A DNA stretch of 64,000 nt from Aplysia californica (GCF_000002075.1 NW_004797831.1:423249-487248); one strand, 5' to 3'; counted from the stretch's first letter, positions 1 through 64,000 are shown. Made by a program: numbers and translations. Notes: generated by a model from the letters alone, not told the origin.

Positions 1-290
1 CTCTCTCTCTCTCTCTCTCTCTCTCCCTGTCTCTCTGGACACTCCATTATGACTCCATTTGATATCATGCTGGACTGCAGAGCAGAGGGTTTTGGTTCGA
101 CTCCCAGACTGGGCGTTTTTGAACCCGGGCCATTTTATGAAGTTTTCCAGGTTCTCATGCCATCGGGCCGGCCTTATCGGAGACAGACGTTTTATTTGGA
201 GGTTTTGCCTTTAAATAAGCTTTCACTTACTATCAGTGTTGTTAGGGGCATTTACCCCACCGCACACACACATACACGCACGCTCACACA

Positions 291-363
<73 letters not shown>

Positions 364-736
364 TATCTCTGTTTCTCTCTCTTCCAATTTTTTTCTCTCT
401 GTCTCCTTCTCTCCCCCGCCCCGAAAATTATGGCTGGATTGTAAACAATTTTATAATTTATCAAAATATTTTAAATCTACATTTGGCCAGGGCAACCATT
501 TTGGCCAATTTGGCATATAGCAAGCCAATAACGAAACTAATACCTGACATTACAAATTTTGCTGACGTAGGCCACACTATTACAGTATTTACAATTTAGG
601 AAGCGCCAGTCGTCCACCAAAATAGACATCCCTCTATCTCGATCTCCTGCAGTTTGTCGTTGTTTTGATGACATAAATTGGTCGCTGAAGGGTCTTGTTC
701 ATCCCCCATCCCTGTTTACAACCACACTGCTCAATT

Positions 737-817
737 ATGACAGAAATAGTGCCGTGCCTGTTGAGGATTGGTGACAATGTCAAGAAATACAAACTGTTCA
801 AGCTGAATCGAGAACAG
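737..817 (+). CDS. RNF8: RNF8 exon 1 (MTEIVPCLLRIGDNVKKYKLFKLNREQ)
   Basis: ATG at 737, donor CAG|gtgggt, phase 0 matches exon 2; CLLR resembles the RNF8 FHA N-terminal strand. Confidence 0.75.
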
Positions 818-2232
818 GTGGGTAGATCTTGGACTTTGACGGTAGGAAGTTTAGAAGGCTTGGGCTTGGCTTGGCAACTGTAGCCTGTAGCCTAGAAGGA
901 CTTCCGTAACGAGCGACCACCCCATCAAACACAATAAAGGAGAGGCCTAACCCTACCCCTAACCCTACCCCTACCCCTAGCCCTAAATTCTGCTCTGTCT
1001 CATATAGTCATAGCAAAGTGAAGTGGTCGCTCCTTACGGAAGACCTCCCCTCCTGTAGAGTGTATACATTGGCATTGGAGACAAGAATCTCGTACAGGGA
1101 AGGACTTCCGTAACGAGCGACCACCCCATCAAACACAATAAAGGAGAGGCCTAACCCTAACCCTACCCCGGTGCTTTTTCGGTAGTTCCCACCCCCCTTA
1201 TATTTTGAGTCTGACCTACATCGAGATCTAGAATCTATACGTTTGATGCGAGCTAAGATATCAAACCTAACAACTGCAAAACATCAAATTATGGTAAAAT
1301 TCAGGGGGGCAAGCCCCCCTGGAAATACCCCACTCTTGAGGCCAAAACCGGCGAATAACAATAATTGCGGGGTGGGAACTACCGAAAAAGCGCCCCTACC
1401 CCTACCCCTACCCCTACCCCTAGCCCTCAATTCTGCTCTGTCTCATAGTGAAGTGGTCGATCGTTACGGAAGTCCTCCCCTGTGTAGAGTGTATTGGCAT
1501 TGGAGACAAGAACTAGATTTCTAGATCTAGATTCTAGGTGACAAAATATAGATTATTTAATGTAGGGGGAGGACTTCCGCAATGAGCGACCACTGTACTG
1601 TAGGCTAGTGTAGGTAAGATTGATATAATCAAAGTGTGTATACACAGACCTGGTAACTGGGAATAAAAATAACGAAGTGGCTAGCCGTATTTAAGTTTAC
1701 TTACTTAAGTACGGCTAGACTGCCAGTCTAGCCGTACTTAGATCTAGGTTTGGCCCTATCGACTCAAGCCTGTTAAGTACAGAGGTTTCATTAGATCTAG
1801 ATCTAGTAATTATAAATTCAGGTTCAAATACATGCAAGTCAGTAAGGCACCTTTTGGTTTTGTCTGAAATACAAATACTTTAGACATTGCAAACTAAAAA
1901 ATGTCATTTACAATTCAGCCATCAGTATTAAGTACGGCTAGCCAGACAGTCTAGCCGTCCTTAAGTACGGCTGTACGGCTAGCCTGGCTGTCTACCCGTA
2001 CTTAAGTACGGACTAGGCTAGACTGCCAGTCTAGCCGTACTTATCTTAGGCCCTATTAACATTAGAAAACAGGAGGATTAAAATACATGCTGGCTTAAGT
2101 ACGGCTAGCCTGGCAGTCTACCCGTCATTAAGTACGGCTAGCCTCTTCCTAAAAATAAAGTAACGAGTATAAAGACCCGGTTGGGGAAATCTTTTGTGAT
2201 TTTGGAAAGTTTCAACGCCCTGACCCGGTAGA

Positions 2233-2268
<36 letters not shown>

Positions 2269-5200
2269 GTGGAGCGGGTAGAGCACAAGGGGAAATGCTG
2301 GCAATATCACATGCCCCAGTTGGTAGGAGGGAACTAACTAGAGAAAGATAGAGTGGGAAAGTATGTGGGGGAGAAAGCTTGAGAGAGAGACAAATAAAGA
2401 GAAAGAGAAGGCGAGCCATACACAGAGGAGAGAGACATAGAGAGAGAAAGAGCAGAGAGAGAGGCAGAAAAAGAGGGGAGAGAGACAGAGAAATAGAGAG
2501 GGTGACTGCTCGATTGAATGACATTTTTGTTTTCTTCAAATTGTCTTTTTGATTCCTCCAACTTCAATTACAGAGGAAAAGCGATCGTTCATCGAAAAAA
2601 CATCCGCAATCTTCATTTAGATTTGGGCCTCGAAACTAGATCTATTATTAAATGTCTGTCTGTCTAGATCTAGACCTAGACCATAGATCTAGAAGAACCT
2701 AGGTCTACCCTGAGCCAAGAGGGCGCTGAAACATTCCGAAAGCCCTCCCTTTTTAGAGGCAACTTCCGGTTTTGTTTCTGATTGTGTACATAATGTATAA
2801 ATGTCTATGGAGTTAGGCCGGGACCACTTCTCCCGAAGAGTCCCCTAATCTACACGGAAGCTATGGCGGTTTATAATACATTTTCAGTTCTGAAGCTCAA
2901 AGTTTTGAATATCCTAGTAGTAGTAGGGGGTAGACTACTGCTTAGGCACGGATTATGATGATTTGATGAGGGCCGACGTGGGCTGAACTGAGTATAGTCT
3001 ACTTAGTTGACCCAAGAAGAGGGATACAACACTGAGCATCTCAGCAGGAAGACCGGAAAAGGCATACTCGATAAAGATTCTTTCCACTCAGGAATCAACC
3101 TGGAGTCTTCCATGTGCGACAACAAATTGTCTGCATCATGGACACCAGTCTTGTCCTGGTATGAGTAGGATTAAACCAGGGTCTACCCATAGCCATAGTA
3201 GAGGCCTCCCAAATTTTAACTAGATCTAGTTTAAAAACTGTCGTGCTTTGTCTGAGAAACAGCAGTGCCCCAGCCCTCTGGTCATAGTTCATTCTTTATA
3301 TTATCTCTATCTGCATCAAAACCGTTTGACTCATGTCTAATTCTAATTAAGAGTCTGTTCAAAGGTCAAACATTGATACTATTCTTGATTGATCCAGTCT
3401 AAGTCTAAGTCTTAGGACTTCTCAGGGTAAATTTTTACTTTCAGCCCTGCACAAAGAAGATGCACTGCTTTTTGGGGGCTGGACTGCTGTACCTTTGGCC
3501 CTTTGGCTGCAGAACACACTTAACTACTATGGCCATTAAAAACTGTTGCTAACAGATTGTTAAAAAAAAAATCTCTTGTGAAATATCAGATTATGGAAAT
3601 TATATTATAACATGTACAGATTAGCATGCCCCCTGGAAACCCCTAGATTAAAAAAAAAAGCAAATTATTATATAAATTTATATGCAATTACCGAACTGTT
3701 AATTTTGTAGGAAACCCAGACCTCCCGAGAACTATGTATATATAGATATACATGTATATATATATATGCCAGTGTGGTGAGTGTGAGGTAGCTTTGTTAT
3801 TCTGGGGTCTCTTGTCTTTTTTTTTTCATTGTACAGGACAATTTGATCAGTTATATAATATATATATTATATGTTCTAGTTGAATTGAACTTACTGTACG
3901 ATTGCCTTGTGCCTCTCTTCCAAGTGAAGTCACTTTCAAGGACTTTGAATGTGATTTTAAAATGTATTACTATATGCTGATTGTGCCAGCTCACACCTGT
4001 AATTATTTTAGTGCCTTCGTCTTGCTTCCTTGTCAGGTCACAATAGGCAGGTCAGGAGAGGTCACTTATGCCATCTTGTCAAATATGATTTCCCGCTGTC
4101 ACGCCATGGTCAAACAACAAGAAGATTCATCGTGGACCATCACAGACAACAAGGTAGTACCGAACTTTGGAACTTTTTAGTTTCTATAGATACATTTTTT
4201 TTTTAAATTCTGAAAAGATCGTTTATTTGGTCAGGTGCATTGTGATTGGCTTTGAATCTTCATAAAAATTTAGGAAGACATGTAGAAACTGCTGATGCTT
4301 GAATAAACAAATGTATTTTATTTTATTGCTTTAACTTTATATATATATATAATAGCTTTCATACAATTCTTTAATCTGAAGCGATTTATTTTATGATCTG
4401 TTTGGATATTGTTTGTCTTGAAGTGCAGCGGAAAACAAGACGGGGGGAAAAAAAGAGTAGAGGGTTTGAGAATTTTCTAACTTGTACAGTAAGAAGAACC
4501 TGCTCTAACAGTCACCTTTCCAAGACAATCACCTGTACAAATGATCACTTCCCACTTCTGCCCTTGCATTGTTTCTATTTTATAATGACACTGTCCAAGA
4601 TACGGGCCTGTCTGAGACAACCACTTTCCCCCTAAACAACAATAGTTGCCCGTGTTGGACAATTTTAACTGTATCCTGTGTATAAGACTTTTGGTCGTTT
4701 AAAATGTTGTTAAAAATGTTATTGTGTAGACTTGATCGGTCCACAGTCTAGAGAGTCAAATGAATTGTGGTTGTCTGTGAAATGTTCAAAGATTGGGCTC
4801 TCTGTGGAAGACGTGAAGTTTTCCTTTCACGGTGATTTATTAAATGCAAGTTTTGCTTGACTTCAAGAATCATGCTTCCATGTTTTGGTCACCAGAGTTT
4901 GAATGGCATTTACATAAACGGCCGTCGGCTGGCCCCTATGCAACCGCACCTGCTGCATGATGGAGACATGGTTCAGTTCGGGATACCTGTGTCACCTGAT
5001 GCTCCTGCAGAGTTCATCTATAAATTTTATTCATCCCTTAAGGTATTATTTACATAGATAAGGGCTGACTTTTATGGACAATAATTTGTGGAAAAAATCT
5101 GTTGGGTTCTTCAAAGGATTTTTTGGGTTTCAGTTTATTGGTGTATGAATCTGTTTGTATACTTTAGTGATTTTTGTAACAAAATAAAAAGTAAAATGTG

Positions 5201-8200
5201 ACAGGTGGGAAGGCGAACTATATAATGGACAGCAAACATTTTTAAATGGGGTTTATTTTCCTGTTTTGTTTTGTAAATAGTTTCTTTTTCTTTTTTTTCT
5301 GTGTGATTATTATTATTATTATTTTTAAAAAATAGAATGTGAAATTATGTTCAATAAATTTTTCATAATCTATTCAATTGGCTGAAATGTATGTATTTTT
5401 AAGCTCAGTAAAGATGATGAGGTACTAACTTTATAAACTGATCTGATTTTTAAAAAAAATGTTTCACAGGTGAGGACGGAGAAAAAAGCCAAGAAACAGA
5501 AATGTGACCCAGATGTTGATTCTCAGAGAGCCACCTTGAGTGCCAGCGAGTCCTTTGAGAGAGATGAAGAAAGGGAGAAGAAAAGGAAATCAGCTTTGCT
5601 AAAGGTGAGAAGTTCTACTGACATATTTACTTTACTGTATGGTGGTTAGTTGTGATACTGATGAGGGCTAACAATGGAGGATAATAAATGATAATAATAA
5701 TAAATAGCGTTTATGCTGCGCATTTCCATTTTCTAAAAAATGCTCAATGTGCATTACATTAATAAAAATATCACACCTTAAAAAGTAATGGGCATGTGTG
5801 TACGTAAAACATAGTATTATGCATATGTAGGATCGGGTAATTGTGTTGTTTCCGACAATAGAAGTATAGACTTTTGGTTGAAGTCTGTTGTAGCTGTAAA
5901 TTCATTTTACTGCGATATTAGATTCTGTATCACTCGATTCTTATGATCTTTGATTTTTAATTGGATGAAGATAAAACTGCATAATTAGAATAGATGTTTC
6001 AAATAGAGGATAAAAGCGGAGACCCTGCAGCCGTTGACTGAGTAGGCGCAACGTTGTTCCCCTTCCGCGCTGGTGATGTGTTCGGAGTCCTTGTGCTGAG
6101 TGGCTTTATGTGATGTTTTGACAATGACAGTTTTTATTCATCTCGCGGGGAGAAATTTGTCTTGGTCGTTAACTATGGCAGTAGACGTTACATAGGTTAG
6201 GTGCACTCACGCATACGCACAAGACATCTTGTAGTACATCTGTGAATTTTGATGGTGTGTTTGTTAGATCCATTGCTGAAGCTGGGACATGCAAACTTTT
6301 GTGTCTTTCTCGAAAATGTTTAACATTCATCCCAGGAAGATCCCTGTCTTTCCTTTATATGTGCTGTGTGTACTGTACCCAAGGGTTGGGCTGCTTTACT
6401 CGAACTTTTCTGTCGACAATGTCAACGAGAAAGGCAGATGCAAAATTTTACTTTTCTGAAGTCTGAGATTGAAAGATCTAGCCTTTTTTTTTTTTATGCG
6501 ACAACCGTTCTGGTGCTCATTTATATAAATTGCTTTAAAAAAGCTACATCTTGTGTTATAAGTTCACAGATTTGTCTTGCCCTGTTTGTGTAAGAATTGA
6601 AGGAAAATATATGTTGTATGTATGACTCCCAGGGGACGTGTTCTCTAGTTTTTATTTTCCTGAGTGTTTAGTCTTTGTTTTTCAGCTTCTGCAAGAATTT
6701 TTGTGTCACTAATTCCCTTTTTTTTTGTTTGTGTGTGTGTGTGTTGAAGCCCCCAGATGAGGCAAAGCAGGACTCGGCAAACAAAGAGCTACGCCAGCAA
6801 ATGGAAGTTTCTCAGCAGGAGCAGGCAGCCAAAGAGGCCGAATACCAGGCCAAACTTGCAGAAATGGAAAGGCTGCTGATGGAGAAGGAGAAGAAACAAG
6901 AAGAGGTATAACAAACTGTTGGGGGGACAGTAGTTTGGAACTGACAGCAACGAGTTGACGTCTTGCTGAAATGTTTTTTGTGGTTTTCAGTGAGTGAAAT
7001 CTACAGTTCCGCTGGTTTTATTTGAGTGGAAAATCAGCATGCTGATAGCTCAGTCGGTATTATGCTATACTGTGTTACAGATGACCTGGTTCGAATACCT
7101 AATGGGGCATGCTTGTACTTGCGCTATTCCCTGAGTTCTCAAGACTTTTTGTGTTTTAACCCTTTCAGTCCCCCCCCCAGCGCAGTGCTACCTACTGAAG
7201 TGTCTTTAGGCCATTCCCAGAGGGGGGACATTAACCATGTTCTTATGCACAGTAGAATTGTAATTGTAAATGGGCTGATTTATCAATGTCATGCTCATTA
7301 TAGTGGCTGAACTGCAGCAGGGAAGTGCTGCTTTTTCTTTCCTAATCCTTACTATCGTCATTTTATCTCTACTTCTTTTGTACGTTTGTCACACTCTTGT
7401 GACCCGCTATTCCCGGGGTGCCTTGATAGTCGAAGCAGACTTTGTGCTGTTGAAGCTAGAGAGCCGATTCCTTGTAAGGACTTCTCTATTGACATCCACC
7501 CCTTTGCGCTCATATGACCTTATGCAGTTGCGAGCGCCATAAAACCTCTACTAACCCTTGCAGTGGCAGTGCAACAGAGCATTCAGTGGGCCCTCAGTGG
7601 CAGTGCAACAGTGGGCCCTCAGTGGCAGTGCAACAGAGCATTCAGTGGGCCCTCCGTGGCAGTAAACAGAGCATTCAGTGGGCCCTCAGTGGCAGTGCAA
7701 TAGAGCATTCAGTGGGCCCTCCATGGCAGTGCAATAGAGCATTCAGTGGGCCCTCCATGGCAGTGCAATAGAGCATTCAGTGGGCCCACCATGGCAGTGC
7801 AATAGAGCATTCAGTGGGCCCACCATGGCAGTGCAATAGAGCATTCAGTGGGCCCACCATGGCAGTGCAACAGAGCATTCAGTGGGCCCTCAGTGGCAGT
7901 AAAACAAAGCATTCAAAATGGGGATCATTATCCTTGTTTCTTGGCAGGGTTGGGTTGATTTAAATCAGTTGATTTTTTAAATTTAAATCAACTTGATTTT
8001 TTAAATAAAAATCAGTGATTTAAATCACTTTTTTAAAAAGTTATTTTTATTCGGTTTTTACACATTTCAACATTCAGAATTCCTTTCCTTGATTTCATAA
8101 AACAGATATAAGGTTCAGTAGACTAATATAATCATGCTTAAAAGTCTGATTTCCCTCCTTTCACTGTAAAATAATACAGTATTCAATTTACTTTTTTTTC

Positions 8201-11200
8201 TATAATTGAAATCAGAGCTGGGTTGATTTAAATCAGTTGATTAAAAATTTTTTAAAAATCAATTTGATTTTAAAAATAAAAATCAGTGATTTAAATCACT
8301 TTTCAAAAAAATGTATTCAGTTTTTACATATTTAAACTTTCAGAATTCCTTTCCTTGGTTTTATTTTAAACGGATATAAGGTTTAGTAGACTAATATAAT
8401 CATGCTTTAAAGTCTGCTTTCCCCCTGTCACTGTAAAATAATACAGTTCTCAATTTACTTTTTTTTCATAATTGAAAACCAGGGTTGGGTTGATTTAAAT
8501 CGGGTCGATTTAAATCGGGTCGATTTAAATCAGTTGATTTTTTTATATTTAAATCAACTTGATTTTAAAAATAAAACTCAGTGATTTAAATCACTTTAAA
8601 AAAATGTTTTCTGTTTTTACATCTTTAAACATTCAGAATTCCTTTCCTTGGTTTTATAAAACAGATATAAGGTTTAGTAGACTAAAATTGCTTAAAAGTC
8701 TGCTTTCCCCCCCTGTCACTGTAAGTAGTAAAATAATACAGTATTCAATTTACTTTTTTTTCATAATTGAAATTAGCATTTTCTTTTTCTTTTTAGACAA
8801 ACACAAGTGCGTGCTCACACACACACTGTAATAAAAATAAAATGCAAGTTTATCTATGCATAATTACCCCCCCCCCTTCCTTTTAGACTGACATTTTCTT
8901 CATTTTTTTGTCTGTAGCCATAATTCACTGATATAGCAGATTAAGGCTTTCTAAAATTGCAGTTGCTTAAATTAATCATTAGTTAAAATAAAGACAATGC
9001 ATTTTGCACTAAAAGAACATACTTTTAGCCACCAAAAATCCCAAACTGTGTCGACATTTTTAAAAAAATTTAAAAAATCCGATTTAAATAAAAAAAAGTC
9101 TGATTTAAATTTTAAAAATCGATTTTTTTGATTTTTATCAAAAAAATCAAAAAAATCACCAACCCTGTTTCTTGGTGCTGTTTTTAATAAATTCGTCATC
9201 ATAATGTCGGGTACAGAGAGTATAAGCAGTTTTTCTCCCTCTTTGGAACACCCCAACAATTTTAAACGACGTACGCTATTTGTGCGTGTTAGGGGAATGG
9301 AAGAACAGCGTTCAGCACTTGTATATATGACCTCATTGTGTTGCAAGTGCAGTAAAACTCTTCTAAAGCTAAAAAATGAAGAACAGCGCAAATGTCGCGA
9401 CTGCCATGGTAAGGGTTAAGTTTCAACCAAATTGAATGGTTTGCATTTGTTCTGAGGCTTGTGGTAAAGTAAAGCTGTTTCAGTACTTTTTGCTTCTTTT
9501 TTTCTTTCTCGACTTCAAGGTCCAACAACAGCTGGAGCAGGAGCGGAAAGAGAAAGAGAATCAGGCGAAAGAAGTGGAAGAATTGAGGATGAAAGAGGCG
9601 GCCATTTTGATGGAAATGGAAGATAAGCAGGTCTGGTTTGTTGTGTTAGAGAATACTGTAGTCCCAGCAGTTGGGTTTTTGTTGCGCTCTAATTATTCTC
9701 GCTTTTTGCCCGTTGAATTTCTCGCTATTGTTTTGAATTCGTGATTTGAGTTGCCCATTTTCGTGTGTTCCAATGCAGTAGCTCCCCTTGTAACACTCCG
9801 TGAGCAACTTGAATTTGTGAATTTCTTTACTTTAAAAATCGCTGATTCAAGAAGTGCGCCAAAAAACCTGATGCGTTGTAATAAATCTCTGCTGCTGATG
9901 TGGTTGAGAAGGAAACAATGCAATGGATCTTTTTGTGGTTGTGGTTGAGTAGGAGTTAATTCTGTGCTGTGGTTTTGATTAAGCAAGTGCTGACACTGAG
10001 CTAGCTAGAAGTGTGTGGTTGGCGGGTGCTCTGGTGTGGTATGCTTCTTCTTTCCTATCAAACATTTAACGTCCTGATCTCTCCTCTTTCTTTTTTGTGT
10101 TTGTTACTCTCTTGTAACACCTCTAATCTTCAGTACTTATATGACCTTATTGTGTTGCAAATGCCGTAAAACACTTACTAAAACTAAAACTAAACAGCTT
10201 TAAGATATGTTCAGAATTAGATTAATAACAATCTGGAAAAAATGTACTTTTTCCTGCCTATGATAATCCGTGCACGCTCATTCAATATTTTGTATGTTAC
10301 GTGCTTGCAGAAGCAGCTGGAGAAGGAAAAAGAAGAACTTCGGTTGAAGATGCAAGCTGAGCTGGAGTCGAATCTTCGAGAGCGGGAAGCTGCTTTATTA
10401 GGACAACTGGCCGTCCAGAAAGAAGTCTTGTTGAACGAGAAAAAACAGGTGAGTGTTGTATTTCATGAATGGTTCATGCCCTTCATGTTTTTTGTGTGTT
10501 TTTTTTACTTTTATTTGAATTAATGCCCTGCTCGACTCTTAATAAGTAACTGCTGGGATGGAGCCACTAGTATGGTCGGTAGTGTAAAGAAGAGGGAGAC
10601 AGTGCTGCCAAATGTTTTGCATTTGTGGCTAAGTCTCAGCATAAATGCTTTTGTGTATTGTTCTATCAGTAAAAAGGCTGCTAAGGCAGGTTCAAATGGC
10701 GTTTAAAAAAAAATTCTTGTTATTAAGTCTCAGTTAGTTTTCAGGTCCTGTATTCTTTGATATTCATTGTAGGTGGAAGAAAGTCTTCAGAAGGAAGTGG
10801 AGAAGGCTATTGAAGAAAAAAACAAAGAGCTGGAAGAACAACTGATGGAACAAAAGCAAAAATTAGAAAAGGTAAGTGTTGTATAGTTTGTAGTCGCCTT
10901 TCATTACCATGTTGCCAAACTGTGCCATGCCTTAGGATGAAATGTCTTTTAATGTAGGTTTTGGTATAATTTTTTTTTTTGCTTGAAATTAATGGAACAT
11001 GGACTGAAGTGTGTGTTGCTTCTGTTCTTGTGTGTATTTGTGTGTGCTGGTGTAAGTAGTAACATATATACATGTGCTCTTTGTGTGTGGTCAAAATTAT
11101 GCATATATTTTTGTGAATGTGTTTTTATTCGCTCGGTATATATGAATAGAGTTTAAAATTCAAGATGTAATGGGGAGCATCTGAGGGTCTTCAACAGGAG

Positions 11201-14200
11201 ATCATGTGGGGGGAATGAATGGTCTGTCTTACCTGATCTTTCATTCAGATTTTGTGTAATTGTGATATTCTGGGTGAATAAAATGTTTTTACCTACCTCC
11301 CTAGATATCGAAAATACTTTATACAGCGACAAAACACAGCTGATGAAAACCTGTAAATTCTTTGCCATATATCGACAGGGCTAAAATTCAGATGGTCGCT
11401 GGATCGGAACGGTGAAGTTGAAATGTTGCTTACACATGAAAAAGATTTGTCATGCCGTAAAGGAACCCATCTTGTTTTTTATGTTGAAATTCAGGTGCTG
11501 GAGAAGAAGGAGATGGAGCAAAAGCTTTTGGAAAGTCAGTTAAATGAAACCAAGGAAGAGAGCGAGACCGCAAAACTACAAGCCCTGAAAGCGAGAGAGG
11601 AGGTCCTCTGCAATTTTGTTGATCTCATGGAAATGGAATTGCAGTGCTCAATCTGTAACGAGCTGTATATAAAAGTGAGTGTGTCTCGATGCAAGATAAG
11701 ATTCCTGACCCTTTTTTCTTTTGGCCAGAACTCTTAAGTATTTAATTAATTTAAAAGAAGGTAATAATCGATAAGACCAGTTTTTAATTAGATCTCTGAT
11801 CTTCGAGAAGTGAAGGAACTTCTTGTTAAACTTCTATGAAATTTGTTCCAAGCTTTAATAAGGTATGCATGTTCAGGAACTCTAGTTCTGGTAGTTTTTA
11901 ATTGGTAATAATTGTGCTACATTTTGAAGAGAGGAATATAGTTGCTCATCAAAACTTATCCCATTAACAAAGAATCTTGATGCCCTCAAAACTTATCTCG
12001 TTATTGTTATTCTGACAAAACTTATCTCGTTATTGTTATGCTGACAAAACTTATCTCGTTATTGTTATTCTGACAAAACTTATCTCGTTATTGTTATTCT
12101 GACAAAATGTATCCTGCTGTTGCTATTCTGCCTAAACCTAACCCATTACTGTTATTCTTACAAAACTTTTCCTGTTATTGTTATTCTGACAAAAATTATC
12201 CTGTTATTGTTATTCTGACAAAAATTATCCTGTTATTGTTATTCTGACAAAAATTATCTGTTAATGTTATTGTGACAAAAATTATCCTGTTATTGTTAAA
12301 CTTATCCCGTTTTTTAAATTCTGTCTTTGGTGGTTGATATTCCTCCTCCAGGCAACATCGCTGAACTGCTCGCACTCCTTCTGCAAGCTGTGCATCAACC
12401 AGTGGTTGAAAGTGAAGAAGGAATGTCCCAACTGCCGGCAAGCAGTCACCTCCCAGATGCAGTCTATCACCCTGGACAGTTACATCGACAAGATGGTGGA
12501 ACAACTAAACGACGAGCTGAAGCAGAGGAGAAAAGAGTTGGTGGCACAGAGGAAAGGTGTGAAAGGGGAGGGGGTGGGGGTGTGAAAGGGGAGGGGGGTG
12601 TTTATAAGAACATGAGACGGTTCATTGCAACTTTAAAACGAAGCAGGAGATTTATTTCATTTTTGATCTTCTGTTGAAAGTAGTCTTCCTTTGCTGTAAC
12701 ACAATTTTGTAATCGATATATCGATCTACGAAAAGCTGTTGGGTAGTCACTTTTCAGGATATGCCCTCTATGCACTGATTGTGTTCCTGAACTGAGGGCT
12801 TTTTCTCACAGAATAATGACATCCTGCAAGTTTCTTAAATCTTAGAAACAGGAAAAAGTCACTCTTCACTTCAACAAGCTCTCAAGCCGTATGGAGACAT
12901 AGTTCCTCTACAGTTTTGCTCAATTGTTACAGCCTCGACCCTTTAAAAAAAAATTTCCAAATATGCCACAGCAACTAGAAATCACTTAATATAATTGATG
13001 TTTTATTTATGAGGGTAACGTTTTCAACTGTCTGTATGTGTATTTGCTTTCTTTTTAAAAAAGTTTATATTTGTCTGTTTCTATTTCTATTGTTTGACTT
13101 TTTTGTTTTGTTAAATTTTTGCAGATGGTTGGTGGGTGTTCTGATGTGGTTTGCTCAGTCTTTTCTTTCCTACCAAACATCTGTCGTCCTCTTTTCTGTT
13201 CCTAATCTTCTTATTATATGTTTCTCTCTGGTAACACCTCATATCTTCGGCAATTGTATGACCTCTTTGTGTTGCAGCTGCCATAAAATTCTTTGTAGGT
13301 GGTTGGCGGGTGCTCTGGTGTGGTTTGCTTCTTCTTTCCCTATCAAACATCTATCGTCTTTTATCTCCCCTCCTTCTGTTTCGTGTTTGTTACTCTCTTG
13401 TAACACCTCTAATCTTAGGCCCTTGTATGACCTTGTTGTGTTGCAAGTGCCGCCAAACTCTGACTAAAACTAAACTAATTTTTTAATTATGTTTCTCTTT
13501 CATAACACCTCAAATCTTCGGCAATTGTATAACCTCTTTGTGTTGCAGCTGCCATAAAAATTTTTCTTGTACTAAAAAACCCACATTTTTTCCGCCCAGT
13601 TGAGCAAGACAAGTTTGACGGCCTTGCTGCTGGTCCGTCAGCCCCACTGGCTAACCCCGCGGTCGCTGTCGCAGCATTCGTTCCTGCACCGCCCAGGGGC
13701 AGAGGGCGGGGTTCAAGGGCCAGGGGACGAGCGACCACGCGCTCTCAGCGCGGCAGGAGGATCACAGGCGCGGCCGCAGCGGTGGTGGAGCGGTTACAGG
13801 CGCTACAGGGGCAGAGGCCAGGAGCAGTAGTGACCACCACAGCAACAGTAACTGCGACGGGCACGGAACGGTTACAGGCGCTACTTGCCCAGAGGCCAGG
13901 AGCAGCAACCACGGCAACAGCCACCGCGACAGGCGCGGAACGGTTACAGGCATTACAGGCGCAGAGGACAGGAGCAGCGACCATGGCGACAGGTGCTGAA
14001 CGGTTGCAGTCGATACTGGCCCAGAGGTTGGGAGCGACGATGGCCACAGCCACCGCCACGACGGCCACTGCCGCTGTTGTGACGTCTGCCACGGCGTTGG
14101 CTTCCGTGACAACTGCCACTGCTTCCCGTGAGTTGGTTCATGTTGGCTGCCTGTGGTTTTTTTTTTTTTTTTGGTCTTCACTCAACGAGGCATCTTGTTA

Positions 14201-17200
14201 GGATTGCCTCCCTTTCAATGTGTGTTGCCAGTACAGTTGAAATTGCCCCAGAGTAGGCAACTTTGATGATCAGCTTCCTCAGTTCTAGCGAAAATCTTCT
14301 GATATGAAGTTACCGACTTTGATAAGCTGTCTTGGTTTCCTGACATATGCACAGTATTATTTCAAAGAAGTTTCAAGTAAAACGTAGCGTTCAACAAGTC
14401 CAGCCTGATGCTTCTTTTGTACAGAAAGCTGTTTTCTGTCCTTGGGTGATATATAAAGGGTTGTTTTGGGTGGGGGGGGGAAGGGGGGAATTGCTCATTT
14501 CTTTCCTTTCTTTCCTCCTTGTTGCTGTCTGCAGTAACTAAAGTGTTGTTTTATACGAGCGTGTAATTCATTGAAGAAATAACGGTTGTTGTTTTTTTAG
14601 CCTGTATTCTATTGGTATGCAGATCACTAGAATGTCGACCTCGTTTGGTGCAATTTTTATGATGTGCATAAAGAAAATTCTTGAGCAGTAGCTGAACTTG
14701 TCTTTCTGTTTTGGATTCTCGTTTAGCTAGGATTTGAGCATGAAGATCTGAGGAGAACGTTTCATGGCTTTGTGTCAGATTCATGGTTATATTTGATTGT
14801 ATTTTTGTGAATTTAGAAAATCTTTTCTCATTCCAAGGCCTATATATCGCGGGCAGTATTGCATACAGACGTAAGTCATTTTTGGTGGCATTTGAAAGTT
14901 TGAGATACGTCTGTATGCAATACTGCCCACGATATGCTCTTCTCGAAAAAGAACCCACTGTCCCAACAAATTTTTGTGAACAGAATGTCAAGATAAACTG
15001 TCAAAGTACTGCTATACAATTCTATTTCATTGGCTTCTTAGTAATCTTAGGGACTGTTTCACTGTGGAAGGTAAAGAGTTGGGTTTGTTGATGTGTTTCA
15101 GTACATTACTTTTTTGGTCAATATAAATTTTGATGTTAAGTGTTTTGCTATTTCTTCCTCTCGTTTTTTCCCCCTTCCTTTAATTGTTACAATCGGAATA
15201 CTGAGTACATGTCTACCGTAACGCTATTAATGTTTTTAATTACTGTTCTTTTATATTGTATTAAGTGCATGTGACTGTGAGCCTGTTTGTGAGTGCAAGC
15301 ATACTACTATATACTTTTTATGGTTATGTGCACAGATGTGTGTGGAAGAGAGGATACGTGAGGGAAAAGTGTGTGTATATGGGAGTGCACATGTGCGTGC
15401 ACATGCATATGTTTTGTGTGTGTGTGTGTGTGTGTACGTGTTGAAACACCAAACCAATGTGCCAGGATCTGGACATTAAAGATAAAGATGTATGTTAGAG
15501 AGGTTCTGGTATGGTATGCTTCTTCCTCTTGTAACACCTCTAATCGAGGGTGGTTGGCGGGTGCTCTGGTGTGGTTTGCTCCTTCTTTCTTATAAAAAAA
15601 ATCTATCGTCTCTCTCTCCCCTCCTTCTTTTTTGTGTTTGTTACTCTCTTGTAACACCTCTAATCTTCGGCACTTATATGACCTTATTGTGTTGCAAGTG
15701 CCGTAAAACTTTTACTAAAACTAAAACACCTCTAATCTTTGGCACTTATATGACCTTATTGTGTTGCAAGTGCCGTAAAACTCTTATTAAAACTAAACCT
15801 TTTCACCTTTAGGATGTGTTCATTTATACAGTACCACGCTTTATTTCAGTGAGTGGCGTTGCTTCTACCACCACAGCGTCAACCGCCTCCTCATCCACCG
15901 CCGCAGCAAGCACGAGCGGCGGGCCAGACATCATAGAAGTGAGCGATGAAGACTTGGCTGGCCTTGGAAGAACGGCTGTGGGTTTTCAGACCTCGGAACC
16001 GATTGATGTGGACAGCGATGACTCTAACAATAGCCACGACAGCGACGACTCCAACAATAGCAACGACAGCGAGTACTACCGGCTCAGGATGCGCGCCCGT
16101 GGAAGGTACCGCAGAGGGTATTCGTCCAGTGATGAGTACGGAGACAGTGACTCGGTGGAAGGAGCTCCCGATGCCTACTATGGTGGCTATGGCAGATGTC
16201 ATAACTGTGGTAAGACTGAAGAAACGCTGTGCCAAGCCTACCTGTGTGGGAGGTTGGCGGATGCTCTGGTGTGGTTTGCTTCTTCTTTCCTGTCAAATGT
16301 CTATTGTCTTTATCTCCCCTCCTTCTTTTTTGTGCTTGTTACTCTCTTGTAACACCTCTAATCTTCGGCACTTTTGTGACCTTATTGTGTTGCAAGTGCA
16401 GTAAAACACTTACTAAAACTAAAAAAGCCTACCTGCCTCTTCATTGCTCATTGTTTCAGCAAGCAACATCCCTGCATTCCAGACATCATGTCCATTGATG
16501 CTCCGTTGCTCTCTCCAAAATGCCGCTGAGGGTCTTTCTACTGATTGTGCCAGCGTATATCTGGTTGAACGTTCTTCTGTTCTTTCCCTACCTGTCTCTG
16601 TTTTTGTCCGTAGTAAATACAGTACAACACGGATAGGTCGAACACAGAAGACTCGAAGTCAGGCACCCGCCGAACTGTGCCTGCGGTCCTTTTTTCTTTA
16701 TCTTTGTAAGATCAGATATCCCCTGAACTACGGATCCCTTGAACTACCGAGGCAGGTCCCGACAAATTTGAGCTGTAGTAATTTGCTGTTACTTTACTTT
16801 TCCCCGACCTTTGTTGCCACACAGTGTGGGGGGGGGGGGGGGGGGGAGAAAAGGTTCCTCCCTTGTTTGTTGTATTGTCTGTTACATGGCTGTGTTGTTC
16901 TTGAGAAAAAGGTTCCTCTCTTGTTTCTTGTATTGTCTGTTACATGGTTGTGTTGTTCTTGAGAAATGTTTCCCTGATCTCCTGTACCCATCTTTTCCCG
17001 GGCCTGCCCTTTGAAGGCTGCAAATTATAATGGAATGCGGAAATTGTGTATAATCTGAGAAGCAATTCTAAGAACCTGAACGTCTCTGGAAATGGATCAG
17101 GTTGTTTTAGTTTGTTCTGTACCTGTAAATGTTTACGACTCTTTTAAGGTTATGTTTCCTTTGTCATGCCTTTATGATGTGCCACAGGTTAAAGAAAACT

Positions 17201-17833
17201 TATTGTTCATGAGACAAGCAGCATAGAATAGAAGATATGTGTGTTTTTAGAAGGTGTGGGAGATCAGGAAGATGGAGTGAATGTTCTTTAGTTTGAGCGG
17301 CAAGGAGAAGTAAACATATTAAAGAGATAGACCTTATTATTTTTTTTTTTTATCATGTCTTAGGACTGATTTTTTAAATATCTTCAGTATGTGCCTTTGA
17401 AAAAGGATGTGTGCTATATAAATGCAGTTTATGATTATTTATAGGTTCTTTGAGTTTAAATTTTTTTTTCTAACACTTTGTTAGTCCCAGCACATTGTTA
17501 TGGACAATTTCTATCTTTGTCAACATCTCTGTTTGAAGATATGATGAGAGAAATTGCTCCTGAAGAAATACTGCTTTATAGTAAACTTTACAGGATCTAA
17601 AATCTATTTTCCTCGCTTAAATTAAGTTAAACCTCTGCTCAGATTTCAGTTGTGTGTGATATTTGTCTTAGACATGTTTGTGTGTGTGTGTGTATGTGTT
17701 TACGTGGTGAAACACTAAACCAAAGTGCCAGGATCCGGACAATAAAGATGTATCTTATCCTATCTTATCTTACATTTGTGCGTTGTGTTTTTCAGGCGCC
17801 CGTGGTCATTGGGCAAATGGATGTCCACAGTAG
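737..17833 (+). CDS. RNF8: RNF8-like E3 ubiquitin ligase (FHA + coiled coil + C3HC4 RING + extended tail), 13 exons, 764 aa
   Basis: Exons 737-817, 4037-4153, 4896-5042, 5470-5604, 6750-6905, 9520-9630, 10311-10448, 10773-10871, 11495-11674, 12352-12556, 13600-14127, 15850-16209, 17796-17833 join in one frame (2295 nt), all GT-AG. FHA motifs VTIGR..S..ISRCHA..DNKSLNGIYING; RING CSICNE..LNCSHSFCKLC..CPNC preceded by ELQ, as in RNF8. Confidence 0.9.
895..1595. mobile_element. Cluster of MITEs with TIR GGAGGACTTCCGTAACGAGCGACCAC; the second copy carries a nested MITE (~1168-1395)
   Basis: TIR pairs at ~895/1050 and ~1097/1480, internal (CCCTAM)n; nested TIR GGTGCTTTTTCGGTAGTTCCCACCCC. Confidence 0.75.
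4037..4153 (+). CDS. RNF8: RNF8 exon 2, FHA domain
   Basis: tgtcag|VTIGRSGEVTYAILSNMISRCHA...TDNK|gtagta. Confidence 0.92.
4486..4672. mobile_element. Tc1/mariner (Tigger-like) MITE; related copy at ~29273-29660
   Basis: TA-CAGT...ACTG-TA ends; shared CTGCTCTAACAG.CA.CT.TCCAAGACAA. Confidence 0.5.
4896..5042 (+). CDS. RNF8: RNF8 exon 3, FHA domain
   Basis: accag|SLNGIYING...LHDGDMVQFG...AEFIY..LK|gtatta. Confidence 0.92.
5470..5604 (+). CDS. RNF8: RNF8 exon 4 (linker)
   Basis: ttcacag|GTG...AAG|gtgaga, 135 nt, open, phase 0-0. Confidence 0.8.
6750..6905 (+). CDS. RNF8: RNF8 exon 5 (coiled coil)
   Basis: PPDEAKQD...EKEKKQEE|gtataa; the acceptor is aag. Confidence 0.8.
7180..7557 (+). mobile_element. 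Longer (~375 bp) relative of family A sharing the 3' hairpin tail
   Basis: homologous to the reverse complement of 44325-44705; ends GCGCTC-ATATGACCTTATGCAGTTGC-GAGCGC-CATAAAACC. Confidence 0.7.
7561..7915. repeat. 34-bp minisatellite, ~10 copies
   Basis: TGGCAGTGCAA(C/T)AGAGCATTCAGTGGGCCC units. Confidence 0.9.
7945..9167. mobile_element. hAT-type non-autonomous DNA transposon
   Basis: TIR CAGGGTTGG...CCAACCCTG, perfect 8-bp TSD TTTCTTGG, subterminal GATTTAAATC motifs. Confidence 0.85.
9520..9630 (+). CDS. RNF8: RNF8 exon 6 (coiled coil)
   Basis: polypyrimidine-aag|VQQQLEQERKE...EDKQ|gtctgg. Confidence 0.85.
10013..10194 (+). mobile_element. ~185-bp non-autonomous retroposon, family A (representative copy)
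   Basis: GGTGGTTGGCGGGTGCTCTGGTGTGG...GCACTT-ATATGACCTTATTGTGTTGC-AAGTGC..AAAAC..(CTAAAA)n; about 20 copies in the window, several with TSDs. Confidence 0.8.
10311..10448 (+). CDS. RNF8: RNF8 exon 7 (coiled coil)
   Basis: ttgcag|KQLEKEKEEL...NEKKQ|gtgagt. Confidence 0.87.
10773..10871 (+). CDS. RNF8: RNF8 exon 8 (coiled coil)
   Basis: ttgtag|VEESLQKEVEK...QKLEK|gtaagt, 99 nt. Confidence 0.87.
11495..11674 (+). CDS. RNF8: RNF8 exon 9 (coiled coil and start of RING)
   Basis: ttcag|VLEKKE...MEMELQCSICNELYIK|gtgagt. Confidence 0.92.
11950..12308. repeat. 29-bp minisatellite before the RING exon
   Basis: TTATTGTTATTCTGACAAAA(C/A)TTATC.. units. Confidence 0.9.
12352..12556 (+). CDS. RNF8: RNF8 exon 10 (RING)
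   Basis: ctccag|ATSLNCSHSFCKLCINQW..KKECPNCR..LDSYIDKMVE..RK G|gtgtga. Confidence 0.93.
13125..13575 (+). mobile_element. Family A retroposon cluster (2 near-full copies and 1 partial) ending ~25 nt before RNF8 exon 11
   Basis: same 5' motif and 3' hairpin/tail. Confidence 0.75.
13600..14127 (+). CDS. RNF8: RNF8 exon 11 (RG-rich plus Ala/Thr repeat region)
   Basis: cccag| phase 1, 528 nt, open, GC-rich; donor C|gtgagt. Confidence 0.75.
15500..15800 (+). mobile_element. Family A copies (partial, full, duplicated 3' end)
   Basis: sequence similarity to family A. Confidence 0.75.
15850..16209 (+). CDS. RNF8: RNF8 exon 12 (acidic SIM-like motifs, first half of CCHC knuckle)
   Basis: tttcag| phase 1 (alternative in-frame acceptor at 15832); ends YGRCHNC G|gtaaga. 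Confidence 0.8.
16245..16425 (+). mobile_element. Family A copy
   Basis: flanked by the duplication AAGCCTACCTG. Confidence 0.8.
17796..17833 (+). CDS. RNF8: RNF8 terminal exon completing the CCHC zinc knuckle (GARGHWANGCPQ*)
   Basis: ttttcag| phase 1 gives C-x2-C-x4-H-x4-C across the junction, then TAG. Confidence 0.85.
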
Positions 17834-18719
17834 GAGCTGGTGCTGGAGTTTGTGCGTGCAATATCTGACTACGCTTGTAAAGATACAGGATCCTTCACCA
17901 CTGTCCTGCCAGTTCTCTAGCTGTGCCTGGGGGTAGTCATGTCGAACAGAAGAAAGTTCTGTGGCTGAAAACAGATGTTTTCTGTTAAGCTGGATTCGGT
18001 CCAGCGTTGTATCGATAATGTGAATAATTTGTTAATGTTACATCTCGGAAAGTCAATGCGATGAAAAATAAATTCTGCTGATGATTCATGCTGATAACGG
18101 TATCTCTTATGCTCAAATAAAGCATCAATAATAATGATCGCTGTCTTTTTGTTTTGTTCTCTTGTCTTGAAAATTTTTGTGACAGTTTATATTTTTGTAC
18201 ATAATCGAAATGAAAAGACGAAATCGTAGCTGGATCAATTACAAAGACACGTATGTGTCGAAGGGTGTCCAGTTTCTGTTGGGCAATGATGCACACCCTT
18301 AAAGTTAAAGCTGTTACAATCAAGCACAGGTAACATGAACACGGAAAACTCGAAATCACGGATATGTTGGTATAATTGGTCATTCCCTGACTGATATCTC
18401 TTTAATTTTTCGATATTGGTTTGCCTGTGTCAAACACATTTGTCAATCCTGATGTATTTGATTTCCTTGCCCCCGGCTGTATCATGTCATGTATGTACTG
18501 GCATGTTACAAAATGTAACCATTTTAGCCAATCATCTGTGAGAGGAATGTACCAGATCATCCAAACATGCCCTGAAAGGCAGGTTCAATGCCCGCCTCGT
18601 AAATGATCTGAATTGTGTGGATTAGGAGGGGGGAGGGGGGGATGTGGCATAAAAACTCCTATACTTAAATATAAATCTAAAGCAGCTAGACTTGTATTGT
18701 TGTCACCCACTTCATCATT

Positions 18720-18800
18720 GCCTTTCTCACTCTGCACTAGGGTATAGGCCAAGGACAAAAACCTTCCATCTTTGTCTATCCTGGGCTAGCCTCTTGATGT
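18720..18800 (-). mobile_element. Short RTE-like LINE 3' fragment
   Basis: minus strand reads KRLAQDRQRWKVFVLGLYP. Confidence 0.5.
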
Positions 18801-19467
18801 TATTCTGTCTTCCCACTTTTCTGTACATCGAGTTCTGTGATTCTTCTCCAGTCACCCACTTGTTGGGAGTTTAATGTGTCGTCAATTTGATAAGCATTCT
18901 ATAGAGTGAAAATGGGACATGTGACTCATTGTGTTGAGTTGCTGCTCATATAACACATAATATACACATATTTTTACAAACACAAGAAAGATGGCGGAGA
19001 AGCCTCGACACAAGAACATTACACTGGACGTTTGGATTACCGTTGGTCGCATTTTTTTTCAACATAACAAAGTCATGTAGAGTATACACATAATTTATTT
19101 ACAGAATGTGAAATAATACTGATTGAAAGAAATTAGGGCAAGCACTGCACTCACATTACTTCCTCTGAGCACACATTAGTTTACTTAGTTCTCTGGGGGA
19201 CGTTTGTTACTTCAATGATATATCATATATGGATGACTTTACCATATTTAGTCACTTTCTTCTTGTACTGAGTCATCGAGATTTTTTTCCCCCGCCGAAA
19301 AGGAGTTGAAGTTAAAAAATAAATTATTGTGCATTTGTATTGGATGGACCATGATGGAAGTCCATTTATTGGGTGGTAAAATGATCTTTTGTAGCGTTCA
19401 CAACTAAACTAGTGATATTTGTACAGTGAAATTTTCAGCTAGCTACCAAATAAATACTAAAGTCTTT

Positions 19468-19683
19468 TCACACAGCATTGTCGTCCCTCCTCATCATCAG
19501 CTCACTCTGGTAGCGAGAGGTCTCGTGGTGGAAGTTTGGCCGCAGGAGCTCAGCACGGGGAGGGATGTTGATCTTCTCCTCAACGCGCGTCCAGTCTTCC
19601 ACGTTGTAGTGCATCTGTTCCCGCTTCTCCAGGAAGAGGTTCTCATCGTGCTCGTAGTTCGGGATGCCTCCCAGCGTGGCGTT
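19468..19683 (-). CDS. TEX43: TEX43-like terminal exon
   Basis: caccag|NATLGGIPNYEHDENLFLEKRE...SRYQSELMMRRDDNAV*. Confidence 0.85.
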   Translation of the reverse strand, partial: NATLGGIPNYEHDENLFLEKREQMHYNVEDWTRVEEKINIPPRAELLRPNFHHETSRYQSELMMRRDDNAV

Positions 19684-22600
19684 CTGGTGATGGCAAAGAA
19701 ATTGTACCGACTTCAAGAGGGTGCGGTGGCGAAGTGGTTAGTGCACTCGTCTCCGAAGCGGAAAGTCCAGGTTCGAGCCTCGGTTCGGACACTGATGTTT
19801 TTTCACCCCCTCCTGCCCACCCAGCAGTAATAGGTACCTGACTTCGAGTTAGGGAAGTAAAGGCGTCATGGAAAGGAATTGGCCACCCTACCACAATATG
19901 CCAAAGGCCCAGGAAGTTGTCTCACTAACAAGGCAATCCCCAATGTCCGGATCGGATGCGGGAACAACTTTACTTCAAGTGCCATAAGACACACACAGGG
20001 CCCCGAGACAGGAAATGTGGCCAACCCCACTGACACTACAGGAGAAGCTATATGAGCGGACAGATGAACTGAGTATGACGGCCCTATATATGACAGATAC
20101 CGGACTTCAAATATGATGCGATCGAGAAGAAGAAGAAGAAGCAAAGAAATGATACTTTACAGACACTGAAATCAATGATTTATTAATCAATATGTTAAAA
20201 GAATCAAAGCATTTGACTCGTACTGGTACTACTGAAGTAACTTGATTATACCGTACTGAAAGTGAACGGGAATTCGTTTGGGTGGTGTGACAAAATGAGT
20301 TTTGATGAGAGCAATGAAATGGCGCAGCGAGTGAAAATCAGTGGATTACTGATTAATATTTTAAAGACTCAATGTGTCTGACTGATTGAAGTAACCCGCA
20401 CAGACAAACGAATATACTGTACCACCGTAACTAAAGTGAATTTGTATGAGTTATGTAACAAAATATCAGATGGCTGGAGCGGTAGGACAGACTGTGTCAC
20501 CCTTAGTGCTTCTTGATGAATGGATGGGATGGTGAGATTGTGTGTCCCAAGGTGGGACAGGGGGGCACAATGTTTTAGTTTTAGTAAGAGTTTTACAGCA
20601 CTTACAACACAATAAGGTCATGTAAGTGCCGAAGATCAGATATGTTACAAGAGAGTAACAAACACAAAAAAGAAGGAGAGATCAGGACAATAGATGTTTG
20701 GTAGGAAAGAAGGAGCAAACCACACCAGAGCACCCGTCAACCACCCACCGCAATGTTTTTAGTCAGTCTCGGATGGATGGGACGAAATATTTGAAAATGA
20801 AACAAGGCATGTGAAATCATAGTCACGGTTGAAGGCACATATATCTAGATTCTATTCACTCATGTTTAATACTTGTTAAAATTGAAAGATTGCAAAAAAC
20901 CAAAACATGTTCCACAAACCTCGGTGATTATAGACCGATTCTGCATGTCTGTCTTCCATTCTGGCACGTACAGCTTCGGGACGATTGGGTGAGATCGGGA
21001 GTACTCGGGAATTCTATCATGCGTTGTAATATATGAAAGAATAAAAAAGCCATGAGAAACAACAACGCATGAATAAACTAGAGAGATGTAAAGTTCTATA
21101 TCTGGGAAGTGAACGTGAATGGTTATTAGGTAAGGAATGTTTCATGATAGATAAATTATGAAGTAAATTATAATTCTTAGTAAAAAAAAGGACACTAGTC
21201 TGATAAAAACATGTACAAGTACATGTGTACAGATTATGCAGTTGTACTTACAGTATCATGTACTGTACAGATTTATCGTAGACACAAGTGGCTCAAAACA
21301 AGAAAATTGTTGGATTGAAATTTTGCATTATTAAAAGAATGATTTTGGGTCCAGGCAGTAAAGACACAGAAGAGTAGACACTCAAAGTACCCGGTACTAA
21401 CACCCGTCATACCACTGTTTTTTTAAAGAGAAATATACTCCTAACCCTGACTGTAAATATTGGCAGATGCAAGGATGAGTACCGATTTCTTTATCTCACT
21501 AATAGTAATAGCCTCTGAAGTATAGTTAAGACCGGCAGTCATTCTAATCAATAACATTTAAAAGATAACAGCAGAAAATACAATGATTGTTCATATGATT
21601 GGAGTGTAATACTAATAGTGAGCTGGTGCAAAAATTAAATGTAGAGTAGTTCAACTAAAAGACAAATATTGTTTTGTCCATTGGAGTTTAATAGCTTAGA
21701 CTAGAAAGGGTGCAAGTTGAAATGAAATAAATACATGTACCCATATTCTCGCTAGCATCTAGCAAAGCCACATTTACTACCTGTTTTAACCTGACTGATA
21801 TATAGATAACCGAATATAATGCAGTTTGAAAGGTCATTATATTGCTTAAAAACTCTGTGCAGCAATAATTTCCTGGAGATAAACCAAAAAAAGTGTTGTG
21901 GTAACATTCCTTCTACAAGACTGAACATTTTTTTACATCCTATAACTACAAGTAATTTTGAGCTAAACGACACTTCTTTAGTCATTTTAAAAGAGTGCAA
22001 GACTTAGTTAAACTGTTCCCGTGGTTTTATGCACAAAAAAAAATGAGATTTTGCAAACTGAGCCCAAAAATGTGAAATTATGCGATTCTGTTATCAAAGA
22101 ATGATAAAGGAAAATAATCAGAAATGATGCAAAAAATGATCAAATTTTGTTAAATTATGCAGGGTGCATAAAGCCCCGGGGACAGTTAAAGAATACCCCC
22201 AAATATGTTTTTAAAATCCCCACAGAGACTGCTGAAATCCTAGGCGTGTGCAGAAGTCATGATATGATCCTGTGCAAATATGAGAAGAGTTGAGCCAAAG
22301 AGTAGAAAGTAAAATTGAGGGATTTGAAGCATAAAGGGTGCCAGTTGTAAAATTCTGTAAAACTGAAAAAAACGAGAAAAAAATGAGGCTACAGATGAAC
22401 CTTTATTTTTGTCATGTTTTAAATTGGCAGATAAATGTCAGGGTGTTTTTTTATCTAAAATATTAATGGCCAAATTAAACAATAGATAATAGCTCTGAAA
22501 GGATCTTAAAAAAGTATCACGTTTTATAAAAAGTGTATGAAAAAAAGACAAATCACAAGGCATACGGAAGGTCCACAGCTCTTTGAAAGAATTTAATGCT

Positions 22601-25600
22601 TGTTATAAATAGATACGCTCTACAGTAGGCTAAAATACTGGCCTTGATTCATCCATATTAATTCGTTAATATGGAGAATTTTCTTGTTATTTCTAATAAT
22701 GAACCTGAATAAAGGTGAAAACAAAAGTCTGGCTAGAGGAGTTCTAACAAACCGATATCAGTTGACGATGTACCCAGCCCTAGGTATCAGAGAAATAAAT
22801 AGCAGGCTTACTTTAAAAAAAATTACATTGCTCTACATTACTAGACAGATAACTAACTACATTTTTTAGTAATTCGAAAAAGAGAAAANNNNNNNNNNNN
22901 NNNNNNNNNNNNNNNNNNNNNNNNNNNNNNNNNNNNNNNNNNNNNNNNNNNNNNNNNNNNNNNNNNNNNNNNNNNNNNNNNNNNNNNNNNNNNNNNNNNN
23001 NNNNNNNNNNNNNNNNNNNNNNNNNNNNNNNNNNNNTTCAATCCCCCTCTCTCTGTATCTCTCTCTCTCGTGGTCTATCTCCACGTAATGTGTAGATCTT
23101 TATCTGTCCATCGATCTATCAATTTATCTGTACACCAAACTTTCCTGGCACTAAGAATAAGTTCAACAGGGGTGGAGAGCTAAACAACATTAACATTATT
23201 ATTGTTTATATATATATATTACTGTTCATTTATATTATGCATGTGACTGTAAGCTTGCGTGTGTGTTCATGTTTGTGTGTGTGTGTGTACTATTACTATG
23301 TATGTGTGTGTGTGTATGTGTGTACGTGGTGAAACACCAAATCAATGTTCCAGGATCTGGACAATAAAGATGCTTCTTATCTTATCTTATCTCATCTTAT
23401 AAAACAAGCAAAAGAGACTTAATGCACTGTTAACTGTATTCTCCAACTCCCGAGAAATCATCAGAGAATCAGCATTATCTCTCTCTCAGTGTATGCCACT
23501 AAGACTAAGAGCTCAAAAGTGAAAAGTTCCTTTGGTACAAAATACTCTACAGTTGATCTCACAACAAATGAAGTTCAGTTTCACCAGTCAGTGAACAGGT
23601 GTTCTTCAGCGCACTGGTGAAGTAGCCTCACATCAGACACTACACAAATTTCCAGTGAAGATTCCATCTTGATTGTTTTGCAATGACCCTTAGATTTTCC
23701 TTTTGGCAAGGGATTATAATAAAACGTTTTCGTACAAACCGCCAGCAATAGACAGTATCATCCACTCTGAACAGATTATGTTTACATTACAAAAAAATGG
23801 TTCGAACATACCGAGGTGAGAGGTGCAATGTATTTTCATTTATGCAGATTTCAAAGTTTAAACATTTTGTACTTTTAACTCTGAAGGTATTCCAGATACA
23901 AAGCTGCAAATGCAGTGGGATGGGGCCTTTGAGTCTCTATAAGTTGGATTGTGGACTAATGAGAGAGTGGCGGGCCAGATGAATGACAAGGAAAATGTTG
24001 GCCTGTGAGAATTATTCATTAATATATATATGTATGCAAAATAACATTTTGCTTCAAATCATTGAGAGGCATGGCAAGAAGGAAGTACCGTACTTTGCCA
24101 ACTCTGACACAAAGAACTGTTGTTATCAGTTTATCTGTACACGATAATCAAGTATTTTTTTAAAATACTCAAAAACAAAAAAAAAGTGCCATTTGCTGTA
24201 GAACTGTTATAAAATGTTCAAAACAAATAGATGGTTTCAAAGCAAAATATCTGTAACTTAAAAAGATAAAGGAAATAAAAAAAGAGTTCAACTAGATATC
24301 TACAATAAGTTGTGTGAAGTTAAATATACGGAAATGGGAGCATATGATAAATTTAAATATGAACTTTAAATAAGTTGGTGGTTCTAGCTACTACTACTAA
24401 CTGAGACTTACCTGATTGACTTACTCTTCTTGCTAGAATACATAATTAAATAATAGTCAAAATTGAATGAACTTAGGTGGATAATAATATTATAGGATCA
24501 CTGTTAATTTTTTATTTTTTTAAACAAAATTCCAAACAAACAGCTAGATGTCAACTATCCAAAAAAACAGACACCCCCCCCCCCCCCTTGAGAATTGAGA
24601 ACATCCTATTAATTAATCCCCCTCCCTCCCCCCAATATTCTTAAAATTGGGATCACAAACAAAACAATAAAAAAACATCTACAACAACAATAGTACAACA
24701 GCTCTTATCATCCAAACACTAACTGTATGGCAAGTTCTAATAATTTCAATCAAAGATATATAGTAGCTCTATTATGTCCGCATATGTAGAAAAAATACAT
24801 AATTTGTCTTTAAATTTCAAGGCTGCATAAGATCAGTCAAGACAGGCACACATATCTTGTATTAATATGATGATGATATGAAAAGTTTACTCTAGGATAA
24901 AGTGAACACTGCAAGGATCATTAAGGAGAAACAAAAATGTGAAAAAGACACGGGTGTACAAATATATCTAAAGTAGAGAGAGAGAGAGTCTGTTGTCCCA
25001 AACTCCTCAGCATCTCGAACCAGCATCAACACTATGGAGCTGCATGAAAACTTCCATGAAAAGAGACAAACTGAAGGGGTAGGGGTACATTACAAGACCA
25101 TAAGAAAATCCTACAGGGAACAGCAAAAGAGGGGAGATGAAGATGCTGACGGAGGAAATGATGAGAAGACAACATCAAAGAGTGGGACTGCCCTTGACTT
25201 GAACATCTTACAACAGAAAGCTAAAAACTGAGAAGAGAAAAAGAAAGTGGTTGCAAAACATGCACTGGTGCCCTAACGGTCAGCTAAACAATGGAGTTAT
25301 AAGTTGAATGTGTGGGAGAAATTTGACTGCATGTATTTTAGCGAGAGCTGAGCTTTTGCATGGTTTATATTATATGCTGGATTCAAAAGTAAGTTTTTAT
25401 CTTTTCTCTTGATCATCTTGAAAGAAAAAAAACAACTACTGAACACTAAACTAATGCAACAGATGAAAAAACTTGACTCGGGCAAACAGAAAGACTTCCA
25501 GAAAAAAAGCTTTCAATTAGGTTTTTAATATTTCTCTCGAAAAAAATTTGACCAAATCAATCTCCATTTAAGATAAAGGCTACTTTCCTTTCAATTGCTC

Positions 25601-26251
25601 AGTACATATCCCATTCCCCTAAACTTAAACCCTAGGTAACCTGCAGCTGTATAACAGCTGCTGAGGCAGAGATCAAAGTTAAATGTTAATTAATCTGCTA
25701 CAGATCTGTCCAGGAACCCAAATTATAGTCTGTTACCCACATCCCCATACTATGTTTCTCTGATACATCTTATAATGAGTACACAGTTTAATTTGTTGCT
25801 TGAAATTAGCAGAACTCTACAAACAAATAATATCCGATTCTGAAATATGGCTGATGGTGTTAATTCATCGCCTTCTTTTGGATGACCGTGTAAAGGTTAG
25901 CAGTGTTCTTCACACACACCTAACATAGAGTTTGGCAGACTATTCAGACAGCAGGTATCATGATCCCATGTCCCATTTGTCAAACAGGTAGATCTAAGTC
26001 TAGATCTAGGCCTATCAATGGTCATGTTCATCAAGATCAAATTTCAGTGCCGCCATAGCAACCGCTTTAATTTTTGTGGAGAAGGGTTTTCCTCATGAAC
26101 AGTAAAAGATTTGCAAGCAAAGACAAAATAAAAGGCAAATCACTTTACAAAAACATTCCATGGTATGTGATACAAACCTTGGAGTACTGTGTGTAAACAG
26201 ATTCCTCCCGAAATTGTTGTTGATTGGGATAGCTCTTTGCTTGTCCGACAT
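19468..26251 (-). CDS. TEX43: TEX43/SPMIP10-like sperm or ciliary microtubule inner protein, 4 exons, 134 aa
   Basis: Exons 26251-26178, 24432-24412, 21013-20920, 19683-19468 join in frame (405 nt): MSDKQRAIP...IRIPEYSRSHPIVPKLYVPEWKTDMQNR...GGIPNYEHDENLFLEKRE...ETSRYQS. This matches the TEX43 pattern as I recall it (P.FS....IP..YV.PWK..M..R; D.LFL...E; SRYQS). Confidence 0.75.
19719..19978 (+). mobile_element. tRNA-derived SINE, family B
   Basis: A box TGGCGAAGTGG, B box GGTTCGAGCC; homologous copies at 32465 and 48085. Confidence 0.8.
20575..20748 (-). mobile_element. Family A copy in a TEX43-like intron
   Basis: reverse complement of family A; flanking duplication CAATGTTTT. Confidence 0.8.
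20920..21013 (-). CDS. TEX43: TEX43-like exon 3
   Basis: gatag|A IPEYSRSHPIVPKLYVPEWKTDMQNRSIITE|gtttgt. Confidence 0.82.
22008..22189. mobile_element. MITE with an inverted homologous copy at ~43695-43877
   Basis: imperfect TIR CTGT.CCCG.GG.TTTATGCAC; shared internal sequence. Confidence 0.65.
22889..23036. other. Assembly gap (others at 61525-61855 and 62085-62332)
   Basis: N runs. Confidence 0.99.
23215..23400 (+). mobile_element. LINE/SINE 3'-end family with (TCTTA)n tail; also at ~15250-15492 and ~17675-17772
   Basis: shared GTACGTG.TGAAACAC.AAA.CAA.GT.CCAGGATC.GGACA.TAAAGAT. Confidence 0.6.
24412..24432 (-). CDS. TEX43: TEX43-like 21-nt microexon (S)KKSKSI(R)
   Basis: tattctag|CAAGAAGAGTAAGTCAATCAG|gtaagt, frame-preserving, phase 2-2. 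Confidence 0.55.
26049..26062. promoter_or_regulatory. RFX X-box-like motif in intron 1 of the TEX43-like gene
   Basis: GCCGCCATAGCAAC versus the X-box consensus GTNRCCATRGYAAC; RFX factors drive ciliary genes. Confidence 0.5.
26178..26251 (-). CDS. TEX43: TEX43-like exon 1
   Basis: aaaATGT start context, donor CCAAG|gtttgt, phase 2 compatible with the downstream exons; lies next to the promoter. Confidence 0.6.
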
Positions 26252-26422
26252 TTTCAAACAATTCTCTTGTTTCCAATGCACACTCTCGCAGAATCTCACT
26301 CGACTGTGCGAGATGGAAACAATAAACGAGAGTTCAACTGATAAGATGGCGTCGAGTGTACACACAGACTAGGAAGAAACCTTGATTTTATCCTAATTCT
26401 TTTCTTCTTTGAAATGTTAAAT
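26252..26422. promoter_or_regulatory. Bidirectional promoter and non-coding first exon of the GPATCH2-family gene
   Basis: TEX43-like ATG (-) at 26251; YY1-like AAGATGGCG at 26343-26351 (+); donor AAT|gtaagt after 26422; locally CpG-rich. Confidence 0.55.
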
Positions 26423-28453
26423 GTAAGTATTAGCCCTATAAAAATGACATTTTATCATATAGATCGGAATGTTACTTTTTCAACTCCCCTTATCATTACC
26501 ATTGGTCAAATTGTGTGTTGGTGAGATTTTGTTTTGATAAACACACAACTGAAAAGTCAGAAAAGTACCAAAGTCGGGTAACAGCTGACAGCTGCAGTCT
26601 AGGCTAGTCAAGCCGAGTTGTTAAAAGATCCTCACTCTAAAGTCGAAAGCCTTGTTCTTATGGAGTGTGCAATATCATTGCGTATCAATAGGATCAAGTA
26701 GATCTAATTGGTGAAAATGTGCATGATGTGTTTGATCATGTTTTCTGGTTCCATGAAACTCATATCTGTGTAGGGGCCTCCTCTGTTCTGCTGTCTATAA
26801 GATTTTATTTTGAAATAGGCAAGTGGAGCAGCTATTCTCTGGCGTCGCGCCGGTCAGTAGATCAATGGCTATTCGGCCAGAAAATTGCCACTTGCTTTTT
26901 AAAATTCAAAATGCTGTGAGTGTGAAAATCATGAACACAGCACCAACCAGCACAGCATTCTCACCAATAGTATAGAGTGGCAATTGAATGGGGCGTAATA
27001 AACTTTTGGAATTGGAATTTGGAAAATTAATATTTTGTAATATTTAATCTTAGCCTTAGCTGAGACAAAAGATGGTAGCCTGTAACTTTCAGTGCCTGTG
27101 TCAATTAGTGGGTTTCTCACGGAAAAGTCTAGAGACTAGAGAGTCACAGAATTAGCTACCTTGTAGTGAATTTTTCAACCTAAAAAAAATGTGTTGTGGA
27201 CTCAGGCGCTTGTCGAATTTGGGGATTTTTTTGAATTATGAAAGCTTATTCATTTGCCTTACTTTCGTTGGAAAAAATAGGTTACCTGTCTATCTTGAAT
27301 AGAAGTCGAGATATTTGGGATGGAAGGAGATGGGGTCGCCTGGTTTCAGAGGGGTCAAAGTAGCGAGAAAATGGCTACCAATGTTTGGTAAAGTAACTTC
27401 CATAGCTCGAGAGTCCTTGTAAACTGAAAATGTACATATTTTGTGCCTTTAATCAATGTTTTTCAGTAAAACTCACATGGAAATTTGTTTTAAAATGGAC
27501 ATCAAAAGTGTGAGGGAGAAAAAACAAAAATTTGATAAAAATTGCCAAACTAGCGGAAAATGCCAGTTTCTTCAAGTTCGTTATTTTGACGAGCGCCTGA
27601 TTTCACCATGATGCTTCACAAATGCTCGACATGCAAGCAAATGATTTTATTCACAATCTCTAGCTTTGGCCCCAAGACCAAGATCAATGATAAAAACTTA
27701 ACATACATAAAAAAAAATAATGGAAATGGGGTAAAGGTTTGAGGAAGGCGTAGAATTGCAAAATTGCAGGATATTAGGGTAGTAAGTATTTCGTTGGGGT
27801 CAAAACTGGATAAAATCCCATTTTGTTGGCCATGAAAACACAATCTTGTAATTTGAATAAGTAAAGGAGTTGATCTTTTGTGATGGGTATTTCATGTTGG
27901 AATATAGTGCATTTTTTTTACACAGTATGGGAACTGGACTTTGCACAATCATAGGCGTGTACAGAACAGTGTCACAGTAATTTATTGAGTGATGGAGAAA
28001 TCTCCCAGCGCAACATTAAACAACCATCTTAAATGCTGCATAATGGAGAACAATTATTATCCTTTTGGTTTCTATTTTTGACTCATTCCAATCACTTTGT
28101 AATCAAGAGGGGTATCATTTTATCATATTTCGTTATTATTTTTTGGTGGCCAAGAGACTCGAAGTGAGTGTCTGTTGTTCCCAGAAGTTTAAAGTCCTTT
28201 CATTACACTGACTGAGTGGTTAAGTCTGTTTAGGCATGAGTTGTTTGATGCATGTTGCCTGTGATCTTACCGTGTGTGAAGGTTGGTACTCTCCATGCTC
28301 GAGGTTGGTTTGGGGGGGGGGGGGGGGGGGGGACATTGTGGTTGCAGTGGACATGGATCATTGAATTTTTCGACATTGTCTGGTGTCTTTGATATTCTGA
28401 AAAGTAGTGTGTATAATATATCTATTTCCTTTTCAGAATTATATGGAGACCAA

Positions 28454-29220
28454 ATGGAGAACAACATTGTGAAAGATTTTGAAAACTTAAAAGTGTTTGC
28501 AGCGCAACACAAATACATCAGGATGGATGAGTTGGTGCAGGATCTGACCATGGCCCTGGAGGAGACGGCCAGTGTCAGCAGACCTGGTGCTTCTCTTCCG
28601 GACAGTGTCGGCCCCAATGCTTGTCCCAGGAGGTTTGTCAAGAAACGGAGAGGAATTCGCCGCTCTTCGAGCAACAACTACTACTGGAAACGGGGCACGA
28701 TCAGTGAGGCGTCGGAGAGTAGCGTGGAAGAGCAGACCATGAGAGACTACGCTGGCAATGTCATCCACAGCGACTCGGATGATCTGGCAGCCTGTCACAG
28801 GATTCCCAAGCTGACCGTTCCCGTGGTTGACCCAGTCCCGCCGGTCGAGTCGGATTCTTTTACGGAGAACCTGTCTCCGATGCGACCCCAGAGGAGGAGG
28901 AGAAAGTACAAGACCATGACCGTGGACTCGTCTCCGCTGACTGACCCGATCCCCTCTGATGCCGACTCGGTTTCTGGCGACAAATGCGTGGGGAAGCGTA
29001 AAGAAGACTCCCCGTCTGCCACCATGGAGCGTCAGTCCTTCTCCGGGCCCCGCAGCTCCTCCTCTACGACCAACATGCCACACTCAGTGACCGCGGGGAA
29101 GAGGAAGCGCAGCAGCAAGAGCCGCACGGAGTACAGTTTTGCCTACTCTCACGGAGACATGAACGCTGTCATGGCCGCTGGGGCCAGCTCCGACAGAATG
29201 GAAGTGGCCAGTGTTTCGCA
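28454..29220 (+). CDS. GPATCH2: GPATCH2-family coding exon 1
   Basis: acceptor tttcag ending at 28436; ATG at 28454, or the conserved MDELV ATG at 28523; donor CA|gtgagt. Confidence 0.88.
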
Positions 29221-32200
29221 GTGAGTACCCTTGCTCTATACTCTATGTTGTTTACTGAATAAAACACCTGAAGTACGATGAACCTCTGCTCTAACAGCCA
29301 TCTGTCCAAGACAATTATCTGTACAAACGACAACTTCCTAACCTTGCATTAAAAAAATATGATATTTTTAATGGCACTTTACTTTTCCGATCCAGCGGCC
29401 ATCTGAGTTCTAGCCCTTTGGCCTGAGTTATAATGACACTCAATGCAGCATTACAGCAACTGCAGCAAACCTGCACTTATCAGTACATGGCATTGGACAG
29501 AAGGGCGAGGGCCCAACTGTTGCTGGATGGGTTGATAACTACAAGAACAGCAACATATTTATAATGACGCATTTGACATCGTCCAAGACGCCCATCTCTC
29601 TAAGACATCCAGTTTTCTCCTGTTCAGTTGGTGGCCATCTTGGACAGTTTGGACTCTGCATGATAAGGCTTATCGTGCAGAGTCCAAAGGGCAAGAGGGA
29701 CAAATAAGTTGAAGCAGAATTGAGTCGTGTCGTGCCATCTGAATTAAAATTACAAGGAGGATTGTATGTTTAATTTCAGTTGCAAATTGTATATTTTTCA
29801 ATGACGCTTTTGTCCCTGTCTATTGGCTTCCTTCCCTAAATGTCTTCTGTGTGTGCGTCTTTTTACAGGGAAAGCTCTCTCAGCAGTAGCGAGTTTGACA
29901 GTGACATCAATGTCAACAATGAGGATGCACGAGAAGGTAAATGCTCTCCTTTGTTGTTTCTAAGACATTGCCTAGTGAAAAATGAATACATTTTTATTTT
30001 CAAAAATTAAAATAATTTTAAAAAAATCTTACTTTGTCAGCTTTGTGCTCCCAACCCCCACCCCTACCAAAAACATGGTTTTCTTCTCTATATAATTGAC
30101 TGTGTCTTTCCTGTTGACAAAAGATAGTAACTAACTGCCAGCGTGCCTTTAGCTTGAGAACCTAGAGATCAGACCTTAAACTTAGTTATGTATTGTTTTT
30201 TTTCACCGGCACCACAGTCACAAGTAATTGATGACAGTCGTATTGTGACTACATCTTTGGAAAATATCCACTAAATGGAAATAGAAATTAAAAAGAAAAT
30301 GAACTCCACTTAATACATCTCTTTGGGAAATTTGTTTTTACAATGATGTAACAGTAGTCATATTAAACCACCTTGTAATCCTTCATTCTGATGAACATTA
30401 TTATGTTTTAAAAAATATTTCCATTTCCAACAGCGGACGATGAGCAGAGTGATTTCTTCCACGAGCCTGGTCCGGCCTGTGGCATCCCCGACATAGTGCC
30501 CTGGTGGGAGAACGAGAGAGTCACGGACGAGCCGCTCCGAGTCGACTCAGATTTTGAGAAAATACTCACCAGCACGTTTGCACACCTGCCAAAATTTTCG
30601 AGCCAGAGCTTTAAAGCAAGGGTGGGACGTCTCATTTCTGGGGTGAGCTTCTAGCTGCATGAAGTGGAAATTATATATTTATCTTGTCTATGCATACTCA
30701 ATTGATTTTTTATACAAATTTCGATGTGCATCTATAAAATGTTAAATTTATTTTCTAAATGAAATTCAAGTCAGTACTGGTAACTTTTGACACGAAAACA
30801 GAAAGGAAACAAAGGCATAAGGTGTCCATGTACAATTTCCAGTGTGTACAGTTTGGTTCGTGTTGTACAAAAATGTAGTGATGTATGTGTGATGATTTGA
30901 GTTATGGACAGGGAGCTAATGATACTGTAGAAAGTTATGATGAAGTTCTTTAGGCATCAGGTTTCATTTTAATGGTCTCCACACTTTCAAAAATTTGTCT
31001 CAACTTCTTTGAAGTATACAAGAGAAAAGTGAAATTAAATAATTTCCAAATTGATTACCTTTCTTTCAGTACAAATGGTTTGCTTTAAACATTGCTCCAC
31101 ATTTTGTTTACAGAGTGGTCGAGAAATTCGCCTCGGAAGGAGAAAGCTGAAAGGGAAGGTAAGGCAAAATCGCTTTCCTTGTATATAATACAGATTGGTT
31201 ATTTATTTGGAGTCTTTGTCATAGATGGCTAGTTTTCTTTTTCCTGTACTTCTATGTGACTTGACATAATAAGAGAAGTGTTTTATGGATAAGGGATAAC
31301 TTTAGTGAAAATGGTGAGATGGTATGGAGGTTTAACACTCCAATCAACACTATTAGGTTATTTAAGAGGCGGGGATAACTTTAATGATTTTGTCCTAATT
31401 TCTTTGTGATGTAAATTTCTCTTTGTTCTTTCCCTTAAAACTTCATCAGTTGATGTTTATGTTCTTTTCTTTTATGCTTGGCAGATGAATGCTGTTGAAA
31501 TTAGTGTAGGAGTATTTTTGTGTTCTTAGACATTTTTGTTGTACAATATTGTCTTGATACATTCTTTGTAGTCAGTCCAGTGACAGAAATATGCAATTTT
31601 TGACCCATGATAAGAGATATGTGCACAACCTGCAGTTTTTCTTTCTTTCTTATTATGGAAACTTTATTCAGCAAATAAGTGTTTTATATGATGTGATGTG
31701 GGCCAATGGCCTTAAATTTGAATAAACTTACTTACTTACTTACTTGTAGTCAGTCTTTGTATCCTCTCACTGTCAGTGGGTGGTTGGCGGGTGCTCTGGT
31801 GTGGTTTTTACTCCTTCTTTCCTATCAAACATCTGTTCTCCTTATTTCCCCGCCTTCTTTTTTGTGTATGTTACTCTCTTGTAACACATAATCTACTCTT
31901 CGGCACTTGTATGACCTTATTCTGTAGCAAGTGCCGTAAAACTCTTATTAAAACTATAAAAAAACCGCTGAATAAAATTACTTATTTACTTACTTGTAGT
32001 CAGTCCTTTAACTTCAAGTATCCTATGCGGGTGGTTGGCGGGTGCTCTGGTGTGGTTTGCTCCTTCTTTCCTATAAAAAAATCAGTCGTCTCTATCTCCC
32101 CTCCTTTTTTTTGTGTTTGTTACTCTCTTGTAACACCTCAAATCTTCTGGCTCTCATATGACCTTATGCAGTTGCGAGCGCCGTAAAACCTCTACTAAAA

Positions 32201-33483
32201 CTAAACTAAAGTATCCTCTCACTGTCTCTCTGTGTAAAGATGCCGCGGTACACGGTGGGCAAGTTTCTCCAAGACCGCGAGCACTGGAACAGAATGCAAG
32301 GCCACCACAACGCCAGCTGCCCCCTGCCCGGCTGCAGCAACAGCACCAGCAACAACAGCAACGGTCACGTCACCGAGTTCAAGAGGAGGCGGCACGTGCC
32401 ACGGAATACGCCTGCTGTAGATGGTGAGATGATTGGGAATGTAGATAACCTAATAATTATGGTAAAAGTAAAGCTGTTCCCGCATCCGATCCGGACATAG
32501 GGGATTGCCTTGTTAGTGAGACAACTTCCTGGGCCTTCGGCATATTGTGGCAGGGTGGCCAGTTCCTTTCCAGGCCGCTTTTACCTCCGCAACTCGGAAG
32601 TCAGGTACCCATTACTACTGCTGGGTGGACAGGAGGGGGCGAAAAAAGTCTGTGTCCGAACCGAGGCTCGAACCCAGACTTTCCGCTTCGGAGACGAGCG
32701 AATAATAATGGTAATCAAATAGAATTTGTATTAAGCACATCCCGGCTTCCGAGATGCCAACTCTCATGATTTTGGAGTGAGACTCACGAAAACACAACCA
32801 GTCTCACGCTGCAACGCCTTTCTGTGTGATCTCACGAATTATCGTGGTCGGGTTGAATAGAATCTTATTTGGAAGAAAAATCATTGGGACACCGGTCGCA
32901 ATAGTCGTAAGACTCATCATTGCAAACCGCTTCAGTTTCCACTGAAGTTTTGATCTGCCATTTGGGCCTAATATGCCATTGCTGATCATGTATGATCATG
33001 TATTTGGCTCTCCTCTTTTTTCGCGTGTTGAAGCATTTTGGTTTCGTTACTCCAGACTCGTCTTGTGTGGTTTTTGGGGTTATTGAATACCATATTACCA
33101 CCTGTTACGCAGTCTCACTAAAAAAATTCAAATCTCATGAAAAATTTTCTTGGATCTCACTAAACGGTTTCATCTTAGGTTGGCATCTCTGCAGCTTAGT
33201 GACAAGCTCTTTATTCTTGAAAATCAAGAATGTCACCCCAGCAGACCCTAGAACTCCAGGAAACATTCTTGGCTGCCCGGGAAGCATATATAGTTATAAC
33301 TTATAATGCAAGCTGCCAATGAAGTACTCAAACACAAACAAATGGACAAGATCTTTTGCTGTGTATAGCGGGGTATTCTTTTCCCTAAGGACACAATGAC
33401 TGGCCCCCGGCGGGGTTCAAGTCCACAAACATTAGCGGGGAAGGATAAACATGAAGTCTCTCTTGAGAGAGAGAGAGAGAGAC

Positions 33484-33542
<59 letters not shown>

Positions 33543-34245
33543 CAGAGAGAGCTGTGATGAGAGAGAGAGAGAGAGCTGTGATGAGAGAGAGAGAGATATG
33601 ACCTTTCTATCTGATGGCAAGGGACATTTTCATTGCATACATCACAGAAGTGTTCAGCGGTAGCGTAGATTTAGCCTGTACACTTCGGCTACCTGTGGGC
33701 AATCTTTGGTCACATGAATGCAAGTATCGGACACGGAAGTCATTAATTTTTCCCTTTGTGGGTGGTTGTCAGGTGCTCTGGTGTGGTTTACTTCTTCTTT
33801 CCTATCAAACATCTATCGTCTTTATCTCCCCTCTTTCTTTTTTGTGTTTGTGACTCTCTTGCTACACCTCTAATCTTCCGCAATTATATGACCTGTTGTG
33901 TGGTGCAAGTGCCGTGAAACTCTTACTAAATCTAAAACTCTCTCCTCTTCTTCTTTTTTGTGTTTGTTACTCTCTTGTAACACCTCTAATCTTGGGCATT
34001 TATATGACCTTATTGTGTTGCCGTAAAACACTTTCTAAAACTACCTAATTTCTCCCTTCTGTGTTGGTTTGTCGTGGGCAGGAATGAGCGGGCAGACGTC
34101 GGACCCCGTGTCGGAGACCAACATTCCCCCCAAGATCCAGCGACCGGTGCCCAGCCCGTGCCGCAAAGTGTCGCCGGTGCCGGCCGTGAGGAGAAGCACG
34201 CGCAACAAAGCTTGTGTCTCCTACACCAACGTGTCTGACTCGTGA
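28454..34245 (+). CDS. GPATCH2: GPATCH2/GPATCH2L family protein lacking an intact G-patch, 6 coding exons, 455-478 aa
   Basis: Exons 28454 (or 28523)-29220, 29869-29936, 30434-30642, 31114-31158, 32240-32423, 34082-34245 in frame. Family motifs MDELVQDL..ALEE, KRRG.RR, SEASESS, DSDD, ESDSFTEN, RP.RRRRK, ADDEQSDFF.E...ACGI..IVPWWE. Confidence 0.85.
29869..29936 (+). CDS. GPATCH2: GPATCH2-family exon (ESSLSSSEFDSDINVNNEDARE)
   Basis: ttacag| phase 2, donor G|gtaaat. Confidence 0.82.
30434..30642 (+). CDS. GPATCH2: GPATCH2-family exon (ADDEQSDFF..ACGIPDIVPWWE)
   Basis: conserved motif, aacag| ... GGG|gtgagc. Confidence 0.9.
31114..31158 (+). CDS. GPATCH2: GPATCH2-family exon (SGREIRLGRRKLKGK)
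   Basis: ttacag|45 nt|gtaagg. Confidence 0.78.
31776..32210 (+). mobile_element. Two family A copies upstream of the GPATCH2 exon at 32240
   Basis: duplicated flanks TTACTTGTAGTCAGTC, GTATCCTCTCACTGTC and AAGTATCCT. Confidence 0.8.
32240..32423 (+). CDS. GPATCH2: GPATCH2-family exon
   Basis: taaag|MPRYTVGKFLQDREHW...KRRRH..VD G|gtgaga. Confidence 0.75.
32462..32700 (-). mobile_element. tRNA-derived SINE, family B (5' clipped)
   Basis: reverse complement of the 19719 copy. Confidence 0.8.
33758..34043 (+). mobile_element. Family A copy plus partial duplicate before the GPATCH2 terminal exon
   Basis: sequence similarity; imperfect flank duplication TAATTT(T/C)TCCCTT. Confidence 0.75.
34082..34245 (+). 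CDS. GPATCH2: GPATCH2-family terminal exon
   Basis: ggcag| phase 1 GMSGQTSDPVSETNIPPKIQRP...VSDS* (TGA). Confidence 0.72.
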
Positions 34246-34269
34246 AAGGCTGTTGGAGGGCGAGGGACA

Positions 34270-35275
34270 GACTTACGGAGGCAGTTGGTTGACAGTGACA
34301 GATTTGTGGAGACTATTTGCTGACAATGACTGATTTGCGGAGACTATTTGCTGACAATGACTGATTTGCAGAGACTATTTGCTGACAATGACTGATTTGC
34401 GGAGACTATTTGCAGACAGTGACAGATTTGTGGAGACTATTTGCTGACAGTGACAGATTTGTGGAGACTATTTGCTGACAATGACTGATTTGCGGAGACT
34501 ATTTGCTGACAATGACTGATTTGCGGAGACTATTTGCTGACAGTGACAGATTTGTGGAGACTATTTGCTGACAGTGACAGATTTGTGGAGACTATTTGCT
34601 GACAATGACTGATTTGCGGAGACTATTTGCTGACAGTGACAGATTTGTGGAGACTATTTGCGGACAATGACAGATTTGTGGAAAACTATTGACTGACTGA
34701 CCAATTTGCTGAAAACTATTGGCTGACAATGACAAATTTGTGAAGACTGTTGACAGACTGATAGATTTGTGAAGACTATTGGCTAACAATGACATATTTT
34801 GCTGAAAACTATTGGCTGACAATGACAGATTTGAGAAAACTATTTGCTGACAATGTCAGATTTGCTGAAAACTATTGACTGACAATGATACATTTGTGAA
34901 AACTATTGACTGACAATGACAGATTTGAGAAAAGTATTGGCAGACAATGTCAGATTTGAGAAAACTATTGACTGACAGTGACAGATTTTGCTGAAAACTA
35001 TTGGCTGACAATGATAGGTTTGCTGAAGACTATTGGCTGACAATGATAGATTTGAGATGACTATTAACGGGCATGACAGATTTGTGAAGGCAGTTGGCTG
35101 AATATAACGGATTGCTGAAAACCATTGGCTGACAATGACAGATTTGTGAAAACTGTTTGCTAACAATGACATATTTGCTGAAAACTATTGGCTGACAATG
35201 ACATATTTGAGAAGACTTTAGACGGGCATGACATATTTGGGAAGGCAGTTGACTGACCATGACAGATTTGGCTGG
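34270..35275. repeat. 31-bp minisatellite, ~30 copies, directly after the GPATCH2 stop
   Basis: GCTGACA(A/G)TGAC(T/A)GATTTG(C/T)GGAGACTATTT. Confidence 0.92.
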
Positions 35276-36410
35276 CAATGTCAGAGTGACGTGAGATTTG
35301 TGGAAGCTATTGACTTGAAATGTCAGACGTGTAAAGGAAGTTAGCTCGCGGTGTTGGCGACGAGGGACATGAAGGCCACGGGCTGGCTGTGGTTGGGTGG
35401 TTGTGATAAGGAATTGTCCTGAATGGTGGAGAGTTGAAGGTCGAATTTCTGTATTTTTTGCTCGTTCTTTCTGGAATGAGTTGATGTGTAGTGTCCAACC
35501 CCTTGATTCTTTACCTTTTTTCAAATTTTGAAAATGAAATAGTAAATGATTTGAAATGCTACCATATATATATATGAATTAATGTTGTATTTCTGTCTTC
35601 TTCTCTCCTTCTCTGTCCCAAGTGTCATGGCTAGGTGTTGAAACCACAGGCCATGAGGACTAAATGTTGACTATATTGTTGGTGCTGTTGCAGGAATGTG
35701 GTGTTACACTGTTTGTCCCTGATTTACTGGGGGAGGGAAAAAATAGACACTGGAGTTGCTCATATTTCTTGTGACACCGCAGATAATTTTTATATCTATA
35801 TATATTGGCCTGTGGCACCTTCTGTAACTTTTATCTAAGGAAACCTTACTACAGGCTCTGCGCACACTCGGATTTTGGGGTTAGGTGGGCTTGAAAGTTG
35901 CAGGGGACCAATAGAAATGAAAACCTACTCCAAAAAGCAAGGCTTCTAGATATCTAGATATGGGTGCCCTCGAATGCACTCAAAAGGTGGATCTGAATAG
36001 CAATTGTCCCTAAAACTGCTTGTTAGAGACTCCAGCTATTGGTAGGGTGTGACTTGTTACGGGCTCTTACAGTCTGTGAGGGTTGTTAGACTCTGCCTCT
36101 ATTGGTCAGATTTTCACAAGTAAATGCAAAGTAGCCAGTTAATGAGGGGAAATAGCATTGTAACCTTTTGCGCCATCTTCTATAGCATTGTAGAAAAATG
36201 TTGATGCTACATGCACAAAGAGTCGACGTCCAAATAGTGATCCTTGCCAAGGCTAAGATCTGGCTCCTTTATCCCGAGGAGCCATGTATCAGAGGTCACC
36301 TATAGTCCCATCCCCCTCGTGTTCTAGTTCCCAGAGCCTTACCCTTACAGGACCTTTGCCCCTGAGCTCCCTTGAGTAGACTGCTAGATTTGTGCCATGG
36401 ATGCTGAGGT

Positions 36411-38732
36411 TTTTAAAAAGTTTTACTGAGAGTTTTACAGCGTTTGCAACACAAATAGGTCGTATGATTGCTGAAGATTAGAGGTGTTACTGAAGAGTAG
36501 CATGCAAAGAAAAGGAGGAGAGATAAGGAGCAGACCACACAAGAGCATCCTCCTCGAACCACCCTGTCAGCATGCTGAGGTGTGCACTCTGTGCGTAGAA
36601 GGGAACAAGTTAGATTACTCCCAGTGTGTGTGCTCAGGTCCATGGTGTTGGCCACGGCTAGCTATACAATAGATCTATCGTCATTTTGTACAAAAAACCT
36701 GTTTCTTGTATTTCATGCCTCTGAAGTATCTTCACTTGTTAGTAACAAGTATTTCTGTGCATCCCGTTAGCATATGCGTCGTTGTTTTATCTTTCTTTCC
36801 TCTCTGGTGTGTAACTATATATTTAATCCTCTGATGTGTACTAACCAAGGCATACATTGTAACCTTGTCATTACTTTGTCTTTGGAGTTGAGAAATTCCG
36901 TGGTCAATATGTCGCAGTTTGGGCCTGCCCAAATGTCCCCTTTGATTACTCTTCTTCGTTTTTTTCCATATCTTTCCTGTATGTTTTGATTTTGGCGAGC
37001 TTTATGATGCGCGTTTCACTGAACATGAAGTTATTGTGTATGTGAGTTTTAATTGAAGTGAGGAAAAATTCAAGTTCAAGCATAACAATTTATAATGTGT
37101 ACTGTTGCATTACAGCATGGTGCTAAAAAGCATAATAATAACTTTTAGAAGTACGTGTAGTAAACTTTTATCTTTGTTGTGTGTTTGACTGGAGTGAGTT
37201 AGACCGAGATACACACGCTTGACTGTCTTGTTGACTGCACGACTGACTGATTGAGCTGACGTAGGACTTACGATAACTGTGTTGATGCTGACAGAATTCA
37301 TGTGTCTTTTACTCTCTGAAGTAGTAAGTAGTAAAATAATGTTTGTTTTAATAACTGCTGAAAAGAATGTGATGAATCAGAGCCGAGTGACAGGAGAACT
37401 ATCTAGAAAGGTGTGTATTTTAAACTTGTGGGGCTGTTGTTATATGTGTTATGCAGCAGTATATTGCTTTTCTTGTCCATGTGGTAGTGACTTAAAGAGA
37501 CTGGAGAATCTATGGTAGTAATGACAGTATAGATAGAGCCTTGAAGGAGAGTGTCCGTGGATTCATATACTTAACCTGATTCCATTCTTCAGTTTTTAGT
37601 TTTTGTAAAAGTTTTATGACACTTGCAACACAACCAGGTCATGTAAGTGCTGAAGATTAGAGGTGTTTTTAGAGAGTGATGTACAAATAGAGGAAGGAGG
37701 AGAGATAGAAGGATGATAGATGGTTGATAGGAAAGAAGGAACAAACCACACCAGAGCACCTGTCAGCCACCCACTTCTGTTCTTTGACTGTTCTACAGCC
37801 TGCTGTATGAAAATGTCAGATAAGCAGTTTAGGAACAGGACAGTGGGTGTGTGTGTGGAGGGGGGGGGGGGGTAAATGTTTCATTTAGTTTCATGTCACC
37901 AAACCATTGCATTTTGTGCTGAGCAGTGAGACTGTGTTTAAAGACATTGTGGTTATTGTTGTATATAAGTCAATTTAACCCTATCCGTACGTTGTGTTTT
38001 ACTATCGTATCCATACAATGTGGGGAACTCTGTGCCGCCACTTCCAAAGAGGAAATTTACTTGTTAATCCTATCCGTACGCTTTGCATCTAGTCTGTCAA
38101 AATGATGTTTTGAGAATACTGACAGTTTCAAAGAGATCTTTGTACTAGAAGTATTCTAAAATGTGAAGAAAATACAACCCCGAGGGTACAAAATGACCCA
38201 AGAGCGTACGGATAGTGTTAAAGAAAAATCCTTGTGCACTAAAATCAAAATTACTGTGAGGAGTTTGAAGCTTGTGCTGACTGTATACGGAGTTTAGTTC
38301 TATTTCCTTTGGCTGTCTATAATAATGCCATTTTTTTGGGGTTTTAAATAGAAATATTTGATCTAATAATACGAGTATGATAGTAAGGTATGTTACGCAA
38401 CTTTCACTTTTAGAATAGATCATGAAATACGCTAGAAGTTTTATGTACCGGTACACTTTTAGGTTTTGCAGTTCACAATGCTTTCTAGTTAGGTGTGTGA
38501 GACGAGAGGCAAGACCAGAACTGGATGAACTGTCACAGGGGTTACTCAGGTTAGTTTAGTTTTAGTAGAGGTTTTACGGTGCTCGCAACCTCATAAGGTC
38601 ATATGAGCGCCAGAAGGTTAGAGGTGTTACAAGAGAGTAACAAACATAAAAAAAGAAGAAGGGGAGATAAGGACGATAGGGCGTTTGATAGGAAAGAAGA
38701 AGCAAACCACACGAGAGCACCCGTCAACCACA
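36411..38732 (-). mobile_element. Three separate minus-strand family A copies (about 36411-36565, 37590-37775, 38550-38732)
   Basis: reverse complement of family A; the first is flanked by the duplication ATGCTGAGGT. Confidence 0.7.
37979..38217. mobile_element. piggyBac-like MITE
   Basis: TTAA|CCCTATCCGTACG...CGTACGGATAGTG|TTAA, with a second left end near 38064. Confidence 0.65.
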
Positions 38733-38884
38733 AGATGTATCTAAGGGCTGTGCTACAGAATAGCAGTCTGTGAGGACCCTTTGGAGTTGAGAAGTCACAA
38801 TTGACTGGAGGCAAATTGAGAAGTGAAGGGAGAACTCTAAACGAAGAATATCTCTGTAGCTATCTACTTTTGAGTTCATATCTG

Positions 38885-39280
38885 TCGTGGTATGGTGAAA
38901 TCAGGAACTTGTCAATTTTCAGGCATATTGAGCTATTGGTATTGTCTTAAAGCTTGTTTATTTGTCTGGCTTTTGTTTTAAAAACTACATATCTGTCTTG
39001 AATAGAAGTGAAGGAGGTTTTGGGTTGCTGTGTGTCAGGGGTATGTTTAAGGAGAAAATGGCCGTCGAAGTTTGCTGCTGCAAATATTTATATTTTTTGT
39101 GCCTTTGATCAACTTTTTAAAGTAAAATTTACACAGAAATGTGTTTTTAAATGGACATAAAAGGTGTTGAGTCAAAAAAAAAAGAAGAAGAAATTTAATT
39201 AAAATTGCCCAATAAACGGAAAAATGTTGGTTTCCTCGATTCCATTATTTTGACAAGTGCCTGATTTCACCACGATGCTG
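38885..39280. mobile_element. MITE; related copy at ~27200-27615
   Basis: TIR TGGTGAAATCAGG..CTTGTCAA / TTGACAAGTGCCTGATTTCACCA; shared interior. Confidence 0.65.
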
Positions 39281-39977
39281 AACATTATATTCCATATAAT
39301 ATTTTTATAATGCTCTCTAAAAAGTAGTAAACAACTGGTGGTTTAGATGAATGGTCAATGGTCTGTGAATACATTGCGGGGAAAATTTGGAGACTCTAAA
39401 ATATGTGGCAGTTGGCTAGGCAGCACGGCCGGTCTTACGTTCGGAGAGCTTAAGGACTTTGAATTATGGCGATTTTGTATCCTAGCAAAGAATCTGTGGG
39501 AGGCAACTTTGTACACCGTTTATTTCCTAAGGTAAAAAAAAATAATGCTGGACTAAGTTTCAAGGCTAATGAGTTTCTTGGAATATCTATGAATCATTAT
39601 CATAAGGTAGACTACTTATTACGAAAGTATATTTAAGAGAATTATTTCTTTTTTAAAATTGAAACACAAATAGAAATCCTCATTCAAAAAGACTTGCAAT
39701 AAGTGAGATATCTTTAAGATTTACTTTTTTTTAGTGATGTATTTGGCACAGATAGTACAGTATTAACATGTTTAGCTTTGTTAAAAATGTGTATTAGGAC
39801 ACATCTCAAAAGAGAAGTCTTGGAAGAAAAGAGATTTTTGTCATCTGAGCGTTTACTTACTGACATTTTTAGTCAGTTCGAAAGTGCTTGTGGCCAAGAA
39901 TGAGAAAAAGTAAAAGTTGATTTTTAATTTTAGCTTTTTTTGTTTTTAACTGTTGTAAGGCAAGGCCAGATGATGAT

Positions 39978-40284
39978 GTTGCTGATGCAATGTTCTTGTT
40001 GCATATATGCAATGTTCTTGTTGCTGATGCAATGTTTTTGTTGCTGATGCAATGTTCTTGTTGCTGAAGCAATGTTCTTGTTGCATATATGCAATGTTCT
40101 TGTTGCTGATGCAATGTTCTTGTTGCATATATGCAATGTTCTTGTTGCTGATGCAATGTTCTTGTTGCTGATGCAATGTTCTTGTTGCATATATGCAATG
40201 TTCTTGTTGCTGATGCAATGTTCTTGTTGCATATATGCAATGTTCTTGTTGCTGATGCAATGTTCTTGTTGCATATATGCAATG
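39978..40284. repeat. Composite 20/22-bp minisatellite
   Basis: GTTGCTGATGCAATGTTCTT interleaved with GTTGCATATATGCAATGTTCTT. Confidence 0.9.
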
Positions 40285-40348
40285 ATGAAGAAGGTCCTGG
40301 AATTTTCTGTGAAGCTTTACTCTTACAATAGTGCATGTTCTTAACAAA

Positions 40349-40388
<40 letters not shown>

Positions 40389-40708
40389 AACAAAATGTAC
40401 GTTGCGTTATTTTTATGTCACGAAATGTATTATGAACTTTTGTCAGCTTCTGACTGCTGAAGAATGTGCAATCATGTGACTGATTATTCCAGTGACAAGT
40501 AAATATTATGCAAATAGTCTTGTCTGTCAGGTGGATTTCTTTTTCATTTTGAGTACGATGTGTGACTGAGGTTGAATGAAAGTGTAGTAAGCTTGGACAG
40601 TTTGCATGCAAGACTTTACACCGCAGTACTCGCACTTTGAATAGGATAGTGCTTGTACTTGTAGTACGTATGATTTGGATAGTGCTGCTCCCAATACCGG
40701 AGTGCGAC

Positions 40709-40960
40709 TGGCATTTTTGGTGTAACGGTTAGGCTCTTCACCATTGCACGCAGATGCGGGTTCAATTCCTGAGTGGGGAGGTATTTTTATCCAGTATCTC
40801 CGTCTGTCTGCTGGGATGTTGTGTCTTACTCAGCTCAGTTTGCCGCAGACTGGCAGGGATTTTAAAAGATTGAAACTGTGTTGAGGGCATAAAACTTGCC
40901 TCCTCCAGTAAGTCCTACTGCACTATTATATAATGGCTCCTAAAGTCAATGGTTGTCACC
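40709..40960 (+). mobile_element. Degraded tRNA-derived SINE
   Basis: TGGTGTAACGG and GGTTCAATTCC boxes without a complete cloverleaf. Confidence 0.45.
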
Positions 40961-41904
40961 TGATGAATGGTCCTTTAGTGGGTGGTTGGAGGATGCGGTC
41001 CACAGGTCTTGCATATTGCGCTGTGACAGTTTACCTGCTTAAAAAAATCAGTAGTGTGTATTGTGTGGACTTATGTGATTTCCGAATTTGAAGACTTAAA
41101 AAAAGCAATATTTGCTACTAAAAAAAATAACCCCTTTTTTTGCCCATGGCTTGAACTTGAAAAATTTTTGCAAAAAAAGTTCTCTTTTATAGTTAAGGAC
41201 AAAGCTCTTTTTGCTACCACTATTTTGCAGAAATGTACTTGTGTGCACTTTCGAATACTTCTGGCAGCAAGATAAATACGAACCAGGGTATAAACTTGCA
41301 CTTTATTGAAATAATATGCTAGCTTTTAATTCTTTTATCTGTTTATTGAGTACATGTACGAAGATTATAATTATAACATTTTCCCTCAAGTTCTTTTCCC
41401 CGCACAAGTGTAGAAACATGTACACTAGTACTGTACAGCATAGATGGTTTTCAAAGAAATGAGACAAATGCGGATTGAACAAAATTCCAAATTTTATTAT
41501 ATCCAACATGCCGGACATGTAAAAAAAAAAGGATAACTTTGATTCAGTTTGATTTAAATATAGTCAGATTCAGTGGATAAAATGCATGCAGGTTTTGATG
41601 AAAACTTTTTTGTTGGATGCGAATCTACTCATCACAACTAGAGATTCATTTGGGAAAGCAGGCTTGCCAACCTTCCCGAATTTTTGGGGAAATTCCCGAA
41701 TTGCCATCGTCGTTCCCCAACCTTCCCTGAAACGCCGGTTTCCCGATAAATCGTGATACCCCACCACTCCCAAATTAAAAAAAAAATCATTTTCTTAGAA
41801 AAAACAAAACGCGAAGGCAGAGAAATGCTGAGGACGAAGGGGTATTGCAAACTCAGGAAATCGGGATCGATGCATTAGTTGGGTATTGGTTTTGACAATC
41901 ACTA

Positions 41905-42205
41905 TCAAAGAGAGAACAAGCCAAAGGCCAGTAAAGGAAGATATTCAGGTGAAGAAATGGAAATGGATTGGACACACCCTGAGGAGACCCCGGACAAGCA
42001 TCATCAGGCAGGCCTTAACATGGAACCCACAAGGAAAGCGTAAGAAGGGAAGACCAAAGATGACATGGAGGCGAGCGCTATCAGCGGAAATTGAAAAAGC
42101 GGGGACATCATGGAAACAGATAGAAAAGGATGCTCAGGACAGGCTTCGCTGGATTAATGTTGTTGATGGCCTGTGCTCCACTGGGAGTTAAAAAGGGCAA
42201 GAGAG
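41905..42205 (+). mobile_element. 5'-truncated RTE-clade LINE 3' end
   Basis: WKWIGHTLRR..RQALTWNPQGKRKKGRPK.TWRR..AQDR.RW; near-identical copy at 56315; ATCAAAGA flank duplication. Confidence 0.85.
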
Positions 42206-44324
42206 ATCAAAGATTACTTGGTAATCGTACTCGATTCAAATATTTAATACACATCGTCAGTGTTTTTTTTTAGTAGTTAGTAGCCTATCACAGAAGTGTG
42301 TCTGTGGCACTCCGGTGCAATCAAATTCCAGAATTCAGTATCTCAAAAGTTGGCAAGCCTGCGAAATGTGGTCCATGTGGAGTTTCAGAGGAATTTCTGT
42401 TCAATAAGTAGAAAAAAGAAGAAAGGAAAGTGTCCCAACAGGAATATGTTCCTGAATAGCCATACATATATTTACTTGTCACACAAGTGTCGAATGTTTG
42501 TGGCAAGAAAATAAGTATTTACATTTTTACAGTACAGCCTTTGATAAGCTCGTAGGGGGGGAGATCAGTCAAGAAAGATCAAGAAACAAGAAAGTACCGG
42601 GAATCTCCTTGAGAAATGGGAGAAAAAAACGGTAGAGGACGGTGACCTCTGGTGAATAGCTTGAGTACATCATTGTGTGTATGTATGTGTGTGTGTAAGG
42701 AGGACACCTGAACATTCAAGAAGGTTCGGTACATTCAAGGACACTGTATGGTGAACAAGGGTGACGACACACTAAAAAAAAGTAAAAAATATAGACAGAC
42801 GTTGAAGCTGCCAAGGAGAAGAAGGAGGTGCACAATAACCAGGCATCATGTCATGTTCGTACTGCTCATGACACAATACAGTGGACATCACTTACATTAC
42901 AATAAAAATCAATCAAACTAATCTGTAAAAATTCTTTCTGATTAGTTTCCCATCTACTGTCCAGTTAGGTGTAAGGACGCTTAACTCTTTGCCATCTCTA
43001 GGCTCATATAGTAAAAACCCTTGCCATCAAAGGCAAAGGCATTTAGGGGAAAATCCAAAGAAACTGGGTGGTAAACGTTGCCGATCAGCGAGATGTGACG
43101 ACAAAGTGTGAAAGAACAAGACATCATACAGTTCACATAATACGCATAAATTGTTTTTTTCCTGAGTGATTTTGATGCAACATTTGTTAAACAGTTTGAC
43201 AAAAAGAAGTCGGGCCTGATCCAAAGACCAACTTTTAGTCATTTGTAAAACTTGAGAAAAATGTTAGTAATTTGCATTACATATTCTATTGTTATGAGCA
43301 TGAGCCAACAAATGTGAATTTATTCTAATTAATGGCAAGTAAAACATATTAGTAGTTCAACTTTAAGTGGGACCTATGACAGAAAGTGGAGCTATGACTC
43401 CGGAGCGGGGATGTTCTCTTGACTCAGGAACTGGCAAGCACCTACTCTCCTTGAGGTAATCATACGAGTGACGGTCCCACACTTTCAACCAGGGGCTAGC
43501 ACCACCCAAACTTTACAGTCAACCGCCAAGCAATGGGGGCATAATGGGGGCATAATGTGGGCATAATGTGGGTTCATGCCTGAAGAAAAGCAGCAAAAGT
43601 CCGATTTTGAAACTTTTTAGATCAGCGAAAATTTAATGCTAAACATAGTGGTTGAAAAAAATATTTTCAGAAATCTCAAGTAGTTTTTGGGATAATCTGT
43701 CCGGGTGGTTTTATGCACCCCGGATAATTTAGCAAAATTTGATCATTTTTTGCATAATTTCTGATTATTTTCCTTTGTCATTCTTTGTTAAAATTAACAG
43801 AATCACATAATTTCACATTTTTGGGCTCAGTTTGCATAATTTCAGAATTTTTCTTGCATAAAACGATGGGGACAGGATAATGCATGTTTTGTGAAATAAG
43901 ATATTATACAGACAAGATATCAAGAAAATGGAAGTTTGACAATCACATGACACTGTGAAGACCCTACCAAACTGTCCGAATAATTCATAATAAAATACTA
44001 ACTTATAAGTCAAATAAATGATGATCCTTTCAAATTATGGTTCAGATATGGTGGTACTATTGTTTTTTAAAATTTTAATGTGAACACATTTCGGTCAAAA
44101 TACTGCTTTTTTACTTCATCAACCAGAAGCTTGAAAATTGTACATTGTACTATGGGCCAACTTTTTGTCCCTTTCTCCACGCTTTCACACAAAAGAAGGC
44201 GCTTTCTGATATCATTTGTTTCATTTGCTTCCTTAGCGTCTGCACCATATTCTACCAACTTGAAGAGGTAGTGATATTACAAAGGTCAGAATATCCGTAG
44301 TTCAAACTGGTCTTTTTTTTTTAT

Positions 44325-44705
44325 AGTAAAGGGTTTTACTGCGCTCGCAACTGTATAAGGTCATATGAGCGCCAAAGGGTGGATGTCAACAGAGAAGTCT
44401 TTACAGGGAATCAGACTTACTCTGCTCACCTCTCTAGCTTCAACAGCACAAGGTCTGCTTCCACTATCAAGGCACCCCGGAAATAGCAGGTCACAAAAGA
44501 GTGACAAATATACAAAAGAAGTAGAGGAAAATGACAATAGTAAGGATCAGGAAAGAAAAAGCAGCAGTTCCCTGTTGTAGATCAGGCACAGTTATGAGCG
44601 TGACATGAGTCAGCCCATTTACAATTCTACTATGCTTGAATGAGAAATTTCCCCACTTTGGGAATGGCCTAAAGACACTACAGTCAGTCAGTGGCACTGC
44701 CCCGG
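44325..44705 (-). mobile_element. Longer family A relative with a long flanking duplication
   Basis: GCGTCTGCACCATATTCTA..AACTTGAAGAGG.AGTGATATTACAAAG repeated at ~44236 and ~44720. Confidence 0.7.
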
Positions 44706-45099
44706 GGGTTGATACTTTTGCGTCTGCACCATATTCTATAACTTGAAGAGGCAGTGATATTACAAAGACCAGGAATATTTGTAGTTCTATTTTCAACTGG
44801 TATGAAAACATGAAGAGAACTTAAACCAGCTGAACTTTAATTTGGTTAAATCTGGAGAAGATTCTGTTGTCTATGGATCAAAGTGTGCAGCAGTGCAAAG
44901 TTTATTAAACATCGTTTGAATGTTGATGACACATCGATATGTTTGCAGTGTATAACCAATGGCTTGAATGACAATGCTTTCAGATTAGTTAGTAACAAAG
45001 TAATCAATAAATCTTGGAATGACGGTGCCTACCTTGGGCACTTTTCTTTGGCTATGTCACTAAATAAATCACCAGAGGTAGCACAGTCCCATAAAGGTT

Positions 45100-45285
45100 T
45101 TTAGCTTTAGTAGAGGTTTTACAGCGCTCGCAACTGCATAAGGTCATATGCGTGCCAGAAGATTAGAGCTGTTACAAGAGAGTAACAAAAATAAAAAAGA
45201 TGAAGGGGAGATCCTTTAAGGACGATAGATGTTTGATAGGAAAGAAGAAGTAAACCACACCAGAGCACCCGCCAACCACCCACCC
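45100..45285 (-). mobile_element. Family A copy
   Basis: TSD CCCATAAAGGTTT. Confidence 0.8.
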
Positions 45286-45987
45286 ATAAAGGTTTATGGA
45301 CAGAATAAAACAAGTACAGCCTTGTTGGGTACAGGGATCTGTGATATGCTGACCTATTCTCTTATTATACAGTCATCCTTTATTAAACAGCCTAAATGGG
45401 TACAACAGGTGGAATGTCACTGGAATTTCAAATTAAACCAAACCATCTCAAACTACCCATACAAGAGGATAAACAATCCAACATATTCATTTATCTCTAT
45501 TATCAATATTATAATTATACGGGGAGAGTATAACAAAATATGCAATCAACAGTAAATAATAATTGGCTTGCAAAAATGTTTTTTCAGCACCAGGCAAGCA
45601 ATGAATGCCACACAACACAAAATAAAAAAAAACAACAACAAATAAATAAATATGGTATAAATTGCAGTTTGAAGTTTCATTTGAAATAAACAGGAATCCA
45701 GATTCTGTCTCAAGAAAACATAATAAGTAGCTGGAGTTTCCTGCTTCTCTTTCTTCTGTACATTATATTGGCTTATGTTGTCACATTTATTATTCTAACA
45801 ATGGTTTCTTTCATGAGAAAAAAATGCCCTTGCAGTTGAACAAATTGCAACAATCCAAAAGTTGAAGAAACAAAAACTAAAACAGAATGAATTCAACCAA
45901 GAGATAAAGTTGAAATAATGGTTTGTTTTTTGCATTTTCCATAGCCGTAATGAATACACACATGTTTAATTAGGTAGGCGTTTATAG

Positions 45988-46044
<57 letters not shown>

Positions 46045-47434
46045 TACATTAATTTTTTAGGGGGGGGGGGGAGGGGGGTTGCCATATGTATGTGTGTGGG
46101 TTAGCCTAGAGGAATGTGTCAGGGGTGAGTGGCCCTGTGAGTACACAAATGCGTAGGTTCCTACTGACATGTTTCTAAGGGCCACCGATCAGAGTCATAA
46201 ATGTTCTTATTATTTTCTCGAAGTCCTTTGGATAATAAGAATTTCAAAATGACAATAATTCATCCCTTGTCTCAAAATTCCCCCAAAAGGGGGTGGGATG
46301 GGGGTGGGGGGTGGGGGGATTCACTGGCTTGCAAAAACAAGGAAAAATTCCCTGAGGGCATATAAATACATGAACACATGATTATGTTAATGCAAAAGTT
46401 GAGCTTTACAACTGTGAAAATTTTGTAAATCAAAGGAACAACGAAATGCTGACTTCATGGGTCTAGAAATGTTGTACCCTTCCTTTTATGGAAGAGTCTC
46501 AGCAACAAATATAAAAACGGGGAACAAAGGCATTGTATCACAAGTGAAAAAATCTTTGTTTCAACAAATGCAGGAAAAACCTATAGATGTAACAACGATG
46601 AACCGGATTCGTAAAGGTATGCCATTTTTACTTTTATGAGTCACAAGTTTTTTGATATGGTCCAATTTTTCAGACAGACAAGTGTCTGAAAGATTACTCA
46701 GATTGATAAGTGTCTGAAATATTACAATCAGTTCTTTGAATAAATTCAAGCAAACTTGTGCGTCTGTCACTCACACAGCAATATACCATTTCCCTTTAAT
46801 AAGCAGTTCGAACTTCTTAAAAATGCAATACAAAAAAAAAAGGGGTTATTTACACAAGTAAGACTTTCTCAATCTAGCAATGCGATGATTTAGCGTAGAT
46901 GTATAAGTGAGGCGTGCTGACAAAATGAGTAACTTCTCGCGATCCAAGAATGGAGGTATTGGCAGAGAATCAGCACTGGGGTCAGACTTATATATAGATT
47001 TTCAGTTGATGCCATTTTGTTCAAGTCTACCGTGTCTTTTATTATTCCATACCGACAAATTGTGGCTAAAACAGCACCTCTCTCTCTCTCTTTCTCTCTC
47101 TTCTGGCGCTGTGGCGTCATAAACGGTCAGCAATGCCGACAGCATGCAGGAACTCAACACTTGCCTGGGGGTCCTTAAAAAGACTAAAAGTGCTGAAAGT
47201 GGGTTACTGAAATGTCCCAGCAGACGGGTAAAAAACCGCACCTAGTACATGGATGGCTGGTGCCGCTATAAATAAATCATTGATGGTCAAGGACTTACAA
47301 ATTGTACAAACTCCACCTACAAAGTTGACGCATCAATTTTTACATACGGCAAAAAATCCGAGACGTCACGCATTTTGTCAGCACACACCTCACATACAAG
47401 CAGTGGGATGATAAGCCCTTGTAGTTCTCGCTGC

Positions 47435-47558
47435 CTACATGTCCACTTCCAGAGCGTACTTCATCAGGCACCCGGTGCCAATGGCGCCCGCAAACATGGC
47501 AGGCACGGCCACTAGGGAGTGAAGTGACAGGAGACCCATGCCAGACAGTCCGTGACCA
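47435..47558 (-). CDS. YeeE/YedE terminal exon
   Basis: cctcag|SGHGLSGMGLLS...AMFAGAIGTG...VDM* (TAG). Confidence 0.9.
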
Positions 47559-50500
47559 CTGAGGGGGGAAGATAAAAACAAAGGTCATTATTATCATTAT
47601 CTTCTTCACCATCATCATCATCCTTAACTTCTTCATCATCATTATCATCATTATCTTCTTCACCATCATCATCATCCTTAACTTCTTCACCATCATCATC
47701 ATCCTTAACTTCTTCATCATCATTATCATCATTAACTTCTTCTTCATCATTATCAATATAATCATTAACTTCTTCATCATCATCATCATCATCATCATCA
47801 TTATTATTAACTTCTTTATTATCACTATCATCATCATCATCATTACTACAAACCAAACAATATGAATTTTTCTTGTTTTTCTTGAAGCATAATAGTTTGT
47901 ACCATGTTGGCACAGAACCAAAAACGGACATGAGACAAAAAAAAAAAAGACAAAACAAAGCACAGTCGACAAATACTGCAATAGTGCAAGTAAGGGAATA
48001 CACACAATATCTCCTTACAGCTGTGTCCGGCTATTGCTGGAATCCAAGAAGGGCAAAAAGGAAAGATATTCCCATATATATATATATCCGATCAGGACAT
48101 TGGGAAGTCTCTTGTTAGAGAGACAACTTCCTGGGCCTTCGGCATATTGTGGTAGGGTGGCCAGTTCCTTTCCACGCCGCCTTTATTTCCCCAACTCGAA
48201 GTCAGGTACCCATTACTGCTGGGTGGGCAGGAGGGGGCGAAAAAAATCTGCGTCTGAACCGAGGCTCGAACCCGGACTTTCCGTTTCGGAGGCGAGCCCA
48301 CTAACCGCTCCGCCACTGCACCCTTGAGAGAGAGAGAGGGTTTCTGTGCAAAACACAAAATGAATAAAAATCACCTTACAGTAGGAGGAACACCGATTTC
48401 TGCATTTCCTAAATTTTGACGAGCCTCTGATTCCGCGGCGAAGATATACAACTCTTTATCAGTTCTTCTTCTTCTTTTTCCTCATTCTCGTCATTTATTA
48501 GTTAAAACCTTTTCAAGAATCAAAAAGTGTGCAATTTTTCCCTGTGGACTCGTTCAGTGCGTCCCCTCACCTGGTGCATCCGGAGGCCATCCTAGCTCCG
48601 AAGATCATGAGCAGACCACCCACCAGCGCGCTCATCGGGCCCACGCCGTCCACGGTGTGCAGAGTTCCCGACGCCTGGGCCGACAGATGCGCTCCCACAA
48701 CAGCACCGCCCACAAAGATCACCTGGCGGAGGAGAACATATGGGAATCTCAAACACTTGAAAGTAAAGTATATCTCTTCCGAAACACACGAGAATCAAAC
48801 ACTAGAAAGGAAAATATATCTCTTCCAAATATGATATATGTTGGGTGGCGGGGGGAAACACATGAGAATGATACTCTAGAAAGTATATTATATCTCTTCC
48901 AAAACAGACGAGAATCAAACACTAGAAAGTTTTAGTTTAGTTTTACGGCACTTGCAACACAATAAGGTCACATAAGTGCCGAAGATTAAAGGTGTTACAA
49001 GAGAGTAACAAACACAAAAACGAATGAGGGGAGATAAAGACGTTAGATGTTTGATAGGAAAGAAGAAGCAAACCACACCAGAGTTCCCGCCAACCTCCCA
49101 CAAACACTACAAAGTAAAATATATTTCTTCCAAAACACACGAAAATCAAACACTAGAAAGTAAAAGATATTTCTTCCAAAACACATGAGAATGAAACACT
49201 AGAAAGTAAAATATATTTCTTCCAATACACACGAAAATCAAACACTAGAAAGTAGAAAAATATGATATGTTGGGCAGTGGGGGAAACCCCCAGATAGGCC
49301 TAATTGTGAGGCGTCCTGACAAAATGAGTTACTTCTCATCTCTCAATCTATGATTAGAGATATCGGCTGAAAATCGACAAAGGAGTCAAACTTGTTCATT
49401 TTCAACTGATGCCACTTTCTACATTCTTCCATCATTTAATTTCCACCAAAACTGTAATCTATCAAAAGAACTTCCACTCATTCTGGGGATTGGTTAAGCC
49501 GAAAACTTTGGTAGCAAGTGAGCACCATGAGCAGGTTTTGAGGCCAACTAGGATAATATAGGATTTTTTAAAGAGCATGCAAGCAGAGAAATGGCGAACG
49601 GCGAACCCTGATCGCCGACGTCAGTTTCAGATCTATCACTTTCTGATGAGGAAACACTGACAAGTCCTACCTGCCACCAGTTTGACATGCCGCTGGTGAA
49701 CCCGCTGAGATAAGCGAGCGGCCTCTCGAGAGGGGGAATGTGCAGAGCCTGAGACGCTATGGTGCAATAGCTAGAGCTGGAACCTGCAGATAAAAGGAAA
49801 GCTGAAGATACACACCATGGGGTCCACCGATGATAAGATAATGACAATTGAAATAACGAGAACCTGGTCTAAACGAGACAATCCTTGTTCTCCGTTTTTC
49901 TCTGTATATTTACTTCTATAATATAATGATATACTGAAATAGTGAGACTCGCCGTTAGCAATTTCAGTAACAGCAGAAGTATTGTAACCCGTCAGTGTTT
50001 GAAGAATAGAACATGCTGAGAGGGTAACAGCTCAACAATCTTCGCTCAGGGTTTTAGCAAAAAAATCACTTTTTTAAAAACAGATTCCAAGGCACTGGTG
50101 AGGGGCATATGCCTTGTACAAAACCTCAGAGTTAAATGACTGTTTAAAAAATGGACAGTGGTAAAGTTCCATACAATTTATCTTGATATGAAAGATATTG
50201 CAGAGAAAAATCAGTTGGTTTTTTTTCCTCCTGTAAAATTTGAAAAAATTACGATAAATGTGCAGCTGCTCCGCAGTGCATTGACATTTCAAACAAAGAA
50301 TTCACAGGATTCATAAAACTACCCTAGGAGACAGCAGGATATTGACATTTCAAACAAAACCTTTTACAAGATTCATAAAACTATGCTTGGAGACAGCAGG
50401 GTATTGACATCTCAAACAAAGATTTTTCCAAGACTCATAAAACTACGCTAGGAGACGTACCTAAAGTGTCGTGGAGGATGAGAACTGCCGGAGCCTGGAG

Positions 50501-53500
50501 CGATCCGATCAACATTCCCACCACAAAAGGAGGCCATGACCTCAGGCCGAAGAGACCCGAGCCAGACTGTTCCACCTGCAGAAACAATTACTATTATTAT
50601 TAATGATTATTATAAAATATTCACCCACAATATGAGCAATTTAACACTTTGCAGTCACACAGCCAGGAGTACAAAATACCCCATCTGGTCACCCAGCCAG
50701 GAGAGCGACTGCATAGGACTTCTCCGGTCTGGCGCCAGGTGACCAGAACGGATAATTTTCACCAGCGCATTATTGCGCCAAGAAACCGCAAAGTGTTAAA
50801 AGAAGAAAGAGGTAAACAAGTATACCCCCTCATATTATACGTAAAACATAAGCCCCTTTCTTAAGACATTTTCCTTTTAATCATTGATAACTGATGTGAA
50901 ATTAGCATTGGACAGAATATTGTTAACAGAACTAGTTTCCTGAATTTTACTCTTGATTTTTGCATGAAATATTCAGTACATTTGCGTGACTGGTACTTGA
51001 TTTCTTGCTTGTTGAGCCCACTCCGTCATGTCAGAAATTCGTCCAGTATTATAGTCACGACCTACAAAAATGAGCCGATTTTGGAACCAAAGTATATCGC
51101 CTGTATTATACACAAGTCGTCATGCTGTCTGTTTTGGGTGTCTGATTTGAGAAGGGAGAGTCGAATCAACATAAAACAAGTCATTCAGTGTCAGAAAGAG
51201 CAAAGCATGCGTTAACCTTTTCCCTCCGGCTCGCCACTTTGCCACCTTTAAGAAGTTAAAATTTCCTTGAAACCCATCTCAATGTATTTCCAAGTGGGGC
51301 ATTAACACCTGTCAGTATGAGGGTGAGCATCAACGCCTACAAAAATAAACCAAACCGGCCCACTAGTGGGGGATACTTCCCAGATTGGCAAGCATCGCCC
51401 TACATGAACCTGTCTCCTTACTGTTACATTTGTGGTGTCAGTGGTCCAGTGGTTAGGCTACCAGACTCGCAACCATAAGGTTGTGGGTTCGAATCCTGTC
51501 AGGGACGAGACGATGTGTCCTTGAGAAAGGCACTTTGCATGAATTTTCCTTAATTCTCCATGGTGGAAATGGGTATCCAGCTATGGACAGTGAAAGATCT
51601 TGTATGTTTGTTCATGTTTGAGCGCATGAAATCCACAGCTGCCACTGTATGCTTCCTGGGAAGCCAAGAATATTTATGAGTGTTCTAGGATCTGTTGGGG
51701 TAATAATGGTTGTAAAGCATATAGAGCATGCTGTTGAGCGTAGATATGCACTATATAAATACAACTAACATTATTATCATTACATTACCTCAGTGGTCCA
51801 CGGGAAGAAAACCTCAAGCCCAAAGACAAAGAGACCCATGAGAGCAGCCAATGGAAGAGCCATGTTGAAGTAAGGTGTGCCCATTTGCTCATCCAGTCTG
51901 AAAATCATCAGAACAACAAATAACAAGTAAACTAAACATCAAATGTAAGTAGCATGTAGTCAAAATTCAACTCTAGTCAGTTTTCTTCTCAGATGAAAAA
52001 GATATGTATTATAATATGATTTTAGTCACAACATAAAGTATTGTCTGTGGTTGTTACCTGTATTTGTAAAGCGCTCAGAGCCTGTGTTCTTCAATCGGGG
52101 TAGAATGCTATACAAATGTCATGTAATTGGACAAGATGTTAGGAGAATTTTTTAATTAAAAAATTATAAATTTTTTTTTTTGGGGGGGGGGGGGGGGGGT
52201 TGCAATGTGTCTTTGAGAGTGATGAAGGCTGAAGGTGATGATGATTGTACCATTAATCTATGTGGAAAAAGTAAAATAATCTGTGCAATCTGGTTTATTG
52301 TATTCCATAAAGCTTCGTAACACTGAATGTTACTTCTTTCACTCAAAACAAAACCTCAATTCTGTTCATAAAACGACTTTTACTGAATTCTCCCGCTGTA
52401 TAGCACATCAAAAACATCTTTATCTTACATTTGCACACAAAGCAAGCTAATTATGCTGTACATATACAAAAAAGGGAAATCTAAAGAGAAAAGAACTTAC
52501 TTTGACGGTTGTTTCGCCCTCTTCCTGTAAATGGAGTAGGGAAGGACCGGGTCAGTGAGGGCGTACAGGTAAACACCCAGCAGGCCGCCCGTCACAGTCA
52601 GAACTGAAAAGTTTGGTTTTAGTAGAGGTTTTACGGCGCTCGCAACTGCATAAGGTCATATGATGAACGCCAGAAGATTAGAGGTGTTACAAGAGAGTAA
52701 CAAACATAAAAAAAGAAGAAGGGGAGATAAGGACGATAGATGTTTGATAGGATAGAAGGAGCAAACCACACCAGAGCACCCGCCAACCACCCACAGAACT
52801 GAAAAGCAGCAGACATTAAATAAATGAAGTAAGTCATAAAACAACTATAGTCTAGCACACACATAGTGAAACTGGCAGGACAAAGAAATATTTTCATTCT
52901 GAATTTCGCTACACGTGTGTTGTGTTAAGACAAAGAATAAATGCCCTTTTTTTTGAGTAAGGAGAAGCACATCGACACAATAAAGGTCATTTCACCTTCA
53001 CCTATCCCATAGACTGGATGACTGTCAGGGCGCTTTTGAAGATTGGTCATTTAGTGCTGGGAAAAAGTAAGACAGACAGACAGAAACAACAGAGGGAAAG
53101 TAACGAAGTAGGACCCTACAAGAGGTGTCCTCCAACTATCCGCTGAAGAGACAAATATGCTTTCTGCACTGTCACTTGTGTAAACTGCCACTTGTGTAAA
53201 CCGTCACTCGTGTAAACTGCCACTTGTGTAAACCGTCACTCGTGTAAACTGTCACTTGTGTAAACTGTCACTTGTGTAAACTGTCACTAGTGTAAACTGT
53301 CACTTGTGTAAACTGTCACTTGTGTAAACTGTCACTTGTGTTGTAAACTGTCACTTGTGTAAACTGTCACTTGTGTAAACTGTGTAAACTGTCACTTGTG
53401 TAAACTGTCACTTGTGTAAACTGTGTAAACTGTCACTTGTGTAAACTGTCACTTGTGTAAACTGTCACTTGTGTAAACTGTCACTTGTGTAAACTGTGTA

Positions 53501-56500
53501 AACTGTCACTTGTGTAAACTGTCACTTGTGTAAAACTATAAACCGTCACTTGTGTAAACTGTCACTTGTGTAAACCGTCACTTGTGTAAACTGTCACTTG
53601 TGTAAACTACTTGTGTAAACAGTCACTTGTGTAAACCGTCACTAGTGTAAACCGTCACTAGTGTAAACTGTCACTTTTGTAAACTGTCACTTGTGTAAAC
53701 CGTCACTTGTGTAAACTGTCCCTATTTCCTCACCTGAATGCGGGACGGCTGCCCCAACCTGAGCTAGCACCATTCCTGGACACTGTGGGAGACACAAGTT
53801 TAGTTGAGTTTTAGTAAAAGAGTATCGTAATATTAGGTGTTTTAAGGCACTAGCAACACAATAAGGTCATTTATAAGTTCCGAAGATTAGATATGTTACA
53901 AAAGAGTGACAAACACAAAAAAGGAGGAGAAGAGATAAGAACGACAGATGTTTAATAGGAAAGGAGCAGACCACACCAGAATACCCACCAACCACCCACT
54001 GATCAAAACAACAAACACAGAGAAAACACAGACCACTTATTGAAGCCCATGATTTGTCTGATCTTCCTTCTAAACGATCTAAATACTAAATAGTGTTGAT
54101 GAAGGCGTAAAACTTCTACAATGATCTCATCTCCTTTGACAAAATAACAGTTCAAGAACACGGTGCAAAGACAGATCACATTTTATTCGTTTCCGAGGAA
54201 TATGCACAACCTGTAAAAAAAATGACTCAGGCATACCTGTAGCTTAGCTCAACGTCTGACAAAAGTTATAAAAAAACAACCAAACCCAAAAACAATGATA
54301 AACGACTTCAGCCCTAATGAATATATTCATCCCGTCATTAACCGTTCCTCACCGCGCCAGCGAGAGTCATGCCGGTGCCTAAGATGGCCGCCCCGAGACC
54401 CGTCCCAAAGATTGTCTTGTAGCGGAGACCACACATGTACTCCTGCACTGCGCGCTGCATCTTCCTACGAGTCGCCGGGATCATCGTGAGGAAGGAGAAC
54501 ACCAACATCCCTGGGGAAGTAGCACATGAATGATGAGCTGGAGTCCACAGCTTTTGAACTGACAGCCAAAAGGGTGTGTATTTTTAAAAAAGGGTAGCGA
54601 TATTTCAACGGCATGTCGTCTGAAGATCGTAGTTGATATTTCCACGGCATGCTGTCTGAACATCAGAAGTGATACCTATACGGTAGGCTATGCCGAATTG
54701 TTTTTATTTTCAGGCGACGAGTCGGGTGATTATTCTACCCGACCCGATCTGATCCCATCCGCAAATGGGCACCCTACTGTTGGAAAAAAAAGTCGTCTCT
54801 CCATTTTGCTTGCACAAAGTAAATTGTGCATCTCTCATTCTCGTTACAATCACACAAAATATTTCATCATTGTCAATAAAGCACAAAATGATAGCAAAGG
54901 ATAAATATTGTTAACTAAACATACAGGTATCTTAAATTGTATAGTTTTACAGCACTTGCAACACAATAGCTTATATAAATGTTGAAGACTAAAGGTGTTA
55001 CTAGAGATCAACATACAAAAAAAGAAAGAAAGAGGAGATACAAAGGACGATAGATGTCTCATGGGAAAGGATTGTCTATGATTTAAACAAGACAACACCA
55101 GCTCAAAACAGGCCACTCAGCACACTGCAGTCACCAGCATACAGAGTCTATCCAATTGAAATTATTGTTGGTGTCATGCCGATTGCTGTGTAAATATTCA
55201 TGTGTAAAAAAAATTCATTATCATTGTCGATCGACTGTGAGCAAGGACAAAAAAAAAGTGGTCATTTCAGCCTTTCCTTTTTCTTTCTTGATCAGTGCAG
55301 AGAAGCGCTAACCAGGTATTTCATATAACAAAATGCTGCCATTGAGATATTAAGTCGAAATTTTCCAAGGTGGCAACTCATTATTGAGGAGAAAAGTGAC
55401 TGTCTTAGAGGTGTGGATGTCTTGGAAATTGTCATTATAATATTTCCAAAATGCTGGGTGGGAATGAGAAGTGATTGTTTGCAAGGGTGATTATTTTCGG
55501 CAGGTTGCTATTAATAATAATAATAATAGATAGCATTAGTATAGCACAAAGTCCCACTCAACAGCAAGCTCTATACACTTCACAATCTATATTAGAGCAG
55601 GTCCGACAGTATTAACAAACTTGATGATCACTTGAAGTCAAAGCGAGGAAAAATCTAAAATGTTATGGCTCTAGAAAGCAGAAAGGAAATATTAGCTTCT
55701 GAGGAAGAAATCCCTCCCCCCCCCTCCTTCTTTAATGCCTGTTATTTCATATATATTACAGCACAATGTGATTGTACCGCCATGTGTTAGTCAACAATGA
55801 ACAGTACTTGCATGCACATTTGTATGTCCATATGATATTGTATAAACTGCTGTAATGGCATTGAAACTATTATCTTTTTTAATCCAAAAAGACTCCTACC
55901 TGTGGCAGATGCTGAAACAAACATTTTCATCATGGTGAAATTCTGTAACACCATCTGTTGCCGAATTATTTGAGGTTCGAACACTGCAGAGAAAAAAAAA
56001 AGACAATCGAAAGGTTATTAAACAATTATTAAAATAATTTTAAAGACAGTATCACTGAAAAAGACAGAGGAGAGGCACACACAACACAAGAGCTCGCATC
56101 AGCCATCTGCATCTTCTGATTCAGAGAGCTGGATACACTTTCATCATGGACCTCCACTTCACTCAGTCTTGTGTTGCAGCAATGGTGTCTGGTGGATACA
56201 CTTTAACCCTTTCCTATTCACCCTGACCAATAAAAAAGGCAAGAGCTAGAGTTTAACTTTGTAGAAACTAGCTGAACAGGCCCCGTGAGGTTTCTTACGT
56301 GGGATGTCCTCAACCACACCCTGAGGAGACCCCCGACAAGCATCATCAGGCAGGCTTTAACGTGGAACCCACAAGGAAAACATAAGAACGGAAGACCAAA
56401 GGTGACATGGAGGCGAGCGGTACAAGCGGAAATTGAAAAAGCAGGGACATCATGGAAACAGCTAGAAAAGGATGCTCAGGATGGGCTTCGCTGGAGTAAT

Positions 56501-56956
56501 GTTGTTGATGGCCTGTGCTCCACTAGGAGTTAAAAAGGGCAAGAGAGAGAGAGAGAGATGTCCTCAACGGTACACTTGGCTGTACTGATACAAATAGATC
56601 ACAACCTCCCCCCCCCCTCCCCTCTCAAATAAAGTGACAGATATCTTCAATATTTACAGTTCAGCATACGATTAGCAATAAGCAAAGGCTCTAAAATTTC
56701 CCATCTATAACGAAGAGAAATTAAATTTGACTAGAGTACACTGAGTTGTCGGAAAAGGGGAGATGATCAGTGTCAGTGACTTACCTCTGCCCTTTTCCAG
56801 AGCTAATCCAAACAGGACACCCATGATGATACTGGTTGCTATTTTTATCACAGGATTAAACTCTTGAGATCTTGCAGGCATTTCGGGAGTATCGTCGGGA
56901 CCTTCGTCTTTCCAGTGAAAACGGTATCTGACATCCTTTTCCTCAGGACTCGACAT
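47435..56956 (-). CDS. YeeE/YedE (sulfur transport, TsuA/PmpAB-like) polytopic membrane protein, 10 coding exons, 392 aa
   Basis: Exons 56956-56785, 55983-55900, 54510-54353, 53782-53734, 52603-52501, 51897-51789, 50575-50461, 49783-49671, 48722-48571, 47558-47435 join in frame (1179 nt). Motifs GVLFGLALEKGRVFEP, GTGMTLAGACPG, WPPFVVGMLIG, LGSSSSY, GGLLMIFGARMASGCTSGHGLSG. Confidence 0.9.
47585..47846. repeat. (ATC)n-derived simple repeat
   Basis: degenerate ATC/TTC triplets. Confidence 0.9.
48086..48325 (-). mobile_element. tRNA-derived SINE, family B
   Basis: reverse complement of the 19719 copy. Confidence 0.8.
48571..48722 (-). CDS. YeeE/YedE exon 9
   Basis: gccag|VIFVGG...GGLLMIFGARMASGCT AG|gtgagg. 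Confidence 0.9.
48930..49100 (-). mobile_element. Family A copy inserted in a ~47-bp minisatellite
   Basis: sequence similarity. Confidence 0.75.
49671..49783 (-). CDS. YeeE/YedE exon 8
   Basis: ctgcag|GSSSSYCT...NWWQ|gtagga. Confidence 0.88.
50280..50456. repeat. ~60-bp unit, three tandem copies
   Basis: ATTGACAT.TCAAACAAA...TCATAAAACTA..CT.GGAGAC. Confidence 0.8.
50461..50575 (-). CDS. YeeE/YedE exon 7
   Basis: ctgcag|VEQ..SWPPFVVGMLIGSLQAP..DTL G|gtacgt. Confidence 0.88.
51433..51785 (+). mobile_element. tRNA-headed CORE-like SINE
   Basis: A box TGGTCCAGTGG, B box GGTTCGAATCC, CORE-like GTGTCCTTGAG.AAGGCACTT..AAATGGGTA, short ATT-repeat tail. Confidence 0.6.
51789..51897 (-). CDS. YeeE/YedE exon 6
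   Basis: ttttcag|LDEQMG...LEVFFPWTTE|gtaatg. Confidence 0.87.
52501..52603 (-). CDS. YeeE/YedE exon 5
   Basis: ttttcag|VLTVTGGLLGVYLYAL...QPS AA|gtaagt. Confidence 0.87.
52612..52793 (-). mobile_element. Family A copy whose 13-bp TSD duplicates the exon 5 acceptor
   Basis: CAGAACTGAAAAG at 52599-52611 and 52794-52806. Confidence 0.85.
53168..53720. repeat. 16-bp minisatellite, ~35 copies
   Basis: CTGTCACTTGTGTAAA units. Confidence 0.92.
53734..53782 (-). CDS. YeeE/YedE exon 4 (CPG motif)
   Basis: cacag|CPGMVLAQVGAAVPHS G|gtgagg. Confidence 0.88.
53799..53998 (-). mobile_element. Family A copy ending ~16 nt before the CPG exon
   Basis: sequence similarity. Confidence 0.75.
54353..54510 (-). 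CDS. YeeE/YedE exon 3
   Basis: ccccag|GMLVFSFL...LGAAILGTGMTLAGA|gtgagg. Confidence 0.88.
54940..55070 (-). mobile_element. Degraded family A copy
   Basis: 3' hairpin and body similarity. Confidence 0.6.
55900..55983 (-). CDS. YeeE/YedE exon 2
   Basis: ctgcag|VFEPQIIRQQMVLQNFTMMKMFVSASAT G|gtagga. Confidence 0.88.
56315..56556 (+). mobile_element. 5'-truncated RTE-clade LINE 3' end
   Basis: same C-terminal peptide, (GA)n tail, TSD GATGTCCTCAAC. Confidence 0.85.
56785..56956 (-). CDS. YeeE/YedE coding exon 1
   Basis: acceptor ccag| with the exon starting at 56978, accATGT start, ..GVLFGLALEKGR G|gtaagt. Confidence 0.88.
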
Positions 56957-59405
56957 GGTAGTGAGGCTGCCGGTTTTCCTGGAAGAAGCAAATCAAAAGG
57001 TCAAAACCAATAACAAAGATTGTCCTTTCATTCTAAATTCTTTTACATCAACTCTTGATCCATTAAACACGGTGAAGAAAAACAAAAATATACTTCATAT
57101 TATCACTTTCTGAAAACCACAGAAGAAATTGAAAATACTGACAGGGAAAAAAGACACGTTATACAACCCCATCTTTACTGAAAAAACATCTCAACTTTGG
57201 CATACTGATCTTGAACACCATCTAAATAGGTGAGCCTCACTGTCTATTATGAAGGTGATCTTAAATGAAACATTGAAGTTGTGTAGTAGTAGTAGGATTT
57301 TCGGTATTCGTTACGAGCAAATTACCACTTCTGATAATAAAATTGAAAAGTGGGGGAGAAAGTACCATAGAATTCCCAACATACTTTAATCAAGTTTTCA
57401 TGTCGACAAAACAAAACAGATAATTATAAAAGAAATTCAACTCCAGAAATGGAAAAAAAAAGAACTTTGCACAAAATAGAAATGAAGTGGAGCAAGAGAA
57501 TAGAAAACAGAAATGGGCCAAGAGGAAAAGAGAGAAAACATAGAGGTAATTCAAAGGTAAAAGTAAAAACCAATAACAGGGATAGTCTTTTCATTCTAAA
57601 TTCTTTAAGTCAACTTTTCATTAATTCAACAGGAATAAACAAAGGACAAATACTTCACACTATTACATTCTGAAAATGCCAAAAAACATCACAAGAATAT
57701 TTTTTAAATGGTTAATTAAACACAAAACTTAAGTAACAGAAGGCTAACAGACCTTTGGGCATTGGAACAAAGTTGAAAACAAAACATCACTCTTGTAGAA
57801 AGAAAAAACTTTGAATTTTTTAAACTCTTGAACTTTCATGTAAGAATACCATGCTCATAGACTCATAGACACCACGTGTGAACAATCACTTTTTGTGGCT
57901 TGTGGTTCTGTAGACAACAGGTGGAAAAAAACCCTAGGAAATTTGATATATGTGTGCTTTCTCCACACAGACTAATAATTTCATTGTCCACGCAAGCTCT
58001 CTTTAAAGTCAAGGCTTTGTGTACGATGGACTTGATATTTGATATGTATGCAACAATGAATATATCAGTGTCATGTCTCTATGGAGAGCCTTCAATTAAC
58101 TTTCCTATTACTATTACATAAGCATAATGTGTGCCTCCTTTTTTTAATGGTGTACAGAGGTCAAAAGATGATGAAATGAATGACATATTTATATATATAT
58201 GATGTCAGCTTTATTTCTACTCATTCATTCATTATAATACAACATGACTACAGGTGAAAAGTACAGCTTTTAAAGTACATGGTAGAATTATATGTTAAAC
58301 AGGGAAAATATTTCAAACATAATTTAGCATTATGTTAAAGAAAAGTGTACCATCACAAGGAGAGCTCCCCTTACCCCCTCCCCTAGAAAAAATCTGAACA
58401 CTGTTTTCTTCTTCTTTGTGTTCCCCTGCTAACTACTAAATCACAAAGTAGTCTACACTGCTTGTTTCAACCTGCAGAACAACTGATGTGAACGTTTTTC
58501 CTACTTCATAAAGCCCCTGTCTTCAAGTTTTTCAGACAGCCACATTCCCAATTTGAAGGAACTCTATATTTTTAAAAATACTGAAATAAGTGTTTTCAGT
58601 TTTGGTGGGATCTTTAACGTGCACAGCTTGCACATGGTACTTCGAAGAATTTTCACCCTCATCTGAGAAGGCTATATTAGGAGTTCAATTTTACCTGCCC
58701 TACGATCATAGTATGTGAAAGAGAGAACAGATGCAGTTGAAAAAGTCAGGAGAAAGGAAGAGAAGAGCAGAGAGGAAGCCAGAGGTAGGGGTGGGGAAAG
58801 GAGTGAGGAAATGTAGAGGACAGCGGATGATAGAACAGTGCTAGAGAACAGGATAATAATGGAGCAAACTTTCAAAGAAAAAATGTTTATTTGTCTCTGG
58901 AATATTTCAATTCAAGGAACTTTTGACTGATACTTGATAGATGAACACAGCATCTCTATAGTTTCATAACACGTGTCCCTTTAAAAACAAAACAAAACAA
59001 AACAAAAAAACTGTTGCTATCGTCTAGACAACAAAACTTACATGTTTTCATATATTTCAGGAAGGCACACAGTAGACAGAGGCACAGCACACAGTCGACA
59101 CAGGCACACAACCAGGCTATGAGATGAAAATACCTCAAGAAAATCACCCCGACTGAGCGAGTTTTGCCAAACCGGACGTGTACTCCTCTGTGCTGCTGTG
59201 ACAAGACCAGCACATGAGAACCTCAAGTAAAAATGGACAAAAAAGAACATTGTAGCTTACTATAAAACTGCCTTTGAAAATAATCTTTTACAAAAGAAAC
59301 CATCCAAACACTCTTTTATCTTTAAAAAAAGTGACAAAAGGACAGACAAATTTTCCTAAGTTAAGTAGTTAAGTAAAAAATAATTAGCCTATAAATTATA
59401 AAAAT

Positions 59406-59804
59406 GGTACATTTTTACTTTCACTCCCGCACACAGCTTTTGGGGGTTCAATTGGCTGTATTTTTGGTTGTAGATCACAGACACATATTATCATATTATG
59501 CTCTAAAACATTCGTAAATCAATAACTTTCAAGCAGATTTTAAAAAAGAGTCAAATTCTGGGGAACCCCTTGAATTGGTTAAAAGCATGAGAATTACTTC
59601 GCAAGTAGGCTTAACGTAATATAGTTCGAATAAAAACCATCAATAAATTATTTTGAAAACAAATAGGCCTAATTAGCAATGGAATAAAGCCAAATATATA
59701 GGCCTACTGGTACAAATAAAACAGACAAATGAACAAGAGGAGTGCTATGTTTATATACAAATCTAAGCCTTAGCATGAGACGGGAGTGAAAGTAAAACAA
59801 TACC
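59406..59804. mobile_element. MITE-like element
   Basis: inverted repeat TTTTACTTTCACTCCCG / CGGGAGTGAAAGTAAAA. Confidence 0.55.
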
Positions 59805-59873
59805 CTATAATCCTATAGGCCTACTTGATATCTAGGCCTACATATGGTTAATACATCGATTTAATCAAATTTA

Positions 59874-60047
59874 GGGAAGGACTTCCATAACGAGCGACCA
59901 CCCCAACAAATGCAAATAAAGTAGAGTCCGAAGAAACTTCTCTAAGGAGAACTTGCCGAGGGAAAGAGACCAAGAGGAAGACCAAAACCCTCTCCCTACC
60001 CCTCTATTTAACTGTCTCATTGTGGCCGCTCGTTACGGAAGTCCTCC
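59874..60047. mobile_element. MITE of the same family as 895-1595
   Basis: GGAAGGACTTCCATAACGAGCGACCAC...GTGGCCGCTCGTTACGGAAGTCCTCC. Confidence 0.75.
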
Positions 60048-61232
60048 AAAATTTCCCCTACATCTAGTTATAATTTAAAGACCTCTACTTAACTAGAACC
60101 TAGATCTAGACATATAGTTTCTCTAGTCTCTAGAACTAGAAGTCTGTCTTGTTGAAGTTGAAGGTAACCCCATACAATTACAATACAATGTTCATAATAG
60201 ATAAGCTCTCAATCATCTCTAAGGTCCATCAATATTAGATCATTTTGTACTCACTTCTTGGAGATCTTGTTTTCTAGACACAGGTGTGTTGAAGAACAAT
60301 CAATAATTGCAAATAGGATAGGCCAATATCGCCTTTTATCATACTGTACCAAACCCCCAGATCCTGGATCTGTCAACCTAACCAAACAAAACGGGACAGA
60401 ACGACCCTGACCTTTCTACCCTAGGTCACGTACTGTCGTTCAAGCATATCAAAAGGAAACCAAACAATAGACCAAAAACTCAAATCAAATCTCAAGTCGG
60501 CTCCCTTAAGAAAATAACAGTAGACGGAACAAAGGTTTACACTGTAATGGAGAGACAATTAGCACTTAAAACTAAGTGAAATAGCCCAGGTTTCAATATC
60601 AAACACAATTAAAGAGGATGAAACATTATTTGATCACAATTTGAGCAAGAATCTACCTTGCTTCCTGCTTGTGTTCTGTTGTTGTGGGCATCCGACACGG
60701 TCCAGTGAATTGACAATTTACACCTCAGTAAGGCCATTGGTTCGCCTTTTTAATATTATTATATTCGTTCGTAGATTTTAAGATTCAACGCTCTACATGA
60801 ATGTAAGCAGTATGTTACTTTAAAGGAGGTTTATAATCTAAAAAAATAGTACATGTATTACACATTACCAAGTAGATCTAGTAGATAAACCTGTTCCGAG
60901 ACAATCTGTTTAAAGTAATTTTGTCTCATACCTAATTTTCATTGCCGGCCAAACTATGTTCAAACGTTGTCGGGTAGAACGGAGTAGATATAGGGAGAAC
61001 AGAATTATTTGGGTACCGGTACGGAAAAACTTTCAATAACACACTCCTGCTTTGTATACATATTTTATGTATTGAATTAGATTACGATTTGTTTCACTTT
61101 AAGTAGTTGGACCTATTTAATATAAGTCTGTAGGTAGATCCTTCATAGGGTCCACCACATTCCTTATAACAGGGGATATAATCATTGCAAAATACAACCG
61201 TTGGAGAAATACTTTGTTCATTCCCTTTGACC

Positions 61233-61288
<56 letters not shown>

Positions 61289-63009
61289 TCTCTCTCTCTT
61301 TCTTCTTTTGTTACTTCTGGCACTGACTGCAAAAATACCATTCAGACCCTTACTATTCGTCGATACGTATCAGAACTATTTTAACCTCCCCCAGTATCAA
61401 CATGTGCTATCTCCAAATGCATAACCTCAGAATCAGTTAAGAGAAGGAGAGAAGAAAGAAAGGTTGACGTTGGAACCCGGAAATGGTTGTCAAACGAACG
61501 CAATCATTGCCTGTTCTAGTACAGNNNNNNNNNNNNNNNNNNNNNNNNNNNNNNNNNNNNNNNNNNNNNNNNNNNNNNNNNNNNNNNNNNNNNNNNNNNN
61601 NNNNNNNNNNNNNNNNNNNNNNNNNNNNNNNNNNNNNNNNNNNNNNNNNNNNNNNNNNNNNNNNNNNNNNNNNNNNNNNNNNNNNNNNNNNNNNNNNNNN
61701 NNNNNNNNNNNNNNNNNNNNNNNNNNNNNNNNNNNNNNNNNNNNNNNNNNNNNNNNNNNNNNNNNNNNNNNNNNNNNNNNNNNNNNNNNNNNNNNNNNNN
61801 NNNNNNNNNNNNNNNNNNNNNNNNNNNNNNNNNNNNNNNNNNNNNNNNNNNNNNNGGATAATAATAACAACAATAACAACAATAATAATATTATTATTAT
61901 AATCATCATAATCGAAATCGTGTGATACGATCTACGTTTTCAATGAAAGTAGAAACTAAAGGGAGACAATTCAATAACTATGCATGAAACATCGAAAAAA
62001 ATATCGCCAGTTGTTGTCCTTAGACCAGAGATCTCTATCTCAAATTATCCCTTTTGGCCGCTTGAGGTAGGGTCTGGGCTAGGGNNNNNNNNNNNNNNNN
62101 NNNNNNNNNNNNNNNNNNNNNNNNNNNNNNNNNNNNNNNNNNNNNNNNNNNNNNNNNNNNNNNNNNNNNNNNNNNNNNNNNNNNNNNNNNNNNNNNNNNN
62201 NNNNNNNNNNNNNNNNNNNNNNNNNNNNNNNNNNNNNNNNNNNNNNNNNNNNNNNNNNNNNNNNNNNNNNNNNNNNNNNNNNNNNNNNNNNNNNNNNNNN
62301 NNNNNNNNNNNNNNNNNNNNNNNNNNNNNNNNGGTCGACAGTTCGTTGCGCAACTTATTGTCAAACATTTCCTAAACTATCGAACATAAACTTACCAGCT
62401 TTTGCACAAAGACGTGTATTAATTTGTCTTAAAATATCAAAATTTGTGTAAACACCTATTAGCTGTATTCCAGACAATTCCTTAACAAATGCTAATACAA
62501 GATTCCAGTGGATGGTTTCTACAGATTTCAATAGGTTTACAGTTGGGGCAATATTGCTTTTAAAAGCAAGTCCGTCATTTTTATTTTTTTTTGTAATCGC
62601 GACATTACGCTTAATGAATATAGAATTTGAGAACCTTTAGTGTGAAAAGGTGTTCGCCATAAAATTAATTTCTTGAAACAAGTTTCGATACTAAAAGTGT
62701 CATTGGTGAGCTGTGACGTAGACCATATGTGTATACAACATTTTAATGTGTGTGAGAGGCGGGAAGTGCTGTGAACAATCCCATTTTCCGCGTGACTGAA
62801 ATGTGTAGTATTTTAAATAAATTTATGAAGAAAAGTGTTTAAATCCAACCTTAATTGTTGTGGGAAAATATGATTAAGTGAAGTCAAATTGATACAAACT
62901 GCTGTGCAAAGTACGGGTGACATTGATTCACCAGTTAAAGAGATATTTCAGAAAAAGTTGCGCCACGAATTTTTGACGACACTATTGGAGTGTTTGCTCC
63001 TTTAAAAAA

Positions 63010-63125
63010 CGTATGGAAAAACCAGGAATTAGATCTATAAGAACAAGAATCAAGACAAGAAAGTTCCACACCAGTGTCAGAAGTGCAATACTCTATGGAT
63101 TGGAAACATGGAAACATAATAATAG
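63010..63125 (+). mobile_element. RTE-like LINE remnant
   Basis: K.R.FHTSVRSAILYGLETW resembles the post-RT LLYG.ETW motif. Confidence 0.55.
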
Positions 63126-64000
63126 AAAACACATTTCTAAAAAGCCACAAGCATGTGTTTTTACGGTCCTATACAGCCAAGAAAAATTTCCTCCTCAGAT
63201 AATAACGTTCTGGGTGATTAAAAAAAACAACAACAAAAACAAACAAACAACTGTACAACTTGTTTTTTGCTAATTTTTTTCTCCACACTGAAGTTGTGCG
63301 TTTCAAATTTGTACACAACGTTTGGAGGTCAAAAGGAATTTGTCTGATATTCATTTTTAGATAAATCCACAAAATAGTTTTGCTCTACATAGCGCGTAAA
63401 AAACAACCATTTTTCAGCTATGCCACCATTTTTGTTGCATGATGCACTAGTTTGCATTAGGCCCACCATTAAAAATCCCAACTATTGCGCCATATTGCAA
63501 ACTACAGTAGTCTAACAGGTCAATATAAGTTAGCAGATAGTTTTTTACAAGTTTCCTTTGCCTGCTGAGATCATGGTTAAGATAAGTGAAGAGCAGAGAG
63601 CTTTTTGTATTGAACATTTCCTCACCACCAACTCATTTCGTAAATTTCACACAAGGTACGGAAAAAAATGTTAAAGTGCCCTTAAGGCCTTCTTTGGTGG
63701 AAAGGGTGGAAATGGTCTATCAGTTAGGACCTGTAGAGAATCCGAACTAAAAATTCCCCGACAAAATGACCACTTCAGGTCAAACATGCACCGTTTGTAC
63801 CCATTTAGAAGTCACAAGGGTGCAGCATTCAGTAGATGAGCCCCATGAGACGTCTGTCCGCAGACGATATCTGTTGCAATGACTTTCCTTCATCTCTAAG
63901 GTCCGCATTCTCAAGGCAGATCTTCATCTACTACCGTACCATTTTCCCTTTCGCGAAGTTATCAGCAGAGGATAGCAATGTGTTCATGATTCCTCGATCG

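Follow-up and report, generated by a model that had tools for sequence, protein, structure and literature searches.

A spliced, single-chain YeeE-fold gene in Aplysia californica and its likeness to split proteobacterial gene pairs

The window, by which we mean the whole 64,000-nt stretch of Aplysia californica DNA that was analysed, contains a ten-exon gene on the minus strand, running from 56956 to 47435. Rebuilt from the sequence, its coding region measures 1179 nt (392 residues and a TAG stop), and all nine introns begin with GT and finish with AG behind a pyrimidine tract; the ten-exon, 392-residue GT-AG model proposed in an earlier reading of the bare sequence (hereafter the sequence-only reading) is thereby confirmed to the base. 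The model recurs letter for letter, as residues 9-400, in P0087, which NCBI lists as 'UPF0394 inner membrane protein YeeE isoform X2 [Aplysia californica]', and the gene is therefore already annotated: it stands in RefSeq as YeeE and is itself no discovery. Isoform X2 has eight extra N-terminal residues (MKTGSLTT) relative to the sequence-only model. Exon 1 is preceded by an acceptor (AG at 56980-56979), and the earlier start codon takes its first two letters from an unlocated 5' exon. A genome search found a single locus for the gene, which comprises the following features:

56785-56978, minus strand: exon 1; coding part 56956-56785 from the ATG at 56956, internal exon of isoform X2 from 56978; non-conserved N-terminal tail, TM1 and the 'EKGR' of loop LA
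55900-55983, minus strand: exon 2; 84 nt, phase 1; 'VFEP' of loop LA plus the helix that follows
54939-55069: repeat copy in intron 2
54353-54510, minus strand: exon 3; 158 nt; its 3' end encodes GMTLAGA, directly before the cysteine of loop LB
53839-53999: repeat copy in intron 3
53734-53782, minus strand: exon 4; 49 nt; opens with the Cys139 codon (53782-53780), CPG loop LB
52616-52795: repeat copy in intron 4, 13 nt upstream of the exon 5 acceptor
52501-52603, minus strand: exon 5; 103 nt; TM4 of the N-half; acceptor at 52603 used in RNA contigs
51789-51897, minus strand: exon 6; 109 nt; central ninth TM helix (P0087 206-227) joining the two halves
50461-50575, minus strand: exon 7; 115 nt; here the C-half begins (WPPF...GSLQAP...DTLG of loop LC)
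49671-49783, minus strand: exon 8; 113 nt; SSSSY of loop LC to NWWQ
48928-49103, strand not given: repeat copy in intron 8; the repeat is about 175 bp long and dispersed in Aplysia
48571-48722, minus strand: exon 9; 152 nt; ends with GARMASGCT; Cys350 (48578-48576) in loop LD
47435-47558, minus strand: coding part of exon 10; SGHGLSG... to the stop TAG at 47437-47435
47295-47434, minus strand: 3' untranslated region, extending at least this far; RNA contig X7 begins at 47295 and continues into exon 10

Assembled RNA contigs from two runs of two studies cover exons 10 to 5 in six collinear pieces without a mismatch (X7, 1612 nt at a depth of 140; X13, 1374 nt). The ends of these pieces lie at most 5 nt from the exon edges, and the overhangs consist of letters that fit both sides of the joint. 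RNA joins cover exons 5-10; the evidence for introns 1-4 is the identity with P0087 together with alignments to orthologues that are collinear from end to end. The sequence-only reading had staked its proposal on the existence of a spliced transcript, and such joins are found in the contigs of both studies. Essentially no reads fell on the exons in two polyA RNA-seq runs, so expression would be restricted or low in some samples. The Aplysia gene is real, spliced, expressed and single-copy.

In the HMM search that the sequence-only reading had proposed, P0087, which is the model with its eight additional N-terminal residues, matches the Pfam profile Sulf_transp (PF04143) end to end, scoring 134.7 bits (threshold 27) across profile positions 1-309 of 310. 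Searches exon by exon were weak and gave Pfam matches from exons 9 and 10 only. The stop-free frame around exon 9 reached 31.9 bits on its own against the same threshold; exon 9 alone found no match among solved structures, and a large profile search with it returned 77 matches, at up to 62% identity, which yielded the first full-length relatives. The AlphaFold model of P0087 (pLDDT 88.6, pTM 0.86; pLDDT below 50 at residues 1-26) predicts 17 helical elements, which correspond to nine TM helices and four re-entrant loop-helix elements (LA to LD). A comparison of the predicted structure with YeeE had also been suggested: solved YeeE/TsuA structures are the sole Foldseek matches (6LEO, probability 1.0, TM 0.74), the next hits having TM <0.2. 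Profile and predicted fold together identify the product as a member of the YeeE/YedE family (Sulf_transp; COG2391) with the YeeE fold, as had been supposed for this intron-rich animal gene.

The two cysteine loops described earlier, CPG in the N-half and GCTSGHG in the C-half, are present, with one conserved cysteine in each. GMTLAGA|CPGM spans residues 132-142 of the model, with the joint of exons 3 and 4 immediately before Cys139, and GARMASGCT|SGHGLSG spans residues 343-358, with the joint of exons 9 and 10 inside the motif and Cys350 as its cysteine. These residues (Cys147 and Cys358 of P0087) align with C91 and C293 of S. thermophila YeeE and with C94 and C302 of E. coli TsuA. Among 28 eukaryotes, Cys358 never varies, and conservation of Cys147 is 90% or higher. 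The Aplysia protein therefore retains two of the three cysteines of TsuA, those of loops LB and LD; at the site of the third (C25 in E. coli, C22 in S. thermophila), in the part of loop LA encoded by exon 2, it has a Phe, as do 74% of 27 eukaryote rows and 93% of 79 rows of the bacterial gene pairs described below.

Four of the introns (2, 3, 4 and 8) carry a copy of the repeat of about 175 bp. This repeat has at least 17 copies in the window and 5265 first-look candidates genome-wide, 40 of which were scored and showed 88-94% identity on many contigs. Intron place and phase are common to Aplysia and Lingula at 8 of 8 positions and to Aplysia and Asterias at 7 of 8, most of them exactly; none of 8 places is common to Aplysia and Salpingoeca. 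The counterpart of exon 2 in Lingula has the same length and phase, and both the 49-nt exon 4 and the 152-nt exon 9 are conserved in Lingula and Asterias. Because most positions and phases are common to a brachiopod and a starfish, the gene is old and vertically inherited in bilaterians, and most of its present introns were in place before molluscs, brachiopods and echinoderms diverged from their common ancestor.

These observations bear on three other possibilities: that the sequence is contaminating bacterial DNA, that molluscs acquired it recently by horizontal transfer, or that it is a dead pseudogene. The great majority of the family is bacterial, and its closest non-eukaryotic relatives are proteobacterial, which would be in keeping with a foreign origin, but all three possibilities are refuted by the nine spliceosomal introns, four of them with a high-copy Aplysia repeat, by spliced RNA in two studies, by the intron positions common to brachiopod and starfish, by a single eukaryote clade (see below), and by an intact frame in which every family-invariant residue is kept; we accord them next to no probability. 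The sequence-only reading had excluded contamination on account of its repeat-bearing introns, and this conclusion is strengthened by the spliced RNA and the animal-specific intron positions. It had also envisaged that the gene was either anciently transferred or lost in other lineages. Loss after an ancient origin fits our results; transfer into molluscs does not, because of the intron positions common to Lingula and Asterias.

Orthologues named 'YeeE-like' or 'TsuA-like' occur in dozens of molluscs, annelids (including vent species), brachiopods, echinoderms, hemichordates and amphioxus, and the family is also found in a sponge, a choanoflagellate, a chytrid-like fungus and several protist groups. 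The presence of YeeE-like proteins in eukaryotes has already been noted (PMC11073785). In a quick tree, the eukaryotes form one clade (SH-aLRT 100) whose place among the bacterial pairs, a mitochondrial origin included, that tree does not resolve, and the Aplysia protein belongs to this eukaryote-wide clade of the Sulf_transp family. Given the RefSeq annotation as YeeE and homologues spread over many invertebrate phyla and beyond the animals, the term 'domesticated' and the rarity it implied lack support or are overstated. The accompanying statement that no mammalian and no functionally characterised animal member is known agrees with our searches: the 120 best hits included no vertebrate, and the literature search yielded no publication on a YeeE/YedE protein of an animal.

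What is new here is that the nearest bacterial relatives, judged by profile scores and motifs, are split gene pairs of Proteobacteria, mostly Alphaproteobacteria, and not TsuA. In these long pairs, a half of about 171 residues with the GCTSGHG motif is followed by a half of about 206 residues with the CPG motif and an extra central helix. At every one of the 80 best bacterial loci the halves are separate genes, the C-like half leading, and a long pair was present in 9 of 201 sampled genomes of that class, again split in all nine; the earlier remark that the two halves are often separate adjacent genes in bacteria thus holds for the closest relatives. Each half of a long pair scores 135-170 bits against the eukaryote profile, compared with 51.7 bits for the whole of E. 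coli TsuA and 29-42 bits for short pairs; E. coli YedE had no match at E 1e-5. Three bacterial loci that looked fused by ORF were rejected, since in each the six-frame pieces reveal a stop separating the two halves.

The likeness extends to the loops. In the long pairs, which occur for example in Elioraea, Xanthobacter, Afipia, Rhodoplanes and Tepidicaulis, the motifs EK(S/G)RVFEP, GACPG, LG(A/S)SSSY and GARxAxGCTSGHG are nearly identical to those of the Aplysia protein, with the same two cysteines and a Phe where TsuA has C22. The CPG half has an extra, fifth helix, which corresponds to the central linker helix of the animal protein. The arrangement differs: the long pairs are two adjacent, intronless genes in which the GCTSGHG half precedes the CPG half, whereas the animal protein is one chain in which the CPG half comes first. 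The animal protein is the single-chain equivalent of a long pair with its halves opposite to the bacterial gene order, and because that order is reversed it is no simple read-through fusion. The gene neighbourhoods of the long pairs are not conserved, no neighbour cluster occurring in more than 10 of 79 loci. Neighbours include an FAD monooxygenase, a MetE-like protein, FixG and a luciferase-like monooxygenase, and give no clear functional clue.

Taken as a whole, we read the locus as an expressed, single-copy YeeE-fold gene, the swapped-order equivalent of the long pairs, whose product may be a cysteine-lined conduit for sulfane sulfur, and we give this reading somewhat better than even chances. 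The protein would form a narrow, probably passive conduit in which Cys139 (LB) and Cys350 (LD) lie opposite one another at the hourglass waist and a species bearing sulfane sulfur is handed between their thiols. A cysteine relay has been proposed for YeeE/TsuA, with C91 and C293 indispensable in S. thermophila YeeE (PMC7449682), and the same two cysteines are needed in YedE1E2 (PMC10812762). Sulfane sulfur of the persulfide or polysulfide type would be the favoured cargo, with thiosulfate second, because of the two-cysteine design, the CPG and GCTSGHG motifs as in YedE1E2-type pairs, and the lack of a detectable TusA/YeeD partner. On this last point, a six-frame search for the TusA family (PF01206) in the 927-Mb assembly gave no match, an absence that carries little weight because the assembly is a draft of an intron-rich genome; as a control, the same six-frame method gave six matches for rhodanese, whose domain is similar in size. 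On the cytosolic side, the sulfur might be passed to glutathione or to a rhodanese, and the protein would probably help to detoxify sulfide in aquatic animals exposed to it.

Oxidation to persulfides and thiosulfate is what allows marine invertebrates to survive sulfide, and the passage of these species across membranes is only partly understood in animals. Thiosulfate is the main product of this detoxification, which would suit a TsuA-type thiosulfate transporter of the plasma membrane or an organellar membrane, for example one exporting thiosulfate from mitochondrial sulfide oxidation. This is possible, if rather unlikely. The Aplysia protein has the same fold as TsuA and keeps both indispensable cysteines of S. 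thermophila YeeE (PMC7449682), two TsuA models are its best NCBIfam matches, and NCBI names orthologues 'thiosulfate transporter TsuA-like'. The scores with these models (NF041049, NF052577), 47.7 and 28.9 bits, nevertheless fall far short of the respective curated cut-offs of 400 and 645 bits, and the family of the Aplysia protein is far nearer to the CPG/GCTSGHG split pairs than to TsuA. Moreover, the LA cysteine that is essential in E. coli TsuA is replaced by Phe, and a TusA/YeeD-family partner was not found in the draft assembly, although the TusA-like TsuB/YeeD is essential for TsuA in E. coli (PMC11073785).

It seems improbable that the cargo is another chalcogen species (sulfite, or the selenium compounds that have been suggested for YedE) or that the protein acts mainly as a sensor or signal transducer, as does SoxT1B, a member of the same superfamily that serves signalling (PMC11582611). 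Expression that seems low or restricted and weak matches to the YedE/FdhT selenium models (NF033796, TIGR04112) would be compatible with such a role, but these matches reach 23 bits against a cut-off of 350, E. coli YedE itself goes unmatched by the eukaryote profile, and a regulator-type partner is not known in eukaryotes.

A conserved, cysteine-lined YeeE-fold protein across invertebrates and protists is a concrete and testable candidate for the membrane passage of sulfur species. The link to the split-pair subfamily provides an experimental handle, as the bacterial pair and the animal single chain are comparable in the same assays, and the animal protein would be a clean example of a permuted gene fusion. 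More speculatively, and we hold it doubtful in this full form, all eukaryotic YeeE-like proteins might derive from one ancient proteobacterial (possibly alphaproteobacterial or mitochondrial) split pair that was fused with its halves swapped. The product would now be the missing sulfane-sulfur/thiosulfate conduit of sulfide detoxification in aquatic animals, kept in sulfide-exposed lineages and lost in groups absent from the best hits, such as vertebrates.

The characterised relatives are all distant from the Aplysia protein, its closest relatives being the uncharacterised long pairs. TsuA/YeeE (E. coli; S. thermophila 6LEO, 8J4C) resembles it in being a single-chain, nine-helix hourglass with the halves in the same N-to-C order, and the LB and LD cysteines align at about 20% overall identity; TsuA differs in its third cysteine, in LA, and in its need for TsuB/YeeD. 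SoxT1A and SoxT1B of Hyphomicrobium denitrificans (PMC11582611) and YedE/FdhT share the superfamily and overall architecture, the SoxT proteins having three cysteines and a sox/TusA context. Full-length paralogues of unassigned type in the alphaproteobacterial genomes examined reach no more than 31 bits with the eukaryote profile.

YedE1E2/PmpAB (PMC11582611, PMC10812762), of which Serratia PmpAB is a short split pair, has halves of about 130-145 residues with four helices each, no central helix and a different LA loop, compared with the 392-residue chain and ninth helix of Aplysia. The probable S. meliloti YedE1E2 pair, assigned by its position on pSymA, scores 37 and 29 bits against the eukaryote profile; it was found by profile only, and a tblastn search of P0087 against 72,556 plasmids gave no match. 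The gene order of YedE1E2/PmpAB is that of the long pairs, C-like then N-like. YedE1E2 of C. pinatubonensis and S. meliloti is an importer of zero-valent sulfur with one essential cysteine per half, and its transport assay ran without a TusA partner (PMC10812762). Like the Aplysia protein, YedE1E2/PmpAB combines the CPG and GCTSGHG motifs, with its essential cysteines at the LB and LD positions.

Rebuilt from the sequence, the gene runs on the minus strand from 56956 to 47435 as ten open segments; the introns separating them are canonical (GT...AG) and have pyrimidine tracts. This is the same gene model that the sequence-only reading had drawn. The joined frame measures 1179 nt (392 codons and TAG), and none of the N runs in the window (22889-23036, 61525-61855, 62085-62332) falls within the gene. 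Both cysteine motifs of that reading recur at exon joints: in GMTLAGA-CPG the Cys139 codon opens exon 4, and GARMASGCT-SGHG is divided between exons 9 and 10.

We searched the model exon by exon and built and compared the joined protein in scripts only; all whole-protein tests were run in its place on P0087, the NCBI entry "UPF0394 inner membrane protein YeeE isoform X2" (400 aa), whose residues 9-400 are identical to the 392-aa model. This entry was reached by a profile search with exon 9, followed by a word search with the best full-length hit. Its 8 extra N-terminal residues are supplied by a 5' exon further upstream; the intron that ends at the exon 1 acceptor (56980-56979) divides the earlier start codon of isoform X2. 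Two assembled RNA contigs from two runs of two studies, X7 (1612 nt, depth 140) and X13 (1374 nt), match the window in six collinear pieces with 0 mismatches. The pieces correspond to exons 10 to 5, their ends lying within 5 nt of the exon edges, and the overhang letters fit either side of the joint. In X7, the 3' UTR reaches at least 47295, and about 750 nt remain for exons 4 to 1 and the 5' UTR. The gene exons have essentially no reads in two polyA raw-read runs (X21, X22) of a third study, and expression is therefore not ubiquitous. P0087 matches a sole locus, on the contig of the window, in the 927-Mb, 4332-contig assembly; the gene is thus single-copy.

A dispersed repeat of ~175 bp is present in introns 2, 3, 4 and 8; the window contains at least 17 copies, and a first look across the genome gave 5265 candidates. 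Bacterial contamination, which the sequence-only reading had already dismissed, is excluded by the spliced RNA and the introns with this host repeat. Several repeats lie close to splice sites:

52616-52795, intron 4: copy of the ~175-bp repeat, ending 13 nt upstream of the exon 5 acceptor (the RNA contigs use acceptor 52603)
53168-53720, intron 4: minisatellite of a 16-nt unit, ACTGTCACTTGTGTAA, ~36 copies at 83% match, starting 14 nt downstream of the exon 4 donor
47585-47843, intron 9: TCA-rich microsatellite/27-mer array, 27 nt upstream of the exon 10 acceptor

Read mapping passed over 47587-47966 as repeat. Across 46900-52700, polyA RNA reads of X21 and X22, from both strands, stack on the intronic repeats and leave the gene exons empty; they have loose poly-A or poly-T ends at 49020 and 52627-52628. 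This suggests that the reads come from transcription of repeat copies at other genomic sites.

The stop-free frame around exon 9 alone matches Pfam Sulf_transp at 31.9 bits against a threshold of 27 (profile 230-282), and exon 10 carries the match on (profile 283-309); exon by exon, NCBIfam gave only weak TsuA/YedE matches. Two checks suggested by the sequence-only reading, a Pfam HMM search and a structure comparison with YeeE, both bear out its family assignment. P0087 matches Sulf_transp end to end at 134.7 bits (residues 63-386 on profile 1-309/310), as do ten full-length relatives. An AlphaFold model from 28 eukaryotic homologues (pLDDT 88.6, pTM 0.86) has nine long helices and four short loop-helix elements, and YeeE/TsuA entries are its sole PDB matches (6LEO, TM 0.74, probability 1.0), all others having TM < 0.2. 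Alignment to S. thermophila (St) YeeE and E. coli (Ec) TsuA placed the cysteines of the re-entrant loops.

Loop cysteines by sequence alignment
Loop LA: St C22 / Ec C25; Aplysia model, Phe
Loop LB: St C91 / Ec C94; Aplysia model, Cys139
Loop LD: St C293 / Ec C302; Aplysia model, Cys350

The TsuA-specific NCBIfam models score 47.7 bits (cut-off 400) and 28.9 bits (cut-off 645). Since both fall below their cut-offs, the Aplysia protein is, by profile comparison, a superfamily member and not a TsuA equivalog, despite the "TsuA-like" names of NCBI orthologues. Its first 40 residues, acidic and non-conserved with predicted disorder, do not by inspection resemble a classical mitochondrial presequence.

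The nearest bacterial relatives were sought with patterns derived from the eukaryote alignment, in a set with a single genome for each species of bacteria and archaea, and the best 80 loci were kept. These are mostly from Alphaproteobacteria (Elioraea, Xanthobacter, Rhodoplanes, Pseudolabrys, Afipia, Ferrovibrio, Thalassobaculum and others), with a few Beta- or Gammaproteobacteria, one Desulfovibrionales and one Pirellulaceae. In all 80 the match consists of two adjacent open frames with a stop and a short spacer between them. The first frame of this long pair (~171 aa, Pfam profile 171-310) aligns with the animal C-half, and the second (~206 aa, profile 1-155) with the N-half and central helix.

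Scores against the profile of 28 eukaryotes
Each half of the long pair: 135-170 bits
E. coli TsuA, whole protein: 51.7 bits
Short half-size paralogues: 29-42 bits
S. meliloti pSymA pair, at the expected place of YedE1E2 (PMC10812762): 37.4 and 29.5 bits
Full-length paralogues of the same alphaproteobacterial genomes: <=31 bits
E. coli YedE: no hit

The four loop motifs are near-identical between eukaryotes and long pairs, down to the Phe at the position of TsuA C22. Of 201 evenly sampled genomes from that class, nine have the long pair, all nine split with the C-like half first, and none has a single-chain form. In a quick maximum-likelihood tree of concatenated halves, 27 eukaryotes form one clade (SH-aLRT 100), placed without resolution among the proteobacterial pairs, with the TsuA outgroup on a very long branch. 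The Afipia, Xanthobacter and Elioraea genomes also encode a full-length Sulf_transp protein (177-199 bits to Pfam) that is almost unrelated to the eukaryote profile (<=31 bits), and some bear short half-size pairs as well; thus up to three Sulf_transp subfamilies occur in one genome.

From these alignments, the animal protein is best described as a single-chain form of the long split-pair subfamily. The "two-half fusion" of the sequence-only reading holds in that the halves are separate adjacent genes in bacteria. The half order is reversed, CPG then GCTSGHG in the animal chain and GCTSGHG then CPG in the bacterial genes, which a plain read-through fusion fails to explain; the reversal may instead come from a rearrangement or from a mid-point fusion within a duplicated pair.

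Among the best 120 relatives of the nearest full-length hit, with organism names as the sources give them, are gastropods, bivalves and one brachiopod; annelids, including Paralvinella and Ridgeia; crinoids, starfish, urchins, brittle stars and one sea cucumber; Saccoglossus and three Branchiostoma entries; the sponge Ephydatia, the choanoflagellate Salpingoeca and one chytrid-like fungus; and Guillardia, Triparma, Leptophrys and further marine eukaryotes. Two of the homologue matches lie on contigs with plainly eukaryotic neighbours. No vertebrates, arthropods or nematodes appear among these 120, which is a lead and no proof of absence. Exon structures of three orthologues were mapped from their genomic loci.

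Introns at an Aplysia intron place and in the same phase
Lingula: 8/8 (7 exact, 1 three columns off in a gapped stretch)
Asterias: 7/8 (5 exact, 2 within 1-2 columns)
Salpingoeca: 0/8

The 49-nt and 152-nt exons are of equal length in Aplysia, Lingula and Asterias, and the 84-, 158- and 103-nt exons in Lingula too. Given the places and phases common to Lingula and Asterias, the gene was already split by introns in the common ancestor of protostomes and deuterostomes, and its descent from there on has been vertical; the same introns rule out gene transfer into molluscs. In two Branchiostoma proteins, P0067 and P0121, a loop-LC segment (IGLLQLVITLSVGDTLGGSSSYCTV...) is repeated, twice in the 496-aa protein and more than 10 times in the 911-aa protein. 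Exons duplicated in tandem could explain this, as could an artefact of assembly or annotation in amphioxus. P0121 was excluded from the tree, and P0067 is absent from the alignment.

The Aplysia gene is already annotated in NCBI, and PMC11073785 states that the family is present in eukaryotes; full-text searches of the literature found no papers on an animal member. Added here are an exact gene-model check backed by RNA, the gene's age as read from introns common to other phyla, its nearest bacterial subfamily with the reversed gene order, and the failure of the Aplysia protein against TsuA-specific criteria.

Beyond fold and residue conservation, we infer the mechanism from characterized relatives. 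In YeeE, loops LA to LD converge at an hourglass waist, with conserved cysteines ~7 Å apart along the proposed path, and C91 and C293 are indispensable (PMC7449682). TsuA requires the TusA-like TsuB/YeeD (PMC11073785). Our Aplysia genome search found no TusA-family gene, and the same method found rhodanese domains. Among split pairs, PmpB aligns with the N-half and PmpA with the C-half, one cysteine being kept in each (PMC11582611), and YedE1E2, with one essential cysteine per half, imports zero-valent sulfur with formation of glutathione persulfide (PMC10812762). The protein may thus be a conduit in which cysteines relay sulfane sulfur, as persulfide or polysulfide; thiosulfate comes second as a candidate. 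The cargo might be passed to glutathione or a rhodanese. We favor sulfane sulfur because, alongside the TusA search result, the two cysteines of the Aplysia protein follow exactly the pattern of the split pairs, and the protein shares their CPG and GCTSGHG motifs.
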